This document shows, one piece after another, positions 1 through 64,000 of a stretch of 64,000 bases of DNA (position 1 is the stretch's first letter; the number at the start of each line of letters is the position of its first letter). This DNA is from Escherichia coli (GTDB taxonomy: Bacteria > Pseudomonadota > Gammaproteobacteria > Enterobacterales > Enterobacteriaceae). The stretch lies in assembly GCF_003790525.1 (NCBI RefSeq), contig NZ_CP033635.1; one strand, given 5' to 3'. A model generated the notes under the pieces. It made no database searches and had not been told where the DNA came from. It saw nothing but the letters and a program-made list of their open reading frames with translations. The position numbers were made by a program, and so were the translations under genes.

Positions 1-14059: not shown

Positions 14060-14944
14060 TTACTTTGCAATGAGATCGGGGTCAACTTCGCTTAACCTGC
14101 TTCGTTTTGACAGGTTGCCGGTCTTTCTTTTTTTCACTTTCGCCAGTTCTTCCGCAGAGTAATGCGACGCGACATCCAGCCGTCGAAGCCCCATTTTGAT
14201 GTACTCGCTGTTGATCTCAATACCAATGAATTTTCGCCCGCTGGCGGCGGCTACGGCACCGGTAGTAAAGCTACCGGCAAACGGGTCGAGAACGATATCG
14301 CCTGGGTTGGAAGAGGCGAGAATAATGCGTTTCAGTAAGGCTTCCGGTTTTTGCGTCGGGTGATTCTCATATTCATCCATCAAATAACGCACGCGCGGAA
14401 AATCCCAGACGTTACCCGGTACTTTTTGATGATTGTAAGGCTGTGGAGGATTTTTGCGATAATCGATCAACGCGCGCTGCGATCCGGTTTTGGCTTCTAC
14501 CAGAATAGCATCACCGTTGAACGTGTAGTTCTTTGCGTCTTTCACCATCATCAGGATGGGTTCGTACATGGAGCCGTAGTGTTTTTTCGCCTGCACTCCA
14601 GAACTGTCATATGACCAGACGATGCGACTTTTGATGGTAAAAAGCTTGCGGCACTGGAGATCGATAAAGGGCATGTTTTCCGTGCTGTTCATGATGTACA
14701 TGCTGCCCTGCTTTTTCAGAACGCGGTGGCACTCTGCAATCACTTCAAACAGCCAGTCGATAAACAGATCTTCTTTCCAGGCTTCGATCAGACCATCAAA
14801 ATTTTTACCGATGTTATACGGTGGGTCGGCAAAGATCAGATCTACACTATCGGCGGGGATCTTTTTAAGTTCGGTTAATGCATCACCCTGGATGATGGTC
14901 TTTGCTTCATTACCAAATCGGGTCGGTTCACATCCTGTTCTCAT
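14060..14944 (-). CDS. yhdJ: DNA adenine N6-methyltransferase (orphan)
   Basis: 294 aa with DPPY motif (FADPPYNIG) and SAM-binding region. Confidence 0.88.
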   Translation of the reverse strand: MRTGCEPTRFGNEAKTIIQGDALTELKKIPADSVDLIFADPPYNIGKNFDGLIEAWKEDLFIDWLFEVIAECHRVLKKQGSMYIMNSTENMPFIDLQCRKLFTIKSRIVWSYDSSGVQAKKHYGSMYEPILMMVKDAKNYTFNGDAILVEAKTGSQRALIDYRKNPPQPYNHQKVPGNVWDFPRVRYLMDEYENHPTQKPEALLKRIILASSNPGDIVLDPFAGSFTTGAVAAASGRKFIGIEINSEYIKMGLRRLDVASHYSAEELAKVKKRKTGNLSKRSRLSEVDPDLIAK

Positions 14945-15029
14945 GGTCACTCCCTTTGTGACACCTATAAAAAAGGCGCTTCCCCATGCCGAGTAGCGCC
15001 TTTTTAATCAAGCATTTAGCTAACCTGAA

Positions 15030-15326
15030 TTAGTTCATGCCGTATTTTTTCAATTTTTTACGCAGCGTACCACGGTTGATGCCCATCATCAGCGCAGCAC
15101 GGGTCTGGTTACCACGGGTGTATTGCATCACCATGTCCAACAGGGGCTGTTCTACTTCAGCCAGTACCAGCTCATAGAGGTCATTCACATCCTGACCGTT
15201 CAGTTGAGCAAAATAGTTCTTCAGTGCCTGTTTAACCGAGTCACGCAGGGGTTTTTGGGTTACCTGATCCTGAGAGTTAACGGTAGAAACGGTCAGTACG
15301 TCAGAATTTACGCGTTGTTCGAACAT
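15030..15326 (-). CDS. fis: nucleoid-associated protein Fis
   Basis: 98 aa [21 protein letters not shown]...GMN, recognised as Fis. Confidence 0.95.
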
Positions 15327-15351
15327 AGTTCTGTCAGCTCTTTATTTCTGT

Positions 15352-16317
15352 TTACGCAAAATTTTCGAAGTATGCCTCCAACGCCTCCAGCTGTTCGCTG
15401 GCATCCTCAATGGCGTTGAATGTGCGCCGAAACTGGTCATTTGGAGCGTGTTCCTGGAGATACCAGGAAACGTGTTTACGTGCAATTCGGTACCCTTTTG
15501 CCGGACCATAAAAGTCATGCAGTTCCCGAACGTGCGCGCAAAGCAAGCGCTTAACCTCTGCCAAAGGCAGCGGGGGCAGCAACTCCCCAGTGTCCAGATA
15601 ATGCTGGATTTCCCGAAAGATCCAGGGTCTTCCCTGAGCTGCGCGGCCTATCATCAGGGCATCGGCCCCTGTATAGTCGAGCACAGCTCTGGCTTTAAGC
15701 GGGTCAGTAATGTCGCCATTCGCGATAACCGGAATGGAAACTTTCTGCTTAACTGCCCGAATACTGTCGTACTCAGCTTCTCCATTGAACAAACAGGCGC
15801 GTGTACGGCCATGAATGGTCAGAGCCTGAATGCCACAGTCTTCAGCCAGTTGGGCAATCTCTTCGCAGTTACGGTGTTCCGGCGCCCAGCCGGTGCGAAT
15901 CTTCAGGGTAACAGGAACGTCCACTGCATTGACGACCTCGGTAAGGATCGATTTAACGACATCCGGGTACTGCAAAAGGGCTGAACCTGCGAGCTTGCGA
16001 TTCACTTTTTTAGCCGGGCAACCCATATTGATATCAATAATCTGGGCACCGCTTTCCACGTTAATACGTGCTGCATCTGCCATTTCTTTCGGATCGCTAC
16101 CAGCAATTTGCACGGTGCGAATACCGGGTTCATCAATGTGCACCATCCGTAAACGAGATTTGTCGCTTTCCCAAACCTGTGGGTTAGAAGACATCATCTC
16201 GGATACTGTCAATCCGGCTCCCATCTCGTAGCACAACGTCCGAAAAGGTCTGTCTGTAATGCCAGCCATGGGCGCTGCGATCAGGCGATTTCTGAGCTGA
16301 TATTGTCCGATGCGCAT
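15352..16317 (-). CDS. dusB: tRNA-dihydrouridine synthase B
   Basis: 321 aa Dus family, immediately upstream of fis in the same operon. Confidence 0.92.
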
Positions 16318-16640
16318 GAGTTAAGAAATGACCATACTGTGACTGCAAGGCGGCGTATATTACGCATTTTTTGCACGAGATGAAAGGCCAAACTTTGACC
16401 AATCCTCTGAGATGGATCAAAGAATTGCATTTAAAATGAGCGTGGCGCGATAATTACTCATAAAAATCATCATATTAGAAAATGTTGACTAAAATTTATA
16501 CTCAAAGAAATTTGAGTAAGTTCTCAATTTTTCTTTATGAATGAAAATTTTGGCACGCAAATTTGCGTAAATAATCGGCAAATTAACGTGCCTTTTGTGA
16601 CCTTGCTCGCACTTCGCCTTGCGTCACCATACGGCGATGC
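16318..16640 (-). promoter_or_regulatory. dusB-fis operon promoter and upstream AT-rich regulatory region
   Basis: AT-rich ~320 bp upstream of dusB; established knowledge that the fis promoter with multiple Fis/IHF sites lies here; individual sites not mapped. Confidence 0.5.
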
Positions 16641-16645
16641 GAAGG

Positions 16646-17527
16646 TTAATTCTTACGACCGGTAATGCGGCACCACTCTTCTTTTTCCACGACCGGGTCC
16701 AGAGCGAAGCTGTCGGCATAAGCTTCACAAACGCTCTCTGCCTGGCTTGCCAGAATACCGGAAAGGCCCAGCAAGCCACCTGAAACCGGCAGGACGCTGA
16801 TTAACGGTGCCAGTTCACGTAACGGGCCTGCGAGGATGTTAGCGACCACCACGTCGGCTTTCATCGCTTCTGGCTGATCTTTCGGTAAGTAGAGTTCCAG
16901 ACGGTCAGAAACGCCATTACGTTCGGCGTTGTCGCGGCTGGCCTGAATCGCCTGCGGATCAATATCAATACCAATGGCTTTTGCTGCACCCAGTTTCAGC
17001 GCCGCGATAGCCAGAATGCCGGAACCACAGCCAAAGTCGATGACCGTTTTACCGGTTAAATCGAGGCTGTCGAGCCATTGCAGGCACAGAGAGGTAGTTG
17101 GATGAGTCCCTGTACCAAACGCCAGACCTGGGTCTAACATCACGTTGACGGCGTTTTCGTCCGGCACATCACGCCAGCTTGGGCAGATCCATAGTCGTTC
17201 ACCAAAGCGCATCGGGTGGAAATTATCCATCCATTCGCGCTCCCAGTCTTTATCTTCCAGTTGTTCGATTTTATGCGCGAAGCCTGCGCCGAGCAGCGGA
17301 TGGTTTTCCAGAATCGCCACCACGTCGTTCATATCGGTTTCAGCGTCGAACAGACCAATCACATCGGTGTCGCCCCACAGGCGCGTTTCGCCCTGCAGCG
17401 GCTCAAACACAGGCGTATCGTGGGTATCCTGAAAAGTGATAGAAACGGCACCCGCTTCCATCAGCGCATCGCTAAGATCTTCCGCGTTCGCGCCGGTGGT
17501 GTTCAGTTTCAGTTGGATCCAAGGCAT
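16646..17527 (-). CDS. prmA: ribosomal protein L11 methyltransferase
   Basis: 293 aa, SAM-MTase motif [13 protein letters not shown]. Confidence 0.92.
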
Positions 17528-17538
17528 GGCAAAACTCT

Positions 17539-18990
17539 TTATTTATCAGTAGTCAAAACGGTAGCTTGCGGGACGGATGTACCGAAACGGTTTCCGACCA
17601 TGAAAGCCAGCAAACTTAGTAGTAACGAGGGCACGATAGGGTGGAAGCCCAGGTACTGAATATTCAGCGTCGCGAGTACGGCATACAGTACGCCGCCAAC
17701 AATCATCGCACTTAGCGCGCCTTTGGCGTTGGCGCGTTCCCAGTAAAGACCCAGTACCAGCGGCCACAGGAAAACGGCTTCCAGCCCACCGAAGGCCAGC
17801 AAATTCAGCCAGATGATCATTTCTGGCGGCTTCCAGGCGGCAAGCAGCAGCAACGCACCGAGAACCAACGTGATCACCGCCGACATCCGCTTCAGACGCG
17901 TCTCGTTTTGCATTTGATCCGGACGGATATTCAGATAGAGATCTTTAATGATCGTAGCGGAACTTTGCAGCAACTGGGCATTGATCGTCGACATGATCGC
18001 AGCCATAGGTGCAGCCAGGAAGATCCCGGCAGCAAACGGTGGCAGCACTTTTACCATTAACGTCGGGATCACCAGATCCGGTACGGTGAGATCGGGGATC
18101 ACCGCACGGCCTAACGCTCCGGCCAGGTGCATACCAAACATCAGGACTGCCACTACAATTGTCCCGATGATGATTCCCCGATGTACCGCTTTGCTGTCTT
18201 TATAAGAGATGCAGCGCACAGCGGTATGCGGCAGACCAATCACACCAAAGCACACCAGCACCCAGAACGATGTCATAAAGGCAGGCGACAGAATATCGTC
18301 AGCGCCTTGCGGAGTAACCAGTTGCGGATCGATGGTTTGCAACGTCTCTACTGCGTTGCTTAAGCCACCTGCGGCATGTACCACGCCAATAAGCAGCACA
18401 ATGGTGCCAATCAGCATCACCAGCCCTTGCATGGTGTCGTTCAGCACGCTGGCGCGAAAGCCACCAAAGGCGGTATACAACGCAATGCTGATACCGAAAA
18501 TCAGCAGCCCGGTTTCATAAGGGATACCCGCCGCAGTTTCCAGCAGACGCGCACCGCCGATAAACTGCACGGTCATCGCACCAACGAACGCAACCAGCAA
18601 ACTTAAACTCGCCAGCCACACCAGCAGACGACTCTGGTAGCGGGCAAACAGCATATCGTTCAGCGTCACCGCATTGTAGCGGCGCGCAAGAATTGCGAAC
18701 TTCTTGCCGAGAATACCGAGCGAAAGCCAGACTGCAGGAAGCTGAATCATCGCCAGCAATACCCAGCCCAGGCCGTATTTATAAGCAGCTCCAGGCCCGC
18801 CGATAAACGAACTGGCACTGATATAGGTCGCGGTGAGTGTCATCGCCAGCACAATACCGCCCATAGAACGGCTGCCGAGGAAATACTCATTGAGGAAGGT
18901 GCCGGTGTTCCGTTTACGCATTGCATAAACTGAAATCCCGAACACCACCACCAGATAGGCGACCAGCGGTAGAATCACTTCAAGCTGCAT
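17539..18990 (-). CDS. panF: sodium/pantothenate symporter
   Basis: 483 aa from [10 protein letters not shown]; SSS-family polytopic membrane protein. Confidence 0.9.
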
Positions 18991-19222
18991 CGTCATCCTC
19001 CAGCGGGATATCGCGATAGATAAATTTCACCATCGCCCAGCACAGTCCAATAAACAGCAGCGGCGTCAGGATGCAAGCCATCTCAAACCAGCGTGGAAAG
19101 CCGGTAAAACCGGGGGCAACGCCAGGTAAGTAAGCGGCTACTAACCATACCGCCAGATACAAAAGGGTCAGCCCCAGCGCCCAGCGCGCCTCTTTATGGG
19201 CCTGAACAAAACGAGTGTCCAT
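18980..19222 (-). CDS. yhdT: small membrane protein YhdT
   Basis: 80 aa, overlaps panF start by 11 nt. Confidence 0.85.
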   Translation of the reverse strand: MDTRFVQAHKEARWALGLTLLYLAVWLVAAYLPGVAPGFTGFPRWFEMACILTPLLFIGLCWAMVKFIYRDIPLEDDDAA

Positions 19223-19330
19223 TTTTTGTCCCTGATGGGTGAAGAAAGCGGGGATTGTACCTTATGGGGGTTGTCGATCCCCAGTAATAAAAAAGGCCGG
19301 AAAATCCGGCCTTTTGACGCTTTTGCAGTC

Positions 19331-20680
19331 TTATTTTTCCTGAAGACCGAGTTTTTTCTCCAGATAGTGGATGTTAGTGCCACCATGCTGGAAGTTCTCG
19401 TCATTCATGATGCGGATCTGCAGATCAACGTTGGTTTTGATACCGTCGATGATCAGCTCCTGCAGCGCATTCTTCATGCGGGCAATCGCCACGTCACGGT
19501 TTTCACCGTAGCAAATCAGCTTACCGATCATTGAGTCATAGTACGGCGGTACGGTGTAGCCCGCGTAGATATGAGACTCCCAACGTACGCCAAAACCGCC
19601 AGGTGCGTGGAAACGGGTGATTTTGCCCGGACTTGGCAGGAAGGTGTTCGGATCTTCGGCGTTGATACGACATTCCACCGCATGGCCGCGAACGTGAACT
19701 TCTTCTTGCTTGATCGACAGCGGTTGACCGGCAGCGATACGCAGCTGTTCTTTGATCAGGTCAACGCCGGTGATCATTTCAGTAACCGGGTGTTCTACCT
19801 GAATACGGGTGTTCATTTCGATGAAATAGAACTCGCCATTTTCGAACAGGAACTCGAAAGTACCTGCACCGCGATAGCCGATATCAACACATGCTTTAGC
19901 GCAACGTTCGCCGATGTAGCGACGCAGTTCCGGGGTAATGCCCGGTGCTGGTGCTTCTTCGACCACTTTCTGGTGGCGGCGCTGCATGGAGCAGTCACGT
20001 TCCGCCAGATAGATAGCGTTGCCCTGACCGTCAGCCAGTACCTGAATCTCGACGTGGCGAGGATTTTCCAGGTATTTCTCCATGTAAACCATATCGTTGC
20101 TGAAAGCAGCTTTCGCTTCCGCACGGGTCATGGAGATGGATTGTGCCAGTTCAGCGTCGCCGCGCACTACGCGCATACCGCGACCGCCGCCGCCGCCGGA
20201 GGCTTTGATAATTACCGGATAACCAATGCGTTTAGCAATGGCGCGGTTTTTATCCATATCGTCGCCCAGCGGGCCGTCAGAACCCGGTACGCAAGGAACG
20301 CCCGCTTTTTTCATCGCCGCGATTGCGGATACTTTGTCGCCCATCAGGCGAATGGTTTCTGCTTTCGGGCCGATGAAGATAAAGCCGGAGCGCTCAACCT
20401 GCTCGGCAAAGTTGGCGTTCTCGGAGAGGAAGCCGTAGCCCGGATGGATTGCTACTGCGCCGGTGATTTCAGCGGCGCTGATGATTGCCGGGATGTTCAG
20501 ATAACTTTTTACTGACGGAGCAGGGCCGATACAGACCGTTTCATCTGCCAGTAATACGTGTTTTAGATCGCGATCCGCGCTGGAGTGCACAGCGACAGTC
20601 TTGATGCCCAGTTCTTTACAGGCACGAAGAATACGCAATGCAATCTCGCCGCGGTTGGCAATAACAATTTTATCCAGCAT
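19331..20680 (-). CDS. accC: biotin carboxylase subunit of acetyl-CoA carboxylase
   Basis: 449 aa from [21 protein letters not shown]; ATP-grasp. Confidence 0.95.
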
Positions 20681-20690
20681 GTTCGCCTCG

Positions 20691-21161
20691 TTACTCGATG
20701 ACGACCAGCGGCTCGTCAAATTCTACCGGTTGTCCACTTTCGACCAGAATTGCTTTCACGGTACCGGATTTGTCCGCTTCGATCTGGTTCATCATTTTCA
20801 TGGCTTCAACGATGCACAGGGTATCGCCCACGTTGACTTTCTGACCCACTTCGATGAACGCTTTTGCGTCCGGGCTTGGGGTGCGGTAGAAAGTACCAAC
20901 CATCGGGGAACGTACGATGTGACCACTGATTTCCGCTGCTGCTGGCGCTTCCATGGAAGGAACGGTCGCCGGAGCGGCTGCGTTAGATTGAGCTGGCTGC
21001 TGCATCATTGGTGCAGCGTAAGCTTGTTGCATCACAGGGAAACTTGCGGCAGGAGCTGCACGGCTAATGCGTACTGACTCTTCGCCTTCAGAAATTTCCA
21101 GTTCGGAGATGCCTGATTCTTCAACCAGCTCGATCAGTTTTTTAATCTTACGAATATCCAT
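20691..21161 (-). CDS. accB: biotin carboxyl carrier protein
   Basis: 156 aa with biotinylation motif [10 protein letters not shown]. Confidence 0.95.
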
Positions 21162-21930
21162 GAGTGGGTTCCGTACTCTTTGTTTAGTGTGATTGTGACA
21201 GGCGTTTCACCGCCGTCTGTAAAGCGTATGCCCCGACAGCTGTATGCATAGCGATAAATTCCAGCAGGCCGGGACGCCGGTCTATTTTGCCCCAGAGTGT
21301 CAATGTTAGACTTGACGGACATTGTGCAGCGATCTGCTGCTATCCTCCGGCAAAAAACAAAATATACCTTCGTTGCGCCAATGTCACCTTTTCCGCAGCG
21401 CAAAAACTGCGTCAGGGAGGACGAGGTCGCACATTATAACGATTTCGTAGCAATTGGCAGCTAAATACTGGTCTTATCAGGGAAGATAATCAACAGCTAA
21501 CATGTAAATAACCTTCAACACCGTGTAATTTGCAACAAGCCGCACAATTCACGAAATTAGCGCCATCATCGACGGAACTTCTTATAACGTAAGGTGAAAA
21601 GCTGTAAAGCCAGCCCTGCGAAGATGAGGGGCTGCAATGAGATAATCTTCACAGACCACAAATAATGTAGGGATGCCAGGATCGCGACAAGATAGACGAC
21701 ATTACGCAGCGGTTGCTGGGGATTACCCAATTTTCACTGCATCGTCTGGATAGATGTGAATGCTAAAGCACGCAAAATCAACCGCCTGATAATGCTCAGC
21801 ATGAAATAGGTTTAAGTGGTTAATTTGTAATCAAATAAAATCAGATTATTCCCCCCATTTTGCAGAAGGTAAACTGTTTTGTCAGGCGGCAGTGCGGCTA
21901 TGTGATGCATTCAGAATTTGCCGCGTGACA

Positions 21931-21963
21931 ATAAAAAAGCCGATTTGGTGGCAAAATCGGCTT
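21931..21963 (-). terminator. rho-independent terminator downstream of the 276-aa ORF
   Basis: On minus strand GCCGATTT-loop-AAATCGGC hairpin followed by TTTTTT. Confidence 0.7.
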
Positions 21964-22026
21964 CGGTGAGTTTGCAGCATTCATCACATACTCCGACAAG
22001 CTTTTTCAAGCATGACGGAGGTTGCG

Positions 22027-22857
22027 TTAATGCAAGGTTTCTACCCAGGGATAAAAGTGACCGTTACGGCGGATGAATATCTGTGTTGTCAGAGGATGGT
22101 CATCCTCACGGAAGCATTGTTCTGTTAACTGTCGTAATGCGCTGAGATTTGCTGGCTGATCATTGTAGGTGAAAAACAGTTTTCCTCTGGAGGGAACAGT
22201 CACTAACAGGTCGCCGCATTCAGGATCGGGTGATTGCACCCAAAGATCGTCAATGAGCATCAGACTGGGCTCATAAGTACCCCCTGCGGAGATAACGGCA
22301 ACTTTTCCAGCGTTTGCGCCTGTATCAACGATTTCAGCCGAAACTTCCGGCAATATTTGCTTCAAATTATTGATGGCTTGTTCGCGGTCAATGGTCACTT
22401 CGTAGCGCATCAGATAGCGCATGGTTTCGCTACCATCTTCAGCAAACAAGATAATTAACTCATCGTTAAAGTCTTCCCAGGCAAAATCCAGCGAGGCGTT
22501 GAGGATCTCTGGATCAGATTCATACTGGCTAAGCTGTTGGCGAACGGTATCCAGCCAGGCTTTTTCTTTAATCACCGGAACAATACAGCGCCCGGTCGGC
22601 AGCATTTCTGCAAGCTGTTTCAGCATATCTGCAGCCACTTCTTCCAGCGGGTCTGGTGCGGCTTGATAACGTTTGTAGGCATCATCAAGAGTGATTTCCA
22701 CCGTTTGGTGACCCGTATCAATGCGCATCAATTTATGGTCAGTCGAAATCATGACTTTCCAGTTTGGATGATGTTGTACAACTTCATGACCAAGATGTTC
22801 GACGAAAGCTGTCCGGCTAACCGCTTTTCCCGTTAACCGATTGAATAATGATTTCAA
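22027..22857 (-). CDS. hypothetical protein, 276 aa, TTG start in the maximal ORF
   Basis: Uninterrupted ORF with GAGAGGGA Shine-Dalgarno 8 nt upstream of TTG; alternative in-frame ATG at codon 36; own terminator; no family recognised. Confidence 0.6.
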   Translation of the reverse strand: MKSLFNRLTGKAVSRTAFVEHLGHEVVQHHPNWKVMISTDHKLMRIDTGHQTVEITLDDAYKRYQAAPDPLEEVAADMLKQLAEMLPTGRCIVPVIKEKAWLDTVRQQLSQYESDPEILNASLDFAWEDFNDELIILFAEDGSETMRYLMRYEVTIDREQAINNLKQILPEVSAEIVDTGANAGKVAVISAGGTYEPSLMLIDDLWVQSPDPECGDLLVTVPSRGKLFFTYNDQPANLSALRQLTEQCFREDDHPLTTQIFIRRNGHFYPWVETLH

Positions 22858-22893
22858 AATGAGTTCCCTCTCTTATTAATCCTTGCTAAATGG

Positions 22894-23868
22894 TTAGTTA
22901 ACCTTCACCAGCGTGCGCCCCTGGATCTGGTTATTAATGATGGCCTCGGCAAACTTCGGTGCCTCTGCCAGAGATATCTCTTTTGCCGCCTGGGTATAGA
23001 ATGATTCCGGTAAATCGGCGACCAATCGCTGCCAGGCTTGTGCGCGGCGTGCTGGTGGCGTCATTACTGAATCCACCCCCTGTAAACGGACATTACGCAG
23101 AATAAATGGCATGACCGTGGTTGGCAGAGTAAAACCACCCGCCAGACCACAGGCCGCCACGCAGCCGCCGTAATTCATTTGCGCCAGCACTTTTGCCAGC
23201 ACTTTGTCGCCAACGGTGTCAATTGCCCCAGCCCAGACTTGTTTTTCCAGAGGACGGGATTCGGCAAACTCATCGCGAGGGAGAATACGGCTGGCACCTA
23301 AACTTTTCAGATATTCATGGGTACTTTCGCGACCGGAAACGGCAACGACCTGATAACCCAACTTATGCAGCAGCGCCACGGCGGTACTGCCGACGCCACC
23401 ACTGGCACCCGTCACGACAATCTCCCCATCCTGCGGGCGAACACCGGCATCTTCCAGCGCCATCACACACAACATGGCGGTAAAACCGGCAGTACCGATA
23501 ATCATTGCTTTACGCGCGTCCAGCCCTTGCGGCATGGCAACCAGCCAGTCACCTTTCACTCGCGCCTGTTCCGCCAGCCCACCCCAGTGGTTTTCACCAA
23601 CGCCCCAGCCAGTGAGTAACACCTCCTGACCGGCATGAAAACGCGGATCTTCGCTGGTGCGTACAGTTCCGGCAAAATCGATCCCAGGAATCATCGGAAA
23701 ATTACGGATGATTTTTCCCTTACCGGTAATTGCCAGCGCATCTTTGTAGTTCAGGCTCGACCAGTGAACATCAACCGTGACATCGCCCTCCGGCAGGCGA
23801 CTTTCGTCCAGAGTCTGTACCGATGCGAGAGTTTTGCCGTCCTGCTGTTCTAAAAGTAACGCCTGCAT
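22894..23868 (-). CDS. acuI: acrylyl-CoA reductase / MDR-family NADPH oxidoreductase
   Basis: 324 aa, recognised as YhdH/AcuI. Confidence 0.9.
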   Translation of the reverse strand: MQALLLEQQDGKTLASVQTLDESRLPEGDVTVDVHWSSLNYKDALAITGKGKIIRNFPMIPGIDFAGTVRTSEDPRFHAGQEVLLTGWGVGENHWGGLAEQARVKGDWLVAMPQGLDARKAMIIGTAGFTAMLCVMALEDAGVRPQDGEIVVTGASGGVGSTAVALLHKLGYQVVAVSGRESTHEYLKSLGASRILPRDEFAESRPLEKQVWAGAIDTVGDKVLAKVLAQMNYGGCVAACGLAGGFTLPTTVMPFILRNVRLQGVDSVMTPPARRAQAWQRLVADLPESFYTQAAKEISLAEAPKFAEAIINNQIQGRTLVKVN

Positions 23869-24019
23869 AAGTGGTCCTCATGTGCATGATGGATTGGAAA
23901 ATAATTTCTGAAGACTATACTCGCTAATGGAAAAGCAAAGCCGATGAAGCGCAATAAATTGCGAGATAAATCTGATTTGCTAGTATGCCCGCTTCCTCAC
24001 TATCGGAGTTAACACAAGG

Positions 24020-25960
24020 ATGAGATTAACGACGAAATTTTCGGCCTTTGTTACGCTGCTCACCGGGTTAACAATTTTTGTGACTTTGCTGGGCTGTTCG
24101 CTAAGTTTCTACAACGCCATTCAGTATAAGTTTAGTCATCGTGTTCAGGCGGTGGCGACGGCGATCGATACCCACCTGGTGTCGAATGACTTCAGCACAT
24201 TAAGGCCACAAATTACCGAATTAATGATGTCGGCAGATATCGTTCGTGTAGACCTGCTCCATGGTGATAAGCAGGTTTATACCCTGGCCAGAAATGGTAG
24301 TTATCGTCCGGTTGGCACCAACGATCTATTTCGTGAACTGAGCGTTCCGTTGATAAAGCATCCGGGGATGTCGCTGCGTCTGGTTTATCAGGATCCGATG
24401 GGCAACTATTTCCATTCGTTGATGACCACCGCGCCGCTCACGGGGGCGATTGGCTTTATCATTCTTATGCTCTTCCTGGCGGTACGCTGGTTACAACGGC
24501 AACTTGCCGGGCAAGAATTGCTGGAAACCCGGGCTACTCGTATCTTAAACGGTGAGCGTGGCTCTAATGTGTTGGGAACCATCTATGAATGGCCGCCCAG
24601 AACCAGCAGTGCGCTGGATACGCTGCTTCGTGAAATTCAGAACGCACGCGAACAACACAGCCGTCTTGATACGCTGATCCGCTCTTATGCCGCCCAGGAC
24701 ATGAAAACCGGCCTCAATAACCGACTCTTCTTCGATAATCAGTTAGCAACGTTACTGGAAGATCAGGAGAAAGTAGGTACCCACGGGATCGTGATGATGA
24801 TTCGTCTGCCGGATTTCAATATGTTGAGTGATACCTGGGGGCACAGCCAGGTTGAAGAACAGTTCTTCTCTCTGACGAATCTGCTGTCGACATTTATGAT
24901 GCGCTACCCTGGCGCACTGCTGGCGCGTTACCACCGCAGTGATTTTGCTGCGCTGTTACCGCACCGAACGTTAAAAGAGGCAGAGAGCATCGCCAGTCAG
25001 TTAATCAAAGCCGTCGATACCTTGCCGAACAATAAAATGCTCGATCGCGACGATATGATCCACATTGGTATCTGTGCCTGGCGTAGTGGTCAGGATACCG
25101 AGCAGGTAATGGAACATGCAGAGTCTGCCACGCGTAATGCGGGATTGCAGGGCGGCAATAGCTGGGCTATTTACGATGACTCGTTGCCTGAAAAAGGACG
25201 CGGTAATGTTCGCTGGCGTACGCTTATCGAGCAAATGCTGAGTCGCGGCGGCCCGCGCCTTTATCAAAAACCGGCGGTTACTCGCGAAGGTCAGGTTCAT
25301 CATCGCGAACTCATGTGCCGCATCTTCGATGGTAATGAAGAGGTTAGCTCGGCGGAGTATATGCCGATGGTCTTGCAGTTTGGCTTATCGGAAGAGTATG
25401 ACCGCCTGCAAATCAGCCGTCTGATTCCACTATTGCGTTACTGGCCGGAGGAAAATCTGGCGATTCAGGTTACCGTTGAGTCGCTGATTCGCCCGCGTTT
25501 TCAGCGTTGGCTGCGCGATACGTTAATGCAATGTGAAAGATCGCAACGAAAACGCATAATTATTGAACTTGCAGAGGCCGATGTAGGTCAACATATCAGT
25601 CGCTTACAACCTGTTATTCGTTTAGTGAATGCTTTAGGGGTACGGGTAGCCGTCAACCAGGCTGGTTTGACGCTGGTAAGCACCAGTTGGATCAAAGAAC
25701 TTAATGTTGAGTTACTCAAGCTCCATCCGGGGCTGGTCAGAAACATTGAGAAGCGAACGGAGAACCAGCTGCTGGTTCAAAGCCTGGTGGAAGCCTGCTC
25801 CGGGACCAGCACCCAGGTTTACGCCACCGGCGTGCGTTCGCGAAGCGAGTGGCAGACCCTGATTCAGCGCGGTGTTACAGGTGGGCAAGGGGATTTTTTC
25901 GCGTCCTCACAGCCACTTGATACTAACGTGAAAAAATATTCACAAAGATACTCGGTTTAA
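24020..25960 (+). CDS. csrD: RNase E specificity factor CsrD (degenerate GGDEF-EAL)
   Basis: 646 aa with N-terminal TM segments, recognised as CsrD/YhdA. Confidence 0.9.
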   Translation: MRLTTKFSAFVTLLTGLTIFVTLLGCSLSFYNAIQYKFSHRVQAVATAIDTHLVSNDFSTLRPQITELMMSADIVRVDLLHGDKQVYTLARNGSYRPVGTNDLFRELSVPLIKHPGMSLRLVYQDPMGNYFHSLMTTAPLTGAIGFIILMLFLAVRWLQRQLAGQELLETRATRILNGERGSNVLGTIYEWPPRTSSALDTLLREIQNAREQHSRLDTLIRSYAAQDMKTGLNNRLFFDNQLATLLEDQEKVGTHGIVMMIRLPDFNMLSDTWGHSQVEEQFFSLTNLLSTFMMRYPGALLARYHRSDFAALLPHRTLKEAESIASQLIKAVDTLPNNKMLDRDDMIHIGICAWRSGQDTEQVMEHAESATRNAGLQGGNSWAIYDDSLPEKGRGNVRWRTLIEQMLSRGGPRLYQKPAVTREGQVHHRELMCRIFDGNEEVSSAEYMPMVLQFGLSEEYDRLQISRLIPLLRYWPEENLAIQVTVESLIRPRFQRWLRDTLMQCERSQRKRIIIELAEADVGQHISRLQPVIRLVNALGVRVAVNQAGLTLVSTSWIKELNVELLKLHPGLVRNIEKRTENQLLVQSLVEACSGTSTQVYATGVRSRSEWQTLIQRGVTGGQGDFFASSQPLDTNVKKYSQRYSV

Positions 25961-26138
25961 CCTGCCGTTTAATCCGTTTTCACGTAGAATAACGCGCGCT
26001 GCGTCTCATGGGAGTGTGCTTGTCTGCTCGCCAGATTGTTGCAGCACATATGCAGATGAATGACCTTACGCGGTTGCAAACAGGCGAGGAATGCTGCTGA
26101 TGCATTAAGCCTTTCTGGACTCAGGCAGAGATTTGTAA

Positions 26139-27308
<1,170 letters not shown>

Positions 27309-27373
27309 TCGGATGCAGGCAGGGGAAGCGTCTGTTTACCCTGCCTGGTCTGATACGAGAATACGCATAACTT

Positions 27374-28965
<1,592 letters not shown>

Positions 28966-28973
28966 AGGTTTCT

Positions 28974-29567
28974 ATGACTTCTCTGTATTTAGCTTCCGGT
29001 TCTCCGCGTCGTCAGGAGTTACTTGCGCAACTTGGCGTAACCTTTGAACGTATTGTTACGGGCATTGAGGAGCAGCGTCAGCCGCAGGAGAGCGCGCAGC
29101 AATATGTTGTGCGTCTGGCGCGCGAGAAAGCACAGGCGGGTGTCGCGCAAACGGCGCAGGATCTCCCGGTGCTGGGTGCGGATACTATCGTTATCCTGAA
29201 TGGAGAAGTGCTGGAGAAACCGCGCGACGCAGAGCATGCGGTGCAGATGTTGCGCAAATTATCGGGTCAGACCCATCAGGTAATGACGGCAGTGGCGTTG
29301 GCCGACAGCCAGCACATTCTCGATTGCCTGGTGGTCACCGATGTGACTTTCAGAACGTTAACAGACGAAGACATCGCGGGCTATGTCGCCAGCGGTGAAC
29401 CGTTAGATAAAGCAGGTGCATACGGTATTCAGGGGCTGGGTGGCTGTTTTGTCAGGAAGATAAATGGCAGCTATCACGCCGTAGTCGGCTTACCGCTGGT
29501 TGAAACGTATGAATTATTAAGTAATTTTAACGCACTGCGTGAGAAAAGGGATAAACATGACGGCTGA
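28974..29567 (+). CDS. yhdE: Maf-like nucleotide pyrophosphatase
   Basis: 197 aa Maf family. Confidence 0.9.
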
Positions 29568-31026
29568 ATTGTTAGTAAACGTAACGCCTTCGGAAACGCG
29601 AGTGGCGTATATTGATGGCGGTATTCTGCAGGAAATTCATATTGAACGTGAGGCGCGACGCGGAATAGTAGGCAATATCTACAAGGGTCGTGTAAGTCGT
29701 GTACTTCCGGGTATGCAGGCGGCTTTTGTAGATATTGGGCTGGATAAAGCCGCGTTTCTTCATGCATCCGACATCATGCCGCACACCGAATGTGTGGCGG
29801 GTGAAGAACAAAAGCAATTCACGGTGCGCGACATCTCGGAGCTGGTCCGTCAGGGGCAAGATCTGATGGTGCAGGTGGTGAAAGATCCGCTTGGCACTAA
29901 AGGTGCGCGCCTGACCACCGATATCACGCTGCCTTCTCGCTATCTGGTGTTTATGCCAGGTGCTTCTCACGTTGGGGTATCCCAACGTATTGAAAGCGAA
30001 TCAGAACGTGAACGCCTGAAAAAAGTGGTCGCAGAGTATTGTGACGAGCAGGGCGGGTTTATCATCCGTACTGCAGCGGAAGGGGTTGGCGAGGCTGAAC
30101 TGGCCTCCGATGCCGCTTATCTGAAACGCGTCTGGACCAAAGTTATGGAGCGTAAAAAGCGCCCACAGACCCGTTATCAGCTGTACGGCGAACTGGCGCT
30201 GGCGCAGCGTGTTCTGCGTGATTTCGCCGACGCCGAACTCGACCGCATTCGCGTTGACTCACGCCTGACTTACGAAGCATTGCTGGAGTTTACCTCGGAG
30301 TACATTCCCGAGATGACCAGCAAGCTGGAGCATTACACCGGACGCCAGCCGATTTTCGATCTCTTTGATGTCGAAAACGAAATTCAGCGAGCGCTGGAAC
30401 GCAAAGTAGAACTGAAATCCGGTGGCTATCTGATTATCGACCAGACCGAAGCGATGACCACCGTGGACATCAATACCGGGGCGTTTGTCGGTCATCGCAA
30501 TCTGGACGACACCATTTTCAATACCAATATTGAAGCGACGCAGGCTATCGCTCGCCAGTTACGGTTGCGCAATCTGGGCGGGATTATCATTATTGATTTC
30601 ATCGACATGAATAATGAAGATCACCGTCGCCGCGTGTTGCATTCGCTGGAGCAGGCGTTGAGCAAAGACCGGGTGAAAACCAGCGTTAATGGTTTTTCGG
30701 CGCTGGGGCTGGTGGAGATGACGCGTAAACGCACCCGCGAAAGCATTGAGCACGTACTGTGTAACGAATGCCCAACCTGCCACGGTCGCGGAACGGTGAA
30801 AACCGTGGAAACGGTATGCTATGAAATCATGCGCGAGATTGTTCGTGTCCACCATGCTTACGACTCCGACCGTTTCCTGGTCTATGCTTCTCCGGCAGTA
30901 GCCGAAGCCTTGAAAGGCGAAGAGTCACACTCGCTGGCGGAAGTGGAAATTTTCGTTGGCAAACAGGTTAAAGTACAAATTGAACCGCTCTATAACCAGG
31001 AGCAGTTTGACGTCGTAATGATGTAA
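29557..31026 (+). CDS. rng: ribonuclease G
   Basis: 489 aa from [22 protein letters not shown]; S1 domain and RNase E/G catalytic core. Confidence 0.93.
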
Positions 31027-31093
31027 ACAGATGCTGGGCCGCCATCCGGCAAAGGGTTTTTGAGTCACATTTTTAGCAGACAAGGAGTGACGG

Positions 31094-34000
31094 GTGAGGC
31101 GATTGCCGGGGATTTTACTGCTTACTGGAGCTGCGCTCGTTGTGATCGCTGCCCTGCTGGTTAGCGGCCTGCGTATTGCTTTACCGCATCTTGACGCCTG
31201 GCGTCCGGAAATCCTCAACAAAATAGAATCCGCGACTGGCATGCCGGTAGAAGCCAGTCAGCTCTCAGCCAGCTGGCAGAATTTTGGTCCGACGCTTGAA
31301 GCACACGACATCCGTGCAGAACTAAAAGATGGCGGCGAATTTTCGGTTAAACGCGTTACTCTTGCGCTAGATGTCTGGCAGAGCCTGTTACATATGCGCT
31401 GGCAGTTTCGCGACCTCACTTTCTGGCATCTGCGCTTTCGCACCAACACTCCTATCACCAGCGGCGGTGGTAATGATAGCCTGGAAGCCAGTCACATCAG
31501 CGATCTGTTTCTTCGTCAATTTGACCATTTCGATCTCCGCGACAGTGAAGTCAGTTTCCTGACGCCATCCGGTCAGCGCGCCGAGCTGGCGATCCCACAG
31601 CTCACCTGGCTGAACGATCCACGTCGACACCGTGCGGAAGGCCTGGTAAGCCTCTCCAGCCTTACCGGACAGCACGGCGTGATGCAGGTGCGTATGGATT
31701 TGCGCGATGATGAGGGGTTGTTAAGCAATGGTCGCGTCTGGCTCCAGGCGGATGACATCGACCTGAAGCCGTGGCTCGGTAAATGGATGCAGGACAATAT
31801 TGCGCTGGAAACGGCACAGTTCTCCCTTGAAGGCTGGATGACGATCGACAAAGGCGATGTAACCGGCGGTGACGTCTGGCTGAAACAGGGCGGTGCCAGC
31901 TGGTTGGGCGAGAAGGAAACACATACGCTGTCGGTGGATAATCTGACTGCGCATATTACGCGTGAAAATCCGGGATGGCAGTTCTCTATTCCCGATACAC
32001 GGATCACGATGGACGGCAAACCCTGGCCGAGCGGAGCATTGACGCTGGCCTGGATACCGGAACAGGACGTTGGCGGCAAAGACAATAAACGCAGTGACGA
32101 ACTCCGGATTCGTGCCAGTAATCTGGAGCTGGCAGGCCTGGAGGGCGTACGCCCGTTGGCCGCGAAACTTTCACCTGCACTGGGTGATGTTTGGCGCTCC
32201 ACACAACCGAGCGGCAAGATTAACACTCTGGCGCTGGATATCCCGCTTCAGGCGGCAGACAAGACCCGTTTTCAGGCATCGTGGAGCGATCTGGCCTGGA
32301 AGCAATGGAAATTATTACCGGGTGCGGAACACTTCTCCGGGACGCTTTCCGGCAGCGTAGAAAATGGTTTGCTTACTGCGTCGATGAAGCAGGCAAAGAT
32401 GCCTTACGAAACGGTATTCCGCGCGCCACTGGAAATCGCCGACGGCCAGGCAACGATAAGCTGGCTGAACAATGACAAAGGTTTCCAGCTGGATGGACGT
32501 AATATTGACGTTAAAGCCAAAGCCGTCCATGCGCGCGGCGGTTTTCGTTACCTGCAACCTGCTAACGATGAACCCTGGCTGGGGATTCTGGCTGGCATCA
32601 GTACCGACGATGGTTCACAAGCCTGGCGCTATTTCCCGGAAAACTTGATGGGTAAAGACCTGGTTGATTACTTAAGTGGCGCGATTCAGGGCGGTGAAGC
32701 GGATAACGCGACGCTGGTTTATGGTGGCAATCCGCAACTCTTCCCCTATAAACACAACGAAGGTCAGTTTGAAGTGCTGGTGCCGCTGCGCAACGCGAAG
32801 TTTGCCTTCCAGCCGGACTGGCCTGCATTAACTAACCTTGATATTGAACTGGACTTTATTAACGACGGTTTATGGATGAAAACCGATGGCGTTAATCTGG
32901 GCGGCGTGCGTGCGAGTAATCTCACCGCAGTGATCCCTGACTACTCAAAAGAAAAACTGCTGATTGACGCTGACATTAAAGGCCCGGGTAAAGCCGTTGG
33001 CCCTTACTTTGATGAGACACCGCTGAAAGATTCTCTGGGGGCGACCCTGCAAGAACTCCAGCTCGACGGCGATGTGAATGCTCGCTTACATCTCGATATT
33101 CCGCTGAACGGCGAACTGGTAACCGCGAAAGGTGAAGTGACGCTGCGTAATAACAGTCTGTTTATCAAACCACTCGACAGCACCCTGAAAAATTTGAGCG
33201 GTAAATTCAGCTTTATCAATGGCGATCTGCAAAGTGAACCACTGACAGCAAGCTGGTTTAATCAGCCGTTGAACGTGGATTTTTCCACCAAAGAAGGGGC
33301 AAAAGCCTACCAGGTCGCGGTGAATCTCAACGGTAACTGGCAACCAGCGAAAACCGGCGTTCTGCCTGAAGCGGTGAACGAAGCATTAAGTGGCAGCGTG
33401 GCGTGGGATGGTAAAGTGGGCATTGAGCTGCCTTATCATGCTGGCGCGACGTATAACGTAGAGCTGAATGGCGATTTGAAGAATGTGAGCAGTCACTTAC
33501 CTTCACCGTTAGCCAAACCTGCGGGTGAACCACTACCGGTAAACGTTAAGGTTGATGGCAATCTCAACAGCTTTGAATTAACCGGACAGGCTGGTGCGGA
33601 TAACCATTTCAATAGCCGCTGGTTGCTCGGTCAAAAGCTGACGCTCGATCGTGCTATATGGGCGGCAGACAGTAAAACGCTCCCGCCGTTGCCGGAACAA
33701 AGTGGCGTTGAACTCAATATGCCGCCGATGAATGGTGCCGAGTGGCTGGCCCTGTTCCAGAAAGGCGCGGCGGAGAGTGTCGGTGGTGCAGCGAGTTTCC
33801 CACAACACATAACGTTACGTACGCCTATGTTGTCGCTGGGAAATCAGCAATGGAATAACCTGAGCATTGTTTCGCAACCGACGGCAAATGGCACCCAGGT
33901 TGAGGCGCAAGGGCGTGAAATCAACGCCACGCTGGCGATGCGTAATAACGCGCCGTGGCTGGCGAATATCAAATATCTTTATTACAACCCAAGCGTGCCG

Positions 34001-34894
34001 AAAACTCATGGTGACTCAACGAATTCATCACCTTTCCTGACAACGGAGCGCATTAGCTTCCGTGGCTGGCCGGACGCACAAATACGATGCGCAGAGTGCT
34101 GGTTCTGGGGGCAAAAATTCGGGCGCATTGACAGTGATATCACCATTTCTGGCAATACATTAACGCTGACTAATGGACTGATTGATACTGGTTTTTCGCG
34201 GCTCACTGCCGATGGTGAATGGGTTAACAATCCGGGAAATGAACGCACTTCGCTGAAAGGAAAACTGCGTGGGCAGAAAATTGATGCCGCCGCAGAATTT
34301 TTTGGTGTCACGACGCCCATACGGCAGTCGTCATTTAATGTGGATTACGATTTACACTGGCGCAAAGCACCCTGGCAACCAGATGAGGCGACGTTGAATG
34401 GCATCATTCATACTCAACTGGGCAAAGGCGAAATTACCGAAATCAATACCGGACATGCCGGGCAATTGCTGCGCTTATTGAGCGTTGATGCCCTGATGCG
34501 TAAGCTGCGTTTTGATTTCAGAGACACTTTTGGCGAAGGGTTCTATTTTGACTCCATTCGCAGCACCGCGTGGATTAAAGACGGCGTTATGCACACCGAC
34601 GACACGCTGGTGGATGGCCTGGAAGCGGACATCGCTATGAAAGGGTCGGTAAATCTGGTACGTCGCGACCTGAATATGGAAGCGGTTGTCGCACCAGAGA
34701 TTTCTGCGACGGTGGGTGTGGCTGCGGCCTTTGCGGTTAACCCCATTGTTGGCGCGGCAGTGTTTGCCGCCAGTAAAGTGCTGGGACCGCTGTGGAGCAA
34801 AGTCTCCATTTTGCGCTATCACATTTCGGGTCCGCTGGACGATCCGCAAATCAACGAAGTGTTGCGACAACCGCGTAAAGAAAAAGCGCAATGA
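31094..34894 (+). CDS. yhdP: AsmA-like envelope protein YhdP
   Basis: 1266 aa, GTG start, N-terminal TM anchor. Confidence 0.9.
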   Translation: MRRLPGILLLTGAALVVIAALLVSGLRIALPHLDAWRPEILNKIESATGMPVEASQLSASWQNFGPTLEAHDIRAELKDGGEFSVKRVTLALDVWQSLLHMRWQFRDLTFWHLRFRTNTPITSGGGNDSLEASHISDLFLRQFDHFDLRDSEVSFLTPSGQRAELAIPQLTWLNDPRRHRAEGLVSLSSLTGQHGVMQVRMDLRDDEGLLSNGRVWLQADDIDLKPWLGKWMQDNIALETAQFSLEGWMTIDKGDVTGGDVWLKQGGASWLGEKETHTLSVDNLTAHITRENPGWQFSIPDTRITMDGKPWPSGALTLAWIPEQDVGGKDNKRSDELRIRASNLELAGLEGVRPLAAKLSPALGDVWRSTQPSGKINTLALDIPLQAADKTRFQASWSDLAWKQWKLLPGAEHFSGTLSGSVENGLLTASMKQAKMPYETVFRAPLEIADGQATISWLNNDKGFQLDGRNIDVKAKAVHARGGFRYLQPANDEPWLGILAGISTDDGSQAWRYFPENLMGKDLVDYLSGAIQGGEADNATLVYGGNPQLFPYKHNEGQFEVLVPLRNAKFAFQPDWPALTNLDIELDFINDGLWMKTDGVNLGGVRASNLTAVIPDYSKEKLLIDADIKGPGKAVGPYFDETPLKDSLGATLQELQLDGDVNARLHLDIPLNGELVTAKGEVTLRNNSLFIKPLDSTLKNLSGKFSFINGDLQSEPLTASWFNQPLNVDFSTKEGAKAYQVAVNLNGNWQPAKTGVLPEAVNEALSGSVAWDGKVGIELPYHAGATYNVELNGDLKNVSSHLPSPLAKPAGEPLPVNVKVDGNLNSFELTGQAGADNHFNSRWLLGQKLTLDRAIWAADSKTLPPLPEQSGVELNMPPMNGAEWLALFQKGAAESVGGAASFPQHITLRTPMLSLGNQQWNNLSIVSQPTANGTQVEAQGREINATLAMRNNAPWLANIKYLYYNPSVPKTHGDSTNSSPFLTTERISFRGWPDAQIRCAECWFWGQKFGRIDSDITISGNTLTLTNGLIDTGFSRLTADGEWVNNPGNERTSLKGKLRGQKIDAAAEFFGVTTPIRQSSFNVDYDLHWRKAPWQPDEATLNGIIHTQLGKGEITEINTGHAGQLLRLLSVDALMRKLRFDFRDTFGEGFYFDSIRSTAWIKDGVMHTDDTLVDGLEADIAMKGSVNLVRRDLNMEAVVAPEISATVGVAAAFAVNPIVGAAVFAASKVLGPLWSKVSILRYHISGPLDDPQINEVLRQPRKEKAQ

Positions 34895-34967
34895 TTTGAC
34901 GAGGGCGCGTAATTGCCCCAATCTCATAGGATAATCGTTGCCAAAGGCCAACGAGCCAGAACATAAC

Positions 34968-35006
34968 CGTAGGCCGGATAGGGCGTTCACGCCGCATCCG
35001 GCAGCC
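34968..35006. repeat. REP (repetitive extragenic palindromic) element
   Basis: GTAGGCCGGATAGGGCGTTCACGCCGCATCCGGCAGCC matches REP consensus; intergenic between yhdP and tldD. Confidence 0.8.
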
Positions 35007-35034
35007 GTAAAAAATCCTCTACTGCAGTAACTAA

Positions 35035-36495
<1,461 letters not shown>

Positions 36496-36622
36496 TAATT
36501 TCAGTATTTTCAGAAGGATAATTAATCCTTCTCCGTGTACGAACGGTCCCCTCGCCCCTCTGGGGTTAGGGTGAGGGGAACCCGTTGGCACAGGTTTGTA
36601 CTACGTAACAGTACAATATTAA

Positions 36623-37552
36623 TTACTTCTCTTTCCCGCGCCCGTGCATCTCCTGAAACAATTTACCGACCTCAACAAAATAATCCGTCAGCGAGTTGAT
36701 CACGACCTGTACCTTCAGCGGTAGCTTATCTTTTTCGGTATACAACGCATAAACCGGGCGTGGATCTGACTGGTAACGCGGCAGCAGGATCTCCAGTTCC
36801 CCGCGATTGATCTCGTTGATCACCCACATCAGCGGCACGTAGGCGATCCCGGCACCCGCCGTCAGCCAGCGCACCAGCGTCATCGGATCATTAGTCACAA
36901 ATCTTCCTTGTGGGATCAGGCGAGTCGAGATCCCTTCCGGTGCGATCAGTTCAAATTCATTGTCGGGCCGCACGCTGTATTCAAGCCATGAATGACTACT
37001 CAAATCGGCGGGTTTTTCCGGTATGCCGTATTGTGTGAGATAGCTTTTCGCGGCGCACACCACCATCGGCATCGCGCCCAGACGGCGGGAAAACAGGCTG
37101 GAATCCTGCAACGCGCCGACGCGGATCACCACATCCAGACCATCGGCAATCAGGTCGGGGGCAGGAATTCCGGTAACCAGATTGACGCTCAAACCTGGGT
37201 ATTCTTTCAGCATTTTTGCTGTCAGCCCGGCGAGAACATTTTGTGCCATAGTTGAAGAACAGCCAATGCGCAGCGTCCCGATGGGGGTGTTATTGAAGGC
37301 ATACAGTTGCTCATGAACATCCTGCACTTCATGGAGCATCCGACGGCAGCCCTGGTAGTAAATTCTACCGGCTTCGGTCAGGCCAATGCTGCGTGTGCTA
37401 CGGTTTAACAGCTTTACCTGTAACTCATCTTCCAGTTTTGACACCGTCTGACTGATGGACGAAACGCTCATCTGTAGCTGTCTGGCGGCGGCGGTAAAAG
37501 AGCCAAATTCAACTACTTTGGCAAACACCGACATGCGTTTTAGTCGTTCCAT
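36623..37552 (-). CDS. aaeR: LysR-family activator of aaeXAB
   Basis: 309 aa, N-terminal LysR HTH, divergent from aaeX. Confidence 0.9.
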   Translation of the reverse strand: MERLKRMSVFAKVVEFGSFTAAARQLQMSVSSISQTVSKLEDELQVKLLNRSTRSIGLTEAGRIYYQGCRRMLHEVQDVHEQLYAFNNTPIGTLRIGCSSTMAQNVLAGLTAKMLKEYPGLSVNLVTGIPAPDLIADGLDVVIRVGALQDSSLFSRRLGAMPMVVCAAKSYLTQYGIPEKPADLSSHSWLEYSVRPDNEFELIAPEGISTRLIPQGRFVTNDPMTLVRWLTAGAGIAYVPLMWVINEINRGELEILLPRYQSDPRPVYALYTEKDKLPLKVQVVINSLTDYFVEVGKLFQEMHGRGKEK

Positions 37553-37734
37553 TATTCACTCTGACTTAAAAGTGATTTAGATCACATAATATAGATAACA
37601 GCATAACAGTTACGCTAATATATTAAATATCAATCTACAGCAATGTTGCTCTCGCCCGGCTTTCCATGCCCTTCTCTGCGGCGACAGATGCTGAAAATAA
37701 TAACGCCTGCTCTCTCTATACAACCAAGGTCAAC

Positions 37735-37938
37735 ATGAGTCTGTTTCCCGTTATCGTGGTGTTTGGGCTGTCCTTCCCACCGATATTTTTTGAATTGCTT
37801 TTATCACTGGCGATTTTCTGGCTGGTGCGCCGGGTACTTGTGCCAACAGGTATCTACGACTTTGTCTGGCATCCGGCGTTGTTCAACACCGCGCTCTATT
37901 GCTGCTTGTTTTATTTGATATCGCGACTGTTCGTTTGA
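37735..37938 (+). CDS. aaeX: small membrane protein AaeX
   Basis: 67 aa from [23 protein letters not shown]. Confidence 0.85.
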
Positions 37939-37945
37939 GGTTGAA

Positions 37946-38878
37946 GTGAAAACACTAATAAGAAAATTCTCCCGTACGGCCATCACGGTCGTATTAGTCA
38001 TTCTGGCCTTCATCGCAATTTTTAATGCCTGGGTCTATTACACCGAATCCCCGTGGACGCGTGACGCGCGCTTTAGCGCTGACGTCGTTGCGATCGCGCC
38101 GGACGTTTCTGGACTCATTACCCAGGTGAATGTTCATGATAACCAGCTGGTGAAAAAAGGACAGGTACTGTTCACCATCGACCAGCCGCGTTATCAAAAG
38201 GCGCTTGAGGAAGCGCAAGCCGATGTTGCTTATTATCAGGTACTGGCACAGGAGAAACGCCAGGAGGCCGGACGTCGTAACCGTCTCGGTGTGCAGGCGA
38301 TGTCTCGCGAAGAGATCGACCAGGCCAACAACGTACTACAAACAGTTCTGCATCAGTTAGCGAAAGCGCAGGCGACCCGCGATCTGGCAAAACTGGATCT
38401 TGAACGTACAGTCATCCGCGCGCCAGCAGATGGCTGGGTGACCAACCTCAACGTCTATACCGGTGAGTTTATTACCCGTGGATCAACGGCGGTTGCGCTG
38501 GTGAAACAGAACTCCTTCTATGTACTGGCCTATATGGAAGAAACTAAGCTGGAAGGGGTGCGCCCTGGGTATCGTGCGGAGATCACGCCGCTTGGCAGTA
38601 ACAAAGTGCTGAAAGGGACTGTTGATAGTGTTGCCGCTGGGGTCACCAACGCCAGCAGCACGCGTGACGACAAAGGGATGGCGACCATCGACTCTAACCT
38701 TGAATGGGTGCGTTTGGCGCAACGTGTTCCGGTTCGTATTCGTCTCGACAACCAGCAAGAGAACATCTGGCCTGCGGGCACCACTGCTACAGTGGTGGTC
38801 ACTGGCAAACAAGATCGCGACGAAAGCCAGGATTCGTTCTTCCGTAAAATGGCCCATCGCCTGCGTGAGTTTGGTTAA
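37946..38878 (+). CDS. aaeA: aromatic carboxylic acid efflux pump, membrane fusion subunit
   Basis: 310 aa HlyD-like. Confidence 0.92.
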
Positions 38879-38883
38879 TCACG

Positions 38884-40851
38884 ATGGGTATTTTCTCCAT
38901 TGCTAACCAACATATTCGCTTTGCGGTAAAACTGGCGACCGCCATTGTACTGGCGCTGTTTGTTGGCTTTCACTTCCAGCTGGAAACGCCACGCTGGGCG
39001 GTACTGACAGCGGCGATTGTTGCCGCCGGTCCGGCCTTTGCTGCGGGAGGTGAACCGTATTCTGGCGCTATTCGCTATCGTGGCTTTTTGCGCATCATCG
39101 GCACATTTATTGGCTGTATTGCCGGACTGGTAATCATCATTGCGATGATCCGCGCACCATTATTGATGATTCTGGTGTGCTGTATCTGGGCCGGTTTTTG
39201 TACCTGGATATCCTCGCTGGTACGAATAGAAAACTCGTATGCGTGGGGGCTGGCCGGTTATACCGCGCTGATCATTGTGATCACTATTCAGCCGGAACCA
39301 TTGCTTACGCCGCAGTTTGCCGTCGAACGTTGTAGCGAGATCGTTATCGGTATTGTGTGTGCAATTATGGCGGATTTGCTCTTTTCTCCGCGATCGATCA
39401 AACAAGAAGTGGATCGAGAGCTGGAAAGTTTGCTGGTCGCGCAATATCAATTAATGCAACTCTGTATCAAACATGGCGATGGTGAAGTTGTCGATAAAGC
39501 CTGGGGCGATCTGGTGCGACGTACTACGGCGTTACAAGGTATGCGCAGCAACCTGAATATGGAATCTTCCCGCTGGGCGCGGGCCAATCGACGTTTAAAA
39601 GCGATCAATACGCTATCGCTGACGCTGATTACACAATCCTGCGAAACTTATCTTATTCAGAATACGCGCCCGGAATTGATCACTGATACTTTCCGCGAAT
39701 TTTTTGACACGCCGGTAGAAACCGCGCAGGACGTCCACAAGCAGCTCAAACGCCTGCGGAGAGTGATCGCCTGGACCGGGGAACGGGAAACGCCTGTTAC
39801 CATTTATAGCTGGGTCGCGGCGGCAACGCGTTATCAGCTTCTCAAGCGCGGCGTTATCAGTAACACAAAAATCAACGCCACCGAAGAAGAGATCCTGCAA
39901 GGCGAACCGGAAGTCAAAGTAGAGTCAGCCGAACGTCATCATGCGATGGTTAACTTCTGGCGAACCACACTTTCCTGCATTCTGGGGACGCTTTTCTGGC
40001 TGTGGACGGGCTGGACTTCCGGCAGTGGTGCAATGGTGATGATTGCGGTAGTGACGTCACTGGCAATGCGTTTGCCAAATCCACGCATGGTGGCGATCGA
40101 CTTTATCTACGGGACGCTGGCCGCGCTGCCGTTAGGGCTGCTCTACTTTTTGGTGATTATCCCTAATACTCAACAGAGCATGTTGCTGCTGTGTATTAGC
40201 CTGGCAGTGCTGGGATTTTTCCTCGGTATAGAAGTACAGAAACGGCGACTGGGCTCGATGGGGGCGCTGGCCAGCACCATAAATATTATCGTGCTGGATA
40301 ACCCGATGACTTTCCATTTCAGTCAGTTTCTCGACAGCGCATTAGGGCAAATCGTCGGCTGTGTGCTCGCGTTCACCGTTATTTTGCTGGTGCGGGATAA
40401 ATCGCGCGACAGGACTGGACGTGTACTGCTTAATCAGTTTGTTTCTGCCGCTGTTTCCGCGATGACTACCAATGTGGCACGTCGTAAAGAGAATCACCTC
40501 CCGGCACTTTATCAGCAGCTGTTTTTGCTGATGAATAAGTTCCCAGGGGATTTGCCGAAATTTCGCCTGGCGCTGACGATGATTATCGCGCACCAGCGCC
40601 TGCGTGATGCGCCGATCCCGGTTAACGAGGATTTATCGGCGTTTCACCGACAAATGCGCCGCACAGCAGACCATGTGATATCTGCCCGTAGCGATGATAA
40701 ACGTCGTCGGTACTTTGGCCAGTTGCTGGAAGAACTTGAAATCTACCAGGAAAAGCTACGCATCTGGCAAGCGCCACCGCAGGTGACGGAACCAGTACAT
40801 CGGCTTACGGGTATGCTCCATAAGTATCAACATGCGTTGACCGATAGTTAA
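38884..40851 (+). CDS. aaeB: aromatic carboxylic acid efflux pump, permease subunit
   Basis: 655 aa. Confidence 0.92.
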
Positions 40852-40855
40852 GTCA

Positions 40856-40886
40856 AAACCGACGCCAAAAGCGTCGGTTTTTTCAT
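40856..40886 (+). terminator. rho-independent terminator after aaeB
   Basis: AAACCGACGCC-AAAA-GGCGTCGGTTTTTTC. Confidence 0.85.
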
Positions 40887-40942
40887 GGCTATACTTAGCA
40901 ATGAACGGCAGAACTCGCCGCGAAACGTGACGGTGGCAACAG

Positions 40943-41215
40943 ATGAATATTTATACCTTTGATTTTGATGAGATTGAGAGTCAGGAGGATTTTTATCGCG
41001 ACTTCAGCCAAGCCTTTGGTCTGGCGAAAGATAAGGTACGCGATCTCGACTCACTATGGGATGTGTTAATGAACGATGTCCTGCCGCTACCACTTGAGAT
41101 TGAATTTGTTCATCTGGGAGAGAAAACGCGTCGCCGTTTTGGCGCGTTAATATTGCTGTTTGATGAGGCAGAGGAAGAGCTGGAAGGGCATTTGCGTTTT
41201 AATGTTCGTCATTAG
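40943..41215 (+). CDS. yhcO: barstar-like protein YhcO
   Basis: 90 aa. Confidence 0.85.
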
Positions 41216-41270
41216 CGCAAAAAAAAGCCCCCGAACCGGGGGCAATATCGTCGGACAAGACGATGAGGGT

Positions 41271-41534
41271 TTATTTGTACAGTTCAGCCGTAGCGTGCCA
41301 GGTGTCACCGCTACGAGCTTCCGTAATCTGGTAGGCCGTTGCGCCTTTCTCTTCTGCTTTTTTGTTCAGCATTTCACGCATATCCATTGGCGAAGACGCC
41401 ACACCACTTACGGATACGGTCCCGATTGCTTCACGATTTTGTGCTTGTGCAGCATCAATGGAGTCGGCAGCGAATGCACCGAAAGAGAGAACAGAAAGTA
41501 CGCTTAATGCAGCAACAGTGGTTTTGATTTTCAT
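41271..41534 (-). CDS. yhcN: periplasmic stress-response protein YhcN
   Basis: 87 aa from MKIKTTVAALSVLSVLSFGAFA signal peptide. Confidence 0.85.
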   Translation of the reverse strand: MKIKTTVAALSVLSVLSFGAFAADSIDAAQAQNREAIGTVSVSGVASSPMDMREMLNKKAEEKGATAYQITEARSGDTWHATAELYK

Positions 41535-41898
41535 GATTTTTACCTCGACATAATCTTTTAGCTGGGCCTTTGTTTCGTGACCCATATCACAAAATCAAGT
41601 ATACACTAATTATTGAACTAATTAATACCACGCTAACTGTTTCAGTTGATACTAAGTGTTAAAAATGTGAATTTTAATAACAAAAAAGTATTAAAAACAC
41701 GGTTATTTATTATAAATACCATATTTTTCAATTAGATAATGGATTTTGCATAATGTGCTTTTTTTACCGTATGTATTCATTGTGTGAATGATATGTCGCA
41801 GTAAAACGCACTATTCGTTAAATTAATCGCAGGGGAAAGCAGGGGGTTGAGAGGGATAAGCAACATTTTCCCCGCCGCCAGAAGCGACGGGGCAGAGA

Positions 41899-42372
<474 letters not shown>

Positions 42373-42389
42373 TCACCCGATATGGTGGT

Positions 42390-42432
42390 TGATACAACAT
42401 TATTGTGCATACAGATGAATTTTTATGCAAAC
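42390..42432 (-). promoter_or_regulatory. candidate ARG box(es) in the argR promoter
   Basis: ATGAATTTTTATGCAAA resembles the TGAAT-w4-ATTCA ARG box; argR autoregulation is established. Confidence 0.5.
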
Positions 42433-42728
42433 AGTCAGCCCTGAAGAAGGCTGAAATAATGTTATGAAAGAGCGGGATTTTATCAAATTTCGTTATTGAG
42501 AAACATGCCTGCGTCACGGCATGCAAATTCTGCTTAAAAGTAAATTAATTGTTATCAAATTGATGTTGTTTTGGCTGAACGGTAGGGTATATTGTCACCA
42601 CCTGTTGGAATGTTGCGCTAATGCATAAGCGACTGTTAATTACGTAAGTTAGGTTCCTGATTACGGCAATTAAATGCATAAACGCTAAACTTGCGTGACT
42701 ACACATTCTTGAGATGTGGTCATTGTAA

Positions 42729-43742
<1,014 letters not shown>

Positions 43743-43804
43743 TTGATTAGCGGATAATAAAAAACCGGAGCACAGACTCCGGTTTTTTGTTTTGAGCGCA
43801 CGAC

Positions 43805-44872
43805 TTAATTGGTTGCCGGATATTCCTGAATGGTGACCTGCAGCGTTAACTGCTTATCATCACGCATCACTACAACCGGGATCACCGAGCCAGGGCGAAT
43901 TTCCGCCACCTGATCCATCGTCTCCAGAGCAGAGATGGCCGGTTTGTTATCCACCGAAATAATCAAATCATTGACCTGAATACCCGCATTCGCCGCCGGG
44001 CCGTCAGGTGACACTTCATTAACCACGATCCCTTGCAGTTGATCTATACCACCGCCCTGCGCGTGCAGTGGTGCGATCTCACGTCCGCCGATACCAATGT
44101 AGCCGCGGATCACGCGACCATCGCGGATCAGTTTATCCATAATTTTGGTTGCTAACTGGAAAGGAATCGCAAAGCCGATACCTTCCGGCGTTTCGCCATC
44201 GTTACTCTTATCAAACGACAGCGTGTTAATGCCCATCAGTTCGCCCAGCGAGTTCACCAGCGCGCCGCCAGAGTTACCGTGGTTAATGGAAGCATCGGTT
44301 TGCAGGAAGTTTTGCCGCCCGGTCGGGTTCAGACCGATTCGACCCGTGGCACTAATAATCCCCTGGGTAATGGTCTGCCCGAGGTTGTACGGGTTACCGA
44401 TCGCCAGTACCACGTCACCAATGTGCGGTACGCGACGTGCATTAATTGGAATGGTAGGTAAACCGCCAGTGGCATTAATTTTAAGTACCGCCAGATCGGT
44501 TAGAGAGTCAGATCCCACCAGCAATGCTTCAAATACACGTCCATCTTGTAAGGCGACGATGATCTGATCGGCGTCGTTGATGACGTGTTTATTGGTGATG
44601 ATATAACCGCGTTGATCCATGATTACACCGGATCCCAGGGTGCGGATCTCAAGCTGGTTGTGAGAGTTGGTGTTCAAACCACGGTTGTAAACGTTAACCA
44701 CCGCTGGCGCGGCGCGGCGAACCGCCAGATTATAGCTGGCAGGCGTCTCATCGGTACTGTCAAATTGCGGAGTGGAAAGCGGGTTAAGGCTGCGCAGCGA
44801 AGGCATGGCAACCAGCAGAATAGCGCCGACAATTAATCCAATCGCAACGGAACGTAAGAGCTTCACAAACAT
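43805..44872 (-). CDS. degS: HtrA-family envelope stress sensor protease
   Basis: 355 aa, GNSGGAL catalytic Ser motif, one PDZ. Confidence 0.93.
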   Translation of the reverse strand: MFVKLLRSVAIGLIVGAILLVAMPSLRSLNPLSTPQFDSTDETPASYNLAVRRAAPAVVNVYNRGLNTNSHNQLEIRTLGSGVIMDQRGYIITNKHVINDADQIIVALQDGRVFEALLVGSDSLTDLAVLKINATGGLPTIPINARRVPHIGDVVLAIGNPYNLGQTITQGIISATGRIGLNPTGRQNFLQTDASINHGNSGGALVNSLGELMGINTLSFDKSNDGETPEGIGFAIPFQLATKIMDKLIRDGRVIRGYIGIGGREIAPLHAQGGGIDQLQGIVVNEVSPDGPAANAGIQVNDLIISVDNKPAISALETMDQVAEIRPGSVIPVVVMRDDKQLTLQVTIQEYPATN

Positions 44873-44961
44873 GATGGAGGCATCGTTAAAAAAGGGAACG
44901 GCAGCAGCATACCACGAGTTAACCGGACATCACACGTCAGCCTGATGCCCGGTTTACGACA

Positions 44962-46329
44962 TTAACGCATCAGCAGATAGATGCTTTCATTGCCGCGTAC
45001 AATTTGCAGGGCGATGATGGCCGGTTTTGCCGCCAGCACTTTACGCATTTCAGCAATCGAGTTCACCCGATCGCGGTTGACGCCAATGATCACATCGTCT
45101 TTTTGCAAGCCAGCCTGAGCAGCTGGGCTTCCTTTGACAACCTCATCGATCTTAATACCTTTGCCGCCATCTTTTAGCTGACCATCGCTCAACGTTGCAC
45201 CTTCCAGCGCTGGCGTGATCATTTCAGCGCTGGCCGACGAAGAGGTGCTGGTATCAAGCGTCACTTCTACTTCCAGTGGTTTGCCGTTACGCAGCAGGCC
45301 AAGTTTCACTTTTGTGCCCGGCTCGGTGGTCGCGATACGAGAGCGCAACTCAGCAAAGCTATTCAGCGGTTTGCCGTTGAGGCTGGTAATAATATCGCCC
45401 GCTTTGATGCCCGCTTTTGCCGAGCCAGAACCTGGCAACACTTCGCTGACAAACGCGCCACGCTGCACGTCAAGGTTGAAGGCTTTGGCGATATCGGCAC
45501 TCATCTCTGTGCCTTTGATGCCTAACAGACCGCGTTTGATTTCACCGAAGTCGATAAGCTGCTGCGCCAGTGTTCGCGCCATATTACTGGGGATGGCAAA
45601 TCCAATCCCGACGCTCCCACCGCCAGGCGCAAGGATTGCAGTGTTGATGCCAATTAACTCACCGTTAAGGTTTAACAGTGCACCGCCGGAGTTACCGCGG
45701 TTAATGGAAGCATCTGTCTGGATAAAGTTTTCAAGACCTTCAAGATTCAACCCGCTGCGGCCTAATGCGGAAACAATGCCAGAGGTGGCGGTTTGCCCAA
45801 GGCCAAATGGGTTACCGACCGCCACGGCAAAATCACCGACGCGCAATTTATCGGAGTCGGCAATAGCGATTTGCGTTAATTTGCTCGGGTTTTGAATTTG
45901 CAACAGGGCGATATCGCTCTGGTCATCGCTACCAATCAGTTTTGCATCAAACTCGCGCCCATCATTGAGCTGAATACTGATTTTCTGTGCCTGATTAATC
46001 ACATGGTTGTTGGTCAGCACATAGCCTTTACTGGCGTTGATGATGACACCGGAGCCTAAACCTTCGAAGGGTTGTGCAGGTTGATCCGGTAAATCATCAC
46101 CAAAAAACTTTTTGAATTCTTCCGGGATTTTCTGTCCCTGACTGGCCGTTCCTTCCACCCGTACGCTCACCACTGCCGGAAGCACTTTTTCCAGCATTGG
46201 GGCCAGACTGGGGAGAGGGGCCTGATCGGCAACCTGGCCTGGAATCGACGCAACGGCCTGAAATGACGCCGAGAGAGTTAACCCGACACTTAACGCTAAT
46301 GCACTCAACAGCTGGGTTTGTTTTTTCAT
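44962..46329 (-). CDS. degQ: periplasmic HtrA-family protease
   Basis: 455 aa from MKKQTQLLSALALSVGLTLSASFQAVA; GNSGGAL motif, two PDZ. Confidence 0.93.
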   Translation of the reverse strand: MKKQTQLLSALALSVGLTLSASFQAVASIPGQVADQAPLPSLAPMLEKVLPAVVSVRVEGTASQGQKIPEEFKKFFGDDLPDQPAQPFEGLGSGVIINASKGYVLTNNHVINQAQKISIQLNDGREFDAKLIGSDDQSDIALLQIQNPSKLTQIAIADSDKLRVGDFAVAVGNPFGLGQTATSGIVSALGRSGLNLEGLENFIQTDASINRGNSGGALLNLNGELIGINTAILAPGGGSVGIGFAIPSNMARTLAQQLIDFGEIKRGLLGIKGTEMSADIAKAFNLDVQRGAFVSEVLPGSGSAKAGIKAGDIITSLNGKPLNSFAELRSRIATTEPGTKVKLGLLRNGKPLEVEVTLDTSTSSSASAEMITPALEGATLSDGQLKDGGKGIKIDEVVKGSPAAQAGLQKDDVIIGVNRDRVNSIAEMRKVLAAKPAIIALQIVRGNESIYLLMR

Positions 46330-46482
46330 TATTCCTGCTCTCGTACCTGAATGATAAGAAAAGAGATTCAAAACAGTTTGATGTTATTGAATTTTCAGAC
46401 GGCTAACAATGAGACACCAGATTAAATGATAGTCGGGGAGGGAGAGAAGAGGAGGGCGCAATGGCTGCGCCCGAAAAATAAA

Positions 46483-46881
46483 TTAGTCGCGCTTCGCGCC
46501 AGTACGCAGCAGGCCGGATGCGCCTTCAGAATAGTCGCGAGGCATTTGCACCGGTGCCTGATCGTTGCTGGCTTCAGACTCTGCCAGACGATTACGGAAC
46601 GGGTTTGCTTCAGCAGACAGTTCCGGCAGCAGGCTGCTGGAGCTTTTCGCCATGTGTTGATACAGCTGGCGATAGTCGTGCGCCATGGTATCCAGTAATT
46701 CCGCGCTGCGGGCAAAGTGGCTAACCAGCTCTTCGCGATACTCGTCCAGTTCAGCTTTATTCTTTTCCAGTTCGTACTGCAACGCCTGTTGCTGGCGTAG
46801 TTTACGATTACCAAAACGCATGGCCACAGCACCAATAATGATGCCGACGACTAACCCAATTAGCGCATATTCCCAGGTCAT
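46483..46881 (-). CDS. yhcB: inner-membrane protein YhcB (ZapG)
   Basis: 132 aa, N-terminal TM helix. Confidence 0.88.
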   Translation of the reverse strand: MTWEYALIGLVVGIIIGAVAMRFGNRKLRQQQALQYELEKNKAELDEYREELVSHFARSAELLDTMAHDYRQLYQHMAKSSSSLLPELSAEANPFRNRLAESEASNDQAPVQMPRDYSEGASGLLRTGAKRD

Positions 46882-47074
46882 GAACATCTCCCGTTGTCTT
46901 TTGTTTCCGTAGGGTGTTGGCTTCAGGCTCCATGCCTGCGGCTGATTATGCCACTATAACCGTTAATTCCACAGAAGTGGAATCCCGACTGCATATCGCG
47001 TAGTGTAGAACGGCCTTTTTTTCGTCAACCGTGAACAACGGCGCACCGATTATTCAAGGAATAACAATAAGATC

Positions 47075-48202
47075 ATGCAAAGCGTTACCCCAACATCGCA
47101 ATACCTGAAGGCGCTCAATGAAGGCAGCCATCAACCCGACGACGTTCAAAAAGAGGCCGTCAGCCGCCTGGAAATTATTTATCAGGAACTCATCAATAGC
47201 ACGCCTCCAGCCCCTAGGACGAGTGGGCTAATGGCGCGGGTCGGTAAGCTGTGGAGTAAACGCGAAGACACAAAGCATACGCCAGTGCGTGGCTTATATA
47301 TGTGGGGCGGTGTAGGACGCGGGAAAACCTGGCTGATGGACCTTTTCTATCAAAGCCTGCCGGGAGAGCGGAAACAGCGTCTGCACTTTCACCGTTTTAT
47401 GCTGCGGGTGCACGAAGAGCTGACCGAATTACAAGGCCAAAGCGATCCGCTGGAAATTATTGCCGATCGCTTTAAAGCAGAAACTGACGTGCTCTGTTTT
47501 GACGAATTTTTTGTTTCTGATATTACCGATGCCATGCTACTTGGCGGTCTGATGAAAGCCCTGTTCGCCCGAGGTATTACCCTGGTAGCGACGTCAAATA
47601 TTCCGCCGGACGAACTTTATCGAAATGGCCTACAACGTGCGCGTTTTTTGCCTGCAATCGATGCCATTAAACAGCATTGTGATGTAATGAACGTGGACGC
47701 TGGTGTTGATTATCGACTGCGTACACTCACTCAGGCGCATCTGTGGCTTTCGCCCCTCAACGATGAAACCCGGGCGCAAATGGATAAACTATGGTTGGCG
47801 CTGGCGGGGGCGAAACGAGAAAATTCACCGACATTAGAAATCAACCATCGGCCATTGGCGACAATGGGCGTCGAGAACCAGACGCTGGCGGTCTCTTTTA
47901 CTACGCTGTGCGTCGACGCCCGCAGTCAGCATGACTATATTGCGCTCTCACGCCTCTTTCACACGGTCATGTTGTTTGATGTACCAGTTATGACGCGGTT
48001 GATGGAGAGCGAAGCGCGGCGCTTTATTGCGCTGGTGGATGAGTTTTACGAGCGCCATGTCAAATTAGTGGTGAGTGCAGAAGTGCCGCTATATGACATT
48101 TATCAGGGCGAGCGGCTGAAATTTGAGTTCCAGCGTTGCCTGTCACGTCTGCAAGAGATGCAAAGCGAAGAGTATCTGAAGCGCGAGCATTTAGCGGGTT
48201 AA
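47075..48202 (+). CDS. zapE: cell-division ATPase ZapE
   Basis: 375 aa, Walker A GGVGRGKT. Confidence 0.9.
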   Translation: MQSVTPTSQYLKALNEGSHQPDDVQKEAVSRLEIIYQELINSTPPAPRTSGLMARVGKLWSKREDTKHTPVRGLYMWGGVGRGKTWLMDLFYQSLPGERKQRLHFHRFMLRVHEELTELQGQSDPLEIIADRFKAETDVLCFDEFFVSDITDAMLLGGLMKALFARGITLVATSNIPPDELYRNGLQRARFLPAIDAIKQHCDVMNVDAGVDYRLRTLTQAHLWLSPLNDETRAQMDKLWLALAGAKRENSPTLEINHRPLATMGVENQTLAVSFTTLCVDARSQHDYIALSRLFHTVMLFDVPVMTRLMESEARRFIALVDEFYERHVKLVVSAEVPLYDIYQGERLKFEFQRCLSRLQEMQSEEYLKREHLAG

Positions 48203-48333
48203 AACCTGCCACAAATCACAAAAAGGGGTCGATCTTTGACCCCGACTTCTCTATAATCCTGCGACCCCACGTTACAAGAAAGTTTTTTTCCCAAAACTTT
48301 TTGTGTGCTGGCATAGGCTATTCGAAGGGGTAG

Positions 48334-48849
<516 letters not shown>

Positions 48850-48861
48850 TCGGGATTATAG

Positions 48862-49257
<396 letters not shown>

Positions 49258-49292
49258 TTGGCTTCTGCTCCGGCAGAAAACAATTTGCGAAA

Positions 49293-49317
49293 AAACCCGC
49301 TTCGGCGGGTTTTTTTA
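49293..49317 (+). terminator. rho-independent terminator after rpsI
   Basis: AAAAACCCGC-TTCG-GCGGGTTTTTTT. Confidence 0.88.
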
Positions 49318-49650
49318 TGGCTAAATTCTGAATCAGCGTAAAAAATGGAAAGTTGCTTTTTGCTGCCGTCTGACAACAGGCAAAACAAAAACCACATCGC
49401 CAATAAGGGACTAAGTCAACTATTTCAGACTAAAGCGCATCTCTTTTTCCCCATTTCCGGCATCGACTCACCACAAAGGTCGCAAAATCTGGTAAACTAT
49501 CATCCAATTTTCTGCCCAAATGTCGGGTATTGCTCATTTTTTGTTTGATTTTCGAACAAAGAGAGTCGTTCCTTACTGGGTAACACAACTTCTGACTGGC
49601 CACCTGGTGGCTGGTAGCAGTAAAAATTCTGACTATACCTGGAGGTTTTC

Positions 49651-50289
49651 ATGGCTGTCGCTGCCAACAAACGTTCGGTAATGACGCTGTTTTCCGGTCC
49701 TACTGACATCTATAGCCATCAGGTCCGCATTGTGCTGGCTGAGAAAGGTGTAAGTTTCGAGATCGAACACGTGGAAAAGGACAATCCGCCTCAGGATCTG
49801 ATTGACCTCAACCCGAATCAGAGCGTTCCGACCCTGGTGGATCGTGAGCTGACCCTGTGGGAATCTCGCATCATTATGGAATATCTGGATGAGCGTTTCC
49901 CGCATCCGCCACTGATGCCTGTTTACCCGGTAGCTCGCGGTGAAAGCCGTCTGTACATGCATCGCATCGAAAAAGACTGGTACACGCTGATGAACACCAT
50001 CATCAACGGTTCAGCTTCTGAAGCAGATGCCGCACGTAAGCAACTGCGCGAAGAACTGCTGGCGATTGCGCCGGTCTTCGGTCAGAAGCCGTACTTCCTG
50101 AGCGATGAGTTCAGCCTGGTCGATTGCTACCTTGCTCCGCTGCTGTGGCGTTTGCCGCAACTGGGCATCGAGTTCAGCGGCCCGGGGGCGAAAGAGCTGA
50201 AAGGCTATATGACCCGCGTCTTTGAGCGTGACTCTTTCCTTGCTTCTTTAACTGAAGCTGAACGTGAAATGCGTCTGGGCCGGAGTTAA
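49651..50289 (+). CDS. sspA: stringent starvation protein A
   Basis: 212 aa GST-like. Confidence 0.95.
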   Translation: MAVAANKRSVMTLFSGPTDIYSHQVRIVLAEKGVSFEIEHVEKDNPPQDLIDLNPNQSVPTLVDRELTLWESRIIMEYLDERFPHPPLMPVYPVARGESRLYMHRIEKDWYTLMNTIINGSASEADAARKQLREELLAIAPVFGQKPYFLSDEFSLVDCYLAPLLWRLPQLGIEFSGPGAKELKGYMTRVFERDSFLASLTEAEREMRLGRS

Positions 50290-50294
50290 TCTGT

Positions 50295-50792
50295 ATGGAT
50301 TTGTCACAGCTAACACCACGTCGTCCCTATCTGCTGCGTGCATTCTATGAGTGGTTGCTGGATAACCAGCTCACGCCGCACCTGGTGGTGGATGTGACGC
50401 TCCCTGGCGTGCAGGTTCCTATGGAATATGCGCGTGACGGGCAAATCGTACTCAACATTGCGCCGCGAGCTGTCGGCAATCTGGAACTGTCGAATGATGA
50501 GGTGCGCTTTAACGCGCGCTTTGGTGGCATTCCGCGTCAGGTTTCTGTGCCGCTGGCTGCCGTGCTGGCTATCTACGCCCGTGAAAATGGCGCAGGCACG
50601 ATGTTTGAGCCTGAAGCTGCCTACGATGAAGATGCCAGCATCATGAATGATGAAGAGGCATCGGCAGACAACGAAACCGTTATGTCGGTTATTGATGGCG
50701 ACAAGCCAGATCACGATGATGACACTCATCCTGACGATGAACCACCGCAGCCACCACGCGGTGGTCGACCAGCATTACGCGTTGTGAAGTAA
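50295..50792 (+). CDS. sspB: ClpXP adaptor SspB
   Basis: 165 aa, acidic tail ending ALRVVK. Confidence 0.95.
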   Translation: MDLSQLTPRRPYLLRAFYEWLLDNQLTPHLVVDVTLPGVQVPMEYARDGQIVLNIAPRAVGNLELSNDEVRFNARFGGIPRQVSVPLAAVLAIYARENGAGTMFEPEAAYDEDASIMNDEEASADNETVMSVIDGDKPDHDDDTHPDDEPPQPPRGGRPALRVVK

Positions 50793-50835
50793 TACTAAAA
50801 CAGGCCCTGGCGGCCTGTTTTGTCTTTTTAATCGC

Positions 50836-52203
50836 TTAATAAAATAGCGTGATAGTGGCAATCATATTCACCACGAAACCGACTGCCATGGGGATCGCTG
50901 TCCGCTTCACTACCGCAAAAGGCGAAACGCCTGCAATTCCTGACGTAACGACCACCACCGCAGTAATCGGCGAAACAGCGCGCGCTAGCGTCGTGGCAAA
51001 ATGCATTGGCATAATCATTACAACCGCTGGTACATGTAGTCCGGCTGCGATATTCGGAATAAGACTGGCAAATGACATAAACGGCGCATTGCCTGAGCCC
51101 ATCACAATGGCACAAATGGCAATGACCAGCGCCATAATAATCATCACGCCAATACCGCCCAGACCAGAATGCTCCGCCCCCCTGATAACCGCATCGACAG
51201 TGCCAATCGTCGTTAAGCCTTTCGCAAATATTTCACCCGCGACCACCAGCGTTACCACGTTGGCAAACTGCGTACCCATGCCGTCAAAAAACGCCTGCAC
51301 ATCGTCCATTGTTTCGCGCAAGTTATGCTTGCGGAAGAACTCAACAAACATCGTCACCGTCAAACTCAGTAACATCACCACCACCAGATGCAGTTCTGAC
51401 TGCATCAGCCCGACGTGGGCAAGGAACAGCGAGCCGAGCATCAGGATTAACGGCATCACCGGTAAAATGGCGTAATAGAGCGGCGGGACATTATCGAGAG
51501 CTTTTTGCTCTGCCTGTTCGTGATTGATATGTTTATCTTTTTTGTCGAAAGCGCGTTGCACGAAAAAGTGGGAGATCGCCACCGAGATAATGACGCAAGA
51601 GGCGACCGGAAGCTGGTAGTGGAAGAAGTAAGTGGCAATTTTCATTCCTGCGACCTGGGCAGCAAAAATGGAGTTCGTTTCCAGAATCCCCCACTCAATG
51701 GACATGGTGGTTGCGATAACCGCCACCGCAGAGAGACGACTTACTCCCAGACTCACCAGCGTCGGAAATAAGGTGACCATCAGCAACATACCCAGACCGG
51801 AGGCGCTGGTAATAAACTGCGCCATGATTTGGCCGATGACGTAAGTTGCCGACAGAATAATATACGGCGAGCGAATGAGTTTTAACGGGCGGCTTAACAA
51901 GCTCACCATCGCGCGACTTGCCCCTATGCGCTCCATATAGCGGGCATAACCGCCCACTGCCATAATCGACAGCCCCAATCCGGCAATGCGGTTGGACAGC
52001 ATGCGCAGGATTTCATTATAAATATCGACGATCAAGTAGCCGCTGCTTTTGGCGGGATCGAGCACACCACCGAACCCTAACCAGACACCGCACATCATCA
52101 GGAAGATACCTGCGGCAGCCAGCACCACCTGAGGTTTGTAGTTTTTCAGGATCAAATAGCCCATCGTAATTAATACGATGACAGATATAATTATGCCGAA
52201 CAT
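50836..52203 (-). CDS. dcuD: C4-dicarboxylate transporter DcuC-family
   Basis: 455 aa from [12 protein letters not shown]. Confidence 0.88.
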
Positions 52204-52582
52204 TGTTGAACTCCGTGTCAAAAGAAAACGGTCAATCCCATAAACGGCAGATTGAAAACAATGATGTTATATTTTTTGCAAGGCTATTTATGGTGCGGAT
52301 GTCGTGTTTTTAATTGTAGATGAGGTGATTTTTCATTAAAAAATATGCGCTTATGATTATTTTGTAAGAACACATTCATAATATTCATAATACTTGTTAA
52401 TAGTCTTATGAATAATTCAATCGGGATGTTTTTATCTGCGTTACATTAATTTTTCGCAATAGTTAATTATTCAGTTAATTATAGTAATGATGAGGCACAA
52501 AGAGAAAACCCCGCCATTTCCCCCTACTTTCAATCCTGTGATAGGATGTCACTGATGATGTTAATCACACTGACCTTACAGA

Positions 52583-53374
52583 ATGGGCCTTATGAACGCA
52601 TTTGATTCGCAAACCGAAGATTCTTCACCTGTAATTGGCCGCAACTTACGCAGCCGCCCGCTGGCGCGTAAAAAACTCTCCGAAATGGTGGAAGAAGAGC
52701 TGGAACAGATGATCCGCCGTCGTGAATTTGGCGAAGGTGAACAATTACCGTCTGAACGCGAACTGATGGCGTTCTTTAACGTCGGGCGTCCTTCGGTGCG
52801 TGAAGCGCTGGCAGCGTTAAAACGCAAAGGTCTGGTGCAGATAAACAACGGCGAACGCGCTCGCGTCTCACGTCCTTCTGCGGACACCATCATCGGCGAG
52901 CTTTCCGGCATGGCGAAAGATTTCCTTTCTCATCCTGGCGGGATTGCCCATTTCGAACAATTACGTCTGTTCTTTGAATCCAGCCTGGTGCGCTATGCGG
53001 CTGAACACGCTACCGATGAGCAAATCGATTTGCTGGCAAAAGCACTGGAAATCAACAGTCAGTCGCTGGATAACAACGCGGCATTCATTCGTTCAGACGT
53101 TGATTTCCACCGCGTGCTGGCGGAGATCCCCGGTAACCCAATCTTCATGGCGATCCACGTTGCCCTGCTCGACTGGCTGATCGCCGCACGTCCAACCGTG
53201 GCTGATCAGGCTCTGCACGAGCATAACAACGTTAGCTATCAACAGCATATTGCGATCGTTGACGCGATCCGCCGCCACGATCCCGATGAAGCCGATCGCG
53301 CGTTGCAATCGCATCTCAACAGCGTCTCTGCTACCTGGCACGCCTTCGGTCAGACCACCAACAAAAAGAAATAA
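52583..53374 (+). CDS. nanR: GntR/FadR-family repressor of sialic acid catabolism
   Basis: 263 aa. Confidence 0.93.
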
Positions 53375-53437
53375 TGCCACTTTAGTGAAGCAGATCGCAT
53401 TATAAGCTTTCTGTATGGGGTGTTGCTTAATTGATCT

Positions 53438-53460
53438 GGTATAACAGGTATAAAGGTATA
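53438..53460 (+). promoter_or_regulatory. NanR operator: three direct GGTATA repeats in the nanA promoter
   Basis: GGTATAACAGGTATAAAGGTATA seen directly; NanR binding to GGTATA repeats is established. Confidence 0.8.
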
Positions 53461-53495
53461 TCGTTTATCAGACAAGCATCACTTCAGAGGTATTT

Positions 53496-54389
53496 ATGGC
53501 AACGAATTTACGTGGCGTAATGGCCGCACTCCTGACTCCTTTTGATCAACAACAAGCACTGGATAAAGCGAGTCTGCGTCGCCTGGTTCAGTTCAATATT
53601 CAGCAGGGCATCGACGGTTTATACGTGGGTGGTTCTACCGGCGAAGCCTTTGTACAAAGCCTTTCCGAGCGTGAACAGGTACTGGAAATCGTCGCCGAAG
53701 AGGCGAAAGGCAAGATTAAACTCATCGCTCACGTAGGTTGCGTCAGCACCGCCGAAAGCCAACAACTTGCGGCATCGGCTAAACGTTATGGCTTCGATGC
53801 CGTCTCCGCCGTCACACCGTTCTACTATCCTTTCAGCTTTGAAGAACACTGCGATCACTATCGGGCAATTATTGATTCAGCGGATGGTTTGCCGATGGTG
53901 GTGTACAACATTCCGGCGTTAAGTGGCGTTAAACTGAGCCTGGATCAGATCAACACTCTGGTTACGTTGCCAGGTGTTGGCGCGCTGAAACAGACCTCTG
54001 GCGATCTCTATCAGATGGAGCAGATCCGTCGTGAACATCCGGATCTGGTGCTCTATAACGGTTACGACGAAATCTTCGCCTCTGGTCTTCTGGCGGGCGC
54101 TGATGGTGGTATCGGTAGTACCTACAACATCATGGGCTGGCGTTATCAGGGCATTGTTAAGGCGCTGAAAGAAGGCGATATCCAGACCGCGCAGAAGCTG
54201 CAAACCGAATGTAATAAAGTCATTGATTTACTGATCAAAACGGGCGTATTCCGCGGCCTGAAAACGGTCCTCCATTATATGGATGTCGTTTCTGTGCCGC
54301 TGTGCCGCAAACCGTTTGGTCCGGTAGATGAAAAATATCTGCCAGAACTGAAGGCGCTGGCCCAGCAGTTGATGCAAGAGCGCGGGTGA
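53496..54389 (+). CDS. nanA: N-acetylneuraminate lyase
   Basis: 297 aa. Confidence 0.95.
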
Positions 54390-54497
54390 GTTTTTTCCCC
54401 TCGCTCGCCCCTACCGGGTGAGGGGAAATAAACGCATCTGTACCCTACAATTTTCATACCAAAGCGTGTGGGCATCGCCCACCGCGGGAGACTCACA

Positions 54498-55988
54498 ATG
54501 AGTACTACAACCCAGAATATCCCGTGGTATCGCCATCTTAACCGCGCACAATGGCGGGCATTTTCCGCTGCCTGGTTGGGATATCTGCTTGACGGTTTTG
54601 ATTTCGTTTTAATCGCCCTGGTACTCACCGAAGTACAGGGTGAATTCGGGCTGACGACGGTGCAGGCGGCAAGTCTGATCTCCGCAGCCTTTATCTCTCG
54701 CTGGTTCGGCGGCCTGATGCTCGGCGCTATGGGTGACCGCTACGGGCGTCGTCTGGCAATGGTCACCAGCATCGTTCTCTTCTCGGCCGGGACGCTGGCC
54801 TGCGGCTTTGCGCCAGGCTACATCACCATGTTTATCGCTCGTCTGGTCATCGGCATGGGGATGGCGGGTGAATACGGTTCCAGCGCCACCTATGTCATTG
54901 AAAGCTGGCCAAAGCATCTGCGTAACAAAGCCAGTGGTTTTCTGATTTCCGGCTTCTCAGTGGGGGCCGTCGTTGCCGCTCAGGTCTATAGCCTGGTGGT
55001 TCCGGTCTGGGGCTGGCGTGCGCTGTTCTTTATCGGCATTTTGCCAATCATCTTTGCTCTCTGGCTGCGTAAAAACATCCCGGAAGCGGAAGACTGGAAA
55101 GAGAAACACGGGGGTAAAGCACCGGTACGCACGATGGTAGACATTCTTTACCGTGGTGAACATCGCATTGCCAATATCGTAATGACACTGGCGGCGGCTA
55201 CTGCGCTGTGGTTCTGCTTCGCCGGTAACCTGCAAAATGCCGCGATCGTCGCTGTTCTTGGGCTGTTATGCGCCGCAATCTTTATCAGCTTTATGGTGCA
55301 GAGTACGGGCAAACGCTGGCCAACGGGCGTAATGCTGATGGTGGTCGTGTTGTTTGCTTTCCTCTACTCATGGCCGATTCAGGCGCTGCTGCCAACGTAT
55401 CTGAAAACCGATCTGGCTTATGACCCGCATACTGTCGCCAATGTGCTGTTCTTTAGTGGCTTTGGCGCGGCGGTGGGGTGCTGCGTCGGTGGCTTCCTCG
55501 GTGACTGGCTGGGAACCCGCAAAGCGTACGTTTGTAGTCTGCTGGCCTCGCAGCTGCTGATTATTCCGGTATTTGCGATTGGCGGCGCAAACGTCTGGGT
55601 GCTCGGTCTGTTACTGTTCTTCCAGCAAATGCTTGGACAAGGGATCGCCGGGATCTTACCGAAACTGATTGGCGGTTATTTCGATACCGACCAGCGTGCA
55701 GCGGGCCTGGGCTTTACCTACAACGTTGGCGCATTGGGCGGCGCACTGGCCCCAATCATCGGCGCGTTGATCGCTCAACGTCTGGATCTGGGTACTGCGC
55801 TGGCATCGCTCTCGTTCAGTTTGACGTTTGTGGTGATCCTGCTGATTGGTCTGGATATGCCTTCTCGCGTTCAGCGTTGGCTGCGCCCGGAAGCATTGCG
55901 TACTCATGACGCTATCGACGGCAAACCATTTAGCGGTGCCGTGCCATTTGGCAGCGCCAAAAACGATTTAGTCAAAACCAAAAGTTAA
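54498..55988 (+). CDS. nanT: sialic acid MFS transporter
   Basis: 496 aa from [15 protein letters not shown]. Confidence 0.93.
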
Positions 55989-56035
55989 TCCTGTTGCCCG
56001 GTCTATGTACCGGGCCTTTCGCTAAGGGAAGATGT

Positions 56036-56721
56036 ATGTCGTTACTTGCACAACTGGATCAAAAAATCGCTGCTAACGGTGGCCTGATTGTCTCCTGCCA
56101 GCCGGTTCCTGACAGCCCGCTCGATAAACCCGAAATCGTCGCAGCCATGGCATTAGCGGCAGAGCAGGCGGGCGCGGTTGCCATTCGCATCGAAGGTGTG
56201 GTAAATCTGCAAGCCACGCGTGCGGTGGTGAGCGTGCCAATTATCGGGATTGTCAAACGCGATCTGGAGGATTCTCCGGTACGTATCACGGCCTATATTG
56301 AAGATGTCGATGCGCTGGCGCAGGCGGGCGCGGACATTATCGCCATTGACGGCACCGACCGCCCGCGTCCGGTGCCTGTTGAAACGCTGCTGGCACGTAT
56401 CCATCATCACGGTTTACTGGCGATGACCGACTGCTCAACGCCGGAAGACGGCCTGGCATGCCAAAAGCTGGGAGCCGAAATTATTGGCACTACGCTTTCT
56501 GGCTATACCACGCCTGAAACGCCAGAAGAGCCGGATCTGGCGCTGGTGAAAACGTTGAGCGACGCCGGATGTCGAGTGATTGCCGAAGGGCGTTACAACA
56601 CGCCTGCTCAGGCGGCGGATGCGATGCGCCACGGCGCGTGGGCGGTGACGGTCGGTTCTGCCATTACGCGTCTTGAACACATTTGTCAGTGGTACAACAC
56701 AGCGATGAAAAAGGCGGTGCT

Positions 56722-56725
<4 letters not shown>
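56036..56725 (+). CDS. nanE: N-acetylmannosamine-6-phosphate 2-epimerase
   Basis: 229 aa from [22 protein letters not shown]. Confidence 0.93.
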
Positions 56726-58058
<1,333 letters not shown>

Positions 58059-58264
58059 ACGTATTCGCTCAGGCAGGGGGCGCTGGTTGGGAACTCAACG
58101 TTGGCATGGTTTCGCTGCTCTTGTGTAGATGTGTTGCAGTTATTTGCGACATTCCGCCGGAGTAGCGGAACTATGGAAAACGGCAATTGGCGCTCTTATC
58201 CCTTAGCTTTGTAAGGCTTAATTTTGGTAGAATGGGGAATCGTTTAACGGAAAAAAACAATCAG

Positions 58265-64000: not shown

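Follow-up and report, generated by a model that had tools for sequence, protein, structure and literature searches.

The open reading frame (ORF) of 276 codons that lies on the minus strand between acuI and the accB leader, in a stretch of 64,000 nucleotides of the E. coli contig NZ_CP033635.1 (the window), is very probably an intact allele of the K-12 pseudogene yrdF. It would be a selectively maintained gene with a cytoplasmic product of the DUF1444 superfamily, and the survivor of a yrdF-msrP-msrQ cassette that has otherwise decayed. The identity and the evolutionary history of yrdF are secure. A "hypothetical protein" of about one in eight E. coli genomes can now be named after a curated K-12 pseudogene, the intact form of which encodes it.

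Positions 21700-23000 of the window matched E. coli SMS-3-5 with 100 % identity in a megablast search of 5,426 complete E. coli genomes. The uninterrupted minus-strand frame of 831 nt reported in a preliminary description of this DNA was found at 22027-22857, and RefSeq contains a CDS with the same coordinates, TTG start included (WP_000838294.1, "hypothetical protein"); the annotation of the gene elsewhere in E. coli reads "DUF1444 domain-containing protein". K-12 MG1655 has two curated pseudogenes between acuI (yhdH) and accB, namely yrdF (b4697, 143 nt) and yrdE (b4646, 394 nt). The preliminary description called the ORF unassigned, which does not hold given the RefSeq entry and the K-12 remnant curated as yrdF; its tentative statement that K-12 has no gene here was right in substance, as K-12 keeps a 143-nt pseudogene and no intact gene. 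A literature search on yrdF and yrdE yielded nothing beyond one table footnote, in which both are termed pseudogenes (PMC7648144). By blastn, the match with K-12 runs from the end of acuI through nucleotides 1-143 of the ORF and resumes at window position 21858, the intervening 856 bp (21859-22714) being swapped in K-12 for 101 bp without counterpart in the window. Over the 216 nt that comprise the end of acuI and yrdF nucleotides 1-143, K-12 and the window are 96.8 % identical, and yrdF of K-12 starts 36 nt past the acuI stop, at the same position and start codon as in the window. The features of the locus are listed in Table 1.

Table 1 Features of the yrdF locus, with positions in the window and the basis of each assignment
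Feature	Position	Strand	Description and basis
acuI (yhdH)	22894..23868	-	Co-directional gene upstream of yrdF; ORF listing and RefSeq
Shine-Dalgarno sequence GAGAGGGA	22865..22872	-	7 nt 5' of the TTG (22857-22855); reading of the sequence
Intact yrdF CDS	22027..22857	-	276 aa, 831 nt, TTG start; ORF listing and RefSeq CDS with the same coordinates
Segment kept by K-12-type genomes, yrdF (b4697)	22715..22857	-	ORF nucleotides 1-143; K-12 annotation, blastn match ending at query position 216
Stop-proximal stem-loop without T-run	21990..22021	-	Folding of 21985-22030 (46 nt): -19 kcal/mol, z -5.4
msrP (yedY) copy, 5'-end relic, frameshifted and truncated	21884..21985 (about)	-	Aligned to a contig of the E4208 clade (L012); blastn to the E4208 locus (L014) up to 6957
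Terminator-like hairpin, 11-bp stem and T-run	21926..21964	-	Scan and folding; inside the msrP relic
msrQ (yedZ) copy, 3'-part relic, equivalent of K-12 yrdE, with in-frame stops	21566..21865	-	blastn to the E4208 locus (L014), 8169-8477

The 856 bp specific to the ORF were present in 669 of the 5,426 complete E. coli genomes, 666 of which hold at least 80 % of it, each time as a single chromosomal copy; no plasmid copy was found in this set. The full gene is carried by ~12 % of the complete genomes, among them O103, O111, and O145 strains as well as isolates from numerous hosts, and most of it is lost in the other ~88 %. An intact 831-nt CDS with a distinct protein accession was found at the same place in EC10 and in four genomes spread down the identity ranking. 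E. albertii has yrdF at the same position as well, the copy of the type strain being 92 % identical, starting with TTG, and stopping five codons early. A scan of species-representative genomes with two peptide patterns returned only E. albertii and one Haloferula, a narrowness that is partly technical, and a word-indexed protein search gave just 12 relatives. As yrdF is missing from most E. coli, the gene is dispensable, and its loss in 88 % of the genomes means that any benefit is small or conditional.

Where the gene is present it is, from its substitution pattern, under purifying selection. By the method of Nei and Gojobori, dN/dS of the SMS-3-5 gene is 0.165 against EC10, 0.144 against E. 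albertii, and 0.127 against a homolog of the E4208 clade (P0003); it is 0.185 between two distant paralogs, and values of 0.03-0.05 were obtained for acuI for comparison. All seven sampled Escherichia alleles, six from E. coli and one from E4208, are open and start with TTG. The 201 variable sites are distributed as 48/34/119 over codon positions 1/2/3, a clear third-position bias. An ORF that is open by chance can be dismissed, as the frame is conserved and intact across alleles, with this bias and a dN/dS of about 0.12-0.18. The preliminary description had proposed to compare the region with K-12 and other E. coli by BLASTN, and to give up the ORF as a gene if it was absent or disrupted in close relatives with no expression evidence; absence or disruption was indeed found in ~88 % of the genomes, but where present the gene is intact and shows purifying selection.

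A decaying yrdF, deprived of its partners, without function, and still open only for want of a disabling mutation, is unlikely. It would fit with the dead msrP and msrQ copies downstream and with the fact that ~88 % of the complete E. coli genomes are without most of the gene; truncated or frameshifted variants also occur in the protein database (P0005, 198 aa), and the E. albertii reference copy stops five codons early. These observations are outweighed by the dN/dS of 0.14-0.17 among three genomes without msrPQ at the locus (SMS-3-5, EC10, and E. albertii), by six E. coli alleles, each with a protein accession of its own, that are all 831 nt and intact, and by the third-position bias of the variable sites. 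Selection between genomes that both lack msrPQ at this position argues for a function of yrdF that is independent of msrPQ; as selection persists where the neighbouring msrPQ copy is dead, the role of the gene cannot depend on that copy.

The origin of the locus can be read from Escherichia sp. E4208. Its gene order (locus L014) is acuI, yrdF, an Oxidored_molyb gene (msrP-like), a Ferric_reduct gene (msrQ-like), accB, accC, yhdT, and panF, with mreDCB and csrD on the opposite strand ahead of acuI. The yrdF product of E4208 (P0174) has 276 aa, starts with TTG, and is 78 % identical to the SMS-3-5 homolog; the proteins encoded by the two genes that follow share 93 % identity with MsrP and MsrQ of K-12. 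The same adjacency and orientation of yrdF, msrP, and msrQ, the latter two intact, were found in E4208 and two further assemblies (L014-L016), and only relics of msrP and msrQ are left in the window. Two different frames of the msrP relic translate into ...TEADFATKSAFL and GFFIVTRQILNASHSRTAA*, respectively. The msrQ relic, annotated as a pseudogene by RefSeq in other strains, still contains an ORF of 54 aa that is 69 % identical to residues 143-196 of E4208 MsrQ. When a surviving msrP copy at the yrdF locus was sought in E. coli genomes, only the canonical msrP, with ~81 % identity, was found among the matches listed.

Relative to the E4208 reference, SMS-3-5 is complete as far as 28 nt beyond the msrP ATG, and its sequence sets in again ~97 codons into msrQ. 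K-12 and ATCC 25922 keep yrdF nucleotides 1-144 (ATCC 25922 to ~155) and resume ~68 codons into msrQ. The SMS-3-5 and K-12 alleles each hold sequence that is missing in the other, from which separate deletions from a fuller ancestor follow. Hence yrdF was the first gene of a yrdF-msrP-msrQ cassette between acuI and accB in an Escherichia ancestor, a cassette still whole in the cryptic-clade strain E4208. One deletion took almost the entire msrP copy and msrQ up to about codon 97, sparing yrdF and giving the SMS-3-5-type allele; a different one, from yrdF nucleotide 144 into msrQ, produced the K-12-type allele. The arrangement in E. albertii is similar to that of the SMS-3-5-type allele.

A recent horizontal acquisition of yrdF by the SMS-3-5 lineage, with insertion between acuI and accB, would account for its patchy presence in E. 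coli (12 %). Paralogs with 61-63 % identity do occur beside KfrA_N, Aca2, and IS110 genes in surroundings that resemble an island or a plasmid, and the DNA identity between E4208 and SMS-3-5 is only 78 % for yrdF compared to 87-89 % for the flanking genes. Such an insertion is nevertheless very improbable: K-12-type genomes keep nucleotides 1-143 at the same position and with the same start, so that absence there is a deletion, the gene occupies the same position in E. albertii and E4208, and neither mobile-element genes or repeats flanking yrdF nor a plasmid copy were found.

Two hairpins are located 3' of the intact gene. The preliminary description assigned the ORF its own terminator about 65 nt downstream. 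A hairpin followed by a T-run is present, starting 62 nt past the yrdF stop, with a stem (21964-21936) that has 4 G-C pairs in 11 bp and is followed by the T-run, the pattern of a rho-independent terminator; the element is not one dedicated to yrdF, however, as it is part of the decayed 5' end of the msrP coding sequence. The 76 nt around it fold with -21.1 kcal/mol (z -2.5), and the two terminator-like sites in the region compare with 3.3 expected from shuffles, i.e., their number is not above expectation. The hairpin aligns to the E4208 msrP codons for ...TAESAFFM, where the T-run is coding and the left arm is unpaired; the structure is thus a by-product of decay, whatever its present role. 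The stop-proximal stem-loop is stronger than the terminator-like hairpin and was absent from the preliminary description. Its stem is conserved in E. albertii and also in E4208, in the latter with a compensatory change of CUCCG/CGGAG to CUCCA/UGGAG. The hairpin lies between yrdF and msrP. Transcription or mRNA decay would probably stop at the two hairpins; the stop-proximal one may stabilize the 3' end or may formerly have modulated read-through into msrP. An Rfam scan of 21000-24100 gave two chance-level matches only (E 0.4-0.6).

On the 5' side, the gap between the end of the acuI stop codon (22894) and the TTG of yrdF is 36 nt. The upstream layout given in the preliminary description, with a Shine-Dalgarno sequence, a TTG, and the earliest in-frame ATG at codon 36, was confirmed, albeit with spacings of 36 and 7 nt instead of 37 and 8 nt. 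A minus-strand scan of the gap revealed neither a sigma-70-like nor a terminator-like site, which makes co-transcription with acuI the simplest reading and acuI the probable source of the yrdF transcript. The gene would thus probably be read from the acuI transcript across the short gap, using its own Shine-Dalgarno sequence and TTG.

Initiation at the ATG of codon 36 would yield a protein of 241 aa, the form deposited for E. coli in some database records (P0002; A0A2H4TUI1), and ATG is the commoner start codon. Several observations favour the TTG and leave the shorter form hardly credible. The strong Shine-Dalgarno sequence linked to the TTG is conserved, GAGAGGGAACTCATT (Shine-Dalgarno sequence and spacer) being the same in the E. 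coli alleles shown, E. albertii, and E4208. In the paralogs with 61-63 % identity, GAGAAGGAACTC is followed by an ATG one codon 5' of the position of the yrdF TTG, and their start falls at the aligned N-terminus. Within codons 1-35, the sampled alleles of E. coli and E4208 vary as in coding sequence, with 5/2/15 variable sites at codon positions 1/2/3, and L8, G10, K11, A12, and F18 are invariant as far as a homolog with 38 % identity. In the AlphaFold2 model a helix (residues 15-29) and a strand (34-37) of the N-terminal domain are predicted with confidence, the block having a pLDDT of 90-94. From sequence and model, then, the TTG is the favoured start, and we infer the true N-terminus from it.

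The preliminary description found no motif in the protein that could be placed; it can now be assigned to the DUF1444 superfamily from a profile search, the Pfam matches of its homologs, and a fold search. A direct scan with Pfam DUF1444 (PF07285) was not significant (i-E 0.025, 14.6 bits), the alignment being colinear, with residues 29-270 against positions 15-254 of the 264 of the model. The NCBIfam model NF010189/PRK13668 for the YtpQ equivalog gave 20.7 bits (E 2.5e-4), below its cut-off of 221 bits. A profile was built from five close relatives and run against 1.84 billion representative proteins, which resulted in 2,027 matching representatives at E<=1e-3 and 164 at E<=1e-30; the enterobacterial clade scored E<1e-90 and the rest E>=1e-46, with a gap in between. 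The Pfam DUF1444 model matched 127 of 134 aligned homologs at E<=0.001.

With the alignment of these 134 sequences AlphaFold2 yielded a model with a pLDDT of 91; a run with 5 sequences (pLDDT 56) was discarded in its favour. The top full-length matches of the model in a Foldseek search of AFDB50 were DUF1444/YtpQ-family proteins (E 1e-21 to 1e-16, TM ~0.55-0.6), modest TM scores that fit with the hinge-like N-terminal domain described for CgoN (PMC10965808). No solved structure with the same architecture was found, a profile search of the PDB sequences giving a best E of 0.12. A hydrophobic N-terminus is lacking in the Escherichia protein, as opposed to 86 of the 134 aligned sequences, mostly distant homologs, and a lipobox-like motif is present in 25. 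By transitive homology and predicted fold, YrdF is a divergent member of the DUF1444 superfamily, and it is predicted to be soluble, to lack a signal peptide, and to have three domains.

The one characterized member, from which YrdF is far removed, is YtpQ/CgoN of Priestia megaterium, which was identified via the genomic association of ytpQ with the genes cgoX, cpfC, and chdC for coproporphyrin-dependent heme synthesis; the protein binds FAD and catalyzes a slow, oxygen-independent oxidation of coproporphyrinogen III in vitro, with a kcat of 0.63 per min (PMC10965808). In B. subtilis, ytpQ is activated by Spx, and in a mutant oxidative damage to proteins is increased and the regulons of Fur and PerR are derepressed (PMC3176815). 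For the DUF1444 homolog of S. aureus the contribution to heme synthesis is minimal at most, and no function has been established (PMC6620371).

That YrdF is an ortholog of CgoN is suggested by their common superfamily and full-length three-domain architecture, and CgoN does have a demonstrated activity in vitro (PMC10965808). The score of YrdF is, however, 20.7 bits against the 221-bit cut-off of the equivalog, and cgoX, cpfC, chdC, or other heme-synthesis genes were not found beside yrdF, the neighbours being acuI, msrP/msrQ or their relics, and accB. E. coli makes its heme by the protoporphyrin-dependent route and, to our knowledge, lacks the two enzymes, coproporphyrin ferrochelatase and decarboxylase, for which the CgoN product would be the substrate. 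Taken with the minimal contribution of the S. aureus protein to heme synthesis (PMC6620371), this makes orthology most improbable, and the candidate was rejected on the equivalog score, the neighbours, and the heme route of the host.

YrdF might rather be a redox or oxidative-damage accessory protein, a tentative suggestion that the analysis puts somewhat below an even chance and that is weak as it stands. It is based on msrPQ, an operon for the repair of methionine sulfoxide, adjoining yrdF in Escherichia and on Bacillus ytpQ, which belongs to the Spx thiol-stress regulon and has an FAD-binding product. As 86 of the 134 aligned sequences look exported, a flavin-dependent role in the cytoplasm that is common to all members fits poorly. 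A more specific proposal, which we consider improbable, is that cytoplasmic DUF1444 proteins of the YrdF type are flavin- or tetrapyrrole-handling partners of MsrQ-type membrane cytochromes and might serve as a dedicated cytoplasmic electron donor or as a heme-loading factor for MsrPQ. It draws on the adjacency in one Escherichia lineage and on the data for Bacillus (Spx regulon, FAD binding, Fur and PerR). If true, the DUF1444 superfamily would have a general part in oxidative-damage defence rather than in heme synthesis. In six contexts of more distant yrdF homologs that were checked, neither msrPQ nor heme genes were found beside the homolog, and the linkage of yrdF and msrPQ, seen only in Escherichia, may be coincidental.

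The practical value of these results is modest: yrdF is an ordinary, already annotated gene of a known family and not a new kind of system. The yrdF/yrdE pair of K-12 can now be understood as the remains of a three-gene cassette with a second msrPQ operon, affected by at least two independent deletions, and residual interest lies in this decayed cassette and in a possible link between DUF1444 proteins and oxidative damage. With yrdF, the DUF1444 superfamily, which exceeds 2,000 sequence clusters and whose function is disputed, also has a Gram-negative representative that is amenable to genetics.

In comparison with known systems, yrdF is closest to the pseudogene of the same name in K-12, with which it has the locus between acuI and accB, the TTG start, and the 36-nt spacing in common. 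The two differ in that codons 49-276 are gone in K-12 and the stump is fused to msrQ sequence (yrdE), whereas the gene in the window is complete. K-12 yrdE is the counterpart of the msrQ relic at 21566-21865, and the K-12 junction keeps ~89 nt of msrQ that are not present in the window. The yrdF gene of E4208 is located directly 5' of msrP and msrQ genes that resemble those of the methionine sulfoxide reductase operon msrPQ (yedYZ) of K-12, but the canonical K-12 msrPQ locus (hprRS-hiuH-msrPQ-zinT) is without a DUF1444 gene. With the DUF1444 proteins (PF07285; UPF0354, YtpQ-like) YrdF shares a length of ~270-290 aa, a colinear full-length alignment, and the three-domain predicted fold. The Escherichia clade nevertheless stands apart, with ~30 % identity to the closest relatives beyond the enterobacterial group, and YrdF is without the signal peptide or lipobox found in many of the homologs nearest to it. 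YtpQ/CgoN of Priestia megaterium and Bacillus subtilis has the superfamily, the cytoplasmic location, and the domain architecture in common with YrdF, which is not its ortholog by score and resides in a host without the coproporphyrin-dependent heme pathway. Both have redox or oxidative-stress genes as neighbours: ytpP in Bacillus (PMC3176815) and msrPQ in Escherichia.

The region downstream of yrdF in the window carries relics of a second msrPQ operon, made up of a frameshifted 5' end of msrP and a 3' part of msrQ that is interrupted by in-frame stops (see table below). A 54-aa ORF inside the msrQ relic is 69 % identical to the C-terminus of MsrQ. The K-12 pseudogene yrdE is the counterpart of the msrP and msrQ relics taken together. 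The deletion junctions of the K-12-type allele (L004, the K-12 locus, 2139-2239) and the SMS-3-5-type allele (window 21859-22714) differ, and each allele retains sequence that is absent from the other, which points to at least two independent losses of the yrdF-msrP-msrQ cassette. Alternatively, alleles may have been swapped by recombination between lineages.

In Escherichia sp. E4208, msrP and msrQ at the acuI locus (L014, 6876-8477) share 93 % protein and 85-88 % DNA identity with the canonical msrPQ of K-12. This is as close as the match between the flanking orthologs, csrD (87 %) and acuI (89 %), whereas the DNA identity of E4208 yrdF to SMS-3-5 yrdF is only 78 %. The msrPQ genes at this locus may have undergone gene conversion with the canonical operon or may represent a relocation of it.

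The stem-loop at the yrdF stop has a folding energy of -19 kcal/mol (z -5.4; 46 nt folded, 21985-22030). It is kept in E. albertii and, by way of the compensatory change CUCCG/CGGAG to CUCCA/UGGAG, in E4208, where it is located between yrdF and msrP.

Coordinates of the stem-loop, the msrPQ relics and further yrdF homologs
Feature	Location	Strand	Remarks
Strong stem-loop	window 21990-22021	-	no T-run; directly 3' of yrdF stop
Relics of second msrPQ operon	window 21566-21985	-	
msrP 5' end relic	window, about 21884-21985	-	frameshifted
msrQ 3' part relic	window 21566-21865	-	in-frame stops
Paralog clade	L006 3898-4731; L017 8001-8834		61-63 % identity; 277 aa; ATG start
More distant homolog	L008 2268-3112; L009 926-1770		~38 % identity; adjoins metF and ydjM
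Two DUF1444-like paralogs	L011 5857-8255		Haloferula sp. BvORR071; 641 bp apart

The 61-63 % paralogs adjoin a sigma-54 PTS regulator, and their genomic surroundings resemble those of an island or a plasmid (KfrA_N, Aca2_YdiL, DUF2857, and IS110 and IS3 transposases). The homolog next to metF and ydjM is split by an identical frameshift into 236 aa and 44 aa in each of two independent samples, and may be another decaying copy. A full-length relative with 36 % identity is present in Leminorella richardii (AFDB).

Protein P0012, from a Logan assembly, is a 205-aa chimera of full-length AccB and the K-12-type yrdF stump (...MRIDTPLNSYY) that probably arose through misassembly or engineering. The yrdF protein is named 'Initiation of DNA replication' in UniProt A0A376NW46 and in the NCBI record behind P0005, a 198-aa variant; no support for this name was found in the present analysis of the protein.

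An N-terminal hydrophobic segment was observed in 86 of the 134 homologs retrieved by profile search with the yrdF clade (alignment A2), nearly all of the 86 being DUF1444-like homologs outside the enterobacterial clade, and 25 sequences of this alignment contain a lipobox-like motif. From these N-termini, much of the DUF1444 family appears to be exported. Apparent export of this kind is difficult to square with the family acting in general as an FAD-dependent cytoplasmic oxidase. Of the two Haloferula paralogs, which are separated by a 185-aa ORF, one carries a signal of the lipoprotein type, the other a cytoplasmic-type N-terminus (MNQLFGKLLSLFGG...).

Follow-up and report, generated by a model that had tools for sequence, protein, structure and literature searches.

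The two palindromic elements considered here, one between tldD and aaeR (site 1) and the other between nanA and nanT (site 2), are most likely copies of BoxC, an already known family of dispersed repeats, the first copy being shortened and the second reduced to a bare hairpin; they are thus real but ordinary. Both lie in a 64-kb stretch of Escherichia coli DNA (hereafter the window, 64,000 nt; Table 1) and both are intergenic: site 1 (CCCCTCGCCCCTCTGGGGTTAGGGTGAGGGGAA) falls in the 127-nt spacer of a convergent gene pair, and site 2 (CCCCTCGCTCGCCCCTACCGGGTGAGGGGAA) is found in the intercistronic spacer between the nanA stop codon and the nanT start codon, inside one operon. They have in common a left arm of 8 nt (CCCCTCGC) and a right arm of 12 nt (GGGTGAGGGGAA), and they are the sole matches to the pattern CCCCTC-N5-35-GAGGGG in the 64 kb, whereas 0.02 matches are expected from shuffles and none of 100 shuffled windows reached the observed count. 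The initial annotation of this DNA had described two motifs with common arms; both are real, but the boundaries were slightly off, as site 1 starts at 36548 and not at 36547, and site 2 ends at 54427 and not at 54426. It had also set the pair apart from a canonical REP element, correctly, given that the sequence in question has the look of a canonical REP and no relation to either site, but the "perfect palindrome" that it placed beside site 1 is in fact an inverted repeat with 8-bp arms separated by 5 nt. Over 601 nt around site 1, a span that takes in tldD and aaeR, the window is 100% identical to several complete genomes.

Table 1. Positions of the two elements and of surrounding features in the window
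Feature	Position	Strand	Description or basis
G-quadruplex motif GGGTATCGGGGTAATGGGCGGG	~8545-8566	-	Canonical four-tract motif
REP-like sequence	34968-35006		Looks like canonical REP
tldD	35050-36495	+	Convergent with aaeR
AT-rich inverted repeat	36512-36532		AGAAGGAT-AATTA-ATCCTTCT
BoxC copy (site 1), tldD-aaeR spacer	36539-36581	-	C-rich consensus strand on minus; 22-copy profile, K-12 orthology
Site 1 RNA hairpin in tldD 3' UTR	36542-36586	+	16 pairs, 11-nt loop, outer pairs AACGG/CCGUU, no U-tract after
Site 1 palindrome	36548-36580		CCCCTCGCCCCTCTGGGGTTAGGGTGAGGGGAA
Site 1 block (TMECO notation)	36549-36558		CCCTCGCCCC
Site 1 block (TMECO notation)	36562-36565		GGGG, truncated purine block
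Site 1 block (TMECO notation)	36569-36578		GGGTGAGGGG
AT-rich inverted repeat	36597-36617		TTGTAC-TACGTAACA-GTACAA
aaeR	36623-37552	-	Convergent with tldD
Third, weak BoxC profile match	46209-46228		Rejected as chance
nanA stop codon	54387-54389		
Two-block BoxC-like hairpin (site 2)	54390-54433 (core 54397-54427)	+	Fold, profile, alignments; T-run/A-run flanks lengthen stem
T-run extending site 2 stem	54391-54396		Polymorphic
Small hairpin GTGGGC-ATC-GCCCAC	54468-54482		Directly upstream of nanT Shine-Dalgarno (GGGAGA)
nanT ATG	54498		

BoxC is a GC-rich intergenic dispersed repeat of roughly 50 bp that occurs in E. coli and its relatives and has been described since 1992 (Bergler 1992). According to Holder et al. 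(2015, PMC4666352), TMECO, BoxC, and the PIT elements of Hoyne and Maher are the same thing, and the HPG1/HPG2 motif of Kaplan et al. (2016, PMC5100583) is the same element as well. By using an nhmmer profile built from 22 published copies, taken from the family files of Cozzuto et al. (2008; PMC2267715, supplement 69), site 1 was detected in the window with E = 6.2e-11 over profile positions 2-50, with a 6-column gap. The K-12 tldD-aaeR sequence is letter-for-letter identical to eco:13_BoxC (Cozzuto et al. 2008, PMC2267715), and the K-12 ortholog of site 1 corresponds to TMECO no. 14 (3,390,529-3,390,494; Holder et al. 2015, PMC4666352, Table 1) and to HPGQ no. 37, between aaeR and tldD (Kaplan et al. 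2016, PMC5100583, Table 1). The 51-nt BoxC consensus was found in 5,425 of 5,426 complete E. coli genomes at a median of 19 places per genome (range 1-35), with no annotated feature over them among the best places listed. Site 1 is therefore a member of the BoxC/PIT/TMECO/HPG1 family by profile similarity, orthology, copy number, and location, which agrees with the earlier suggestion of a small dispersed repeat and with its expectation of further copies genome-wide. The same repeat is reportedly also treated in work by Bachellier from 1999, and the name PIT element is said to come from Hoyne and Maher in 2000 and 2002. In addition, K-12 3,390,494-3,390,529, the ortholog of window positions 36549-36578, offers an example of one family carried under separate names. 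Rfam covariance scans of both regions gave only chance-level scores (best 18.3 and 16 bits versus gathering thresholds of 40 and 71), and the K-12 RefSeq feature tables have no repeat annotated at tldD-aaeR, at nanA-nanT, or downstream of fabI, the last being a place where the tables of Holder (PMC4666352) and Kaplan (PMC5100583) contain a BoxC copy. A third profile match in the window, which lies inside a 469-aa ORF, was discarded as due to chance.

Full BoxC copies consist of a pyrimidine block and two purine blocks of ~10 nt, with four G-tracts on the G-rich strand, and neither window copy has this three-block structure: the window allele of site 1 has three G-tracts, its middle block being cut to GGGG, and site 2 has two blocks. 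At site 1 the incomplete structure results from a secondary 6-nt internal deletion (one GGGNNA hexamer, relative to the family consensus and K-12), since the K-12 and O157 alleles possess all blocks. Alignment of the window with seven E. coli alleles reveals a length series in the G-rich arm, with four G-tracts in K-12 (GGGGTGAGGGTTAGGGTGAGGGG) and O157 (GGGGAGAGGGTTAGGGTGAGGGG), three in the window and BL21 (GGGGTTAGGGTGAGGGG), and two in AVS0051 (GGGGTTAGGGG) and 23CRST024 (GGGGTGAGGGG). The two-tract alleles occur on two flanking haplotypes, one window-like and one K-12-like, implying that they arose at least twice, and the K-12-like one corresponds to an exact 12-nt deletion between two GGGTGAGGG direct repeats. 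To describe how common these alleles are, we sampled 60 records evenly spaced down the ranking of 5,415 matches, with the number of tracts inferred from length only: 32 records (about 53%) have the same length as the window (three tracts), 21 (about 35%) are 6 nt longer (four tracts), 6 (about 10%) are 6 nt shorter (two tracts), and 1 (about 2%) is split by an IS element. These figures agree with an earlier sample of 30 records. We propose that the window strain lost its hexamer by slippage between the short direct repeats of the element itself. The "degenerated" TMECO copies and the raised variability at these loci that were described by Holder et al. (2015, PMC4666352) are consistent with the site 1 alleles. 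In NZ_OW967795.1 (isolate 538), an IS4-like ISEc13 was found inside the G-rich arm of the site 1 BoxC copy, right after GGGGTT; in the sequence obtained for this locus (positions 215-372), it takes the place of the flank on the aaeR side.

The allelic series bears on the proposal that such elements act as non-B DNA, either as switches between G-quadruplex, hairpin, and duplex forms or as intrastrand triplexes, and thereby regulate their neighbours or promote instability. The G-rich strand of the consensus is a canonical four-tract G-quadruplex motif, and circular dichroism (CD) evidence exists for both G-quadruplex and hairpin forms (PMC5100583); triplex formation in vitro and higher between-strain variability at these loci have been reported (PMC4666352), and alleles differing by hexamer steps at site 1 would fit local instability. 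However, neither window copy contains four G-tracts or three triplex blocks, the canonical G-quadruplex motif at site 1 is restricted to four-tract alleles, and about two thirds of the sampled E. coli genomes carry three- or two-tract alleles at this site, so that a quadruplex or triplex is dispensable here. Moreover, DMS footprinting in vivo gave no support for a stable triplex (PMC4666352), and the indels can also be accounted for by simple slippage between direct repeats of 9 bp with a 12-nt spacing. A role as non-B DNA thus appears quite unlikely. By contrast, all length alleles of site 1 keep the hairpin (-27 to -33 kcal/mol in the tldD-sense RNA), and the hairpin is the feature kept by every site 1 allele and every Escherichia species examined. 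The only canonical four-tract G-quadruplex motif in the 64 kb is unrelated to BoxC (Table 1).

Judging from the alignments, site 2 most likely represents an end-state of BoxC decay, in which the outer pyrimidine block and one purine block are left and which has become fixed across the genus Escherichia. It was the second-best match of the BoxC profile in the 64-kb search (E = 0.018, profile positions 18-43, with a 4-nt insertion), and a small search confined to the spacers recovered the Escherichia copies of site 2 at E of about 1e-3. Its minus strand, TTTCCCCTCACCC-GGTA-GGGGCGAG(CGAG)GGGAAAAAA, matches two-tract alleles of site 1 (such as GTTCCCCTCACCCCAAAGGGGCGAGGGGACC) in each block and also aligns with type-B BoxC copies that have T-run and A-run flanks (such as eco:17). 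When the 43-mer of site 2 was searched by BLAST against 5,426 genomes, a median of 1 place per genome and no extra copies were found, implying that site 2 itself is not a multiplied variant. Thus, the description of the pair as one dispersed repeat, which holds for site 1, does not extend to two equivalent copies, because site 2 is much reduced and its 43-mer is single-copy. The relic would have lost its internal repeats and thereby become stable: the 181-nt region around it has at least 95% identity in all 5,408 E. coli genomes having this region.

Examination of the nanA neighbourhood in 80 species genomes, in which the spacer after the nanA stop codon was read, provides further evidence on the origin of site 2. 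The mini-hairpin is present in six other Escherichia genomes (E. albertii, E. whittamii, two Escherichia sp., and two E. coli), and 5 of its 21 stem pairs vary across the genus while none is broken, all changes being transitions on one side of the stem, each of which leaves a standard pair in the sense RNA; two-sided compensatory changes were not found in the site 2 stem among the Escherichia genomes. In Kluyvera intermedia and K. cryocrescens, a three-tract BoxC-like element occupies the position of site 2 and is followed by the same conserved pre-nanT sequence, and the nanA-nanT spacer contains two full BoxC copies in Enterobacter sp. kpr-6, two copies in Pseudocitrobacter faecalis, and five in the 397-nt spacer of P. 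vendiensis. These full or three-tract elements at the same spot in other genera indicate that site 2 is most likely a decayed BoxC. REP elements are found at the corresponding position in Citrobacter, Salmonella, Enterobacter, and Lelliottia, and private hairpins follow nanA in Raoultella, Atlantibacter, Edwardsiella, and others. It is also conceivable that site 2 is an independent, locus-specific hairpin that converged on G/C-rich arms and does not derive from BoxC, which would be in line with the borderline E value of its profile match, with its occurrence at essentially one place per genome by BLAST, and with its absence from the 22-copy set, from Table 1 of Kaplan, and from entries 1-21 of the 23 TMECO entries. 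We consider this unlikely, as its arms and loop position match the two-tract alleles of a proven BoxC locus base for base, its T-run and A-run flanks are those of type-B BoxC copies such as eco:17, and recognisable BoxC elements are located at the same position, with the same downstream sequence, in Kluyvera, Enterobacter sp. kpr-6, and Pseudocitrobacter.

Several other observations were made in this spacer. The T-run that extends the site 2 stem reads TTTTTT in the window, TTGTTT in K-12, and TTCTTT in other Escherichia, and is one T shorter in E. coli E69. The small hairpin directly upstream of the nanT Shine-Dalgarno sequence belongs to a block conserved across Escherichia, Kluyvera, Enterobacter sp. 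kpr-6, and one Klebsiella MAG, and the K-12 Rho termination coordinate 3372577 maps just after its ortholog. In addition, CACSKA010000008.1, labelled 'Chryseobacterium sp. 18061', carries an enterobacterial nanA that is 87% identical to that of E. coli and a spacer nearly equal to that of Citrobacter sp. 18056; this assembly is probably mislabelled or contaminated.

Both sites give stable hairpins when folded as RNA, so the structural part of the initial annotation was borne out. The sense strand of site 2 folds at -30.6 kcal/mol (z = -5.2), and site 1 folds at -29.0 kcal/mol in the sense strand (z = -2.4) and at -25.6 kcal/mol in the antisense strand; at both sites the sense-strand RNA folds better than the antisense owing to G-U pairs, and pairing in the sense RNA is retained at all five stem pairs of site 2 that vary in Escherichia. 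The whole tldD-aaeR spacer forms three consecutive hairpins, none with a U-tail (z = -5.0 for the plus strand and -6.5 for the minus strand), with site 1 bracketed by two AT-rich inverted repeats that are largely conserved among the aligned E. coli alleles. We also folded the first 80 nt after nanA in the 77 species with a nanA-nanT spacer of at least 40 nt, irrespective of the repeat family present, and obtained median values of -30.9 kcal/mol for the fold and -2.4 for z (dinucleotide shuffles), with z below -2 in 46 of the 77 species. Such strong folds after nanA could reflect functional convergence or, equally, a spacer that tolerates the insertion of palindromic repeats.

Strong GC-rich stem-loops located just past stop codons might be taken for intrinsic (Rho-independent) terminators of tldD, aaeR, and nanA, and the initial annotation had indeed raised a structured terminator as one possibility. 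This is very improbable. No U-tract follows the stem at either site on either strand, with the T-run of site 2 lying upstream and its A-run downstream of the stem, and consensus scans gave no terminator-like site and no relevant promoter. Furthermore, nanT, nanE, and nanK are located downstream of site 2 in the same operon, whose transcription must read through it, and Rho-dependent readthrough has been detected downstream of both sites. In the assays of Hoyne and Maher (2002), as recounted by Holder et al. (PMC4666352), BoxC/PIT elements acted neither as promoters nor as terminators and left RNA polymerase and gene expression unaffected. We infer that neither copy terminates transcription.

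A different arrangement is suggested by data on Rho. Dar and Sorek (2018, PMC6061677) reported that the ends of Rho-dependent transcripts lie immediately past stable stem-loops lacking a U-tract, which protect against PNPase and RNase II and have Rho-loading sites downstream, and that REP elements play this 3'-protective role at a quarter of such ends. In K-12, the data of Adams et al. (2021, PMC7815308, supplementary file 2) include a Rho termination region at 3390148(-), antisense to aaeR (Rho score 6.0), and another at 3372577(-), in the nanA-nanT spacer (Rho score 2.1). The former lies about 340 nt beyond BoxC along the tldD transcript; the latter comes about 60 nt after the nanA hairpin, 3 nt short of the nanT start. 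These positions are coarse, because the regions were called with 800-nt windows. Since the layout at both sites matches the picture drawn by Dar and Sorek, we adopted the same mechanism for them, and consider it probable that sites 1 and 2 are BoxC copies whose hairpins block 3'-5' exonucleases after Rho termination further downstream. In such a mechanism, the elements would be transcribed within the tldD 3' UTR and the nanATEK mRNA, Rho would stop transcription at some distance downstream of the hairpin, and PNPase and RNase II would trim the transcript back until stopped by the hairpin, which might thus set and stabilise the 3' end of the tldD mRNA and, relative to nanT, that of a nanA-only mRNA segment. 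The exonuclease-blocking step is carried over by analogy at both sites, and a role in protecting or processing RNA 3' ends is plausible. The Term-seq tables of Adams et al. (PMC7815308) list no transcript 3' ends at either hairpin, and tldD is missing from their curated list of 3' ends, where nanA has a single entry that falls inside the gene. As the cells were grown without sialic acid, expression of nan had probably not been induced.

Evidence from the family as a whole is less favourable to a function in RNA. BoxC elements in K-12 show no orientation bias relative to transcription (PMC4666352), and among the tandem gene pairs in Table 1 of Kaplan (PMC5100583) the C-rich strand is in the mRNA in 6 cases and the G-rich strand in 3, again with no clear bias, which speaks against a family-wide, strand-specific function of the RNA. 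The main rival to exonuclease blocking is that the elements are neutral repeats on whose effects selection does not act at either locus. In this view they are old BoxC insertions decaying by slippage, and their hairpins remain only as a by-product, since the internal repeats are lost by slippage and the outer arms stay behind. We regard this as a less likely but serious alternative. The tests published so far, to the extent that they are covered in PMC4666352, found no function, site 1 is highly length-polymorphic, the family lacks orientation bias, and one isolate tolerates an IS insertion inside the site 1 element. Nevertheless, neutrality does not readily explain why site 2 is so uniform in the 5,408 genomes mentioned above, why it has persisted among Escherichia species with no stem substitution that breaks a pair, or why a strong hairpin directly follows nanA in nearly every genus. 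The BoxC elements themselves probably spread and persist as near-neutral repeated DNA.

The position of site 2 leads to a more specific suggestion. Its stem starts 1 nt past the nanA stop codon. REP elements within 15 nt of stop codons reportedly slow terminating ribosomes, as described by Liang, Rudd and Deutscher in 2015, and the site 2 stem, being this close to the stop codon, may also do so. We mention, as a tentative and rather doubtful idea, that the nanA-nanT hairpin could be a domesticated BoxC remnant which, once its unstable internal repeats were gone, turned into a fixed intercistronic RNA element of the Escherichia nan operon that sets the nanA:nanT ratio through stabilisation of an mRNA segment and/or ribosome stalling, and that in other genera the same need could have been met independently by REP elements, full BoxC copies, or private hairpins.

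Since 1992, at least four names have been given to BoxC, a family of unproven function; as it was already known, the present finding in itself matters little. The two loci are nevertheless informative. The nanA-nanT hairpin shows the appearance of a fully decayed BoxC, and the four-, three-, and two-tract series at tldD-aaeR, which keeps the hairpin and loses the potential to form a G-quadruplex or triplex, as has happened in the window strain, could provide a ready-made test of ideas about a G-quadruplex or triplex switch.

In comparison with known systems, both sites resemble BoxC in having the terminal blocks of the family (CCCCTCRCCC and GGGTGAGGGG), an intergenic position, and a GC-rich hairpin. 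They differ from it in that site 1 lacks one hexamer and thus has three instead of four G-tracts, and site 2 has lost one of the three blocks and carries a 4-nt duplication (CTCG); a canonical G-quadruplex and a three-block triplex are impossible at either window copy. Like BoxC, REP elements and BIMEs are small, GC-rich, palindromic intergenic repeats that are mostly located at gene 3' ends or between cistrons, but they are unrelated in sequence: the imperfect palindrome of the GCCGGATG...CATCCGGC type is absent from sites 1 and 2, and the copy number of BoxC is far lower (about 20 versus several hundred). We know of no RAYT-type transposase for BoxC. In RNA form, the hairpins of REP elements are a barrier to 3'-5' exonucleases. 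The likeness to the protective 3' stem-loops (PMC6061677), which are a functional class and not a sequence family, is one of layout only: at both sites there is a stable stem-loop with no U-tail, followed by Rho termination downstream.
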